From: a virus
Lineage: Duplodnaviria; Heunggongvirae; Uroviricota; Caudoviricetes
Strand: one strand, 5' to 3'
IMG/VR virus record: IMGVR_UViG_2563366960_000009
Coordinates: 1-37,772 of that record
Length of the DNA stretch: 37,772 bases
This document shows, piece by piece, positions 1 to 37,772 of the stretch (positions are counted from its first letter, which is position 1; each line of letters starts with the position of its first letter). Both the position numbers and the translations under genes were made by a program. The notes under the pieces were generated by a model that saw only the letters and a program-made list of their open reading frames with translations, had not been told where the DNA came from and searched no databases.

Positions 1-1005
1 TTAATCCCCCGTGGACACTGCGTGGACACTCACGCCACCTTTCAGCGGATTAAGGGCCACCGCATCCTGCAGGTAATCCGGTGCAAAATGTGCATATGCC
101 ATTGTTTGCTGAATGGTTGCGTGACCAAGAATCTTCTGAAGTGCAATAATGTTTCCTCCGTTCATCACAAAATGGCTGGCGAACGTATGCCGCAGCACAT
201 GTGCAGCCTGGCCTTTTGGCAAATCGGGCTTAACTCTTTTCAGCGCCAGACAGAATTCCCGGTACTTCACCTCAAACAAGCTCCCTGTTTCTCTGGTTCT
301 GATCGCCTCACAAACCGCCTGCGAAATTGGCACCGTTCTCTTCCGGCCATTTTTGGTTTCAAGAAACGTTACACGGTTATGAACTATCTGTTCACCACGA
401 AGCTTACAAGCTTCACTCCAGCGCGCCCCTGTGCTTAAACACAAAAGCGCAACACGCCAGTAGTCGCCCTCCAGTGTATCGAGCAATAGCGCTACTTCCT
501 TCTGGGACAGGAAAGCCATCTCTCGTGGGGATACATAAAGAATAGAAATCCCCCTTACCGGATGCTCTGCATCCCAGAGGCCTATTTTCTTCAGTACGGT
601 AAACATTCCGGATAACCGATTCATGTATCTGTTAGCAGATGACGGTTTCAATCCATCAGCTATCTTTTGAGAACGCCACGCGATAATTTTCAGCTTATCA
701 AGATCCACAGCCTGCATATCAGCGCCAAGCTCATTGATTATGTTGCGCAGTTGTTTTCGGTCTTCTTCCGCCTTACGCCTGTGCTGGCCGTGATACATCC
801 ACCACAACTCAAGCAAATCATTTAGCGTTCGACGATCACGGTAGCCCTGTATATATTCCCGCTTTTCAGCGTTCGCCATGATGTAGCGTTCAGTGGCCAC
901 CGCTACCGATTTTTTGTCAAATACCTTACGCACGCGCTTTCCCTTGCGTCCGTTCGGCCTGATGTCCAGCAAATAACGACCATCTTCGAGCTTCTTAATC
1001 GACAT
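1..1005 (-). CDS. int: Phage integrase, tyrosine recombinase (P2 Int-like)
   Basis: ORF 1..1020 on the minus strand; the first codon in the track is a non-ATG start, so the ATG at 1005 is preferred (MSIKKLEDGRY...). C-terminal LRHTFASH...GHATIQQTMAYAH resembles the tyrosine-recombinase catalytic region. Position at the prophage end next to the repressor matches P2 organisation. Confidence 0.9.
   Translation of the reverse strand: MSIKKLEDGRYLLDIRPNGRKGKRVRKVFDKKSVAVATERYIMANAEKREYIQGYRDRRTLNDLLELWWMYHGQHRRKAEEDRKQLRNIINELGADMQAVDLDKLKIIAWRSQKIADGLKPSSANRYMNRLSGMFTVLKKIGLWDAEHPVRGISILYVSPREMAFLSQKEVALLLDTLEGDYWRVALLCLSTGARWSEACKLRGEQIVHNRVTFLETKNGRKRTVPISQAVCEAIRTRETGSLFEVKYREFCLALKRVKPDLPKGQAAHVLRHTFASHFVMNGGNIIALQKILGHATIQQTMAYAHFAPDYLQDAVALNPLKGGVSVHAVSTGD
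11..29. repeat. Putative attL core: gtggacactgcgtggacac, direct-repeat partner of 36592..36610
   Basis: A 19-bp sequence recurs at 36592..36610 with one mismatch (14 bp perfect, cactgcgtggacac). It overlaps the 3' end of int, as is common for att cores. Confidence 0.5.
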
Positions 1006-1101
1006 TGCGAAGCCCTCCAATGAACCGCTCTACAATTTCTCCAGCCTCTTTCCAGCAATAATCAGACCAGACAAAAAGCAGGTCTAACCAGTTTTCTGGC
1101 C

Positions 1102-1689
1102 TCAGCGGGGTAATTTTTGTTTTGTTTCGGTTGAACTCTGATCGCCCTCCAAACTGGAGAAGCCATCAAGAGAGAGAGGCGGAGCAATCTGCCCCGTCGC
1201 AGCATTAGTTTGATTAAACATTACCCAATCCGAATACTTCCGAAAACGGGGATGATTCAAAATCAGGAGTAGCGTTTCTCCAGGTATCATTCTTCCCAAT
1301 ATTTCATAATTTTTGAGATTGTTTTGAGATACCCCTGTCACCTCTTCCATCGCTCTACGCGACAATCCCTCTGCCTCTCGAATCAGGCGGAGTTTTTCTC
1401 CAAGCTCAGATACCACTTCAGATCCACTACCAGCCAATGGCGTGGGTTCAATTTGCCCATTATCTGGAGACACTTGCCCCGTCATAAGCCAAAGCGCGTA
1501 TTTTTTGAACCTATCAACCTGTAAAACTCGCTCAACCAACTCTGCTCTAGCAGGCTGATGACCTGTTTCATATTTCTGAATAGTATTAAGTGGAATCCCT
1601 GTAATATCAGAGAATTGACGTCTGCTTAACTCTTCCGCCTCCCTCATTCTCATGAGTCTTTGCGAATAGTCTATTGACACGTTTCTCAT
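1102..1689 (-). CDS. Immunity repressor (CI/C-like) with two tandem XRE-type helix-turn-helix segments
   Basis: Two similar segments, LSRRQFSDITGIPLNTIQKYETG and LSRRAMEEVTGVSQNNLKNYEILG, look like HTH motifs. ATG at 1689 has an AGGAG ribosome-binding site upstream; the track's 1737 start is a TTG. Divergent from the cox-like gene. Confidence 0.7.
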   Translation of the reverse strand: MRNVSIDYSQRLMRMREAEELSRRQFSDITGIPLNTIQKYETGHQPARAELVERVLQVDRFKKYALWLMTGQVSPDNGQIEPTPLAGSGSEVVSELGEKLRLIREAEGLSRRAMEEVTGVSQNNLKNYEILGRMIPGETLLLILNHPRFRKYSDWVMFNQTNAATGQIAPPLSLDGFSSLEGDQSSTETKQKLPR

Positions 1690-1741
1690 GTGAGAAATAT
1701 ACTCCTTTCTAAATTGAGAAATGCAAGAACAACTCAAATAG

Positions 1742-1779
1742 CCAAAATAAGCCTATATAAGCCATTTTGGGCCATTTGG
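1742..1779. promoter_or_regulatory. Putative operator in the lysis-lysogeny switch region: inverted repeat CCAAAAT/ATTTTGG plus direct repeats GCCATTTGG
   Basis: Read directly: ccaaaataagcctatataagccattttgggccatttgg lies between the divergent repressor and cox-like starts. Confidence 0.4.
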
Positions 1780-1801
1780 ACGAATTAAGGAGATTACCAC
1801 A

Positions 1802-2089
1802 ATGAGCGAATCAGAGCTTGAGGGGTTCATTCAGGTAGCAACATATCCACTTGAAGCGGTGCCATATCAACTATTTGCCAAGATGATTGGTCGCAAAGAA
1901 TCAACCGTCAGAACCATGATTGACGCTGCAAAGTTACCAACGATTGACTTTGTGAAACCAGGTTCAGTGAAGACGCGAGCATCAGAAAACTGGGTATATC
2001 TGCCAGCATTTAACGCAGGTATGCGCAAAGCATTTTTTGATCAGCCGAAAGAGCGCCGCGACGCATGGTTGCTCTGGCTGGGTCTTTGA
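1802..2089 (+). CDS. Cox/Apl-like excisionase and transcriptional regulator (first early gene)
   Basis: 95-aa ORF with AGGAG site, divergent from the repressor, in the position of P2 cox / 186 apl. Assignment is by synteny only. Confidence 0.45.
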   Translation: MSESELEGFIQVATYPLEAVPYQLFAKMIGRKESTVRTMIDAAKLPTIDFVKPGSVKTRASENWVYLPAFNAGMRKAFFDQPKERRDAWLLWLGL

Positions 2090-2100
2090 CGAGGATTTTT

Positions 2101-2442
2101 ATGAGACAACAACGTAATTCACGCTTTCGTAATGGTGCTGAACGCCACGCTAACCGTTTCGCTACCAGTGCATCACGCAGCAACATCCGCTACAGCCTGA
2201 GCGATACACACGCAACGCCGGATGGCTACCCTGTAAAACAAATCGGTGAGCATGCCTGGCTGATTGAAAAAGCTGGAATCGTGGTCCACAAATGCCCACG
2301 CAATCCGTTTACCGGAAACCGCATTTTTGCATTGAGCTGCGGCGACAATCAGTTCGGGCAGGATTTCACATTATACGAAGCACTACGCACGGTTGATCGC
2401 CTGCTTCGTGGGCAAAGTTTTATTAAACAGGCTGATTTATAA
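2101..2442 (+). CDS. Early-operon hypothetical protein
   Basis: ORF 2065..2442, ATG at 2101; co-directional early gene block. Confidence 0.5.
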   Translation: MRQQRNSRFRNGAERHANRFATSASRSNIRYSLSDTHATPDGYPVKQIGEHAWLIEKAGIVVHKCPRNPFTGNRIFALSCGDNQFGQDFTLYEALRTVDRLLRGQSFIKQADL

Positions 2443-2452
2443 CAGGTGCTTT

Positions 2453-2731
2453 ATGACCAAAGAGCATGCACAAGGTGTATTTATCCGTTTTATTGATTTT
2501 CGCGGTGAACTGTTATTACGCGCATCGGCTATTGATGCTGTAGTCCCGGCAGCAAAAGATGTGGCTACTTACCTTTATCTGAACGGCACGCGATTGTTTG
2601 TGGAACTTCCGTACCAGACCGTGCGCGAAATTATTAGCGAAGCTGAAAAAGCACGTCAGGTTAATGGCGATGAACCCTATATCGAAATTATCTGCATGGA
2701 TTCAGAAGCTGAAATTCAAAAGGCAGATTAA
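2453..2731 (+). CDS. Early-operon hypothetical protein
   Basis: In-frame ATG at 2453 within ORF 2393..2731 (MTKEHAQGV...); tightly packed with neighbours. Confidence 0.5.
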   Translation: MTKEHAQGVFIRFIDFRGELLLRASAIDAVVPAAKDVATYLYLNGTRLFVELPYQTVREIISEAEKARQVNGDEPYIEIICMDSEAEIQKAD

Positions 2732-2742
2732 AGGGCGTTGCG

Positions 2743-2985
2743 ATGGATAAAGAATATAAAACTCTCGTCAATAAAGCACCTGAGCGCTTTCATTTTCGCA
2801 TAAGCGCATCAGGCACTCATGCTGAGCTCGCAGCCCGAGAGTCATTGACCAGGGCCATCAAGAGTATATACGACACAGCTTTTTACATTGACGACCCGGA
2901 CGCACTCGACGAGCTTTCCATTCTCGTCTGCGCCGCAGAAAACGGGCATCACATTGAACCGTATAACCTGGAGAGTATCGCATGA
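2743..2985 (+). CDS. Early-operon hypothetical protein
   Basis: 80-aa ORF, co-directional, short intergenic gaps. Confidence 0.5.
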   Translation: MDKEYKTLVNKAPERFHFRISASGTHAELAARESLTRAIKSIYDTAFYIDDPDALDELSILVCAAENGHHIEPYNLESIA

Positions 2986-3187
2986 GCATATTTATCTCAT
3001 GGCTTGTTCTGATTATTTCGGTGACCAGTGCCATTGGAATTATGCGAATTATTCATTCAGTGAAAAAGATTGAGCGTTTTTTCTCTGACGAATAACAGCA
3101 CAAGTAAAACACCGGATTAAATAAGAAAACCTGAAAATTATCCGCACTCGCGGAGGTATTCGTACATCCAAATAACGGAGAAAGAAA

Positions 3188-3556
3188 ATGAACGCAAAAA
3201 CCGAAGACACCCTTATCTCTCTGAAAATGTTATCCGCGATGGAGCGTGAAATGCACGAGCGAGCAACAAAGGTAGGCGCTCACATTCTCAGCGTTCATGC
3301 ACTGATGGTAGCCGGCGTCATAGAAAATGCCGCCGAGCTCATCGAGGAGCAACACAAGGAAATTAGCGACCTTAAAGCTCAGCTCGCAAACGTAACATCT
3401 GCATCCGACAACAAAGGGAGAGCCGTTCGCCTGGCCAACATGGATGCTTGCATTTATGTAATCGTGGGTGAAAACCCGGACCTTTTCCTTCTGAGACGAC
3501 TAACCGAAGACAGGGCATTTGAAGTCCACAAGTCCGAAGTGACCTTCATTAGCTGA
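3188..3556 (+). CDS. Early-operon hypothetical protein
   Basis: 122-aa ORF with GGAG site upstream. Confidence 0.5.
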   Translation: MNAKTEDTLISLKMLSAMEREMHERATKVGAHILSVHALMVAGVIENAAELIEEQHKEISDLKAQLANVTSASDNKGRAVRLANMDACIYVIVGENPDLFLLRRLTEDRAFEVHKSEVTFIS

Positions 3557-3567
3557 CGGGCGATGCA

Positions 3568-3897
3568 ATGGAAAAGCTGAAATACCACATGACTCTGATG
3601 AGTCACATTCTGAAAAGCGCAAGTGGCTTTTATGTATACCCGTTCAGCCCTTCATGGGATTCGGAGCTACAGCAGCTACTGAATGAAGGCATTCTCATCG
3701 CAACGAGCAAGTACAACGCGATTTTTCATCACAACGGCAACGTCGTTGAAGTATGGATTGCTAATCGCTGGTACGGCTACGGCTGGCTGAACCGCGTTAA
3801 CGGACGCGAGACTGACACCCCTTGCACCCGCCCACGCTTTCGCACCATGTACCGCCTGCATCAAATGGTGCAGGCCTTCCAGGCTAAGGAAACGTAA
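3568..3897 (+). CDS. Early-operon hypothetical protein
   Basis: 109-aa ORF; its stop overlaps the next start. Confidence 0.5.
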   Translation: MEKLKYHMTLMSHILKSASGFYVYPFSPSWDSELQQLLNEGILIATSKYNAIFHHNGNVVEVWIANRWYGYGWLNRVNGRETDTPCTRPRFRTMYRLHQMVQAFQAKET

Positions 3898-4100
3898 TGG
3901 CAATTAAGCGATTTACCGTCGTTCGTTTCACTTCCAGAGGACGTGAATACGAAGTTGACGAACGGCTGATTAAAACGCTCGACCGTCACCGTTCGCAACC
4001 TGACGCGCATCACATTTATCTCACTGACGACACTTACTTCTGCGCCACCAACGTGGTGCAGGTGAATCTTATCAGACAGGTACAGGAGTCACGCAGATGA
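3897..4100 (+). CDS. Early-operon hypothetical small protein
   Basis: 67-aa ORF, translationally coupled to neighbours. Confidence 0.45.
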   Translation: MAIKRFTVVRFTSRGREYEVDERLIKTLDRHRSQPDAHHIYLTDDTYFCATNVVQVNLIRQVQESRR

Positions 4101-4342
4101 CCATTCTGGACTACATCGCCGCCAATCCGGGGTGTAGCGGTGGAGAAATCGCCGCAGCACTGAATACCCCAACCACAGCCATTAATGCGGAGTTACGCCG
4201 TCTCTGGCGCAGCGGTTCAGTCATAAGAAAAGAACGCAAAACAGGCGGTCGCTTTTCTTATCAGGTAAACCCGATGCCGTTCGGGTGCGGCAATCCACTT
4301 ACCAACATGTTTAACCAGCTACTGAAGGAAGCCAGAGCATGA
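4097..4342 (+). CDS. Small putative winged-helix DNA-binding protein
   Basis: 81-aa ORF; overlapping stop/start with both neighbours. DNA-binding call is a guess from sequence character. Confidence 0.45.
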   Translation: MTILDYIAANPGCSGGEIAAALNTPTTAINAELRRLWRSGSVIRKERKTGGRFSYQVNPMPFGCGNPLTNMFNQLLKEARA

Positions 4343-4638
4343 GCGCCATCAACCACCAGGAATTACGCGAACTGGCATTTGCCCTGCAACGAATGGCAAC
4401 GCATCAAAAATTACTGGCGTTTCGCGCAATGCTCTCGCCGTCTGCCGTGCTGGCGCTACTGGATGAACTGGAGCACGCCAGAACCACGGCTCCTGCCATT
4501 CGCCTGACGCTCCATCATGAAATCGCTGATTTCTGCGCGACGCTGGAGGCACCAGGCGAACCGGAAACGCCGGAAGCAATGCAGCAGGAGCTGCTGCAAC
4601 GCATCGACAACGTTTTCGATTTTTTCCTTAACCAGTAA
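4339..4638 (+). CDS. Early-operon hypothetical protein
   Basis: 99-aa ORF, start overlaps the previous stop. Confidence 0.45.
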   Translation: MSAINHQELRELAFALQRMATHQKLLAFRAMLSPSAVLALLDELEHARTTAPAIRLTLHHEIADFCATLEAPGEPETPEAMQQELLQRIDNVFDFFLNQ

Positions 4639-4649
4639 AGGACCGCGAC

Positions 4650-4853
4650 ATGAACAAAAAGACCTGGTTTCGCGCATACATGTGGGCGCTGGTATGCGTC
4701 CTCGTCTCTCTCATTCTGTATGCAGGACTACTCCCCCGAATGATTTCATCAGACAGCTCCTTCCTGGTATTGCTGGGAATTTTCATTGCCATGCTGTACC
4801 CGGCAGGCGTTGTTCGCCTTTTCAGTAAGTACATCAAGGAAATCAAACAATGA
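4650..4853 (+). CDS. Small two-helix membrane protein, partner of the SPFH lipoprotein
   Basis: 67 aa with two hydrophobic helices (WALVCVLVSLILYAGLL and FLVLLGIFIAMLYPAGVV); stop overlaps the ATG of the next gene (ATGA). Confidence 0.55.
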   Translation: MNKKTWFRAYMWALVCVLVSLILYAGLLPRMISSDSSFLVLLGIFIAMLYPAGVVRLFSKYIKEIKQ

Positions 4854-5680
4854 AGAAATTCAAACTCTTTCAGATTCTCCCGCTTTTTGCCGCCATCCTG
4901 CTGGTTGGTTGCGATCGCGTTGAGCCAGGTAATGTGGGCATCAAAGTCAACAAACTGGGCGACGACAAAGGCGTCGGTGAAGTGGTTGGCGTTGGCCGCT
5001 ACTGGACAGGCTGGAATACAGAGGTTTACATCTTCCCGACCTTCAAACAAATGAAGACTTACGATGAGCCGTTCAACTTCCAGATGAGTGACGGCACAAC
5101 CATCGGCTATCACATCGGCGTGGCCTACAAAGTTGATCCATCCAAAGTTACCACGGTGTTTCAGACCTACCGCAAAGGCGTGGACGACATTACCGACACT
5201 GACCTGCGCCAGAAGATCGCCGATGCACTCAACCGACTGGCCAGCAAAATGACCACCGATAAGTTTATCGACGGTGGTAAGTCTGAACTGCTGGATTCAG
5301 CACTTAAAGATATTCAGGAAGAGATGACCCCCATCGGTATTCAGGTCATGAGCCTCTCTTATGTCGGTAAACCGGAATATCCGCCAACCGTTATCGACAG
5401 CATTAACGCCAAAGTCACGGCAAACCAGAAAACCCTGCAACGCGAACAGGAAGTCAAGCAACGCGAAGCAGAAGCCAACATGTTGCGCGCAGAAGCTGCC
5501 GGACAGGCCGATGCCATTCGCACAAAAGCCCAGGCTGAAGCCGACGCCATTCGTTTACGCGGCGAAGCTCTGCGCCAGAATCCCGGTGTTATGGAGCTGG
5601 AAGCGATCAACAAATGGAACGGCACGCTGCCGCAATACATGACCAGTAACACCGCTGTTCCGTTCGTTCCCGTGAAGTAA
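4850..5680 (+). CDS. SPFH/band-7 (prohibitin/stomatin-like) lipoprotein
   Basis: 276 aa. N-terminal signal peptide with lipobox LLVGC. C-terminal Ala/Glu/Arg/Gln-rich coiled-coil (QREQEVKQREAEANMLRAEAAGQADAIRTKAQAEADAIRLRGEALRQNP) typical of SPFH proteins. Confidence 0.7.
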   Translation: MKKFKLFQILPLFAAILLVGCDRVEPGNVGIKVNKLGDDKGVGEVVGVGRYWTGWNTEVYIFPTFKQMKTYDEPFNFQMSDGTTIGYHIGVAYKVDPSKVTTVFQTYRKGVDDITDTDLRQKIADALNRLASKMTTDKFIDGGKSELLDSALKDIQEEMTPIGIQVMSLSYVGKPEYPPTVIDSINAKVTANQKTLQREQEVKQREAEANMLRAEAAGQADAIRTKAQAEADAIRLRGEALRQNPGVMELEAINKWNGTLPQYMTSNTAVPFVPVK

Positions 5681-5842
5681 TGACACCCGGCCAGTGCAAA
5701 CCGCTGGCCGGAGCAGTATCAGGATTTTTTAGTATGCCGTTCTCACAAAAAAACCGCTTGCCATGCCGCAATCAGTCAGGTTACATTTTCGCTGCACCTC
5801 ATAAAACGGGTGCCGGGTTTCGCAGCCTGCTGACTACAAGAG

Positions 5843-5874
5843 CGCACAACCGCGCCAGCGGTTTTTTTGTGCGT
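5843..5874 (+). terminator. Putative intrinsic terminator (GC stem followed by a 7-T run) inside a 370-bp non-coding region
   Basis: gcgcacaaccgcgccagcggtttttttgtgcg: stem aaccgc/gcggtt then TTTTTTT. Confidence 0.35.
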
Positions 5875-6047
5875 ACTGTATTGCCACGTTTTTTTCGCGT
5901 CAGAATTATGGCGGGGCGTACGGGGCCGACTTCGGTCGGGCCGGGATCTCTTGTAGCCGGTACTGCGAACCTCGTACGTCTCGCCACCCACAGTTTCGCA
6001 GCTCTGGATGGTGAGTTTTCACAACTTACTACAAGAGGCCACATATC

Positions 6048-6278
6048 ATGGCAAACAGCAAACAGCACCGCGCTATCGCGGAGCGTCGCCACATCCAGAC
6101 TGAAATCGACCGCAGACTCACCCGCGCTGCACACATCGCCTTTATCATGCAATCCAACGCATTGCACAGGCTCAACAGTACTATTTCAGCCGACTACTGC
6201 GCCGCTGTATTCAGCTATCTGGCGGAAGACCTCCTGTCTCTTCAGGATCTCATCCAGCAGCAAAACAAACTCCATTAA
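6048..6278 (+). CDS. Hypothetical protein upstream of the replication gene
   Basis: 76-aa ORF with ATG start. Confidence 0.4.
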   Translation: MANSKQHRAIAERRHIQTEIDRRLTRAAHIAFIMQSNALHRLNSTISADYCAAVFSYLAEDLLSLQDLIQQQNKLH

Positions 6279-6350
6279 TTCCTGTTCCGGGCCTTTCCTG
6301 CACCTTGCGGCGGGAGGCCTTCGCACATCTGTAACAAGAGGATTGCCGCA

Positions 6351-6716
6351 ATGATTCTCGCCAACGACTTTCTTGAATACCTGCTCAACACAGAGCGTGA
6401 TCTTGCCGCTCGCGTACGTGATCGTTATGACATGTATCTGAAATCCCTGCCTGTACCGCAGCTCGCTGACGGAAAAATTGTTATTGATGGTCGCTACATG
6501 ATTGACAGCCACGAGGGGAATTACAGGCTTTACCGCATTGAAGCCGGCACCCCGTCCGTTATTGGCATTTACCAGCGCCCATCCTCTGCGATCGTCGATG
6601 TGATTGCCGACAGCATCCGCATCACACACCACCATGCCGACACAGAAGACACTGTGCTGGAGATTCAGCGGCTGGCTGCCGTTTGCCGTGACACTCTGAA
6701 CGGAATGACGAAGTAA
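6351..6716 (+). CDS. Hypothetical protein immediately upstream of A (position of P2 B / 186 CP8x genes)
   Basis: 121-aa ORF ending 7 bp before the A start. Confidence 0.5.
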   Translation: MILANDFLEYLLNTERDLAARVRDRYDMYLKSLPVPQLADGKIVIDGRYMIDSHEGNYRLYRIEAGTPSVIGIYQRPSSAIVDVIADSIRITHHHADTEDTVLEIQRLAAVCRDTLNGMTK

Positions 6717-6722
6717 ATCAGT

Positions 6723-9545
6723 ATGACGACAGAGTACATCAGGGACTGGCAACAACCGCGCCACACAGTAGGACGTGAAGGAACGGAGATCCCCGCACCT
6801 GAATCCGCACTTTCCTCCTGGCTGGATGCCTACCGGGCAGAGAACGAACGCCGCCAGGAAATGGCTGATGCGGCGTTCTCCGCCACACCGCTGGGCAACC
6901 TGATTAATAAAAGCCTGGACGCACAGGAAAAACAGGACAAAACCATCACACTGGCCAGAGAAGCCAGAAAACAGGCACGCGGCGCGGTGGATGAAGCCAT
7001 GGCCTCGCTGCGCCTGCTGCCATCCTATCTGCGCGATCCGCTTATTCGCCACCTCTCCTTCCTGCGCAAAAAACAGGAAGCCGATCGCCGGAAAGGCAAA
7101 AAGAGCTGGCAGGCGGAACGCTATGCACGCGGAACCCTGCGCAAAATATTCGAACGTCTGGATCGCACTGACGGACGCTGGCTGACACCGGGTTATCGCT
7201 CCCTTGCCGGACGCGAACGCCTGGACGATTTGCTTTACCTGCCGCAGCTCAACAAACACCAGATACAGACGCTGGCCACCATGACGGCGGCGATGTTCAG
7301 CAGCACCTTCGAAAAACTCTGCGATGGCTTTGGCGCGACCGATGGCGAACTGACCATGGATGTAACGCTGAAGGCGTATCAGATGCTGGCCCGCATGGCG
7401 TTACACCTGCACATCATGCCTCCACATTATGACGCACTGACAACAGATAAAGACCGGAGGAACGAACCGGACACGGAGCTGCTGCCGGGCGCAATCCTTC
7501 GCCTGACCTGTGCTGAATGGTGGAAACGCAAACTGTGGCTGTTACGTTGCGAGTGGAGAGAAGAACAACTCCGCGCCGCCTGTCTGGTTTCCAGAAAAAC
7601 ATCGCCCTATCTGAGCCAGGACGCATTAAGCGAGTTTCGCGCACAGCGCGAGAAAACACGCGATTTCCTGAAAAGTTTCATGCTGGAAAACGAAGACGGG
7701 TTCACGATTGATCTCGAGACAGTGTATTACGCGGGAGTAAGTAACCCGGTTCACCGTAAGGCAGAAATGATGGCCACCATGAAGGGGCTGGAACTTCTGG
7801 CCGAAGCCCGTGGCGACAGAGCGGTGTTTCTGACTGTCACCTGCCCGTCAAAATACCATGCCACAACAGAGAACGGTCATCCGAATCCCAAATGGAACGG
7901 GGCCACCATGCGCGACTCCAGCGATTACCTGGTTAACACGTTTTTTGCAGCGGTCCGCAAAAAACTGAACCGCGACGGCCTTCGTTGGTATGGCATCCGC
8001 ACGGTGGAGCCTCACCATGACGGCACTGTGCACTGGCATATGATGGTCTTTGCTCATCCGGAAGAAATCGACAGCATCGTGGCCATCACCCGCGATATTG
8101 CCATTCAGGAAGACCGCCACGAGCTGGGCGATGACATAACTCCGCGTTTTAAAGCGGAGTACGTCGACGGCTCAAAAGGCACGCCAACCAGCTACATCGC
8201 CACCTACATCGGAAAAAACCTGAGCAGCCGCGCCGTGGATGGTATCGACCCAAAAACGGGCAAGCCACGCGTTGACCATGAAACCGGAAAATCAATGGCC
8301 GAGAGCGTGGAGCGCGCTATCGGCTGGGCACGCCTTCACCGGGTCCGCCAGTTCCAGTTCTTTGGCATCCCCTCCCGTCAGGTGTGGCGTGAACTGCGCC
8401 GCCTTGCCAGCCAGATGGCACGCAACCCGGAAGGCCCGCAACGGCTGAAGGATGACGCAATGGATGCGGTTCTTGCTGCCGCTGATGCCGGATGTTTTGC
8501 CACCTACATAGAGAAACAGGGCGGCGTTCTTGTTCCACGCAAAGACTACCTGATTCGCACCGCCTACGACCTCGCAGATGAGCTGAACGATTACGGCGAA
8601 CAGAGCGTACAGATTTACGGGATCTGGTCGCCACTCATCGGGGAATCCTCCCGTGTGTGCACGCATCCGGATAACTGGAAGCTGGTAAGACGTAAACCGG
8701 AAACGGAAGACAGCGCCCGCGAAAATGGTTTTGACCTTCAGGGCGGCCCTGCCGCCCCTTGGACTCGTGGCAATAACTGTCCCCGTGTACAGGAAACGGA
8801 CAACAACGGGACAGAACAGCCGGAAGAACGGCCAGCACCGTGGCCGCAGCTTCCTGACAGCGTTGATGTGGATGAATGGATGCGCTCACTGAAACGGCAC
8901 GAACGCCGGGCGCTGATGCGTTCGCTGCGTGACAAACAGGCAAAAAACAGCAGTGATGAAATGCAGAACTGGACACAGAGCCGCAAACAGCCACAGCCTT
9001 TGCCTGATAACCACGAGTTACTCGCTAAAGAATGGCGGGAGTCTGCTGAATCTCTCGGCCTGCATATCGGTGAACAGCAGATGCAGCACCTGTTACGGGG
9101 CGGCAGCCTGTACGTTGACGGCAGCATCATTGCACCGCAGGGATATGAAATTGTACGTAAACCGGATACCCGCCCGGACAGCCGAATCACGCAGCTCTGG
9201 CAACGCCTGAGCCGTAACCACGGCGTAAGCAGCACGGAGATCCGCCATAACCCGGTCGCCAGCTATCTGGAACAACTAGGGGCATCAGACCCTGAAGCCG
9301 CCGCACGCCTGGCATCCACACTTCAGCAAGACCAGAACACCATGAAAACACCCGTTACCGTACTTTCTGACATGCTGCGCGCCATCCGCGACGCAGAGCA
9401 CGAACAGAGAATCAGTGAAACAACTGAACGCGCCCGCCGCAAAGCAGACCTGCTGCGGGGTGGCCTGACCAGTGGAAACAAAAAACAGACAAAAACGGGA
9501 TTCACAAATCCCGTAAATGAGCAAAAAACGCGCCGCGATATATGA
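6723..9545 (+). CDS. Replication initiation endonuclease (P2 gpA-like rolling-circle initiator), with a long C-terminal extension
   Basis: 940 aa. HUH-like motif TVHWHMMVF and paired tyrosines in SYIATYIGKN match the P2 A family. Longer than P2 A as I recall it (about 760 aa). Confidence 0.85.
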   Translation: MTTEYIRDWQQPRHTVGREGTEIPAPESALSSWLDAYRAENERRQEMADAAFSATPLGNLINKSLDAQEKQDKTITLAREARKQARGAVDEAMASLRLLPSYLRDPLIRHLSFLRKKQEADRRKGKKSWQAERYARGTLRKIFERLDRTDGRWLTPGYRSLAGRERLDDLLYLPQLNKHQIQTLATMTAAMFSSTFEKLCDGFGATDGELTMDVTLKAYQMLARMALHLHIMPPHYDALTTDKDRRNEPDTELLPGAILRLTCAEWWKRKLWLLRCEWREEQLRAACLVSRKTSPYLSQDALSEFRAQREKTRDFLKSFMLENEDGFTIDLETVYYAGVSNPVHRKAEMMATMKGLELLAEARGDRAVFLTVTCPSKYHATTENGHPNPKWNGATMRDSSDYLVNTFFAAVRKKLNRDGLRWYGIRTVEPHHDGTVHWHMMVFAHPEEIDSIVAITRDIAIQEDRHELGDDITPRFKAEYVDGSKGTPTSYIATYIGKNLSSRAVDGIDPKTGKPRVDHETGKSMAESVERAIGWARLHRVRQFQFFGIPSRQVWRELRRLASQMARNPEGPQRLKDDAMDAVLAAADAGCFATYIEKQGGVLVPRKDYLIRTAYDLADELNDYGEQSVQIYGIWSPLIGESSRVCTHPDNWKLVRRKPETEDSARENGFDLQGGPAAPWTRGNNCPRVQETDNNGTEQPEERPAPWPQLPDSVDVDEWMRSLKRHERRALMRSLRDKQAKNSSDEMQNWTQSRKQPQPLPDNHELLAKEWRESAESLGLHIGEQQMQHLLRGGSLYVDGSIIAPQGYEIVRKPDTRPDSRITQLWQRLSRNHGVSSTEIRHNPVASYLEQLGASDPEAAARLASTLQQDQNTMKTPVTVLSDMLRAIRDAEHEQRISETTERARRKADLLRGGLTSGNKKQTKTGFTNPVNEQKTRRDI

Positions 9546-9600
9546 AGCGCGCACAAAACAGGCAAAAACGGGATTTCAGAATCCTGTAACCGATTAATTA
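9470..9600. repeat. Iteron-like array; candidate parC centromere and/or origin-associated repeats
   Basis: Two about 28-bp direct repeats (9489..9516 acaaaaacgggattcacaaatcccgtaa; 9562..9589 gcaaaaacgggatttcagaatcctgtaa), each with an internal inverted repeat (CGGGATT/AATCCCG), plus further CAAAAAC motifs. They span the 3' end of A and the region just upstream of the parM-like gene. Confidence 0.5.
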
Positions 9601-9621
9601 ATCAACATAAGGAAAAGCGAC

Positions 9622-10581
9622 ATGAAAATTTGTATCGACGACGGCTCCACCAACATCAAGCTGGCATGGACTGAGAACGGCGAACACCGCAACGCCATCA
9701 GCCCGAACAGCTTCAAGTCGGAATGGTCTGCGCCGTTCGGTGGCTCGCAGCCTGCGAACTACATGCTTGATGGCGTGCGCTATGGTTTTGATCCGGTCAG
9801 CGATCGCTTTGTCCAGACGACCGACACGCAATACCAGTACAGCGATGTGAATGTAATCGCCATTCACCACGCGCTGGTCAAATCAGGCATCACGCCACAG
9901 GAGGTGGATGTGGTTGTCACCCTGCCACTGAGCGAGTATTTCGACACAAACGCCCAGCCGGATATGACCAACATCAACCGCAAAAAAGCGAACGTTATGC
10001 GCCCGGTGGAGTATCAGAACAGTGAGGCATTCACTATCCGTAACGTGCGGGTTATGCCTGAATCCATTCCGGCTGGCTTTAAAGCACTGGCTGACATGAG
10101 TCCGTTTGAATCCCTGCTGATTGTGGATTTGGGCGGAACCACGCTGGATGTGGCAAAGGTTCAGGGGCAACTGGCAGGTATCAGCCAGGTGTTTTGCGAT
10201 CCACACGTAGGCGTTTCTCTGATGGCCGATGCCGTGCTGTCGGTGATGGCCACCAACGGTATGCGCACCAGTCACCACATCGCCAATACCATTATCGAAC
10301 ATCGCCACGATGAAGCCTGGCTGCGCCAGCACATCCACAATGACGCGCATTACGCCAGCCTGATGGCAGTTATTCGTGAAAAGGAGGAAACACTGAAACA
10401 ACGCGTGATCCGCGCGCTGGCGGGTTTTTCGGGTTACGGGCGGGTGATGGTTGTAGGTGGAGGAGCGGAGATTGTGGCACCCGCTATCCGCGAAGCCTGC
10501 GGAGTTAATGCGACTTTCATCGCGGACGGGGTGCCACAATTTGCTCTGGTTAATGGGCTGTACGCAATGGACAAGGAGTAA
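9622..10581 (+). CDS. parM: ParM/StbA-like actin-family partition ATPase
   Basis: 319 aa. N-terminus MKICIDDGSTNIKLAW closely resembles plasmid R1 ParM (..FIDDGSTNIKLQW, from memory); later LLIVDLGGTTLDV and VMVVGGGAEIV match actin-fold phosphate-binding motifs. Confidence 0.8.
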   Translation: MKICIDDGSTNIKLAWTENGEHRNAISPNSFKSEWSAPFGGSQPANYMLDGVRYGFDPVSDRFVQTTDTQYQYSDVNVIAIHHALVKSGITPQEVDVVVTLPLSEYFDTNAQPDMTNINRKKANVMRPVEYQNSEAFTIRNVRVMPESIPAGFKALADMSPFESLLIVDLGGTTLDVAKVQGQLAGISQVFCDPHVGVSLMADAVLSVMATNGMRTSHHIANTIIEHRHDEAWLRQHIHNDAHYASLMAVIREKEETLKQRVIRALAGFSGYGRVMVVGGGAEIVAPAIREACGVNATFIADGVPQFALVNGLYAMDKE

Positions 10582-10585
10582 ATCA

Positions 10586-10897
10586 ATGACGACACCAACC
10601 AGACGGATAAGTTTCTATCTGAAGCCCGCCGCCGTCAAGAACGAAGGTGAAGCATGCGCCTGGCTGGACAGCCTTACACCAGAAGCGCGCAAAAGCGGCC
10701 AACGCGTGGCTTTTCTGGCCGGGCTGGCACTTCTGAAAATGAATCCGGCAGAGGCTTACCGACTGGCTGCATGGGCTGATGATGAAGCGTTATCAGTGAC
10801 ACAAACCAGGACAGAACGCCCCGCGTCACAGCCAGTATCAACCGCACAGATAACCAGTCAGATGGCCGGAAATATCCGGGCGTTATTTCCCGAATAA
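10586..10897 (+). CDS. parR: ParR-like centromere-binding adaptor
   Basis: 103 aa directly after parM. RRISFYLKP...LDSLTPEARKSGQRVAFLAGLALL and the C-terminal NIRALFPE align by eye with R1 ParR (RRTIAFKLNP...LDSIPQGERSRLNRAALTAGLALY...LRSLFPKE, from memory). Confidence 0.7.
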   Translation: MTTPTRRISFYLKPAAVKNEGEACAWLDSLTPEARKSGQRVAFLAGLALLKMNPAEAYRLAAWADDEALSVTQTRTERPASQPVSTAQITSQMAGNIRALFPE

Positions 10898-10902
10898 CAC
10901 AA

Positions 10903-10926
10903 CATCAGGGCGCATCCGCCCTGATG
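10903..10926. promoter_or_regulatory. Perfect 10-bp inverted repeat (catcagggcg-catc-cgccctgatg) between parR and the ClpX-finger gene
   Basis: Read directly; no T-tract follows, so it is more likely an operator or processing site than an intrinsic terminator. Confidence 0.35.
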
Positions 10927-10960
10927 ACTTTAACCCGGGAACATAAACAAGGGGGACACA

Positions 10961-11296
10961 ATGCAACGCATTGACAGAGAAAAAGCGCAGCGACTGATTG
11001 AGCGGATGGAAGCGCTGGCGAAAGAAGAAAATGTCAACATCCAAAAAATAGCTGAATGTGGCCAGATAGTTCTTCGTCGTGAAAAAGACCTCAAACAACT
11101 GATGTCTGGCGAAACCAGCAAAACATGGACTTCAGGTGAGGAGACGATTTATTGCAGCTTCTGCAATAAATCCCAGTACGAAGTCACAAAGGTGATTGCC
11201 GGACCGTCTGTTTACATCTGCAATGAGTGCGTTGATTTGTGCAATGAAGTTATCAGGAGAGAAGTGACAGACCATGAAGAAAAAACGCATGAATGA
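10961..11296 (+). CDS. Small protein carrying a ClpX-type N-terminal C4 zinc-binding domain and no AAA+ module
   Basis: 111 aa. Residues about 64-100, [35 protein letters not shown], closely match the ClpX zinc-binding domain consensus (CxxC...CxxC). N-terminal half is a predicted helical region. Confidence 0.7.
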
Positions 11297-11462
11297 CGAA
11301 TTTGACGGCTTTTAATTTTATCGGGGCGCACTGTCGCCCTGCATGGAGAAAAACAATAAAAAAGATGAATAACTGCTCATGTCAGACGCGCTGCGGGCAA
11401 GTCTGGCACCCTGCCCTGTCTCCGCAAAGGCTGTTGTCTTAACACGACAGAGTATGCCAGCA

Positions 11463-11870
11463 TTAAATATAATCTTCTTCGTAGTCGCTGATTAATTCAT
11501 TGCCATAATCAGACAGCAATTTCAAAGCAAAGGTAACTTCCTCAAGGGTAGCTATCCCCATTGCTGAAAACACCGTTAATTTAACCAGCAGCAGGGAGTT
11601 TGAAAGTTCGGAAGAGTTCATCATTAAAAATATTGATGCAGCCTGAAAAGCTGTGCGTTTATTCCCATCATGAAAGGCATGAGCCTTGGCTATACCAATC
11701 AAATACATAGCAGCCAGAGCATGAATATCATCAACCCCTTCATAGTAGTGTAGTGTCCTGACGCGATTTAAAGCACCTTCAAGTAGCCCGTCATTGGCAT
11801 TTCCGCTCTGGGGTAAAGTTTCAGCATGGATACGTTCTACTTGTTCTTTTGACAAAAACACTATGTCCAT
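11463..11870 (-). CDS. doc: Doc-family (Fic fold) toxin
   Basis: 135 aa with the Doc motif HAFHDGNKRTA (HxFx[DN]GNKR); start overlaps the stop of the upstream antitoxin (ATGA). Confidence 0.8.
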   Translation of the reverse strand: MDIVFLSKEQVERIHAETLPQSGNANDGLLEGALNRVRTLHYYEGVDDIHALAAMYLIGIAKAHAFHDGNKRTAFQAASIFLMMNSSELSNSLLLVKLTVFSAMGIATLEEVTFALKLLSDYGNELISDYEEDYI

Positions 11871-12226
11871 CAGTTATCCTCAAGCTTTTTAATGATATCC
11901 GCATGTTTTTCTCTTGTACGCTTCATTGCATCTTCAAAAGACAATCCTTTTTTTCTCTGTGCGACAAGAGCTGGATGACGTTTTTCCAGATCTCTCACTG
12001 CATTTATTAAGAGTGGTTGCTTCATTTTGTTTATTTGATCCCGCAGTTTTTTGGTTTTGCCAAGGACAGCCCGTATTTCAGGACTAAGATCAGAACCAGC
12101 AAGAACAACATCCTTCCCTCCCTGCGCCGTGATAACGACACTGCCACCGGAAGAAAGGTAATCCAGAATTTCACTCAGGTTCTCACGAAATTCATCATCA
12201 GTTACAGTTTTCATATTCATTTCCAT
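11870..12226 (-). CDS. phd: Phd/YefM-like antitoxin
   Basis: 118 aa immediately upstream of and translationally coupled to doc; N-terminal region is consistent with a Phd/YefM fold. Confidence 0.65.
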   Translation of the reverse strand: MEMNMKTVTDDEFRENLSEILDYLSSGGSVVITAQGGKDVVLAGSDLSPEIRAVLGKTKKLRDQINKMKQPLLINAVRDLEKRHPALVAQRKKGLSFEDAMKRTREKHADIIKKLEDN

Positions 12227-12288
12227 TATGCACGCCCATAACGTAAGTATAACGGCTTGTTGGGCAGTAATAACACCGCCATATTTTC

Positions 12289-12326
12289 ATTTTATACACC
12301 GCACAATAGTGCACAAATTTGCACAA
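12289..12326 (-). promoter_or_regulatory. Putative phd-doc promoter/operator: three GCACAA (TTGTGC on the coding strand) repeats at exact 10-bp spacing, next to a TATAAA-like -10
   Basis: Plus strand gcacaatagtgcacaaatttgcacaa at 12301..12326; includes GTGCAC palindromes; about 70 bp upstream of the phd start. Confidence 0.45.
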
Positions 12327-12422
12327 TTTTTTTGAACAACTTTTTACCCTTCCGGCCCGCGTGGCGACTGGATCCGTCAAGGATCCGTGCGTGCACAAAA
12401 AAACGCGCTTTTTCTGCGCGCA

Positions 12423-12471
12423 GGTGACGGGGGAACAGCCCGCGTTTCAGGGGGTAAATAGCATCCCCTGA
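12423..12471. other. Putative cos / terminase recognition region
   Basis: ggtgacgggggaacagcc resembles the G-rich P2/186 cohesive-end sequence as I recall it, followed by an 8-bp inverted repeat ttcagggg...cccctgaa. It sits between the hotspot and portal gene Q, where cos lies in P2 prophages. Confidence 0.3.
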
Positions 12472-12692
12472 ACGATGTCGCAGCGACACAACAGAATGGC
12501 TGTATTTCTCACGCTGAGCGTGAAAAAGACGTGAGGGCTTTTGATTTGATGGGGTGAAAGGTAAGGCCGTCAAAATCGCACTGAGACGGCGAGAACATGC
12601 AGTCAACGCGGTGGGATTGCGTAAGAGTCTGACTGTCGATGATGGCAATAAGCAGGAAAGCGTCGTGAAATTATCTGATTGATACAGGAGCT

Positions 12693-12716
12693 GGAGAGTC
12701 GGGGCATAAATTTTTT
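12693..12716 (-). terminator. Stem-loop downstream of Q (ggggcat-aaatttttt-atgcccc); possible terminator of the Q-P operon
   Basis: 7-bp perfect stem read directly; lies about 35 bp after the Q stop on the minus strand. Confidence 0.3.
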
Positions 12717-12750
12717 ATGCCCCGGCGAAGCAGCAGACAAGCGAAGCGCG

Positions 12751-13797
12751 TCAGGATGTGGGCTGGGTGTCTAACAGTGCGTAAGGGTTAAAGCGGATCA
12801 CCTCTTCGCCAAGCCAGTCATTGATGTGCTTTATGGCCTCCATGACAGGCATCAGCTCGTTAATTGCGTAAACCCGCGCGGCCTTCTCCACATCGCCAAA
12901 CGCACTTTTTTCGCCCGGCATCGCCCCCATCAGTTGCGGCGGAACGCGGTGCGCAGCCAGCACATCATCACGGGATGCCGCCTTAACATTCATGAACTCA
13001 TCCTTTGCGGTGATCTGATGGAACGGCAAAATTTGCACCCCCTCTTTGCCCCCGTTGGGCGCATGGATGAGCACGTTTTTAAACGCACCACCACCACGCG
13101 CACCCTGTAACGTTTCTTTCAGGGAGTCCATGCTTTCGCGGTTTACCTGCGCTGCACCGATGTAGATGATGCACCCGGCGTGGGATCCATTGTCGTAATA
13201 CAGTTTTCTGAACATGTCCGCCGAATGAGACAGGCTGGCCGAGAGTAATGCGCCAAGATATTCCGGCATGCCGTAAATTTCCTGGTTAATGTCCGGATTC
13301 ATCAGGTGGCACACTTTGCCAGGGCGAAACTGAAACGCGTCCTTGCCATCCTGCACATACCACCATGATTCAAGATCGCTTCCGCGTCGCATGTATTTCG
13401 CCAGTGCGTGCCGTAATTTAAGTGGTTCGCCGAGCATATTGCTCCGAAGCTCAAGGAATGCGTTACCGAACACAAACCAGTCCAGCGCCAGCGCCGAGAA
13501 ATCCTGCCGGGAAAGCAGCGGGTGCGGGATGTAGCAACCGAGCAATACATTGCGCTTAAAGTAAAGCGCAGACTGATGCCAGGACGTTTGCCGGGCAGCT
13601 CTTGCCAGACCGTACCAGTCCACCGGGGTTTCATACCACCGCCCGTTATCAGCACAGTACATATTGTCCAGCAGGTCATGCCCGGTCAGGCGATAAGGAC
13701 CATCAAATGTGAATGCACTGAGCGATGATTCTTTCCTGAGCGCATCAGCGAGATCAATGCGTGAACTCATGCGCACTTTTTTATTTTTTCTGCTCAT
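12751..13797 (-). CDS. Portal protein (P2 gpQ-like)
   Basis: 348 aa (P2 Q is about 344 aa); leftward with P as in P2; ATGA overlap with P. Confidence 0.85.
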   Translation of the reverse strand: MSRKNKKVRMSSRIDLADALRKESSLSAFTFDGPYRLTGHDLLDNMYCADNGRWYETPVDWYGLARAARQTSWHQSALYFKRNVLLGCYIPHPLLSRQDFSALALDWFVFGNAFLELRSNMLGEPLKLRHALAKYMRRGSDLESWWYVQDGKDAFQFRPGKVCHLMNPDINQEIYGMPEYLGALLSASLSHSADMFRKLYYDNGSHAGCIIYIGAAQVNRESMDSLKETLQGARGGGAFKNVLIHAPNGGKEGVQILPFHQITAKDEFMNVKAASRDDVLAAHRVPPQLMGAMPGEKSAFGDVEKAARVYAINELMPVMEAIKHINDWLGEEVIRFNPYALLDTQPTS

Positions 13798-15548
13798 CAG
13801 AACTCCATAACCGTGAAACGCTCGTTTTCTCCTTCGCCGCCAATCGGTTCGTTAATGACAGCAAGCATGGTTGCCCACGCAAGGTCGCCGTGGCTGATCC
13901 CCCTCGCACGGTCCGTTTCGTAAGTGATAAAGCCGCCCGGTGTTTTCACCTTACGCACGGCGTTAAAGGCCGCGACCAGCTCGCGTTCGGCGCGATCGTA
14001 TTCCCACCGCCCGGCACGCATTATTTGCAGCATTTTCAGTACCAGCGACCGTTTTGATGACAGCGTGAAGGTGTACGGAATAGCAGCAGGGAAAAACCGT
14101 TTCACTATCTGATAAACAGCCTCCCCGTTCCCGCCCGTCACATCAATGCCGATGTGTTCCACGTTGTAGCGATACGTGAACTCTTCAATGACTCTGGCCT
14201 GTTCTTCAAACTCCAGCCCCTGAACGCGTCGCGTCTCCACCGTTCGAAAACGGCCACCAGGAACAGCCGGAGGAACCACCACGGACACAGCGCCGCTGTC
14301 GCCGTTTCCACTGCTGCCGTTTGCGTCATACCCAATCCATACCGGACGATTCCCCATCGGGCGGGGAGCAAAAGGTTTCCAGTCTTTCCAGTCGTCGTAT
14401 CCGTCAACACCGCAGCCAATCAGGATATTCAGGTTAAATGCCGATTCCCCTTCGCGGACAAATTCACACATATAGAGATTGCGGAACTCGTCTTCGGTGT
14501 TTTCATCACGAATTTCGTCGATATCGGTGTGTTTCCAGCCGTGATTAACCACATCTTCCAGCGTGACAATTTGCCGCCACGTCCGGTCAGGGCAGATAAG
14601 CCCGTTATGCAGCGTTTTCCAGTCCACAGAAAAACGCTGGCGTTTATGCGAGGCCTTTTTCTCGTTCCAGCGGTCACCGTTCCAGTAGGCGTATGCCTCG
14701 TGCGTTTCGGTGGATGGCGTGGAGAAGTAGGTGCGCCGCAGTCCGCTGAGGGTTGCCATAGCGCCAGCCACCTTGCGCAGTTCAGCAAAGCGACTGACCC
14801 AGAAGAATTCATCAAAATAAAAATTGCCCGTATAGGACTGTGCCGACGCAGCAGAAGTGCCGAGAAAATGCAGCTCTGCGCCGTTGGAGAGGATGATTTT
14901 ATCGCCCCCTTTCAGCTCCACATCAACTTCAGCCGCGGCCTTCTGAATAATGCTTTTAAACTGGAACGCCTGACGACGCGACGCAGACAAAAAAATCTGG
15001 TTACGCTGGTAAGGTTGCGCCACATCGTCACGCAGCGCCATCAGCAGTGCTTCCTGTGCAAAATACCAGGTCGCCCCAATCTGTCGGGATTTCAGGATCA
15101 TCCTGTTACGTATCCCGGCTTCCCTGCAAAGGGTCAGGGAGTCAAACCAGCCCCGCTGATGCCACTCCAGCCTGCTGATGATTTTTTCCCGCAGTGCGGC
15201 AATCTGTTCCGGCGTGAAATGATTTTTGAGTTTTTTCGCCCGGCCTTTCTTTCCTGTGGCCGTCGCATCCGGCTGGCCATCATGCAGTTTTTTAAGCTGC
15301 CGGGTCAGCAGGTCTATTTCCTTGAAGTCACCACCTGTTTTATTCTGTTTTTCAGTGAGCTGGATGAGGCGCGCATCGATGGACTGCGTGACACGCTGCA
15401 CGGGTGGTGTTTCATCCCACTGGTCGCGTTTTTTCCACGCATAAATCGTGTTCGGGTTTATTCCCATCAGACGTGATATTTCTGCGGGCGGATAACCCTG
15501 CCAGTAAAGTTGTCGCGCACGCTGGCGCACAAAAGCGTCCTGAATCAT
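13797..15548 (-). CDS. Terminase large subunit / ATPase (P2 gpP-like)
   Basis: 583 aa, divergent from the scaffold gene; size and position match P2 P. Confidence 0.85.
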   Translation of the reverse strand: MIQDAFVRQRARQLYWQGYPPAEISRLMGINPNTIYAWKKRDQWDETPPVQRVTQSIDARLIQLTEKQNKTGGDFKEIDLLTRQLKKLHDGQPDATATGKKGRAKKLKNHFTPEQIAALREKIISRLEWHQRGWFDSLTLCREAGIRNRMILKSRQIGATWYFAQEALLMALRDDVAQPYQRNQIFLSASRRQAFQFKSIIQKAAAEVDVELKGGDKIILSNGAELHFLGTSAASAQSYTGNFYFDEFFWVSRFAELRKVAGAMATLSGLRRTYFSTPSTETHEAYAYWNGDRWNEKKASHKRQRFSVDWKTLHNGLICPDRTWRQIVTLEDVVNHGWKHTDIDEIRDENTEDEFRNLYMCEFVREGESAFNLNILIGCGVDGYDDWKDWKPFAPRPMGNRPVWIGYDANGSSGNGDSGAVSVVVPPAVPGGRFRTVETRRVQGLEFEEQARVIEEFTYRYNVEHIGIDVTGGNGEAVYQIVKRFFPAAIPYTFTLSSKRSLVLKMLQIMRAGRWEYDRAERELVAAFNAVRKVKTPGGFITYETDRARGISHGDLAWATMLAVINEPIGGEGENERFTVMEF

Positions 15549-15702
15549 TGCTCCCCCTGAGTAATTACAGGAAGATTACCCGCGCGCGAAACTGTTCTCC
15601 TTAACCCCCTGTTCTGGCCGTTTTCTTACAACAAAAGCCCTTTGTATCAGCCTGTTACGCTTTGCCATCATGACTGAAGAACCAGTCAGAGGGGCAAAAA
15701 CT
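15549..15702. promoter_or_regulatory. Divergent late-promoter region between P and O (expected Ogr-dependent promoters)
   Basis: Position by analogy with P2. I could not find a clean TGT-N12-ACA dyad by eye. Confidence 0.35.
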
Positions 15703-16539
15703 ATGGCTAATGAAAAAAAGACATCCCGCAAAAAGTTTCGCGTGGCTGTCTCCGGATCAACTGTTGATGGCCGTGAAATCAGTCCGGTGCATCTGCGTGA
15801 AGCCGCCGAGAACTTCAACCCGGATGTTTACGCTGCCCGCGTGAACGTTGAGCACTATCTCTCGCCATGCCCATCAAGCGAATTTTCCGCAATGGGCGAT
15901 GTCACCGCACTGAGTACGGAAGACATTACGGAAGGTCCGCTGGCCGGACGTACTGCGCTGTATGCAGAAATCGAACCGACCGAGCGCATGAAGCAGCTTG
16001 TCGCGGACGGCAAGAAAATCTATTCCAGTATCGAACTGCACCCGCAGTTCTCCGTTAACGGGCGCGCCTATCTGGTCGGGCTGGCGATGACCGACACCCC
16101 GGCAAGCCTGGGCACTGAGCGCCTGAAATTCACGGCACAGCAGCGTCAGGCGGTGATGACGTTCAACAGTATCCAGGGTGAAGCACCGCTTATCTCCGAA
16201 GCCATCGAGTCTGAAATCATCGAAATGGCAGAACAACGCCAGGAAGAAGGCACCCAGTGGTTTAACCGCGTAATGGGGATTATTGGTCGTGGCCGCAAAG
16301 CGGATGACGCCAGTTTCTCCCGTATTCAGGAAGCGGTGGAAGGCGTCGCAACGTCACAGGCCGACATTATCGACCGTTTTAATGTGCTGGAAACCCGCCA
16401 TCAGCAGGACCGCCAGAAAATCACGTCACTGACCACAGAGCTGACAGCACTGAAGGAAAAACTGCGCACGCAGGACGGCGATCCGCAGAACCGCTTCACC
16501 GCAACGGGCGCAGCCTCCGACCAGCTGGCTGACTTCTGA
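15703..16539 (+). CDS. Capsid scaffold protein (P2 gpO-like)
   Basis: ATG at 15703 with GAGGGG site; MANEKKTSRKKFRVAVSGSTVDGREIS... aligns with the P2 gpO N-terminus as recalled. Confidence 0.85.
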   Translation: MANEKKTSRKKFRVAVSGSTVDGREISPVHLREAAENFNPDVYAARVNVEHYLSPCPSSEFSAMGDVTALSTEDITEGPLAGRTALYAEIEPTERMKQLVADGKKIYSSIELHPQFSVNGRAYLVGLAMTDTPASLGTERLKFTAQQRQAVMTFNSIQGEAPLISEAIESEIIEMAEQRQEEGTQWFNRVMGIIGRGRKADDASFSRIQEAVEGVATSQADIIDRFNVLETRHQQDRQKITSLTTELTALKEKLRTQDGDPQNRFTATGAASDQLADF

Positions 16540-16562
16540 TAAGACAAAGGAGCAAATTTTTT

Positions 16563-17615
16563 ATGAATCTGGTGATGTCAGATATTACCCGCAACAAGCT
16601 GGGTTGCTATATGGCGCAGCAGGCGTCGCTTAACAATATCCCGGTATCTGCACTGGTATCGCGATTTACCGTGGAACCCGCGGTGCAGCAGCGTTTTGAA
16701 AACGCCTCAAAGGAAAGTACCGAATTTACGAAAAGAATTAACGTGATCGGCGTGACCGACCAGAAAGGCGAAAAAATCCTCCTGGACACCACAGGACCGA
16801 TTGCGCACACGAATACCAGTTATGACGGCACAAAACGCCGTAACCCGAATAACGTGGTTGATCTGAAAAACCGCAAATACCAGTGCGAACAGGTGAACTA
16901 CGACACGTTTATTTCGTATCCGCAGCTTGATGCCTGGTCGGCACACCCTGATTTTCAGTCCCGCATCAGCGCACAGATTGCCCGACAGGTGGCGCTTGAC
17001 CGCATCATGATTGGTTTCAACGGCACGTCTCACACGGATGAGTCCAACTTCAGCACCAACAAGCTGCTTCAGGACGTTAACGTGGGCTGGCTGGAGCACA
17101 TCAGAACCGGCGCCAGAGAACGCGTTATGAATGACGTGACGCTGACCTCCCGCAACATGGACAACACCGTGGCGCACGCGGGTAAGTATGCGAACGCTGA
17201 TGCACTGGTACAGGACGCGCGTTCATCCCTGCTGGATGAATGGCACAAGGAAGCTGACGACCTCGTGGTGATTATGGGGCGCAACCTGTTTAACTCGCTG
17301 CGTCTGCCCGTGCTGAACAGCATCAGCGGCCAGAATCCCAATGCTGAATTACTCGCCGGGCAACTCATCCTGTCATCGCGCACCATTGGCGGGCTGGGCG
17401 TGTTCCTTGCGCCGTTCTTCCCGGATGCAACGATGCTGATCACCTCGTTCAACAACCTGTCGATTTACTGGCAGAAAGGTTCAATGCGTCGCCTGATGAA
17501 AGACGAGCCGGAATACAACCGCATCGCCACCTACCAGTCCATCAATGACGCTTATGTCGTTGAAGACTATGGCAAGTGCGCGATGGTCACTGGCCTGAAG
17601 TTCGCCGACAGCTAA
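16563..17615 (+). CDS. Major capsid protein (P2 gpN-like)
   Basis: 350 aa following the scaffold gene; size and synteny. Confidence 0.85.
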   Translation: MNLVMSDITRNKLGCYMAQQASLNNIPVSALVSRFTVEPAVQQRFENASKESTEFTKRINVIGVTDQKGEKILLDTTGPIAHTNTSYDGTKRRNPNNVVDLKNRKYQCEQVNYDTFISYPQLDAWSAHPDFQSRISAQIARQVALDRIMIGFNGTSHTDESNFSTNKLLQDVNVGWLEHIRTGARERVMNDVTLTSRNMDNTVAHAGKYANADALVQDARSSLLDEWHKEADDLVVIMGRNLFNSLRLPVLNSISGQNPNAELLAGQLILSSRTIGGLGVFLAPFFPDATMLITSFNNLSIYWQKGSMRRLMKDEPEYNRIATYQSINDAYVVEDYGKCAMVTGLKFADS

Positions 17616-17660
17616 TCAACTCACGGCGGGCATCATGCCCGCCTGTAACGGAGAGAAAAA

Positions 17661-18461
17661 ATGATTACTCCTGCACAACAACACTGGCAGAACGTGATGG
17701 CACAGCGCGCAGGTCGGGCGAATGAAGGCGTGGACCACGCCGCGCGTACCGCGCATGAAGAGGTGCTGTATCGTCTGCGTCTGGCACAGGCCCGGCTTAA
17801 GGGCGTACAGGCCAGAAGCGCGAAAGCCGCCATCAAAAAAGAGTTGTTGCCGGATTTTTCCGGCTGGATTGAGGGAACGCTGGAGGCTGACGGCGGGCAG
17901 CAGGATGAAGTGATTGCCACGCTGATGGTGTGGGCGATTGACTGCGGCGATCTTCCGCTTGCGTTGCGTATTGGTGCGTATGTGGTCCGTCATAACCTCA
18001 TTATGCCGGATAACTTTGGCCGTACTGCTGCCACGGTACTGACCGAAGAAATCTGCAACCCGGTACTGACGCAGGCCGGGACGGATGCTGACGCGGATTT
18101 GTCCGCCTTTATCGAACCACTGGACACCCTCCGGGAGATTGTCACAGACCAGGACATGCCGGACGAAGTGCGCGCCAAATTATGCAAGGCGTGCGCCTTT
18201 GCCCGTCGTGGTCTGACCGATGCGGACAGCATGGCCCTGTCACTGAAGCTGCTGCGCGAAGCGATGCACCTGAACCCGAACGCAGGTGTGAAACGCGAGA
18301 TTGCAACCCTTTTCCGCACCCTGAAAAAAGCCGATTCCGCAGCCGCACCAGAAGACGCCAGCACACCGCAGGCGCAGGACGAAAGCAGCAAAAGTAAAAA
18401 GACAACGCGGAAGCCTGCAACACGAAAAACCACCGCGACGCAGAAGGCGAAGCGCGGTTAA
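17661..18461 (+). CDS. Terminase small subunit (P2 gpM-like)
   Basis: 266 aa; MPDEVRAKL and AGVKREI match recalled P2 M; basic C-terminal tail. Confidence 0.8.
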   Translation: MITPAQQHWQNVMAQRAGRANEGVDHAARTAHEEVLYRLRLAQARLKGVQARSAKAAIKKELLPDFSGWIEGTLEADGGQQDEVIATLMVWAIDCGDLPLALRIGAYVVRHNLIMPDNFGRTAATVLTEEICNPVLTQAGTDADADLSAFIEPLDTLREIVTDQDMPDEVRAKLCKACAFARRGLTDADSMALSLKLLREAMHLNPNAGVKREIATLFRTLKKADSAAAPEDASTPQAQDESSKSKKTTRKPATRKTTATQKAKRG

Positions 18462-18562
18462 CGACTGACCCCGTCAGCGGGCGGCGTGCGCGGTGTTCCG
18501 GTTTGACTCCGTGACCGTTTACACCGCGCACCCACCGCCCGATTTTTTCAGGAGTGAACCCC

Positions 18563-19057
18563 ATGAGTATGGTTGCCAGAACCAACCCCGGCCCCGCAGA
18601 GGACGACATCACCGATACCGATGATGGTGATACCCGTATTTCAGCGGGTGCATTCTGGCCGGATATTGTGCTGCGTGAGCTGCGTCTGGCGATACGACTG
18701 CCGGGCCGTGTGACCACCTCCCGCCTGCTGCATACCGCCACCGGGGCCGTGGCACACGTTACCCGCGAGCTGGAAGCGTGGCAGCAGGAACAGCAGGCGG
18801 CTGGCCATCAGACGCTGGCCGATGTTCCGGCCCCCGTAATTAACGGAGAAAGCGTCAATCTCTGGCACTGGCGCAATGCTGTTTATACCGCCACACGCGC
18901 CCTGATTCTGGAGCGTTACCGCGATGCGGACACAACGGATAAGGGCGACCGCCGGGCGGACGCACTGGATATACAGACATCGGATTTGTGGCGCGATGTG
19001 AGCTGGGCCATCTCTGACATTCTGCGCCGCCCGCGAATTTTTGCGGAGTTGTGCTGA
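18563..19057 (+). CDS. Head completion / stabilisation protein (P2 gpL-like)
   Basis: ATG at 18563 with AGGAG site (the track start at 18554 is GTG); about 165 aa; synteny. Confidence 0.8.
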   Translation: MSMVARTNPGPAEDDITDTDDGDTRISAGAFWPDIVLRELRLAIRLPGRVTTSRLLHTATGAVAHVTRELEAWQQEQQAAGHQTLADVPAPVINGESVNLWHWRNAVYTATRALILERYRDADTTDKGDRRADALDIQTSDLWRDVSWAISDILRRPRIFAELC

Positions 19058-19311
19058 TGAAAGTGAAGGCACTGGAAGGCGACACCGTAGATTCGCTCTG
19101 TTTCCGGTACTACGGCACGACGCAGGGCGTCACCGAAAAGGTGCTGGATGCCAACCCCGGACTCTGTCAGCAGGTATTTCTGGACGCCGGGCAGGAAGTG
19201 GAGATGCCGGAGCCGGAGAAGAAGAAACGAGAAATGATTCAGTTGTGGGGGGGTAGCAGTGAGCACCATTCAAACAGGGATCACAGAGCAGGTTATTGCG
19301 TGGCTCTTTGA
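19057..19311 (+). CDS. Tail protein X-like
   Basis: MKVKALEGDTVDSLCFRYYGTTQGVTEKVLDANPGL resembles P2 gpX; ATG overlaps the L stop. Confidence 0.75.
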   Translation: MKVKALEGDTVDSLCFRYYGTTQGVTEKVLDANPGLCQQVFLDAGQEVEMPEPEKKKREMIQLWGGSSEHHSNRDHRAGYCVAL

Positions 19312-19582
19312 CCACCTGCCAACGGTGTATGCAGTAGGCGCGGCGGTCAGCATTTCCGCGCTGATGAGTCTTTATGACGGGCGGACACTGGTTCAGACCG
19401 TAACGGGATCGCTGGCGTGCGGCGTTCTTGCCATGGCCGTGGCCGGGTCGTTGCGCTTCTTCGGGTTTCCTGAAGATGCCGTGACGTTTATCGGCGCATC
19501 AATCGGTTTTATGGGCGCAGAGAAAGCACGCGACAAGGTTATTGCGGCCTTTAATCGCAGGGTGAAGGAGAAGGACGAATGA
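19259..19582 (+). CDS. Putative holin (two transmembrane helices)
   Basis: Two hydrophobic segments (VYAVGAAVSISALMSLY, GSLACGVLAMAVAGSL) and a charged C-terminus; directly upstream of the endolysin. Start is GTG and uncertain; overlaps the X 3' end. Confidence 0.6.
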   Translation: MSTIQTGITEQVIAWLFDHLPTVYAVGAAVSISALMSLYDGRTLVQTVTGSLACGVLAMAVAGSLRFFGFPEDAVTFIGASIGFMGAEKARDKVIAAFNRRVKEKDE

Positions 19583-19971
19583 GCAACACATTTAAATTCA
19601 GCAGCCGGAGCGAAAAGAATTTGCAGGGCGTAAATCCTGATCTGGTGAAAGTGACCCGACGGGCACTGGAAATCTCGGCAGTGGATTTTGGTATCACCGA
19701 AGGGTTGCGCAGCCGTTACCGCCAGAAGCAACTTGTGGCCACAGGTAAGAGCCAGACCATGAACAGCCGCCACCTTACGGGGCATGCCGTGGATGTTGTG
19801 GCTTATATCGGCAGCCAGGTGTCATGGGAATGGCCGCTGTACGAAAAAATCGCAGCAGCATTCAGACAGGCCAGCCGGGAACTGAATATTCCGGTGGAAT
19901 GGGGCGGCGACTGGAAGACCCTGAAAGACGGACCGCATTTTCAGTTACCACACGGAGCCTATCCGGCATGA
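19579..19971 (+). CDS. Endolysin, peptidase M15 family (L-alanyl-D-glutamate endopeptidase type)
   Basis: 130 aa with SRHLTGHAVD and a downstream GGDW...PHFQ motif typical of zinc peptidase M15 endolysins. Occupies the slot of the P2 K lysozyme. Confidence 0.8.
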   Translation: MSNTFKFSSRSEKNLQGVNPDLVKVTRRALEISAVDFGITEGLRSRYRQKQLVATGKSQTMNSRHLTGHAVDVVAYIGSQVSWEWPLYEKIAAAFRQASRELNIPVEWGGDWKTLKDGPHFQLPHGAYPA

Positions 19972-20375
19972 AGCTCTGGCCCACGCTGGGCGTCGCTTTC
20001 CTTCTGATTGCCGCATGGGGAACATCCATGCGTCTGTCGTGGTCGCTGGGCCGGGAGAACGCCAGAAACGAAGCGCAGGCCAGCGCCCTGAAAAGTACCG
20101 TCGACACCCTGAATATCATCAGCACCGGGGTACAGGATATGCAGCAGGTGCTGGCGCAACTCCGCGTGGAAAATCAACAGCGAAATCAGGACGGAGAGGC
20201 CAGACGTGAACAGCTACGCAACGATATTGCAAAAGATGAATGCGCCCACGCTTTGCCTGACGCTCGTTTTACTGACAGGTTGCGCAGGCACGCAGAACGC
20301 GCCACGGCCAGCGCCGTCAGTCCGGCTTATACCGCAGACGCTGACCATACCGGTAACGCCTCCCCCCTTCCCTGA
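19968..20375 (+). CDS. Inner-membrane spanin (LysB / Rz-like)
   Basis: ATG at 19968 overlaps the endolysin stop; N-terminal TM helix LWPTLGVAFLLIAAW followed by a coiled-coil region. Confidence 0.7.
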   Translation: MKLWPTLGVAFLLIAAWGTSMRLSWSLGRENARNEAQASALKSTVDTLNIISTGVQDMQQVLAQLRVENQQRNQDGEARREQLRNDIAKDECAHALPDARFTDRLRRHAERATASAVSPAYTADADHTGNASPLP

Positions 20376-20526
20376 TACTCCCACATGGGGAAATCTCGGT
20401 ATATGGGGCGACCGCCTTCTGGATGCACTGGAAACCTGTAACGCGGATAAACGGGCCATTGAATTACTGGAACAGCGCAGGCTGCAACGACTGAACAACG
20501 AGGATAACAACCATGCTGAAAACTGA
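20206..20526 (+). CDS. Outer-membrane lipoprotein spanin (LysC / Rz1-like), overlapping LysB in another frame
   Basis: Lipobox LLTGC after a short signal peptide; proline-rich (PPPFPDTP); alternative start at 20236; overlapping arrangement typical of Rz/Rz1. Confidence 0.65.
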   Translation: MNSYATILQKMNAPTLCLTLVLLTGCAGTQNAPRPAPSVRLIPQTLTIPVTPPPFPDTPTWGNLGIWGDRLLDALETCNADKRAIELLEQRRLQRLNNEDNNHAEN

Positions 20527-20980
20527 TTCCCTGCGTGAAGCCATGACCCGTTCATGCCGATGGTGTCAGGCCAACCCGGAAAAATTCACCATTTTCGTGG
20601 AGAGCGGCAACATTGAAACGACCGGAGAAACTCCCTCGTTTGTTTACCGCTATCAGATGGTGATGTTTGTCATGGATTACGCCGGGGAGCTGGACGACCT
20701 CACGCTGCCGCTGCTGGCGTGGTTATCCGAAAATCAGCCACAGTTGTTGCTCAATCCGGAGCGTAATCAGGACATCAAATTTTCTGCCGTTATCAATGAC
20801 GATGACAGCGCCGATCTCCTGTTTACGCTCCCCCTGCGGGAACGCGTTCGCATCACGCGCAGCAGTCAGGGTACACCGCAGGCAGAACACCTGCCGGAGC
20901 CAAAACCCCGCCTGCCCTCTTCCGAAGGCGACTGGTCGCATGTATTCCAGGATGTGACGTGGGGTGAAAGCGATGGATAA
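20513..20980 (+). CDS. Tail completion protein (P2 gpR-like)
   Basis: 155 aa, same length as P2 R; synteny. Confidence 0.75.
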   Translation: MLKTDSLREAMTRSCRWCQANPEKFTIFVESGNIETTGETPSFVYRYQMVMFVMDYAGELDDLTLPLLAWLSENQPQLLLNPERNQDIKFSAVINDDDSADLLFTLPLRERVRITRSSQGTPQAEHLPEPKPRLPSSEGDWSHVFQDVTWGESDG

Positions 20981-21608
20981 GGCATTCACCCGCGTGGATG
21001 AAACCTTTGAGGCCATCCGCGACAGCCTGAATCAGCAGGCCATCAATAACATCGCCAGAAAGCTGGCACAGGATTTACGCCGCGCCCAGCAGGCGCGCAT
21101 CCGGTCACAGAAAGCGCCGGACGGGACCGCATGGACACCACGCAGACGCCGCGTAACCCGGATACAGGAGCGCATTCGCTTTATCTGGAATAACGAAGCA
21201 CGCACGCTGAAAAACTGGCATCACGACACGGGGAAATACGGGCGAACCATCACCGGGTGGGATGAGGATAAAAACACCATCCGCACGTTTTACCGGGATG
21301 ACATCGACCGCTTTCTGGAAATACGCACCCGGCGCATCAACCAGGACAGCACAAAGCGCGTCCCCATGTTCGTAAAACTGCGCACCGCCCGCTACCTGAA
21401 AGCCCGTGCAGATGCTTCCGGTGTGACGGTGGGTTACAGCGGCGTGGCCGCACGTATTGCACGCGTTCATCAGTTCGGTGAGCGCGATCAGGTTGCGCCG
21501 GGCATTTTCACCGATTACCCGGTACGTGAGCTGCTGGGCATCAGTCAGGCAGATGAACGCCTGATTTATAACACGGTGCTGGGCCGGATTGCGGAGGCTG
21601 TACGGTGA
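20973..21608 (+). CDS. Virion morphogenesis / tail completion protein (P2 gpS-like)
   Basis: ARKLAQDLRRAQQARIRSQKAPDGTAWTPRRRR resembles P2 gpS; ATG at 20973 overlaps the R stop (alternative GTG at 20964). Confidence 0.75.
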   Translation: MDKAFTRVDETFEAIRDSLNQQAINNIARKLAQDLRRAQQARIRSQKAPDGTAWTPRRRRVTRIQERIRFIWNNEARTLKNWHHDTGKYGRTITGWDEDKNTIRTFYRDDIDRFLEIRTRRINQDSTKRVPMFVKLRTARYLKARADASGVTVGYSGVAARIARVHQFGERDQVAPGIFTDYPVRELLGISQADERLIYNTVLGRIAEAVR

Positions 21609-22186
21609 GCGCAGAACTCATGCGACTGCTGAGCAACATCATCCGCACCGGGATCATCTCTGAAGTTGATGAGAAGTCCTGGCGCGTGCGCGTTCGCAGC
21701 GGCGAACTGGAAACAGGCTGGCTGCGCTGGAACACCACGCGCGCGGGAGCCTTCAATGTGTGGCTGCCGCCATCACCCGGCGAACAGGTGGTAATTGCCT
21801 GCATTGGCGGCAACCCGGAAACCGCCATGATAATTGGCAGCCTGTGGAGTGATGCCAGTCCGGCCCCCGGCAAAAGCCTGAAAGAAATCGTGGTCAGCGC
21901 GCCGGATGGCGCGGTGTTCCGCTACGACGCGGACGCTGGCGCACTGAGCGCCAGCGGCATGAAAACAGCCACCCTGCAGGCATCCGTCAGCGTGACACTG
22001 GATACGCCCGTCGTGGAATGCACAGACCTTCTGAGAACAGCGACGCTTGACGTCACAAAAGGGGGAAAGATGAGCGGCAATATCACGCACAGCGGCGGCG
22101 ATTTCACCTCAAACGGCATCACAGTGCATACGCATAAGCACGGTGGCGTTAAAGGTGGCAGCGATTCGACAGGAGGCCCGCAGTGA
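21605..22186 (+). CDS. Baseplate spike / assembly protein (P2 gpV-like)
   Basis: LLSNIIRTGII...TLDTPVVECT...KGGKMSGNITHSGG...HTHKH aligns with recalled P2 gpV. Confidence 0.85.
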   Translation: MSAELMRLLSNIIRTGIISEVDEKSWRVRVRSGELETGWLRWNTTRAGAFNVWLPPSPGEQVVIACIGGNPETAMIIGSLWSDASPAPGKSLKEIVVSAPDGAVFRYDADAGALSASGMKTATLQASVSVTLDTPVVECTDLLRTATLDVTKGGKMSGNITHSGGDFTSNGITVHTHKHGGVKGGSDSTGGPQ

Positions 22187-22533
22187 CAACCCGCTACACA
22201 GGAATGAATCCGGACGGGACGGGAAACCTGAACGATACGGAGCACCTGAAACAGTCAGTCAGGGACATCCTGACCACCCCGCTGGCAAGCCGGGTTATGC
22301 GACGGGAATATGGCAGCCTTGTGCCTGATTTAATTGACGAACCCATGAATAACACCACGCGTCTGCAATGCATGAGTGCTGCCGTGATTGCGCTGACACG
22401 ATGGGAACCCCGCATTGCCCTGGACGCCATCGACGTTGTCTGGAAGGCAGGAGGCCGCGCCGGGGTGACGCTGTCGGGCACTGTCATGCAGACCATGCAG
22501 AATGTTGAATTAACCATCACGCTAAGGGAGTAA
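22183..22533 (+). CDS. Baseplate wedge protein (P2 gpW-like, gp25/lysozyme-like fold)
   Basis: MTTRYTGMNPDG...RVMRREYGSL resembles P2 gpW (MTARYLGMN...RVMRRDYGSL); GTG start overlapping the V stop. Confidence 0.85.
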   Translation: MTTRYTGMNPDGTGNLNDTEHLKQSVRDILTTPLASRVMRREYGSLVPDLIDEPMNNTTRLQCMSAAVIALTRWEPRIALDAIDVVWKAGGRAGVTLSGTVMQTMQNVELTITLRE

Positions 22534-22536
22534 ATC

Positions 22537-23433
22537 ATGCCTGCTGTTGACCTTTCCCAGTTACCGGAAACCGCCATCATCGCGGAGCCTGATTTTGAGG
22601 CAATTCTGGCTGACACAAAGGCCATGATGATTGCGTCCTATCCTGCCGAACAGCGTGAAGCCGTCTCCGCCGCGCTGGAGCTGGAATCGGAACCCCTGAA
22701 CGTTATCGCTCAAACCATGTCTTTTCGTGAAATGCTGTTACGCCAGCGGGTCAATGAGGGTGCACGCGCCTGCATGCTAAGCCACAGCGCCGGGACAGAC
22801 CTGGACAACCTCGCGGGCAATATGAACACAAAGCGCCTGGTTATCACTCCGGCAACGGATACCACCGACGCAGTGATGGAAAGTGACACCTCGCTGAGAC
22901 TACGGGCGCAACGGGCATATGACGGTCTGAGTGTTGCTGGCCCGTCAGGTGCATACGAGTATTTTGCACGCAGCGCCAGCGGTCTGGTACGCGATGCGCG
23001 GGCCATCAGCCCGTCTCCGGCCAACGTGACGGTTTCCATCCTGTCCACTGAGGGCGACGGCACAGCAACGGAGGCGTTGCTTAATACCGTTCGCGCCGTT
23101 CTGAATGCAGAGGATACCCGCCCGGTGGCCGACCGCCTGACCGTACAGAGTGCCAGAATCGTGACATGGCGGCTGAATGCAAAACTGTACTTTTACCCCG
23201 GCCCGGAATCCGAACCTATTCTGGCCGCGGCAGAATCGTCGTTCAGGAAGTGGCTGTCTGAGCAGGGGCTTATCGGTCAGGACGTGGCGTTGTCAGCCAT
23301 TGCTGCCGCACTGCATGTGCACGGTGTGCAACGCGTGGAGATAATCGAACCCACACAAAATATGGCCATCAGCGACATACAGGCGGCGCGCTGTGAGTCA
23401 TTCACCATCAGCGAAGGTGGGCGTAATGAGTAA
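22537..23433 (+). CDS. Baseplate protein (P2 gpJ-like)
   Basis: 298 aa (P2 J is about 302 aa); synteny. Confidence 0.8.
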   Translation: MPAVDLSQLPETAIIAEPDFEAILADTKAMMIASYPAEQREAVSAALELESEPLNVIAQTMSFREMLLRQRVNEGARACMLSHSAGTDLDNLAGNMNTKRLVITPATDTTDAVMESDTSLRLRAQRAYDGLSVAGPSGAYEYFARSASGLVRDARAISPSPANVTVSILSTEGDGTATEALLNTVRAVLNAEDTRPVADRLTVQSARIVTWRLNAKLYFYPGPESEPILAAAESSFRKWLSEQGLIGQDVALSAIAAALHVHGVQRVEIIEPTQNMAISDIQAARCESFTISEGGRNE

Positions 23434-23953
23434 TTCACTGTTACCGCCATCAGCCAGCAATTTCATGCGTTGTGCCGAAGCTGTCGGAACGCGCATTACA
23501 GACATTCCGGTAGACCTCAACACGCTGTGGTCGCCGGACACCTGCCCGGTGCATCTGCTGCCTTATCTCGCCTGGGCATTTTCCGTTGACCGCTGGGATC
23601 GCAACTGGCCGGAAGAGACAAAGCGACAGGTGATTCGTGATGCATGGCTGATACACCGACACAAGGGAACCATCAGCGCACTGCGCCGGGCCATTGAGCC
23701 GCTGGGATACCTCATTCGTGTGTCTGAGTGGTGGGAGTTCGGCGGAGAACCTGGAACATTCAAGGTTGATGTTGGCACGCTGGACAGTGGTGTGACCGAG
23801 GAAATGTATCTGGAAATGGAACGGCTGATTGCCGACGCCAAACCCGCAAGTCGCCACCTTATCGGCCTGAACATTATCCAGGACATTCCTGGCTATCTGT
23901 ATACAGGCGGTGTGGTCTGTGATGGTGATGTTATTACTGTTTATCCCGGATAA
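23426..23953 (+). CDS. Baseplate / tail protein (P2 gpI-like)
   Basis: ATG at 23426 overlaps the J stop; about 175 aa like P2 I. Confidence 0.75.
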   Translation: MSNSLLPPSASNFMRCAEAVGTRITDIPVDLNTLWSPDTCPVHLLPYLAWAFSVDRWDRNWPEETKRQVIRDAWLIHRHKGTISALRRAIEPLGYLIRVSEWWEFGGEPGTFKVDVGTLDSGVTEEMYLEMERLIADAKPASRHLIGLNIIQDIPGYLYTGGVVCDGDVITVYPG

Positions 23954-23963
23954 GTGAGAAACA

Positions 23964-26744
23964 ATGAGCACGAAATTTAAAACCGTTATCACTACTGCCG
24001 GAGCCGCAAAGCTGGCAGCTGCCACTGTCCCCGGCGGGAAAAAAGTAACCCTGTCTGCAATGGCCGTGGGTGACGGTAATGGCAAATTGCCGGTGCCGGA
24101 TGCCGGTCAGACGAAACTGGTGCATGAGGTCTGGCGTCACGCTCTGAATAAAGTCAGCGTGGATAATAAGAATAAAAACTATATCGTGGCTGAACTGGTT
24201 GTACCGCCCGAAGTGGGCGGCTTCTGGATGCGTGAGCTTGGTCTGTATGACGATGCCGGAACACTGATTGCGGTCGCCAACATGGCGGAAAGCTATAAGC
24301 CTGAACTGGCTGAAGGCTCCGGGCGTGCGCAGACCTGCCGCATGGTTATTATTGTCAGTAACGTGGCGTCCGTTGAGCTGAGTATTGATGCCAGCGCAGT
24401 GATGGCGACGCAGGATTACGTCGATGACAAAATCGCAGAACATGAGCAGTCCCGCCGCCATCCTGACGCCACGCTGACAGAAAAAGGTTTTACTCAGTTA
24501 AGCAGTGCAACAAACAGCACCAGTGAAAAGCTGGCGGCAACGCCAAAAGCGGTCAAGGCAGCAAATGACAACGCAAATTCACGTCTGGCGAAAAATCAGA
24601 ACGGTGCAGATATCCAGGATAAATCAGCTTTTCTGGACAATATTAGTGTTACCAGCCTGACGTTTATGAAAAACAACGGCGAAATGCCGGTTGATGCTGA
24701 TCTGAATACATTTGGTCCTGTTAAGGCTTATTCAGGTATCTGGTCTAAAGCAACGTCCACCAACGCAACACTGGAGAAAAATTTCCCGGAAGATAATGCT
24801 GTCGGTGTGCTTGAGGTTTTTGCTGGCGGCAATTTTGCAGGCACGCAACGCTATACCACACGTGACGGAAATTTGTATATCCGCAAACTCATTGGAACAT
24901 GGAATGGTAATGATGGACCATGGGGAGCATGGCGCCATGTTCAGGCTGTAACGCGTGCTCTAAGTACGACCATTGACCTTAACTCTCTCGGTGGCGCAGA
25001 ACATTTAGGTCTATGGAGAAACAGCAGTTCAGCAATAGCTTCTTTTGAACGACATTACCCCGAGCAGGGAAGAGACGCGCAGGGCATTCTGGAAATTTTC
25101 GAAGGTGGGCTATATGGACGCACACAGCGTTATACAACCCGTAACGGGACTATGTATATTCGCGGCCTGACAGCCAAATGGGATGCAGAAAATCCACAGT
25201 GGGAAGACTGGATCCAAATTGGTTATCAGACCAGTAGTACCTTCTATGAGGATGACCTGGATGATTTGATGTCTCCGGGTATTTACAGTGTGACAGGCAA
25301 AGCGACCCACACCCCAATCCAGGGGCAGTCTGGTTTTCTGGAAGTCATCAGGCGCAAGGATGGTGTCTATGTTTTGCAACGTTACACGACCACAGGAACC
25401 AGCGCAGCTACAAAAGACCGTTTATATGAGCGAGTGTTTCTTGGTGGCTCATTTAACGCGTGGGGGGAGTGGCGACAGATTTATAACTCAAACTCTTTGC
25501 CGTTAGAGTTGGGTATCGGTGGCGCAGTGGCAAAACTCACCAGCCTGGACTGGCAGACATACGATTTTGTGCCGGGCAGTCTGATAACCGTTCGGCTGGA
25601 TAACATGACCAACATTCCCGACGGTATGGACTGGGGCGTCATTGATGGCAACCTGATAAACATCGCAGTTGGTCCGAGTGATGATTCCGGTACGGGACGC
25701 TCAATGCATGTATGGCGCAGCACTGTAAGTAAGGCCAACTACCGCTTTTTTATGGTGCGTATTTCAGGAAATCCCGGAAGCCGCACGATTACAGCAAGAC
25801 GAGTACCAATCATTGACGAAGCCCAGACATGGGGCGCGAAACAGACATTCAGTGCTGGCCTTTCTGGTGAACTGTCCGGCAATGCGGCGACAGCAACAAA
25901 GCTGAAAACAGCCCGTAAAATTAATAACGTTTTGTTTGATGGAACATCAGATATTAACCTGACGCCGAAAAATATTGGTGCATTGCCAATAACGGGAGGA
26001 ACTCTTACTGGCGGTTTAACGGCTGATGGCGAGATTATTTCCAAATCGGCGAATGGTCTGCGTATTGCCTATGGCAACTATGGATTCTTTATCCGAAACG
26101 ATGGTTCAAACACATACTTCATGTTGACCAATTCGGGAGACAGCCTGGGAACATGGAGTAGTTTAAGGCCGTTTGCCATTAATAACGCCAATGGCGATGT
26201 TTCTATCGGTAATGGACTCAATGTTACTGGTGATATAGGAACCAATGCTTGGGTATATGCAAATCGTTTGGCAATTAATAGCAGTAGCGGCATGTGGATA
26301 AATATGCGTGACCAGAATGTTATTTTCGGACGTAATGCGGTATCCACCGATGGTGCTCAGGCATTGTTACGTCAGGACCATGCTGATCGCAAATTTATGA
26401 TTGGTGGTCTGGGGAATAAGCAATTTGGCATCTACATGATTAATAATTCAAGGACAGAAAATGGCACCGATGGTCAGGCGTACATGGATAATAACGGGAA
26501 TTGGCTTTGCGGTGCGCAAGTTATTCCCGGCAATTATGGTAATTTTGACTCACGCTATGTGAGAGATGTCAGACTTGGCACACGTGTTGTTCAGACCATG
26601 CAAAGAGGCGTGATGTATGAGAAATCAGGCCATGTAATTACTGGGCTTGGCATTGTCGGCGAAGTTGATGGCGACGATCCGGCAGTATTCAGACCAATAC
26701 AAAAGTTAATTAACGGAACGTGGTACAACGTGTCACAGGTGTAA
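23964..26744 (+). CDS. Tail fibre protein (P2 gpH-like) with three tandem internal repeats and a divergent distal region
   Basis: N-terminus MSTKFKTVITTAGAAKLAAA... is the conserved P2 H baseplate-attachment region. 926 aa is longer than P2 H (about 670 aa). Confidence 0.85.
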   Translation: MSTKFKTVITTAGAAKLAAATVPGGKKVTLSAMAVGDGNGKLPVPDAGQTKLVHEVWRHALNKVSVDNKNKNYIVAELVVPPEVGGFWMRELGLYDDAGTLIAVANMAESYKPELAEGSGRAQTCRMVIIVSNVASVELSIDASAVMATQDYVDDKIAEHEQSRRHPDATLTEKGFTQLSSATNSTSEKLAATPKAVKAANDNANSRLAKNQNGADIQDKSAFLDNISVTSLTFMKNNGEMPVDADLNTFGPVKAYSGIWSKATSTNATLEKNFPEDNAVGVLEVFAGGNFAGTQRYTTRDGNLYIRKLIGTWNGNDGPWGAWRHVQAVTRALSTTIDLNSLGGAEHLGLWRNSSSAIASFERHYPEQGRDAQGILEIFEGGLYGRTQRYTTRNGTMYIRGLTAKWDAENPQWEDWIQIGYQTSSTFYEDDLDDLMSPGIYSVTGKATHTPIQGQSGFLEVIRRKDGVYVLQRYTTTGTSAATKDRLYERVFLGGSFNAWGEWRQIYNSNSLPLELGIGGAVAKLTSLDWQTYDFVPGSLITVRLDNMTNIPDGMDWGVIDGNLINIAVGPSDDSGTGRSMHVWRSTVSKANYRFFMVRISGNPGSRTITARRVPIIDEAQTWGAKQTFSAGLSGELSGNAATATKLKTARKINNVLFDGTSDINLTPKNIGALPITGGTLTGGLTADGEIISKSANGLRIAYGNYGFFIRNDGSNTYFMLTNSGDSLGTWSSLRPFAINNANGDVSIGNGLNVTGDIGTNAWVYANRLAINSSSGMWINMRDQNVIFGRNAVSTDGAQALLRQDHADRKFMIGGLGNKQFGIYMINNSRTENGTDGQAYMDNNGNWLCGAQVIPGNYGNFDSRYVRDVRLGTRVVQTMQRGVMYEKSGHVITGLGIVGEVDGDDPAVFRPIQKLINGTWYNVSQV

Positions 26745-26747
26745 TTT

Positions 26748-27275
26748 ATGCAGCATTTAAAAAACATTGTCGCCGGCAATCCAAAAACCGTTGAGCAATA
26801 TCAGCTAACAAAAAATTTTAATGTTGCCTGGCTGTGGTCAGAAGACGGAAAAAACTGGTATGAGGAAGTGAAGAACTTTCAGCCGGACACAATAAAAATT
26901 CTTTACGACGAGAACAATATTATTGTGGCCGTAACCAGAGACGCTTCAACACTGGACCCTACAGGCTACAGCGTTGTCGAAGTTCCCGATATCACCGCCA
27001 ATCGTCGCGCCGACGATTCAGGAAAGTGGCTGTTTAAGGACGGAGCTGTGGTTAAACGGATTTATACGGCAGACGAGCAGCAACAGCAGGCCGAATTACA
27101 AAAGGCCGCATTGCTTTCCGAAGCTGAATCAGTCATCCAGCAGCTGGAACGCGCTGTCAGGCTGAATATGGCGACGGATGAGGAGCGCACACGACTGGAA
27201 GCCTGGGAACGCTACAGCGTTCTGGTCAGCCGTGTGGATACAGCAAAGCCCGAATGGCCACAAAAGCCTGAGTAA
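26748..27275 (+). CDS. Tail fibre assembly chaperone (P2 gpG-like)
   Basis: 175 aa, same length as P2 G; immediately downstream of H. Confidence 0.8.
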
Positions 27276-27490
27276 AAATTAAGCTCCGATATCGGGCCTT
27301 CTCTCATTCTGGTTGTTCGGGAAACGTTACTGGCAGGCCGGAGGTGTCTGTGGATTCGACTTTCTACGCGTAGAGCATCCATTCGGTTAATTTTTGTTTA
27401 TTCTCGTCGGAAATGATGCCCAGCCGTAGCTGTGAGCCCCATAGGCGATATACAGACTGAAGAAACAACCAGGCAGATCCAGGAAAAAGA

Positions 27491-27522
27491 AAACCGCTAA
27501 TCTGAACATTAGCGGTTTTTTG
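27491..27522. terminator. Bidirectional intrinsic terminator between G (+) and U (-)
   Basis: aaccgctaat-ctgaac-attagcggtt with TTTTT on the plus side and a T-rich tract on the minus side. Confidence 0.6.
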
Positions 27523-27529
27523 CGTTAAT

Positions 27530-28024
27530 TCAGAACAGCCCTTTAACTGAACTGGTTGCGCTGTTAAGAGATGATGTCACCTTATCTTTGAAGCCGGACA
27601 GCATATCGCTGAACGATGAGGATTGCAGGCGCTCCCGCAAATCCTCATCACAGCGTTCAAGGGTCAGTGAAAATTCTATCTTTTTCGCCTTACCGTAGCG
27701 ATCAAACTCGGAACGGGTCGTATTCGTTTCGGTCAGAACATACATGCCGTAAATCTGCCCGACGCCATCAATAAGAGGCCAGGGGCGTCCTGTATACGCC
27801 TGCGTGGTCAGCAGCGACAGCGACACTTCACCACCTGTAATTTCAGGATAAAGCACACCAGAAAGAACAATACGATCATCGCCTGCCCCGATATACTGCC
27901 AGCTTGCTGAACGGTTAACGCGTTCATTTTTCACATGTCGCCAGCTTTTATTTTGCTGTAACTGCTGATGCGGCAATGTGCGCAGCTCAAAAACAAACAT
28001 GCCGTAGATCATCATCATGGCCAT
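27530..28024 (-). CDS. Tail protein (P2 gpU-like)
   Basis: NKSWRHVKNERVNRSASWQYIGAGDD...GVLYPEITGG resembles recalled P2 gpU. Confidence 0.85.
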   Translation of the reverse strand: MAMMMIYGMFVFELRTLPHQQLQQNKSWRHVKNERVNRSASWQYIGAGDDRIVLSGVLYPEITGGEVSLSLLTTQAYTGRPWPLIDGVGQIYGMYVLTETNTTRSEFDRYGKAKKIEFSLTLERCDEDLRERLQSSSFSDMLSGFKDKVTSSLNSATSSVKGLF

Positions 28025-28030
28025 GACTCC

Positions 28031-30874
28031 TCAATCTTTATCGTAAAAACTGCCACGTCCGGCACGGGCGCGCCGTTCCACCTCTGCCCTGACCATTTCA
28101 CCGACCAGTTTCGCCAGTTCGCGGGGATTCTGCGTAACAACGTTATGCAGATGAACATGAATTTCACCACCAAATCCGGAGGCAACAGGCTCCCGGTTAC
28201 GGGAAGTTACAGGAACTGATGCCACTGGCGATCGTATGGCCTCCGCCACCGGGCGGGAGCTGGCCGCAACAACAGGGACCAGCGCCGGAGGCAGCGGAGC
28301 CGGGACCACGGGTGTGATATTAATTGCGGGGGCAGGCTTACTGACATGCGCAATCTTCCGCTCCTGCCACTCCCCACGAACAGCAAGTGCGCGGGGCAGG
28401 TTCTTAAAGACAATATCGCCGGGGCCAATGCGTTTTTTCGTCTCATCAACCAGCTTACCTGTGTTATCAGCAATTTTGCTGAGTCTGCGTAGCGTCCCGG
28501 TATTGCTGTCTGTGAGCGGTTTGTTGTCTTTGGGTTTATCACCTCCGGTGCCATTGCCATTTTCCACAGGCTTCGGCGGATTGATTTTCGCCAGGTCCCC
28601 CTGAAGCAAGGCAACCTTGTCCTGAAGAATGGCCGCACGCTGTGCGTCTTCGATTTTCTTTCTCGCCCTTTCCGCTTCATCCGGAAGCACACCGAGTTTT
28701 TCAAGTATCCACGCCAGCGTATCCAGCAACATTTTTGCAGGTGTCAGAACAAGCTGTAACGCGCCGCCAAGAACGTTACCGAATATCTCGCCAGCACTGG
28801 TACATTTATCCAGCGTTTCCTTGCTGGACTCCATCGGTGACAACAGCGATTTAAACCAGTTAAACACCTGACTGATCCCGCTTCCGATTGCGTCAAAAAC
28901 AGGACCAAACCGTTCAAAGGTTTCGCGCAACGGGGTCAGCCTTTCCATAATCCCGCTGAACACCCCGGCAAAAAATGCCCTGATGGGATCCCAGTATTTC
29001 CAGATGAGAACCGCCGCAGCCACAAACGCAGCAGCAATCAATCCGACCGGACTGAACAACGCCCCGATAGCGCCCCCCAGTAACGAAACGGAACCCGTCA
29101 CCATTCCCCATAGTGCTGGCAGAACCCTGACAGCATTCATTGATCCGGTCAGGAGGGAAAAACCAAGACGCAGTTTTGCCAGCGGGCCAGCAAGCACACC
29201 AATAGCCAGCGACAACGAGCCAACCGTTGCAGTCATTGCCAGCAGTGCACCGCCTGCTATCAGTAGCTGGCGCGTCAGTACCGGATGGGCCTGCGCCAGC
29301 GCCGTCACCTTTGATACCACACGCGTGAGCCACTGCGTGACAGAACGCAGCGGACCGTCAATCAGATCTGCAATGCGGATGCGCAACCCTTCCCATGCAC
29401 TGCTGAGTGATTTCAGATCGCCGTCAAGGTTGTTGGCCATAACCTTTGCCGTGCGTTCAGCCTCACCGCGCGCGCCTTCAAGTTCTTTTCTCAGTTTGGG
29501 TAAGGAGCCGTCACCTGCCGCATCAACGAGGGCCATAAATGATGTGAAAGCCTCTTCTCCGGCAATGTCCTTAAAGAACGATACCCGGTCAACTTCCCCG
29601 TATTTGCGGGTAGCTTTATAAAGGTCAGCCAGCACATCCTCCATCGGGCGCATTTTGCCCCCGGCATCCGAGACAGACACGCCAAGCTCTTTCAGCGCCT
29701 CTGCTGCCGCCTTTGGCGGTGATGCCAGACGAGCCAGGCTGGCACGCATTGCCGTACCAGCATCACTCCCCCTGATACCCATATTCGCCAGCACGCCCGC
29801 CATCGCTGCGGCCTGCTCCAGCGATATTCCCAGCTTACCCGCCACCGGACCTGCATATTTCATGGTTTCACCCAGTGCGCGAAGGTCAGTGTTGGTACGG
29901 GTAAACGCTGCGGTGAGTGTGTCGCCGACCCGGTCCATCTGGTCAGCAGAAAGACCGAACTGCGTCAGAATATTTGAGCCAATATCCGCCGTCTCACCGA
30001 GGTCCATACCGCCAGCCGTTGCCATGCTCAGTACGCCAGGGAGCGCAGCCTGAATGGCCTGTGGTGTAAAGCCAGCCATTGCAAGAAATGCCTGCCCACT
30101 GGCGGCATCGCCTGCGGTGAACTGCGTTTCAGAGCCCAGTTTTAACGCCTGCTCACGCAGCGCCTTAAACTGCGGGCTGTTTTTGTCGATTCGCGTCAGT
30201 GCCTGAACGCGGGACATCTCTTTCCCGAACCCGATCGCAGGCTGCAAAAAACGCCCGGCAGCATAGCCGCCCGCCGCTGCCGCACCAATTGCCAGCGCAC
30301 CACCTGTTTTCAGTTTTCCCGCTGTTTCCTGCGCGCGCGAATACCGCTCACGCGCCCGCGTTACACGCGCAAGCGCCTGCCGTTCGCGTTCAAGCTGGTT
30401 GTTGTACTGTTCGGTGCGTCTGATGGCCTGCTGGATGGTGTTATCGCTGCCTGTCAGGGAAATGCCGTGGCGTTTCAGCTCTCCGCCAAGCTCCCGCATT
30501 TTCTGAATTTCCCGTGTGCGCGATTCATTCAGGCGTTCAAGCCGGGTGCTTAACTGCTGCATCAGCTTTTGTTGTTTTTCGCTGAGCACTGTACCCGTGC
30601 GTTGTAACTGATTAAGGGCGTTAAGCTGGCGTCGTGCTTTCACGATACCCGCATCCGCTTTACTGACAGCGTCGCGGGCGCGCTCAAATGAACGCGCCTG
30701 ACGCTCGAGATTTTTGATCGCCCCCTGCGTTCGCTGGATGGAGTCACCAAACTGCCCCATCAGGCGGCGGGCGTTTTCGGCAGGCCGGGTCAGCCTGTCA
30801 ACGGCGCTGAAAGCGACCCGGATGTCAAGAGTCTTCATTGTCTGCATTCCCGCTGCGAAGTGCCGCCCGCTCAC
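28031..30874 (-). CDS. Tail tape-measure protein (P2 gpT-like)
   Basis: 947 aa, coiled-coil N-terminal part and Gly/Ala-rich hydrophobic middle; between E/E' and U. Start uncertain (GTG 30874, ATG at 30847 or 30838). Confidence 0.85.
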   Translation of the reverse strand: MSGRHFAAGMQTMKTLDIRVAFSAVDRLTRPAENARRLMGQFGDSIQRTQGAIKNLERQARSFERARDAVSKADAGIVKARRQLNALNQLQRTGTVLSEKQQKLMQQLSTRLERLNESRTREIQKMRELGGELKRHGISLTGSDNTIQQAIRRTEQYNNQLERERQALARVTRARERYSRAQETAGKLKTGGALAIGAAAAGGYAAGRFLQPAIGFGKEMSRVQALTRIDKNSPQFKALREQALKLGSETQFTAGDAASGQAFLAMAGFTPQAIQAALPGVLSMATAGGMDLGETADIGSNILTQFGLSADQMDRVGDTLTAAFTRTNTDLRALGETMKYAGPVAGKLGISLEQAAAMAGVLANMGIRGSDAGTAMRASLARLASPPKAAAEALKELGVSVSDAGGKMRPMEDVLADLYKATRKYGEVDRVSFFKDIAGEEAFTSFMALVDAAGDGSLPKLRKELEGARGEAERTAKVMANNLDGDLKSLSSAWEGLRIRIADLIDGPLRSVTQWLTRVVSKVTALAQAHPVLTRQLLIAGGALLAMTATVGSLSLAIGVLAGPLAKLRLGFSLLTGSMNAVRVLPALWGMVTGSVSLLGGAIGALFSPVGLIAAAFVAAAVLIWKYWDPIRAFFAGVFSGIMERLTPLRETFERFGPVFDAIGSGISQVFNWFKSLLSPMESSKETLDKCTSAGEIFGNVLGGALQLVLTPAKMLLDTLAWILEKLGVLPDEAERARKKIEDAQRAAILQDKVALLQGDLAKINPPKPVENGNGTGGDKPKDNKPLTDSNTGTLRRLSKIADNTGKLVDETKKRIGPGDIVFKNLPRALAVRGEWQERKIAHVSKPAPAINITPVVPAPLPPALVPVVAASSRPVAEAIRSPVASVPVTSRNREPVASGFGGEIHVHLHNVVTQNPRELAKLVGEMVRAEVERRARAGRGSFYDKD

Positions 30875-31363
30875 GCCAGCTAACCACTTCGCCGGGCGTC
30901 ATCATGAAGATTTCGGCGGGCGACCAGTTAAAAATGGCGGCAATATCCGCCACCAGATCTTCGATGTGCTCAAAGCACACCAGGGTGATTACGCTGCCGT
31001 CTCCTGCACGCTCTTCGCGCCAGAGTCTGGCTCGCTCATAAAATTTACAGCCACAGCGCACAACTGAATAAAATCGCGTGACGACATTTTTTTAATCATC
31101 ACTTCATCCAGTCGTGGCGAAGTCACGCGAGGCAACAGCGTGAACATGGTATCCGCTTTCAGATTCAGCACATCAGACAGCGACAGACCACGCAGGGATC
31201 CCGCCTGCTCAATAGCCCCGGTGATCTCCACATACGTGATTTTTTCGCCACCACGCTCAATTGGTCGGGTCAGTTTTACGCCACGTTCGACAGCCATATC
31301 CTCACCTGCCGTCACATCATCCGCCACGGTGTTATTCCGGGTTTCAGTATCGATGTCTTTCAT
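30825..31363 (-). CDS. Predicted E+E' fusion made by programmed -1 frameshifting at an A7 slippery run (plus-strand T7 at 31087..31093)
   Basis: The -1 frame is open from the A7 run to a stop at 30825 and overlaps the tape-measure start, matching the conserved chaperone frameshift known from P2 E/E' and lambda G/GT. Confidence 0.55.
30989..31363 (-). CDS. Tail assembly chaperone (P2 gpE-like)
   Basis: ATG at 31363 with AAGGAG site; lies between the tube gene and the tape-measure gene. Confidence 0.7.
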   Translation of the reverse strand: MKDIDTETRNNTVADDVTAGEDMAVERGVKLTRPIERGGEKITYVEITGAIEQAGSLRGLSLSDVLNLKADTMFTLLPRVTSPRLDEVMIKKMSSRDFIQLCAVAVNFMSEPDSGAKSVQETAA

Positions 31364-31418
31364 CAGTTGTCTCCTTTTCAGTCAGAGGCGACGCACTGCG
31401 CCGCCTGCATATTACTTA

Positions 31419-31931
31419 TCAGCCAAGCCCAAGCGCGGAACGGATACGGTCAGGCACAATGTCCTTGCCGTCCTTCCGGTAGATGTGGTTCAACAGGTCG
31501 ATTTCCCACAGCGGGCGATCGTTAACGCTCAGCTTGTAGTAGGTGTTTTTGACAGCGTAAGTGTGTGATGTGGCTTCGCCCTGTTTGGCTTCCCCCATAT
31601 CAATTTCCGTCACACGTCCGCGCATCTCGATTTCATACAGATCGCTTTCTGCATCGGTGTAGTATTCACCCGCAAAACGCAGCAGCGTGCCGTCAATCGT
31701 GCCGCCATATTTAAGGAACAGCGCACGAACAGCTCCCCCCATAACAAAACTCGCATCAAGCGCGGAGTCGTCCAGACCGAGATCAATACTTACCGCCCCC
31801 ATCATGCCACCACCACGATAGCTGTCGGTTTTGCGCGTCAGTTTGGGCGGCGTGACGGATGTCACTTTACCCACTTCGTTTTCACCATCCACAAACAACG
31901 TAAAAAAGCGAAGATGTTTTGGTACAGCCAT
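31419..31931 (-). CDS. Tail tube protein (P2 gpFII-like)
   Basis: KLTRKTDSYRGGGMMGAVSIDLGLDD resembles P2 FII (KLTRKLENYRGAGMNGSAPVDLGLDD, recalled). Confidence 0.85.
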   Translation of the reverse strand: MAVPKHLRFFTLFVDGENEVGKVTSVTPPKLTRKTDSYRGGGMMGAVSIDLGLDDSALDASFVMGGAVRALFLKYGGTIDGTLLRFAGEYYTDAESDLYEIEMRGRVTEIDMGEAKQGEATSHTYAVKNTYYKLSVNDRPLWEIDLLNHIYRKDGKDIVPDRIRSALGLG

Positions 31932-33115
31932 CAGGCACCTCCCAGCACCGCAAATGCGGGACCAAAGAATTCATCAGTAAACGTCTGGTAAAGCTCCATG
32001 TCTTCCAGTGGCGGAACGGGCGTATATTTGTAGCGAATACGCACACGTCCCTGACGTAAATTCGTGGTGCCGTTATCCACCACGTCATACCAGCACTCCG
32101 CACCAATCAGTTTCCCGGCAGTAACCAGCGAATCCAGTTTTGCCCTGATGGCACTGATAACATCCTTCACGTTCGCAGGCGTCAGTGGACTGTCGATGGT
32201 TTCAAACTGCGCTTCCGCAATTGAATCAGCCAGCACCTGTGCGGTTCGGGTATACACCTCAAAGATGTAGGCGTTCGTTTCCGGTGTGCGGTTGCCCCAG
32301 AAGCGGAACCCGTTGCGACGAATAATGGTCGTGATTTCTTTGTTATTGAGGCTGTTGGCATCACTGTCTTCGGCCTGCAACGACCAGAACACATGCCTGG
32401 ACATTCCCAGCACATTTTTAACCGGAACGTTGGACAGCGATTTGTGCCAGCCCTGCTCATGGTCAATGTACGCACGAAGGCCGCACGCATAAGCAGGCGC
32501 GGGGAACGTTTCGTTTTTGCCACTTTTCGGGTTGTAGGCGATGAAGTCAGGCCATAAGAGCATCACCTCACGTTCGTTGAATTTCTGGCGGTAGGTAATC
32601 GCCTCAGCCATCGTGTTACAACCATGACATGTGGCATACACAAACGCGCGCAGTTTACCCGCAATCACGCACAGGGATTTTGTCACCGCCTCCGTGTCCA
32701 GCTCCGGCGCGGCCAGAATACGCGGACGGTATCCGATGCTTTCATCCTGCTCTGCAACAAGCAGCGCATACATCCCCGTATAGCTGCCGTCAGATTCAGA
32801 ACCACCGATAACCAGTTGATCCTGCGTCTTTCCGTTTTCTTCTTTGTGTTCAGCCACGCGAACGACGATCACCTTTGTGCTCACCTGGTCTGCGATGGCC
32901 TTAAGCGCACGATAAAGCGTCCCCGTTGTTCCGCATTTTCCCAGCACGTCATTGACGCGGGTCAGCAGTGTGGGCTTGTTCAGCGGGAACAGCTCCGCAT
33001 CCGCATCATCCGCCGTTGCCACGATACCGATAACACTGGAATCAACATCATTAATCGCCGTTACCAGGTCGGTACTTTCCGTAACACGGGCACCATGAAA
33101 ACGAGTTTCACTCAT
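31931..33115 (-). CDS. Contractile tail sheath protein (P2 gpFI-like)
   Basis: 394 aa; ETFPLNKP, KLRAF, WPDF, EQGWHK, GFRFWGNRT and YTPVPPLE motifs match recalled P2 FI. Confidence 0.9.
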   Translation of the reverse strand: MSETRFHGARVTESTDLVTAINDVDSSVIGIVATADDADAELFPLNKPTLLTRVNDVLGKCGTTGTLYRALKAIADQVSTKVIVVRVAEHKEENGKTQDQLVIGGSESDGSYTGMYALLVAEQDESIGYRPRILAAPELDTEAVTKSLCVIAGKLRAFVYATCHGCNTMAEAITYRQKFNEREVMLLWPDFIAYNPKSGKNETFPAPAYACGLRAYIDHEQGWHKSLSNVPVKNVLGMSRHVFWSLQAEDSDANSLNNKEITTIIRRNGFRFWGNRTPETNAYIFEVYTRTAQVLADSIAEAQFETIDSPLTPANVKDVISAIRAKLDSLVTAGKLIGAECWYDVVDNGTTNLRQGRVRIRYKYTPVPPLEDMELYQTFTDEFFGPAFAVLGGA

Positions 33116-33272
33116 AGCTTCAGCCCCTTGTATCCGTTAAATGATTCGGCAACAATCATCACCCACCACGCGCGTAATCTCACCCCTGCGCCGTTCTCCC
33201 GACCCGGCGACAACAAAAAGCAGTAACCCCCTCCGCACGCACATGCGACCATGCCGCACAGGGAGGGAACAG

Positions 33273-34382
33273 ATGACCGATACCACCATGCAATTGCTCA
33301 GTCAGGGCACAGACCCCGTGAAAATGCCGGATTTTGATATTCTCGCGGAGGGTAAAACGCTGTCAGGCGTGGCAGAGCGCCTGATGAGCCTGTCACTGAC
33401 CGACAACCGGGGATTTGACGCGGACCAGCTCACCATCACGCTGGATGATGCGGATGGTCAGTTGCAGCTACCGCCACGGGGCGCGCGCCTGACGGTTCTC
33501 ATTGGCTGGAAAGGAGAACCGCTGACAGAAAAAGGCACTTACATTGTTGATGAAATCGCTCACGAAGGACCGCCGGACAGGCTGACTGTTTCAGCCAGAA
33601 GCGCAGATTTTCGGGATGAATTTAACGTTAAACGTGAGGTGTCCTGGCATGATGTGACCGTTGAGCGTGTGGTATCCGCCATCGCTCATCGGTATGGTCT
33701 GAAACCGCAAATCAGCGAAATGCTGATTGATATCGAAATCGACCACGCCGACCAGACCGAAGAAAGCGACATATCCTTCCTTACGCGCATGGCGGAAATG
33801 CTGGGCGCAATCACCACGGTAAAAAGCGGCAATCTGTTATTCATCATGCCAGGTGGTGGCGTGAACGCACAGGGCCAGCCGTTGCCCTCATTCGCCATTA
33901 CACGCAGCAGCGGCGATCGCCATCAGTTCCGCATTGCTGACCGCGAGGCGTATACGGGGGTACGCGCCTACTGGCTTGATCTTAATTACGGGAAAAAGAA
34001 AAAAGTCAGCGTGAAACGCCGTAAACCGCCAAAACCCAAAAAGGAGAAAAGCAGCAGCCGTGAAGGTGATTATATGGAAGGCGCGGAAGGCAATGTGTTT
34101 GTGTTACGCAAGACTTATCAGAACGAGCAGGCAGCAAGACGCGCAGCGGCGGCAAAGTGGCAGCAACTACAACGCGGAGCCGCATCATTCTCCATCACGC
34201 TGGCGCGTGGACGTGCAGAACTCTACCCCGAAATGCATGGCACGGTAACAGGATTTAAAAGCGAGATTGATAATCAGGACTGGATCATTGCAAAAGCCGA
34301 GCACACCATTGATAATAGCGGCTTTACCACGCAGCTTGAGCTTGAGGCAAAAATCCCGGAATGGATAGCGGAAACAGAGTGA
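33273..34382 (+). CDS. Tail protein D-like (late gene D)
   Basis: ATG at 33273 with GGGAGG site (the longer track ORF from 33141 is Pro/Arg-rich and lacks a site); about 370 aa; followed by ogr as in P2. Confidence 0.8.
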   Translation: MTDTTMQLLSQGTDPVKMPDFDILAEGKTLSGVAERLMSLSLTDNRGFDADQLTITLDDADGQLQLPPRGARLTVLIGWKGEPLTEKGTYIVDEIAHEGPPDRLTVSARSADFRDEFNVKREVSWHDVTVERVVSAIAHRYGLKPQISEMLIDIEIDHADQTEESDISFLTRMAEMLGAITTVKSGNLLFIMPGGGVNAQGQPLPSFAITRSSGDRHQFRIADREAYTGVRAYWLDLNYGKKKKVSVKRRKPPKPKKEKSSSREGDYMEGAEGNVFVLRKTYQNEQAARRAAAAKWQQLQRGAASFSITLARGRAELYPEMHGTVTGFKSEIDNQDWIIAKAEHTIDNSGFTTQLELEAKIPEWIAETE

Positions 34383-34422
34383 GCAACTTAGAATAGGCAG
34401 CACCACGTTAAGGGAGGTCGCT

Positions 34423-34683
34423 ATGTTCCGTTGTCCGCTTTGTGGCGCATCTGCCCGTATCCGCACCAGTCGTCCGGAAAATGATTCAAACACCGTGCGG
34501 CAAAAGTATTACCAGTGTAACAATCTGGAATGCGGCGTATGCTTCTCAACACTGGAAGCTTTCCATAAATTCACATCAAAACACGCCTCCGGCGTTCACT
34601 CTTCAGAAGGTATCCCGTGGCATGATCTGCCAGCTTCACACAGGGGAAACAATCAGATGAGTTTGCCTTTATCTCAGAATTAA
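34423..34683 (+). CDS. ogr: Ogr/Delta-type zinc-finger late-gene transcriptional activator
   Basis: MFRCPLCGASARIRTSR...YYQCNNLECGVCFSTLE resembles P2 Ogr (MFHCPLC...HQCQNVNCSATF, recalled); CxxC...CxxC zinc finger. Confidence 0.85.
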   Translation: MFRCPLCGASARIRTSRPENDSNTVRQKYYQCNNLECGVCFSTLEAFHKFTSKHASGVHSSEGIPWHDLPASHRGNNQMSLPLSQN

Positions 34684-34771
34684 CAGGCAGAATTGCCGGA
34701 GTAACAAAAAAGCGATAGATTACGTGCGGGTGCCTTTCGGCTGATGGTCGGAGGGAATACCCGAAGGCCAG

Positions 34772-34957
34772 ATGTGGAAAGGCCCCGAGTCAACTTTAAC
34801 GTTAACCCGAGGCCCTAACCATCTACCCTTAGCAAGTGATAGGTTAGCGCCTCCCCGAAAAAGGAGCAAGCGCTATGTCGCAAAAATCGCTTACGGCCAT
34901 CACATTCTGCGTGACGGCAATCCTCATCATCTGGATGCTGCACGGTTCGCTGTGTGA
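34772..34957 (+). CDS. Possible mok-like overlapping reading frame of a hok-type locus
   Basis: 61-aa ORF starting about 100 bp upstream of the hok-like ATG and overlapping it in a different frame, as in hok/mok/sok loci. The protein itself has no recognisable features. Confidence 0.3.
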   Translation: MWKGPESTLTLTRGPNHLPLASDRLAPPRKRSKRYVAKIAYGHHILRDGNPHHLDAARFAV

Positions 34958-35015
34958 AATACGGATGAGCTTCTGGGGAGCGGAGTTTGCGGCGTTCTTA
35001 CAGTGTAAGCAGTAA
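34875..35015 (+). CDS. Hok/Gef-family type I toxin peptide
   Basis: 46 aa, below the ORF-track cutoff: MSQKSLTAITFCVTAILIIWMLHGSLCEIRMSFWGAEFAAFLQCKQ. N-terminal TM helix and the SLCEIR...AAF signature shared with Hok; AAGGAG site upstream. Confidence 0.6.
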   Translation: MSQKSLTAITFCVTAILIIWMLHGSLCEIRMSFWGAEFAAFLQCKQ

Positions 35016-35024
35016 GGAAACCGC

Positions 35025-35046
35025 GACGGGGGAGTAATCCCCCGTC
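35025..35046 (+). terminator. Perfect 9-bp stem-loop (gacggggga-gtaa-tcccccgtc) just after the hok-like stop
   Basis: Read directly; could be the 3' structural element of a hok mRNA or a terminator, though no U-tract follows. Confidence 0.4.
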
Positions 35047-35277
35047 AATCGGTTGCTAGGGTAAGGTCGATAAGGCACCCTATCTCACAGCTCTAAATGC
35101 AAAAATTCCATGAAACTGTGGGATTTTTGCATCACATACTGATACAGACCAGCCCTTCTATATGCCTCACTCTATACCAGCTAATCAATTGACACTTATC
35201 AATAAAAATAAATCTGATAAAATCAAAATGTTTTGTAACAAATATCAACTCGTATTAATCCAAAGGAGGCGGATTAC

Positions 35278-35610
35278 ATGGCATTAATCAAATGTCCTGA
35301 ATGCCAGAAAGAGGTGAGCGATTCAGCATTGTATTGCCCTGCTTGTGGTAAACAACTGCAAAAACTTAAGCGTTCATTTTTTGGACGGATCATTAAGTGG
35401 GTTTTTATATTATTTAATATTTTTATGATCTATACGCTTTTAGTTGGACTAGGAGGCACTAGTGAAATAATAAATAATGCCACATCCGATGCCGAAAAAG
35501 CCGGTGCAGTTATTGGTACAGGCTTAGGTTTAATTACCATTGGAAGCTTATGGGTTATTGGCGATATCATTATCGGAATTTTAGTATTTCTTACTAAACC
35601 AAAGGGATAA
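35278..35610 (+). CDS. Zinc-ribbon membrane protein (N-terminal CxxC-x10-CxxC, two transmembrane helices)
   Basis: 110 aa; CPECQKEVSDSALYCPACG then two long hydrophobic helices; AAGGAGG site; markedly AT-rich codon usage. Confidence 0.7.
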   Translation: MALIKCPECQKEVSDSALYCPACGKQLQKLKRSFFGRIIKWVFILFNIFMIYTLLVGLGGTSEIINNATSDAEKAGAVIGTGLGLITIGSLWVIGDIIIGILVFLTKPKG

Positions 35611-35614
35611 TAAA

Positions 35615-36508
35615 ATGAAAAATATAATTTTTTCTATAGGTGCATCATTTATATCAATTAGTGTACTGCCTGTTCACGCAGCAACTGAACATAAGAACTT
35701 CAATGCAGTACTCCAGTGCCGAGCAATAGAAAATAATAAAGACAGACTTTCTTGTTACGATAAGTCAATACAACCGACTCGAACGAAAGTTGCTGAAAAA
35801 TTCGAAAGCAGAGATCAATGCCCTGATGAGAAAGATGATGATAGACGTTTATCTTGTTATGATCGTTTCTTTTCTCCAACATTTACTCCATCTGTAAACT
35901 CAAAATCTAAAACGGAAAAGCCAGTAACAACAGAGGCTCAGCAACCAAATCTTTCTGAGATATCTAAATGTCGTGCAGAAAATGATAAAGAAGCCAGACT
36001 AAACTGCTACGATAAACTATTCCCACAGGATAAAATCGCTCAAGCTGAATCAAAATTAGAGAAAGCCACAGATGTAGGAAAATGGCACACATCCATTACT
36101 ACATCGCCAATTGATGATTCGAAAAATGTAATTTTATCGTTAGAAAGTGATGATTATATCAGAACTCCATTTGGAGAAGCGGTTACTCCTACTCTTTTTA
36201 TAGCTTGCCGAGAAAAGAAAACCGAAGTATTTCTTAGTTGGGATGTATATTTAGGCCTTGAACAAACCAGCATGCTTTATCGCCTTGATAAACAGAAAGC
36301 AGTTGAGCGAAACTGGCTAGTATCTACAGATACAAAGGCTGTTTTTTATAAAGGTAATGACATTGATTTCATCCGAAAACTAGCCAACTCAAGCAAAATG
36401 TATACAAAAATAACGCCTTATAATGAGAGCCCCGTAAGTGCAACTTTCAATTTAAACGGCCTGTCAAACGCGCTAAAACCGCTTCAAGCTGCTTGTAACT
36501 GGAAATAG
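35615..36508 (+). CDS. Secreted protein with three Cys-pair repeats and an uncharacterised C-terminal domain
   Basis: 297 aa; signal peptide ending VHA; repeats CRAIENNKDRLSCYDK, CPDEKDDDRRLSCYDR, CRAENDKEARLNCYDK; AT-rich; 4 bp downstream of the zinc-ribbon gene. Confidence 0.7.
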   Translation: MKNIIFSIGASFISISVLPVHAATEHKNFNAVLQCRAIENNKDRLSCYDKSIQPTRTKVAEKFESRDQCPDEKDDDRRLSCYDRFFSPTFTPSVNSKSKTEKPVTTEAQQPNLSEISKCRAENDKEARLNCYDKLFPQDKIAQAESKLEKATDVGKWHTSITTSPIDDSKNVILSLESDDYIRTPFGEAVTPTLFIACREKKTEVFLSWDVYLGLEQTSMLYRLDKQKAVERNWLVSTDTKAVFYKGNDIDFIRKLANSSKMYTKITPYNESPVSATFNLNGLSNALKPLQAACNWK

Positions 36509-36536
36509 TATTAAATCATGTGGCTTAGCCACAATC

Positions 36537-36580
36537 ACAGATAACACAAAGCCCGTGAAAACGGGCTTTGTGTTATCTGT
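36537..36580. repeat. 19-bp perfect inverted repeat (acagataacacaaagcccg-tgaaaa-cgggctttgtgttatctgt) after the cassette
   Basis: Read directly; no flanking U-tract on either strand; 12 bp from the right att repeat. Confidence 0.5.
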
Positions 36581-36591
36581 AACTCGAAAAT

Positions 36592-36610
36592 GTGGTCACT
36601 GCGTGGACAC
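36592..36610. repeat. Putative attR core: gtggtcactgcgtggacac, direct-repeat partner of 11..29
   Basis: 18 of 19 positions identical to 11..29. Confidence 0.5.
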
Positions 36611-36776
36611 GCGCTGACATAAATCCTTTTAAATCAATAAATTAAGTCATCATTTTTTTCATCAACAAGGATTTTCACGTTTGTGTTACCTGTATGAGAC
36701 GAGAGTTAACCAGACAAGTGTGCCATAATCTCGCGGCCAGGCATACTTGCGAAGATTTCAGGTATAAGGATACGTA

Positions 36777-37772
36777 ATGATACAACCTATTTCCGGCCCT
36801 CCTCCTGGGCAACCACCAGGTCAGGGAGATAACCTGCCGTCTGGCGCAGGCAATCAGCCTTTATCCAGTCAGCAACGTACTTCGCTGGAAAGCTTAATGA
36901 CGAAAGTGACCTCACTGACGCAACAACAAAGAGCAGAACTGTGGGCGGGTATCAGGCACGATATTGGTCTGTCGGGAGATTCACCGCTGCTTTCGCGTCA
37001 CTTCCCTGCCGCTGAGCATAATCTGGCGCAACGTCTGTTGGCCGCGCAAAAAAGCCATTCTGCCCGCCAGCTTTTAGCGCAATTAGGGGAGTATTTACGT
37101 CTGGGGAATAATCGTCAGGCGGTCACGGATTATATCCGTCATAACTTTGGTCAGACGCCGCTGAATCAGCTCTCACCGGAGCAATTAAAAACCATTCTCA
37201 CCCTGTTGCAGGAAGGGAAGATGGTTATTCCGCAACCACAGCAGCGCGAGGCGACCGACCGTCCTTTATTACCGGCGGAGCACAATGCGCTCAAACAGTT
37301 GGTGACCAAACTTGCGGCAGCAACGGGGGAACCCAGCAAACAGATCTGGCAATCGATGCTGGAACTTTCCGGGGTGAAAGATGGCGAGTTAATTCCAGCG
37401 AAACTGTTTAACCATCTGGTGACCTGGCTACAGGCGCGTCAGACGCTAAGCCAGCAAAATACGCCGACACTGGAATCACTACAGATGGCGCTAAAACAAC
37501 CTTTAGATGCCAGTGAACTGGCGGCGTTATCGGCATATATCCAGCAAAAATATGGCCTTTCTGCGCAATCATCGCTTTCTTCTGCCCAGGCCGAGGATAT
37601 TCTTAACCAGCTTTATCAACGGCGGGTTAAAGGGATTGAGCCGCGTGATATGCAACCGCTGCTTAATCCTTTTCCACCGATGATGGACACGTTGCAAAAT
37701 ATGGCAACGCGTCCCGCGCTGTGGATACTGTTAGTCGCGATTATCCTGATGCTGGTCTGGCTGGTTCGTTAA
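36777..37772 (+). CDS. flk: Host-flank membrane-anchored regulator, possibly the flagellar regulator Flk
   Basis: 331 aa; Pro/Gln-rich N-terminus MIQPISGPPPGQPPGQ and a single C-terminal TM anchor (ALWILLVAIILMLVWLV). Length and architecture match my recollection of enterobacterial Flk; the name is unverified. Lies outside the att repeat. Confidence 0.45.
   Translation: MIQPISGPPPGQPPGQGDNLPSGAGNQPLSSQQRTSLESLMTKVTSLTQQQRAELWAGIRHDIGLSGDSPLLSRHFPAAEHNLAQRLLAAQKSHSARQLLAQLGEYLRLGNNRQAVTDYIRHNFGQTPLNQLSPEQLKTILTLLQEGKMVIPQPQQREATDRPLLPAEHNALKQLVTKLAAATGEPSKQIWQSMLELSGVKDGELIPAKLFNHLVTWLQARQTLSQQNTPTLESLQMALKQPLDASELAALSAYIQQKYGLSAQSSLSSAQAEDILNQLYQRRVKGIEPRDMQPLLNPFPPMMDTLQNMATRPALWILLVAIILMLVWLVR

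Follow-up and report, generated by a model that had tools for sequence, protein, structure and literature searches.

A very probable hok/sok-type toxin-antitoxin module of the 46-aa Hok subfamily among the accessory cargo of a P2-like Escherichia coli prophage

Introduction

The hok/sok (parB) system of plasmid R1 is the paradigm for type I toxin-antitoxin modules of the Hok family. In R1, translation of mok as far as the hok Shine-Dalgarno (SD) sequence was reported to be mandatory, and toxicity was lost when the final 3' stem-loop in the truncated mRNA was mutated, an effect that was ascribed to exonuclease sensitivity (PMC9841398). Genes of the hok type have also been reported to be enriched in prophages. 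For hokW-sokW of the Stx2 prophage Sp5/933W, type I toxin-antitoxin function was established by experiment; Hok was made on prophage induction and phage release was approximately doubled (Takada et al. 2021, PMC8621323).

Hok homologs have recently been clustered and assayed by Escalera-Maurer et al. (bioRxiv 10.1101/2025.08.07.668861, v2, 2026), where "cluster 72" was described as a high-abundance cluster that also includes the 933W-type variant 72_1589. Toxicity was found for 42 of 45 homologs, and the only ones named as non-toxic were 19_179, 60_1482 and 69_1540; peptide 72_1621, for which the clone pAZ3-72_1621 was made so that toxicity could be assayed under arabinose induction, is absent from these three (bioRxiv 10.1101/2025.08.07.668861). 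The same study describes a disulfide between the core cysteine and a second, C-terminal cysteine or, alternatively, a tyrosine editable by TadA. Coding sequences alone were analysed there, and Mok, Sok and mRNA structure were explicitly left aside (bioRxiv 10.1101/2025.08.07.668861).

Here a locus encoding a peptide identical in sequence to 72_1621 is described from IMG/VR virus record IMGVR_UViG_2563366960_000009, of which positions 1 to 37,772 (the whole stretch analysed, hereafter the window) were studied. An initial annotation made from the sequence had proposed an intact Hok-family type I toxin locus carried as prophage cargo, with an antisense Sok RNA expected across its leader.

Results

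Prophage context and distribution

In this P2-like prophage (Peduoviridae) of E. coli, the locus is situated between ogr, which lies upstream, and attR. A 20-bp core shared by attL and attR was found, with attR at 36656-36675. The initial annotation had placed the locus at the prophage end, which is correct in so far as it is near the right end, but hok lies about 1.6 kb inside attR and two cargo genes stand in between. Likewise, the interval first given for it (34684-35070) positioned the locus correctly but was slightly short on the right, where the fold-back inhibitory element (35065-35080) and a terminal hairpin (35097-35132) extend beyond it; the functional unit reaches at least 35080.

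Homologous DNA was found in about 1750 of 5426 complete E. coli genomes, and the ORF was called Hok/Gef among the records listed. The places of the subfamily were almost all chromosomal (2847 of 2866). Strain BCE049 was considered as the source of the window: its hok region was 100% identical to the present one, but identity over the prophage was only 99.2-99.8% and the window contains 1.1 kb more. A scan of one genome per species yielded only six loci, three of which are probably E. coli contamination (a Planococcaceae MAG and assemblies of Vagococcus and Xanthomonas), and therefore added little diversity.

The Hok peptide

The hok coding sequence (34875..35015, plus strand) specifies the 46-aa product MSQKSLTAITFCVTAILIIWMLHGSLCEIRMSFWGAEFAAFLQCKQ, which is hydrophobic from residue 6 to residue 22, contains the SLCEIR motif and has cysteines at positions 12, 27 and 44. 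The 46-codon ORF, the transmembrane-like stretch and the motif were thus all present as first described. The peptide matched Pfam PF01848 (HOK_GEF) over residues 7-44 with 29.9 bits against a cutoff of 22 (E = 4.1e-7), so that the alignment to Hok/Gef peptides suggested in the initial annotation scored above the Pfam gathering score, and PHROG 251 over its full length with 80.6 bits (E = 1e-22). A peptide failing to align with Hok, or a disrupted locus, had been named as grounds for abandoning the reading; the peptide passes Pfam Hok/Gef and the locus is intact. In RefSeq the same ORF is named "Hok/Gef family protein" (WP_000078916.1), and the description of the locus as unannotated therefore applied only to the ORF track from which it had been made. 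Family membership is established by these matches.

Identity of the peptide was 43% with K-12 HokA, 39% with R1 Hok and 31% with HokW. Positions C12, T14, S25, C27, E28, R30, E37, A39, A40 and F41 are invariant positions in common with R1 Hok; in an alignment with R1 Hok and relatives, C12, T14, C27, E28 and E37 were invariant and L26 was kept in five of six sequences. Their counterparts C16, T18, L30, C31, E32 and E41 are the conserved residues of the published Hok logo. The second, C-terminal cysteine is hard-coded, being Cys44 within LQCKQ as in HokA. The best NCBIfam match was the HokA equivalog NF007290, at 34 bits against a cutoff of 89, which makes the peptide a relative and not an ortholog of HokA; by sequence, the cluster 72 Hok appears closest to HokA.

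The hok mRNA and its two alternative folds

The putative hok promoter (34693..34721, plus strand) was assigned from sequence reading and conservation and consists of a -35 TTGCCG (34693-34698), a 17-nt spacer and a -10 TAGATT (34716-34721), with a predicted +1 at G34728. The -10 was TAGATT, TAAATT or TAGAAT in all 60 distinct IMG/VR relatives scored, and a -35 beginning with TTG at a 17-nt spacer was present in 55 of them. A generic sigma-70 promoter and terminator scan flagged neither the hok promoter, which matches 8 of 12 consensus positions and was missed for that reason, nor the Sok promoter described below; both were therefore assigned via their position relative to R1 and their conservation.

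The hok mRNA has a core of about 353 nt (34728..35080, plus strand) with tac at its 5' end and fbi at its 3' end, as delimited by the start of the Rfam model, by the fold, and by homology with Stx-phage copies, which extends over about 34707-35080. The Rfam model RF01794 ("sok", a hok-leader model) matched 34728-34888 over its whole length (model positions 1-157) with 42.7 bits and E = 3.8e-8. The RNA family scan proposed in the initial annotation was thus significant locally but below the gathering score of 59; at the gathering threshold neither a hok nor a sok family was returned for the whole window, and the leader was found by the permissive scan only.

In the full-length fold (z = -6.4 to -6.7) the 5' and 3' ends were paired in both the minimum-free-energy and the centroid structures. 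As a positive control, an R1-like locus was folded in the same way, and its full-length form likewise had paired ends. At the predicted 5' end, the translational activator tac (34728..34742) pairs with 35065-35080 in the full-length molecule and with 34774-34786 when the 3' end is truncated. The first partner is the tac-complementary fold-back inhibitory element fbi (35065..35080), of which GGCACCC is kept in relatives; in the tac/fbi helix 92% of cells were paired across 14 relatives, and most pairs were invariant. The second is a ucb-equivalent box (34774..34786), which is bound to GAGGCC (34809-34814) in the full-length fold and has the C.A mismatch geometry of C74/A106 in R1 (described in PMC9841398); its stem with tac was paired in 98% of cells across the 14 relatives, with one compensatory pair.

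The anti-SD CCUCC (34850-34854) and the hok SD AGGAG (34862-34866), together 34850..34866, were paired with each other in the full-length fold, and masking of the stretch covered by Sok gave this pairing once more. When the truncated RNA was left free, GAGG (34809-34812) instead held the anti-SD CCUC (34850-53), tac was on 34774-34786, and the loop 34824-37 was unpaired in silico with p > 0.9. The hok start region (34875-34891) was predicted in both conformations to lie in a conserved long-range helix with 34979-34995. Across the 14 relatives 92.7% (full-length) and 94.3% (truncated) of cells were paired, as compared with approximately 40% in slid controls, although these counts are inflated by the fact that the structures were derived from the present sequence. 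Double changes were seen in 18 and 14 pairs of the two structures, respectively, and the helices of the switch are thus supported by covariation across relatives. The present analysis thus shows the two alternative folds in silico, together with their conservation and covariation.

Hairpins of the 3' UTR

The perfect 9-bp stem-loop first noticed 3' of the stop codon was confirmed at 35025..35046 (plus strand). Its arms, GACGGGGGA (35025-35033) and TCCCCCGTC (35038-35046), enclose a GUAA loop, and together with three flanking pairs they gave -22.1 kcal/mol (z = -4.7). Across the 14 relatives 99% of cells were paired, and compensatory changes were found in four of the nine pairs. The stem lacks a following U-run and is therefore no intrinsic terminator. 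Within the 3' UTR of the hok mRNA it is an internal structural element that has been conserved. As judged by comparison of sequences, the ORF and this hairpin are far above chance expectation.

Further downstream, an AU-rich 15-bp terminal hairpin (35097..35132, plus strand; -18.1 kcal/mol, z = -5.1) stands where many relatives have CCCGCAGCG..CTGCGGGTTTTCTTTTT. Because the canonical terminator that comes after fbi in many relatives is replaced here by a hairpin without a U tail, the exact 3' end of the mRNA is uncertain. The generic scan placed a minus-strand "terminator" on the 3' hairpin and made no other call at the locus.

The predicted Sok antisense RNA

The candidate Sok promoter (34841..34869, minus strand) has a -35 TTGCTC (reverse complement of 34864-34869), a 17-nt spacer and a -10 TAACCT (reverse complement of 34841-34846). 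At the homologous position in R1 stands the Sok promoter TTGCGC-17-TATCCT. All 59 distinct loci scored had the same -10, and in 54 of these a -35 starting with TTG stood at 17 nt. The antisense promoter prediction that the initial annotation had called for was blank in the generic scan, but candidate hexamers stand at the R1-equivalent position, with a 17-nt spacer and the invariant -10. The conservation of both promoters is established here.

From the positions of the promoter and hairpin, a Sok-like RNA of about 60-65 nt is predicted at 34772..34834 (minus strand), in which an unpaired 5' tail leads into a 16-bp hairpin (34816 to 34779); its predicted fold has -32.7 kcal/mol (z = -5.7). Its putative target, the sokT loop (34824..34837, plus strand), contains a YUNR-type UUAG; in the full-length fold 35054-35063 covers this loop, through a helix in which five pairs carried compensatory changes across the 14 relatives, and in the truncated one it becomes a free 14-nt loop. 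The stretch comprising the Sok target and the 5' recognition sequence was hypervariable, with 22 variants among the 59 distinct loci scored. Conserved promoters, compensated switch helices and a diversifying Sok recognition sequence together form the pattern expected of a module under selection.

The mok-like reading frame

A 61-codon ORF overlapping the hok start in another frame was confirmed at 34772..34957 (plus strand). The hok ATG is one base beyond a codon boundary of this frame, which is the register of mok and hok in R1. The ORF product had no match in Pfam, NCBIfam or PHROG, and similar proteins were limited to six sporadic unnamed calls among 5.8 billion, which form no family. A GAGG at 34809..34812 (plus strand) was identified by alignment to an R1-like locus and by the folds as the counterpart of the R1 mok SD, and no start codon follows it.

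Discussion

Based on the results of this study, the locus is very probably a type I toxin-antitoxin module of the hok/sok type, intact and belonging to the 46-aa Hok subfamily, which a P2-like E. coli prophage carries as accessory cargo. The core of the initial annotation is upheld by the Pfam match, the match to the leader model, and the conserved tac/fbi pairing, tac stem and candidate Sok promoter. That the identical peptide is toxic has been reported, in the sense that 72_1621 belongs to the set tested in the preprint and is outside the three named exceptions.

By analogy with R1, the module could work as follows. Transcription from the promoter at 34693-34721 would yield a stable mRNA of about 350-400 nt, in which tac (34728-34742) is clamped onto fbi (35065-35080). 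In this closed form, 35054-35063 would mask the Sok target (34824-34837) and the hok ribosome-binding site would be paired with the anti-SD (34851-34854). Slow 3' trimming, back to the hairpin at 35025-35046, would remove fbi; tac would then move onto 34774-34786, the anti-SD would be taken by GAGG (34809-34812), and the target loop would open. A short, unstable Sok-like RNA transcribed on the minus strand (from about 34834 to 34772) from the invariant promoter may bind the open loop and turn the mRNA off. Once the supply of Sok ended, the 46-aa peptide would be made and inserted into the inner membrane, and the cell would be killed or lysed. The 3' processing, the expression of Sok and the cleavage by RNase III that this scheme would involve are all modelled on R1, as is any biological role, for which prophage retention by post-segregational killing, help in lysis at induction as with hokW-sokW, and exclusion of other phages are the candidates.

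The part of mok in this scheme is the point at which the locus and R1 may differ. A mode exactly as in R1, in which the 61-codon ORF (34772..34957) is a genuine mok whose translation opens the hok start and is blocked by Sok, would be favoured by several features: the ORF is open in the present copy and in the R1 register relative to hok, a GAAGG lies 4 nt 5' of its ATG, the ATG is at the 3' edge of the Sok-complementary stretch, a conserved helix encloses the hok start and could be opened by an upstream ribosome, and translation of mok as far as the hok SD is a requirement in R1 (PMC9841398). The frame and the register called mok-like in the initial annotation do exist, but the start codon at the R1 position, 7 nt after GAGG, was missing from all relatives examined, and the subfamily does not conserve the frame. 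An ORF in the mok register that begins at the counterpart of the ATG at 34772 entered hok in only 9 of 69 phage loci, and in 39 of the 69 no upstream ORF in any frame reached the hok SD. In one relative (L011) a TGA comes directly after the conserved ATG; the G-to-A substitution behind this stop is compensated in the tac stem, which points to a constraint on RNA structure and not on coding. The scarcity of similar proteins in the databases points in the same direction, and the R1 mode appears unlikely for this locus. Since the R1-position start is absent and the frame is closed or startless in most relatives, the 61-codon ORF is probably incidental, and it is probably not required. As a tentative proposal, which we regard as possible but far from secure, the 46-aa hok loci of cluster 72 may be a mok-less variant of hok/sok, in which GAGG serves purely as an anti-anti-SD, Sok bound at 34772-34834 releases the anti-SD (34851-54) to clamp the hok SD again while the duplex is also cleaved, and the 61-codon frame is an accident of indels in the loop of the Sok hairpin.

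Another explanation is that the module is intact in sequence yet silent, a passenger without a role that is transcribed but not activated on loss, as was reported for the chromosomal hokA, hokB and hokC. Both the missing canonical terminator in the present variant and the lack of a conserved mok are in keeping with it. However, 56 of 58 distinct phage loci retain the 46-aa ORF without truncation, promoters and switch helices are conserved with compensation while the Sok recognition stretch diversifies, the identical peptide was assayed and is outside the three homologs named as non-toxic, and the prophage module hokW-sokW is active at induction; silence is accordingly the less probable of these two alternatives, and an improbable one. 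As for the ORF and hairpin being chance features of the intergenic spacer that separates ogr from the gene after it, the ORF is indeed short (46 codons) and generic scans lent no support to a plus-strand transcription unit. The agreement of Pfam, PHROG and RefSeq on Hok/Gef, the homologous DNA in about 1750 of 5426 E. coli genomes, and a fold with z = -6.4 and covariation leave this with a negligible probability, and it is regarded as refuted by the family matches and the conservation.

The hok/sok module was already known and nothing here is new in kind. The locus is ordinary in view of its annotation in public genomes and of the identical peptide in the toxicity-tested set of the 2026 preprint, and apart from correct annotation its importance is small. 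The residual value lies in a common Hok subfamily without a conserved mok, as against the R1 paradigm in which mok translation is reported as mandatory; a mutational test of mok could tell whether hok/sok control runs without a leader peptide. For the prophage itself, hok/sok would be a third stabilisation-type module, beside ParM/partition and Phd/Doc, which fits the reported enrichment in prophages.

Comparison with known systems

With R1 hok/sok the locus shares a small single-helix membrane toxin with an L-C-E-I-R core, the pairing of 5' tac with 3' fbi, the tac/ucb stem that forms once the 3' end is truncated, and a target hairpin of the form GAGGC...GCCUC whose loop is of the YUNR type. 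Also shared are the stable hairpin directly after the stop codon and, in the same place, a candidate cis-antisense promoter in which TTGNNN and TA(A/T)CCT are separated by 17 nt. The two differ in that R1 Hok has 52 aa instead of 46, with 39% identity over 31 residues, and ends in Y-E-S where the present peptide ends in QCKQ with its hard-coded second cysteine. The mok SD GAGG of R1 has a start codon downstream, whereas none is present here and the overlapping frame is unconserved. Unlike that of the R1 paradigm, the leader is under the Rfam gathering threshold, and the R1 system is plasmid-borne while the present type is prophage-borne.

Among named homologs HokA, from the hokA/sokA locus of the E. 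coli chromosome, stands closest (43% identity over the full length); both its cysteines are hard-coded and its C-terminus is AAFL-x-CK, as here. The K-12 hokA leader is cut short by IS150, and the comparison with HokA covers the peptide.

The hokW-sokW system is, like the present one, a prophage-borne hok/sok module, but a different locus. The RefSeq phage label "MokW-like" had suggested that the locus could be hokW itself, and this was ruled out: hokW is another gene, encoding a 51-aa, HokD-like peptide (MKQQKAM...) with 31% identity over 35 residues to the 46-aa Hok. The published hokW primers encode MKQQKAM...ESEK (PMC8621323), and HokW was placed in the HokD cluster as 35_712 (bioRxiv 10.1101/2025.08.07.668861). 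Stx phages carry a 46-aa relative of the present type as well, downstream of lom, which is unannotated in AF125520. The label "MokW-like host killing" (PHROG 251) on 46-aa peptides is therefore a misnomer that misleads annotation, and the 46-aa Hok should be kept distinct from the published HokW.

Results

The initial annotation had proposed a Hok-family toxin locus within 34684-35070, and this identification was correct. A 46-codon ORF is present in that interval at 34875..35015 (+), and its 46-aa peptide, MSQKSLTAITFCVTAILIIWMLHGSLCEIRMSFWGAEFAAFLQCKQ, passed the Pfam Hok/Gef model (29.9 bits vs a cutoff of 22) and matched PHROG 251 over its full length (80.6 bits). HokA was the top-ranking NCBIfam model, yet with a score of 34 against an equivalog cutoff of 89. 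Pairwise identity was 43% to K-12 HokA, 39% to Hok of plasmid R1 and 31% to HokW. The family-conserved residues C12, T14, L26-C27-E28 and E37 were all found and, as in HokA, both cysteines are hard-coded. Of 58 distinct sequences (the window plus IMG/VR loci), 56 kept the ORF intact.

The locus is an ordinary, previously annotated and catalogued member of the classic family, and the description of the gene as unannotated holds only for the ORF track used there. The 601 bases around it are 100% identical to those of E. coli BCE049, a strain with a near-identical prophage, where RefSeq names the same ORF 'Hok/Gef family protein' (WP_000078916.1). Homologous DNA occurred in ~1750 of 5426 complete E. 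coli genomes, in up to nine places per genome and nearly always on the chromosome, and the ORF carries a Hok/Gef annotation in the records listed. Among 5.8 billion proteins searched, 46-aa clusters named 'Hok/Gef family protein' numbered in the dozens; they came from Escherichia, Shigella and Salmonella, with one more from Klebsiella. Near-identical copies were also present in assemblies labelled as a Planococcaceae MAG, Vagococcus sp. and Xanthomonas pisi (loci L013, L014 and L017), the last on an 857-bp contig; these most likely represent enterobacterial contamination. In a catalogue of 32,532 hok loci the identical peptide is 72_1621, of a high-abundance cluster, and was cloned as pAZ3-72_1621; 42 of the 45 homologs assayed were toxic upon induction, and 72_1621 is absent from the three named as non-toxic (bioRxiv 10.1101/2025.08.07.668861). 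According to the same preprint, hok is enriched in prophages (23% observed vs 5% expected) and occurs in 9.3% of Escherichia phages.

A conserved module spanning ~34707 to 35080 emerged when the locus was aligned to 15 relatives and to an R1-like locus from a plasmid. A predicted hok promoter (34693-34721, +; TTGCCG, 17 nt, TAGATT) is separated by six bases from the downstream GGGTGCC at 34728, a position that coincides exactly with the start of the Rfam hok-leader model in an RNA family scan. The predicted transcript 34728-35083 gave a fold with z = -6.4 in which the first 15 nt (tac, the mRNA 5' element, 34728-34742) pair with the 3' fold-back element fbi (35065-35080); the clamp was kept when the downstream hairpin was added, and the ends were likewise paired in an R1-like control folded in the same way. 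In this closed form, GGCC.C at 34781-86 paired with GAGGCC at 34809-14, 34824-34834 with 35054-35063, and the hok SD GGAG (34863-66) with CUCC (34851-54). In the RNA truncated after the 3' hairpin, tac moved to 34774-34786, CCUC at 34850-53 was captured by GAGG at 34809-12, and 34824-34837 became a free 14-nt loop with a YUNR-type UUAG. A conserved 15-bp helix between the hok start region (34875-34891) and 34979-34995 was part of both predicted conformations.

Covariation was evaluated in 14 distinct aligned relatives, with slid pairing partners as the control. Since the window sequence itself served to derive the structures, the percentages of paired cells are somewhat inflated (92.7% for the closed structure vs 38-46% in slid controls, 94.3% for the open structure and 99% for the 9-bp hairpin 3' of hok), and the double changes are the stronger support for the folds. 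Both-side changes were found in 18 pairs of the closed structure, vs 4-12 when slid, and in 14 pairs of the open one; covariation was clearest in the helix masking the Sok target, with five compensatory pairs, and in the 9-bp hairpin.

The perfect 9-bp stem noted earlier beyond the stop codon was confirmed (35025-35033 with 35038-35046, loop GUAA); with three flanking pairs it reached -22.1 kcal/mol (z = -4.7), and four of its nine pairs were compensatory among these relatives. No U-run follows it in the sequence, and it is therefore a conserved internal 3' UTR element and not a terminator. In R1, weakening the last stem-loop of the truncated mRNA abolishes toxicity, which was attributed to exonuclease sensitivity (PMC9841398). 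Homology ends ~10 nt past fbi in P88-type relatives and exactly at fbi in Stx phages, and many relatives carry a canonical terminator, CCCGCAGCG..CTGCGGGTTTTCTTTTT, ~15-20 nt past fbi. The window variant retains only the 3' half of this terminator, the 5' half being replaced; an AU-rich 15-bp hairpin without a U tail (35097-35132, +; -18.1 kcal/mol) stands at its position, and the location of the mRNA 3' end is uncertain. The terminator change coincides with zinc-ribbon/TagO cargo downstream.

A candidate Sok promoter on the minus strand (-35 TTGCTC, reverse complement of 34864-69; 17-nt spacer; -10 TAACCT, reverse complement of 34841-46) occupies the position of the R1 Sok promoter (TTGCGC-17-TATCCT) in the alignment. 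Neither the hok nor the Sok promoter was flagged by a generic promoter scan. Among the distinct IMG/VR loci scored, the Sok -10 was invariant (59/59), a TTG-starting -35 stood 17 nt from it in 54, and the 22 nt directly downstream, which give the predicted 5' recognition tail of Sok and, on the plus strand, the target loop, existed in 22 variants. This pattern agrees with a functional antisense promoter whose target specificity diversifies, and such diversification would make sense with several copies per genome. The predicted Sok-like RNA would run from ~34834 to 34772 (-) and fold into a 16-bp hairpin behind a free 5' tail (-32.7 kcal/mol, z = -5.7), and we infer that it is the antisense RNA expected across the leader in the initial annotation.

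The window represents a P2-like (Peduoviridae) prophage, with a left-end integrase, Cox, a replication endonuclease, P2-type capsid and tail genes, gpD and Ogr. The 20-bp direct repeat TTTTCATCAACAAGGATTTT, the attachment-site core present at both ends of the prophage, is found upstream of the integrase in BCE049 (locus L012, 3887-3906) and at window 36656-36675, and exists as a single copy in K-12 at the 5' end/start of pdxB, which places the insertion there, between pdxB and flk. The hok locus is thus near attR, as its assignment to the prophage end implied, but ~1.6 kb inside it, with two cargo genes between. The first encodes a membrane protein with a zinc ribbon (35278..35610, +; PHROG 6586, function unknown), the second a product named 'type VI secretion system-associated protein TagO' by RefSeq (35615..36508, +; PHROG 1848, function unknown). 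P88-type relatives are without these genes and end directly after the hok fbi. Just past the TagO-like gene and ~75 bp before attR, a perfect 19-bp inverted repeat (36537-36580; ACAGATAACACAAAGCCCG, TGAAAA loop, CGGGCTTTGTGTTATCTGT) may be a terminator or part of an att arm. In the early region, isrK (5794-5868, +; 66.7 bits) and C4 antisense RNA (5904-5991, +; 81.1 bits), both above the Rfam gathering score, lie directly upstream of a 'derepression protein' homolog, and the region resembles a C4 antisense immunity module of the P1/P7 type, here within a Peduoviridae background. A segment of ~1.1 kb (4639-5743), including ORF 4850..5680 (276 aa), is missing from the otherwise 99.2-99.8% identical BCE049 prophage, so that the window prophage belongs to a strain or prophage variant that is closely related to BCE049 but distinct from it.

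Discussion

The 61-codon ORF reported to overlap the hok start as a mok-like frame does exist (34772..34957, +), and the hok ATG begins one base after a codon boundary of the mok frame, a register shared with R1; the frame is, however, not conserved in relatives. The mok start codon of R1 lies 7 nt past GAGG, and translation of mok through to the hok SD is reported to be mandatory for hok to be translated (PMC9841398). Neither this locus nor any aligned relative has a start codon after GAGG, and the 61-codon ORF starts 48 nt upstream of the R1-type position. Its ATG is conserved at the nucleotide level, and the frame from it runs into hok in only two of the 16 loci fetched and in 9/69 of a set comprising the window and 68 IMG/VR loci. 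In 39 of these 69, no upstream ORF starting with ATG, GTG or TTG reaches the hok SD in any frame. The status of the frame tracks indels in the Sok hairpin loop. In one fetched locus (L011) TGA directly follows the conserved ATG, and the stop-making G-to-A change is compensated in the tac stem, so that the ATG is constrained by RNA pairing and not by coding. No family match was found in Pfam, NCBIfam or PHROG, and the protein search gave only six sporadic look-alikes. The mok-like ORF thus probably has an incidental origin. Mok is also described as hard to define by those who compiled the Hok catalogue (bioRxiv 10.1101/2025.08.07.668861), and the lack of a conserved mok in the 46-aa Hok subfamily is the sole mildly interesting residue.

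Identity of the 46-aa ORF with hokW was ruled out. The hokW-sokW module of prophage Sp5, the one studied by experiment, encodes, according to the paper's primers, a 51-aa HokD-like peptide, MKQQKAM...ESEK (PMC8621323), listed as 35_712 in the preprint table (bioRxiv 10.1101/2025.08.07.668861). The second hok of Stx phages, downstream of lom, is a 46-aa relative; in the original GenBank record of phage 933W (AF125520) it stands at L003 1670-1810 without annotation. RefSeq phage records call these 46-aa ORFs 'MokW-like host killing', the PHROG 251 name; peptides so labelled are homologous to Hok and not to Mok, and they are distinct from the published HokW.

The biological role could be prophage retention, lysis help at induction, as shown for hokW-sokW (PMC8621323), or interference with other phages. 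Besides hok/sok, the prophage encodes ParM (9622..10581), accompanied by a partition/stability protein, and, on the minus strand, a type II toxin-antitoxin pair of Phd/YefM-Doc (11463..12226), both annotated in BCE049, and with these modules present stabilization is a reasonable guess for hok/sok. Three stabilization-type modules thus occur in one P2-like prophage (window 9622-12226 plus hok).

An R1-type mechanism is most likely, in which a stable, self-inhibited toxin mRNA would be slowly activated from its 3' end and the activated mRNA neutralized by an unstable antisense RNA. When the Sok-covered stretch was masked in silico, the anti-SD re-paired with the hok SD and start codon, which points to a possible direct action of Sok on the ribosome-binding site of hok itself. 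The end pairing predicted here reproduces the R1 tac/fbi clamp, the C.A mismatch in the 34781-86/34809-14 pairing is that of R1 C74/A106, and both conformations described for R1 match the closed and truncated folds of this locus (PMC9841398).

Follow-up and report, generated by a model that had tools for sequence, protein, structure and literature searches.

VasI/TagO proteins (PF11319, TIGR03360; V. cholerae VCA0118, E. coli EDL933_RS01165) are best known from T6SS gene clusters, and a 2026 review still lists their role in the T6SS as unknown. A second relevant system is the anti-phage system Serratia Defence Island Candidate 4 (SDIC4), whose component SDIC4B, a small exported protein to which a VasI-like fold has been ascribed, was reported to give 10- to 200-fold phage protection when present alone (bioRxiv 10.1101/2024.01.28.577318). 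Among membrane proteins, DrpB (YedR) is a septal-ring protein of E. coli whose overproduction activates the Rcs phosphorelay; residue T89 is required for this induction, and the Rcs effect is a multicopy phenotype without known physiological meaning. RgsG of S. meliloti, a periplasmic protein with an IalB domain, belongs to a growth-zone/Tol-Pal network. Finally, temperate and lytic phages have genes, among them T4 Imm/Sp, P22 SieA and HK97 gp15, that bring about superinfection exclusion from the envelope and are thought to act at DNA entry.

In P2-like phages the slot from gpD/ogr to att, also called the 'third hotspot', is a known site of accessory cargo, and it lies outside the hotspots where the known defence systems of these phages concentrate. 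The two-gene cassette reported here belongs to a P2-like prophage (Peduoviridae, Xuanwuvirus-type) that adjoins flk, and lies at its right end. It was analysed within a stretch of 37,772 nucleotides, which as a whole is called the window.

Results

The cassette segment covers positions 35050-36590 (1.5 kb), between ogr/hok and attR. The core repeats of attL (GTGGACACTGCGTGGACAC, positions 11-29) and attR (GTGGTCACTGCGTGGACAC, positions 36592-36610, no strand assigned) form direct repeat D8, with 18 of 19 bases identical, and the cassette lies inside them, as the initial annotation had stated. As attR marks where the prophage ends on the right, the cassette is phage-borne; the same cassette is found in the packaged phage genomes PhiSM, PhiR44_2, 500465-2 and P88_4B11. 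A sharp drop in base composition had also been claimed and taken as a sign of separate origin, and both points are borne out by our measurements. GC is 0.366 at 35050-36590 compared to 0.531 for the remaining prophage, and windowed GC at 35100-36582, the extent first proposed for the cassette, is 0.361. Elsewhere in the window, the lowest GC of any same-size segment is 0.434, with a mean of 0.533 and a standard deviation of 0.041, which puts the cassette about 4 standard deviations under the mean. By its composition the unit is foreign to the prophage. In related prophages the ogr-att slot is taken up by other cargo: hok by itself, an abhydrolase, a ZnR-TM2 protein or an unpaired ORF1. The cassette thus bears the marks of a moron, in that its GC differs from that of the flanking phage genes and it is present in some related phages and absent from others, and it is best explained as a phage-carried accessory module in the third hotspot of a P2-like prophage.

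The first gene, ORF1 (35278-35610, plus strand), encodes 110 aa. It had been described as a zinc-ribbon membrane protein, which its four cysteines and two hydrophobic segments support. The cysteines (C6, C9, C20 and C23) make up an N-terminal C4 zinc ribbon matching Pfam Zn_Ribbon_1 (E 1.1e-7); this is followed by a basic juxtamembrane stretch, TM1 (~37-59), an 18-aa loop that includes SDAEKAGA, TM2 (~78-105) and the C-terminus TKPKG. The predicted topology is N-in/C-in, which would place the zinc ribbon in the cytoplasm and the short conserved loop in the periplasm. ORF1 belongs to phrog_6586, and its family comprises 338 cluster representatives at E <= 1e-10; homologues of ORF1 occur on at least 537 viral contigs. 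Mean column identity in the family alignment (A2) is 72%, and polar residues within the membrane helices are invariant. Invariant positions in or just after TM2 are W92, G95, I97, I98, G100, V103, T106, P108 and K109.

ORF2 (35615-36508, plus strand) encodes 297 aa and begins with a Sec-type signal peptide at about residues 1-22 (...VHA/A), recognised by hydropathy as an N-terminal hydrophobic segment, in agreement with its earlier description as a secreted protein. The three cysteine repeats reported at the same time are indeed there, but their spacing is C-x11-CYD(K/R) and not x12; they form helical hairpins (residues 35-50, 69-84 and 119-134) with disordered linkers between them. The C-terminal domain that had been noted corresponds to a beta domain (~155-297) with C198 and C294, for which the structure model is confident, and the protein has eight cysteines in all. 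Together, the third hairpin and the beta domain constitute the Pfam VasI domain: PF11319 matches ORF2 with 88.8 bits (gathering threshold 26.5; E 4.6e-25), residues 118-296 covering model positions 1-184 of 184, and the extra hairpins give two further partial matches. Neither protein had been recognised in the initial annotation, and the pair had been put forward as the best candidate for an undescribed system. Both statements have to be revised, as ORF2 is a clear PF11319 member that PGAP/RefSeq names TagO and that was entered as 'T6SS VasI family' in a PhiSM cargo list in 2019, and as both ORF1 and ORF2 fall in PHROG families. Our literature search found no description of the conserved ORF1-ORF2 pairing.

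Both genes lie on the plus strand, closely packed into a single unit with a gap of 4 nt and a likely ribosome-binding site for ORF2 (AAAGGGA, 35601-35607) within the 3' end of ORF1, consistent with the operon-like layout that had been proposed. ORF1 has a Shine-Dalgarno sequence of its own, AAGGAGG at 35263-35269, 8 nt 5' of the ATG. Failure of the pair to co-occur outside the source genome had been named as grounds for refutation, and these grounds fall away because the pair is widespread in E. coli, where 240 of 5,426 complete genomes carry the cassette (about 4%), in sequenced Peduoviridae and in other enterobacterial genera. Among the best 56 full-length ORF1 loci in IMG/VR, ORF2 lies directly downstream in 37, and the pair follows ogr in 36 of these. 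In E. coli, Klebsiella, Raoultella, Brenneria, Dickeya and Salmonella, other P2-like prophages have diverged copies of the cassette in the ogr-att slot.

The PhiSM cassette is 99.5% identical, intact pairs persist in different genera at protein identities between 99% and about 40-60%, and the identities of ORF1 and ORF2 drop together from locus to locus. Pairing is not obligate, since each gene is also found without its partner: ORF1 in some phages and on Haemophilus and Pantoea chromosomes, where homologues are kept as single genes, and ORF2 in Photobacterium, in Shewanella and at one P2-like prophage end in Pantoea. Broken copies occur as well, ORF2 being split on ETEC plasmids and some chromosomes and ORF1 in Izhakiella. 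Both genes are under purifying selection, with dN/dS of 0.13 to 0.39 for the cassette and of 0.39 and 0.09 for ORF1, in three comparisons from which the more distant ORF2 pairs were left out, their synonymous sites being saturated. In addition, two natural gene fusions join a zinc ribbon to a VasI domain. The L114 protein, from a metagenome-assembled genome, has 347 aa with both domains in one reading frame. The other, P0052, is one sequence on one contig and looks like a one-off deletion that joined ORF1 at about codon 29 to the ORF2 signal peptide, and for this reason it weighs little by itself as Rosetta-stone evidence.

ORF2 is homologous to the T6SS proteins VasI/TagO across the whole VasI domain, and is 26% identical over 195 aa (E 3e-11) to EDL933 VasI of E. 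coli T6SS-2. In both, an N-terminal RLxCYD hairpin stapled by cysteines precedes a beta domain that has C-x-W at its C-terminal end, and both are exported. They differ in that the hairpin is triplicated in ORF2 (family copy number 1 to 3), in that the T6SS VasI gene is flanked by tssH and tssA, both in Vibrio and in E. coli T6SS-2, whereas ORF2 lies at a prophage end near ogr, hok and flk, and in that T6SS clusters do not show the zinc-ribbon membrane partner. Against TIGR03360, ORF2 scores 75.9 bits, under the equivalog cutoff of 124.2, compared to 257.4 bits for the genuine EDL933 VasI; phage-type relatives of ORF2 (P0048, P0068 and P0090) score 35 to 57 bits. A tblastn search found none of tssA, tssC, tssH, tssK and tssM within 8 kb of any of 18 species-level loci, and none in the window. 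These loci were collected by a pattern scan of genome contigs with a narrow ORF2 alignment and, because the patterns were strict, they are a sample and not a census. The closest relatives of ORF2 are all at P2-like prophage ends or are orphans. On the TIGR03360 score and the gene context we rejected ORF2 as a true T6SS component; judged by its sequence and its surroundings, it belongs to a separate, T6SS-independent branch of the VasI family.

The comparison with SDIC4 used the sequences of SDIC4A, SDIC4B and SDIC4E taken from the plasmid maps of the preprint (bioRxiv 10.1101/2024.01.28.577318). SDIC4B resembles ORF2 in being small, exported by Sec, rich in beta structure and associated with the name VasI, and each system consists of two genes on Enterobacterales DNA that is mobile or variable. 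SDIC4 is also the sole experimental precedent for phage protection by such a protein. However, SDIC4B and ORF2 have no sequence, profile or nearest-fold relationship: BLASTP gave no match between them, and hhalign gave a probability of 0.2% with the single sequence and 0.7% for family versus family (16-sequence alignment). Their Pfam families differ, that of SDIC4B being PF27224 and not PF11319. A model of P0153, the leading sequence in the SDIC4B-family alignment and 91% identical to SDIC4B, was built in the same manner as that of ORF2 and had no PDB match under E 0.3, IalB included, whereas ORF2 does match IalB. SDIC4A is an exported protein and ORF1 a zinc-ribbon membrane protein, and BLASTP of ORF1 showed no similarity to SDIC4A, the partner in subtype I, or to SDIC4E, which with SDIC4C and SDIC4D characterises subtype II, although in a four-gene SDIC4 subtype II construct a small multi-TM protein is encoded directly upstream of the SDIC4B copy. 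SDIC4 is found in BrxR-linked defence islands and the cassette at a P2-like prophage end, where we found no BrxR or WYL gene nearby. ORF2 was thus rejected as an SDIC4 member by BLASTP, hhalign, Pfam family, nearest PDB fold and partner. PADLOC returned no match for either protein of the cassette, a result that is only partly informative because its 2023 database predates SDIC4.

The IalB match comes from a PDB fold search with the ORF2 model (PDB 3DTD), and Pfam IalB (PF06776) scores 20.4 on ORF2 against a gathering threshold of 22.1. Proteins of the IalB (invasion-associated locus B) type are alphaproteobacterial and not phage-borne, unlike ORF2, and they are without the CYD hairpins of which ORF2 has three.

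The two-helix domain of ORF1 is weakly DrpB-like. The NCBIfam model of DrpB (NF038392) matches residues 28-109 over model positions 2-84 of 86 with 20.8 bits (E 3.6e-4), under the cutoff of 50, and ORF1 homologues have weak precomputed matches to PF28000 (DrpB). With hhalign, ORF1 and E. coli DrpB align over the whole two-helix domain (E 0.0016, probability 16%), with R-S-x-x-G-K, SD..AG and (L/Y)T(K/R)P(K/R) in register and DrpB T89 placed on the invariant T106 of ORF1. The two proteins are alike in the size of the membrane domain, in two-helix N-in/C-in topology with a periplasmic loop of ~20 aa, and in the motifs R-S-x-x-G-K, SD..AG and, at distal TMH2, T-(R/K)-P-(R/K). ORF1 also has the DrpB-type architecture of two TM helices, cytoplasmic termini (a topology predicted from hydropathy and the distribution of charges) and conservation strongest at distal TMH2. 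Relatives of this domain that are free of the zinc ribbon and of DrpB size exist. ORF1 and DrpB may be distantly related; the similarity is under every curated threshold, and ORF1 differs by its added N-terminal zinc ribbon and in being phage-borne and usually upstream of an exported protein.

Discussion

Features of the two sequences suggest that ORF1 would be inserted in the inner membrane with both termini in the cytoplasm, and that ORF2 would be exported by Sec and hold four disulfides, three of them stapling the helical hairpins and one lying in the beta domain. Because they are conserved neighbours, diverge together and have twice independently given fusions of zinc ribbon and TM to VasI, ORF1 and ORF2 probably act jointly, at the periplasmic face of the inner membrane. 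More speculatively, ORF2 might serve as a periplasmic binding module and ORF1 as a membrane anchor or signal transducer, with the result that the envelope of the lysogen would be changed, or guarded against envelope-crossing machines. The most likely effect would then be a narrow-range superinfection exclusion or defence acting at the stage of tail penetration or DNA entry. We therefore put forward tentatively, as a possible reading, that the pair is an envelope-level module of lysogenic conversion or exclusion. T4 Imm/Sp, P22 SieA and HK97 gp15 resemble it as small inner-membrane and/or periplasmic proteins of accessory genes; they have no homology to ORF1 or ORF2, and the class is defined by phenotype. 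Any exclusion exerted by the cassette would not be broad, as the heteroimmune phage PhiNP infects and lysogenises PhiSM lysogens, whose cassette is nearly the same as ours. In different phages ORF1 is followed by VasI-like, Excalibur-like and SNase-like proteins, and for this reason it could be a membrane adaptor of general use whose exported partners are interchangeable. A narrower proposal makes the pair an envelope-level immunity module of a new kind, in which the periplasmic VasI fold of ORF2 would recognise the tip or tube of an incoming contractile injection machine (myophage tail, tailocin or T6SS spike) and ORF1 would relay this to a cytoplasmic response; that response might be a block of DNA entry, depolarisation of the membrane or activation of Rcs. 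We regard this proposal as rather unlikely.

Some of the same observations can be read in other ways. If ORF1 were to behave like DrpB, with ORF2 as its periplasmic partner, the pair would be a modulator of envelope stress or division that alters the capsule, biofilm or division of the lysogen, and its effects on phages would be indirect. The DrpB models match ORF1 weakly yet over the whole domain, the shared motifs are in register down to the pairing of T89 with T106, DrpB-sized two-helix relatives without a zinc ribbon are known, and RgsG places a periplasmic IalB-domain protein in the growth-zone/Tol-Pal network. On the other hand, every DrpB score is under its curated cutoff, hhalign giving a probability of 16%, and such scores are inflated by hydrophobic segments; DrpB itself has neither a zinc ribbon nor a VasI partner, and its Rcs effect is a multicopy phenotype, so we judge a modulator of this kind to be fairly unlikely. 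It is also conceivable that the phage supplies a VasI/TagO that assists, tunes or blocks the T6SS of the host, or that shields the lysogen from T6SS attack, given that ORF2 is a real VasI homologue with the same hairpin-plus-beta-domain layout, that the role of VasI in the T6SS is still listed as unknown, and that P2 tails and the T6SS are related machines. This we consider quite unlikely, because ORF2 stays under the equivalog cutoff, tss markers are absent within 8 kb of the 18 species-level loci and from the window, and the closest relatives of ORF2 are at P2-like prophage ends or are orphans. Moreover, stable PhiSM lysogens are obtained with E. coli K-12 strains, which are not known to have a T6SS.

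The two-helix N-in/C-in layout predicted for ORF1 is shared by class II holins, and the genes adjoin the late regulator ogr, as might be expected of a lytic-cycle helper in which a holin- or antiholin-like ORF1 works with a periplasmic lysis or release factor and which is not expressed in the lysogen. Since the cassette is compositionally foreign and missing from many P2-like phages, it cannot be essential for lysis; ORF1 is also without a long charged C-terminal tail, and its homologues persist in Pantoea and Haemophilus as lone genes on the chromosome, all of which makes a lytic role very unlikely. That the cassette is a diverged SDIC4 member, a protein of VasI-like fold with its partner, would fit with SDIC4B being a small exported beta protein that is sufficient for defence, and with the multi-TM protein encoded directly upstream of it in the subtype II construct. 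With BLAST negative, hhalign at 0.2% and 0.7%, PF27224 in place of PF11319, an SDIC4B-family model that matches neither IalB nor any other PDB entry, SDIC4A unrelated to ORF1 and a window without a BrxR neighbour, such membership is highly improbable. As to inert hitch-hiking DNA or decaying genes, the AT-richness and foreign origin of the segment and the broken copies (ORF2 on ETEC plasmids and chromosomes, ORF1 in Izhakiella) would agree with them, but the purifying selection on both genes, the persistence of intact pairs from 99% to about 40-60% identity across genera and the 338 ORF1-family cluster representatives at E <= 1e-10 render this scarcely credible.

Returning to the proposed envelope-level module of lysogenic conversion or exclusion, the cassette brings to light what appears to be a large T6SS-independent branch of VasI on P2-like phages, usually accompanied by a highly conserved zinc-ribbon membrane protein. 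Being 1.5 kb long and present in the culturable phages PhiSM and P88, it is easily deleted or cloned. A phenotype would assign a function to cargo of about 4% of complete E. coli genomes, would test the ogr-att hotspot for envelope-acting systems missed by current defence finders, and could hint at the binding target of the VasI fold. Sensing of injection machines by ORF2, if true, would be the first functional handle on VasI/TagO in T6SS clusters; without a phenotype, the cassette is one more conserved prophage cargo pair.

The flanks of the two genes were also considered with respect to their expression. An AT-rich leader (35050-35277, plus strand) begins right after the terminator hairpin of hok (35024-35047). 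The TTGACA hexamer that had been pointed out in this AT-rich region is present at 35189-35194, and inspection of the sequence found no properly spaced -10 hexamer for it. The sole consensus-type promoter candidate is an extended -10 element, TTATCA-16-TGnTAAAAT, at 35196-35223; a promoter scan of the leader gave 5 promoter-like sites compared to 5.1 expected from shuffled sequence, which is no excess. An Rfam search of the cassette yielded chance-level matches only. Between the ORF2 stop codon and attR lies a perfect 20-bp stem-loop (36537-36580, no strand assigned), which the terminator scan did not call and which is not a canonical intrinsic terminator because it has no U-tract. Its RNA fold has an energy of -43.4 kcal/mol (z -8.8 versus shuffles), and it may be a transcript-end structure.

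Organization of the cassette

Our data show that the AT-rich segment between hok and attR is carried by the phage, is compositionally foreign to it and consists of two tightly coupled genes, both under purifying selection. The window is a P2-like prophage nearly throughout, with a tyrosine integrase gene at 1-1020 (minus strand), a 19-nt direct repeat forming attL (11-29) and attR (36592-36610), and the host gene flk starting at 36777 (NCBIfam, 507 bits). Ahead of the cassette lie gpD (33141-34382), an Ogr/Delta zinc-finger gene (34423-34683; Pfam E 5e-14) and a Hok/Gef-family toxin ORF (34875-35015; Pfam E 4e-7), whose terminator-like hairpin (35024-35047) bounds the cassette on the left, as attR does on the right. 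The initial annotation had pointed to a drop in base composition and an operon-like gene pair here, and both are borne out: its GC content is 0.366 compared to 0.531 in the remaining prophage, the lowest value among all other windows of the same size being 0.434, and ORF1 (35278-35610, 110 aa) and ORF2 (35615-36508, 297 aa) lie on the same strand, 4 nt apart. ORF1 has a good Shine-Dalgarno sequence ahead of its start, and ORF2 a weaker one within the 3' end of ORF1. ORF2 is followed by a hairpin (36537-36580; -43 kcal/mol, z -8.8) that pairs perfectly over 20 bp and lacks a U-tract. The TTGACA hexamer proposed upstream is present but lacks a properly spaced -10 element, and promoter-like matches in the cassette are no commoner than in shuffled sequence. 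With small corrections of this kind, the cassette is a real feature as first described.

A sok-like RNA match (34728-34888; Rfam RF01794, 42.7 bits, E 1e-7, short of the gathering score of 59) completes a hok/sok-type type I toxin-antitoxin module (34728-35015) directly 5' of the cassette. In most E. coli copies the module accompanies ogr and the cassette, as it does on ETEC plasmids that carry a piece of prophage.

The two proteins

ORF2 had gone unrecognised, yet its family is a named one: the protein scores 88.8 bits against Pfam VasI (PF11319; gathering score 26.5). With its Sec-type signal peptide and eight cysteines, it is probably located in the periplasm and stabilised by disulfide bonds. 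The three cysteine repeats reported earlier are real, although their spacing is C-x11-CYD(K/R) and not x12. In the AlphaFold model three helical hairpins, separated by disordered linkers, are followed by a beta domain that is modelled confidently (pLDDT >90 from about residue 155), and the last hairpin together with this beta domain makes up the canonical VasI domain. Homologues carry one, two or three hairpins and keep C119, R128, L129, C131, D133 and C198, with C294 nearly as constant.

ORF1 begins with a C4 zinc ribbon (Pfam Zn_Ribbon_1, E 1e-7), followed by two hydrophobic helices with an 18-residue loop between them. Since basic residues precede TM1 and follow TM2, both termini are predicted to be cytoplasmic; ORF1 would reside in the inner membrane, its zinc ribbon facing the cytoplasm. 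The family alignment has a mean column identity of 72%, in which N47 (TM1) and a C-terminal T-x-P-K are invariant and D96 (TM2) nearly so. Over its full length the membrane part matches DrpB (YedR) weakly: 20.8 bits (E 3.6e-4) against NCBIfam NF038392, whose cutoff is 50, weak precomputed matches of ORF1 homologues to Pfam PF28000, and an hhalign match to E. coli DrpB at E 0.0016 and 16% probability. This alignment sets 'LTKPK' of ORF1 opposite 'YTRPR' of DrpB and places the invariant T106 opposite DrpB T89, a residue essential to Rcs induction according to published work. An exhaustive profile search with ORF1 found 338 cluster representatives at E <= 1e-10, many of them proteins of 85-100 aa with the membrane domain and no zinc ribbon, and the DrpB model again matched weakly in 4 of the 10 tested. 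Remote homology of ORF1 and DrpB is plausible on these profile comparisons but not established.

Distribution of the pair

The possibility that the pair is confined to this genome clearly fails, as E. coli, phages and other genera carry it. Of 5,426 complete E. coli genomes, 240 carry the 1.5-kb cassette, and 225 of these show the full order ogr-hok-cassette-flk. Among sequenced Peduoviridae it occurs in Citrobacter phage PhiSM (99.5%), PhiR44_2, 500465-2 and Xuanwuvirus P88_4B11 (92%), and Klebsiella phage 3LV2017 has a version that is 69% identical. Another P2-like prophage, beside fieF, holds a diverged pair in the equivalent ogr-attR slot, with ORF1 at 72% nucleotide identity and ORF2 in a 215-aa one-hairpin form. 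ORF1 relatives are encoded on 537 IMG/VR contigs; in the best 56 full-length loci an ORF2 homologue follows immediately in 37, all but one of these pairs (36/37) come after ogr, and the identities of the two proteins drop in parallel. A scan in which a single genome represented each species yielded 18 ORF2-type loci; in eight of them ORF1 immediately precedes the ORF2-type gene (Enterobacter, Raoultella, two Klebsiella, Izhakiella, Brenneria, Salmonella and a contaminated MAG). The dN/dS values relative to the P88-type copy (ORF1 0.39, ORF2 0.13) and of ORF1 relative to the fieF-site copy (0.09) indicate that both genes are under purifying selection.

Pairing is frequent, not obligate. Lone ORF2-type genes are found in Photobacterium, Shewanella, Zobellella, Salinisphaera and others, as well as at one Pantoea P2-like prophage end, while ORF1 is the last gene in some prophages without ORF2 and has a lone chromosomal homologue in Haemophilus paracuniculus. 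In Pantoea (three loci, L008-L010) a standalone ORF1 homologue lies between cueR and copA, an integration site of P2-like prophages. Aberrant excision at a site of the cueR/copA type would leave the phage with ORF1 between ogr and att, oriented as in the present prophage, which is a possible route of acquisition; it is also possible that the Pantoea gene is the remnant of an old prophage end. At L010 a phage int comes right after the ORF1 homologue, and at a further locus, L007, a prophage ends at copA; the comparison also covered locus L038.

Where ORF1 homologues lack a VasI-like neighbour (IMG/VR loci L033, L051, L058 and L063-L066), another signal-peptide protein often follows immediately 3', among them an Excalibur calcium-binding domain protein, a staphylococcal-nuclease (SNase) homologue and several unknowns. 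This variety suggests that ORF1 may be a shared membrane partner of interchangeable exported proteins. One such homologue has a DUF7424 lipoprotein gene ahead of it. The E. coli P2-like prophage beside tamB/ytfP (L091-L093) ends in gpD, an alpha/beta hydrolase gene, ogr, hok and a gene for a 98-aa protein that combines a zinc ribbon with a TM2 membrane domain; a VasI-like gene (250 aa, two hairpins) converges on it from the opposite strand. Two natural fusions join zinc ribbon, TM segment and VasI domain in a single protein, one (P0052) at a P2-like prophage end and the other a 347-aa ORF in a Desulfobulbaceae MAG. Each of these items is modest; taken together, they suggest that small zinc-ribbon membrane proteins and exported domains of the VasI type are repeatedly linked in function. 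98-aa genes of the zinc ribbon-TM2 type also lie downstream of the ORF1-ORF2 pair in Salmonella (L108) and Izhakiella (L106).

Several copies call for comment. A 4.2-kb contig of the 'Planococcaceae bacterium UBA3378' MAG (DEQA01000038.1) carries an E. coli-type gpD-ogr-hok-cassette at 95-99% protein identity, and this Firmicutes occurrence is almost certainly bin contamination. On ETEC plasmids (NZ_LR883008.1, plasmid 3, and matches H53-H57) a fragment with ogr, hok, ORF1 and ORF2 adjoins IS elements and a group II intron; its ORF2 is broken into two ORFs, indicating a decaying prophage end that moved onto plasmids. The product labels of Citrobacter phage Shae_phiSM (OR565851.1) appear displaced by one gene: 'tagO' is on the 110-aa zinc-ribbon gene while the real VasI-like gene is 'hypothetical', and 'ogr' is on a 369-aa gpD-sized gene with 'late control gene D' on the gene beside it.

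Possible functions

The comparative data suggest that ORF1 and ORF2 act together at the inner membrane, and we speculate that the module would alter or guard the lysogen envelope. The effect that we tentatively favour would be a narrow-range block on incoming phages or related injection machines. A functional precedent is SDIC4, a two-gene anti-phage system (bioRxiv 10.1101/2024.01.28.577318) in which the exported SDIC4B is reported to have a VasI-like fold and to give 10- to 200-fold protection alone. Membership of the cassette itself in SDIC4, which we rate as very improbable, was rejected by BLAST, hhalign, Pfam and fold search alike: BLAST found no relationship of the SDIC4 sequences to ORF1 or ORF2, hhalign gave ORF2 and SDIC4B probabilities of 0.2% and 0.7%, SDIC4B belongs to PF27224 whereas ORF2 belongs to PF11319, and an SDIC4B-family model handled as for ORF2 did not find IalB (PDB 3DTD), which the ORF2 model hits. 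SDIC4 is therefore a precedent only and not the cassette's family. The 2019 PhiSM paper, which catalogued the ORF2-type gene at annotation level as 'T6SS VasI family protein' cargo, reports that PhiSM lysogens are infected and lysogenised by PhiNP, a heteroimmune phage; this argues against broad exclusion by the cassette.

Should the DrpB resemblance be genuine, the module might instead influence Rcs signalling or division in the manner of DrpB, which we consider unlikely. A role with the host T6SS is more doubtful still. ORF2 is homologous to T6SS VasI/TagO (26% identity to E. coli EDL933 VasI) but is not an equivalog: it scores 75.9 bits with TIGR03360 against a cutoff of 124.2, where EDL933 VasI, encoded between tssH and tssA, scores 257. 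None of five T6SS marker genes had a match within 8 kb of any of the 18 ORF2-type loci, and the function of TagO/VasI itself is still given as unknown in a 2026 review. We see very little probability in a lytic-cycle role for this pair behind ogr, and inert DNA, set against the purifying selection on both genes, is barely credible. These readings leave some room, as the function may be something not listed here.

That ORF2 has a named family and that its slot is a hotspot is already known. Judged by the searchable literature, three things appear to be new: the conserved pairing, a branch of VasI that is phage-borne and independent of T6SS, and the possible link to DrpB. Known defence systems of P2-like phages cluster between gpA and gpQ, downstream of gpL and around int, and three published hotspot papers, searched by term, mention neither VasI nor a zinc-ribbon protein (TagO was a search term in the first paper only).

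DUF1311/LprI-type genes occur near VasI-family genes in two unrelated contexts, adjoining an orphan VasI-like gene of Photobacterium phosphoreum (L005) and near hcp in the EDL933 T6SS-2 cluster (L098), which may be coincidence.

Other possible accessory genes of the prophage

A second low-GC patch (10961-12226, GC 0.41-0.44), presumably upstream of the portal-gene position in a P2 layout, holds three genes: one encodes a protein of 111 aa with a ClpX-type C4 zinc finger (E 3e-17), and on the opposite strand lies a Phd/YefM antitoxin and Fic/Doc toxin pair. The gene at 9622-10581 encodes a complete actin-like segregation protein of the ParM/StbA type (Pfam E 7e-82), which is unusual in an integrating phage. 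A 276-aa SPFH/Band 7 family protein (4850-5680, E 3e-31) with a lipoprotein-like N-terminus is encoded in the early region, with the repressor side on one flank and replication genes on the other, and is probably a further accessory gene.
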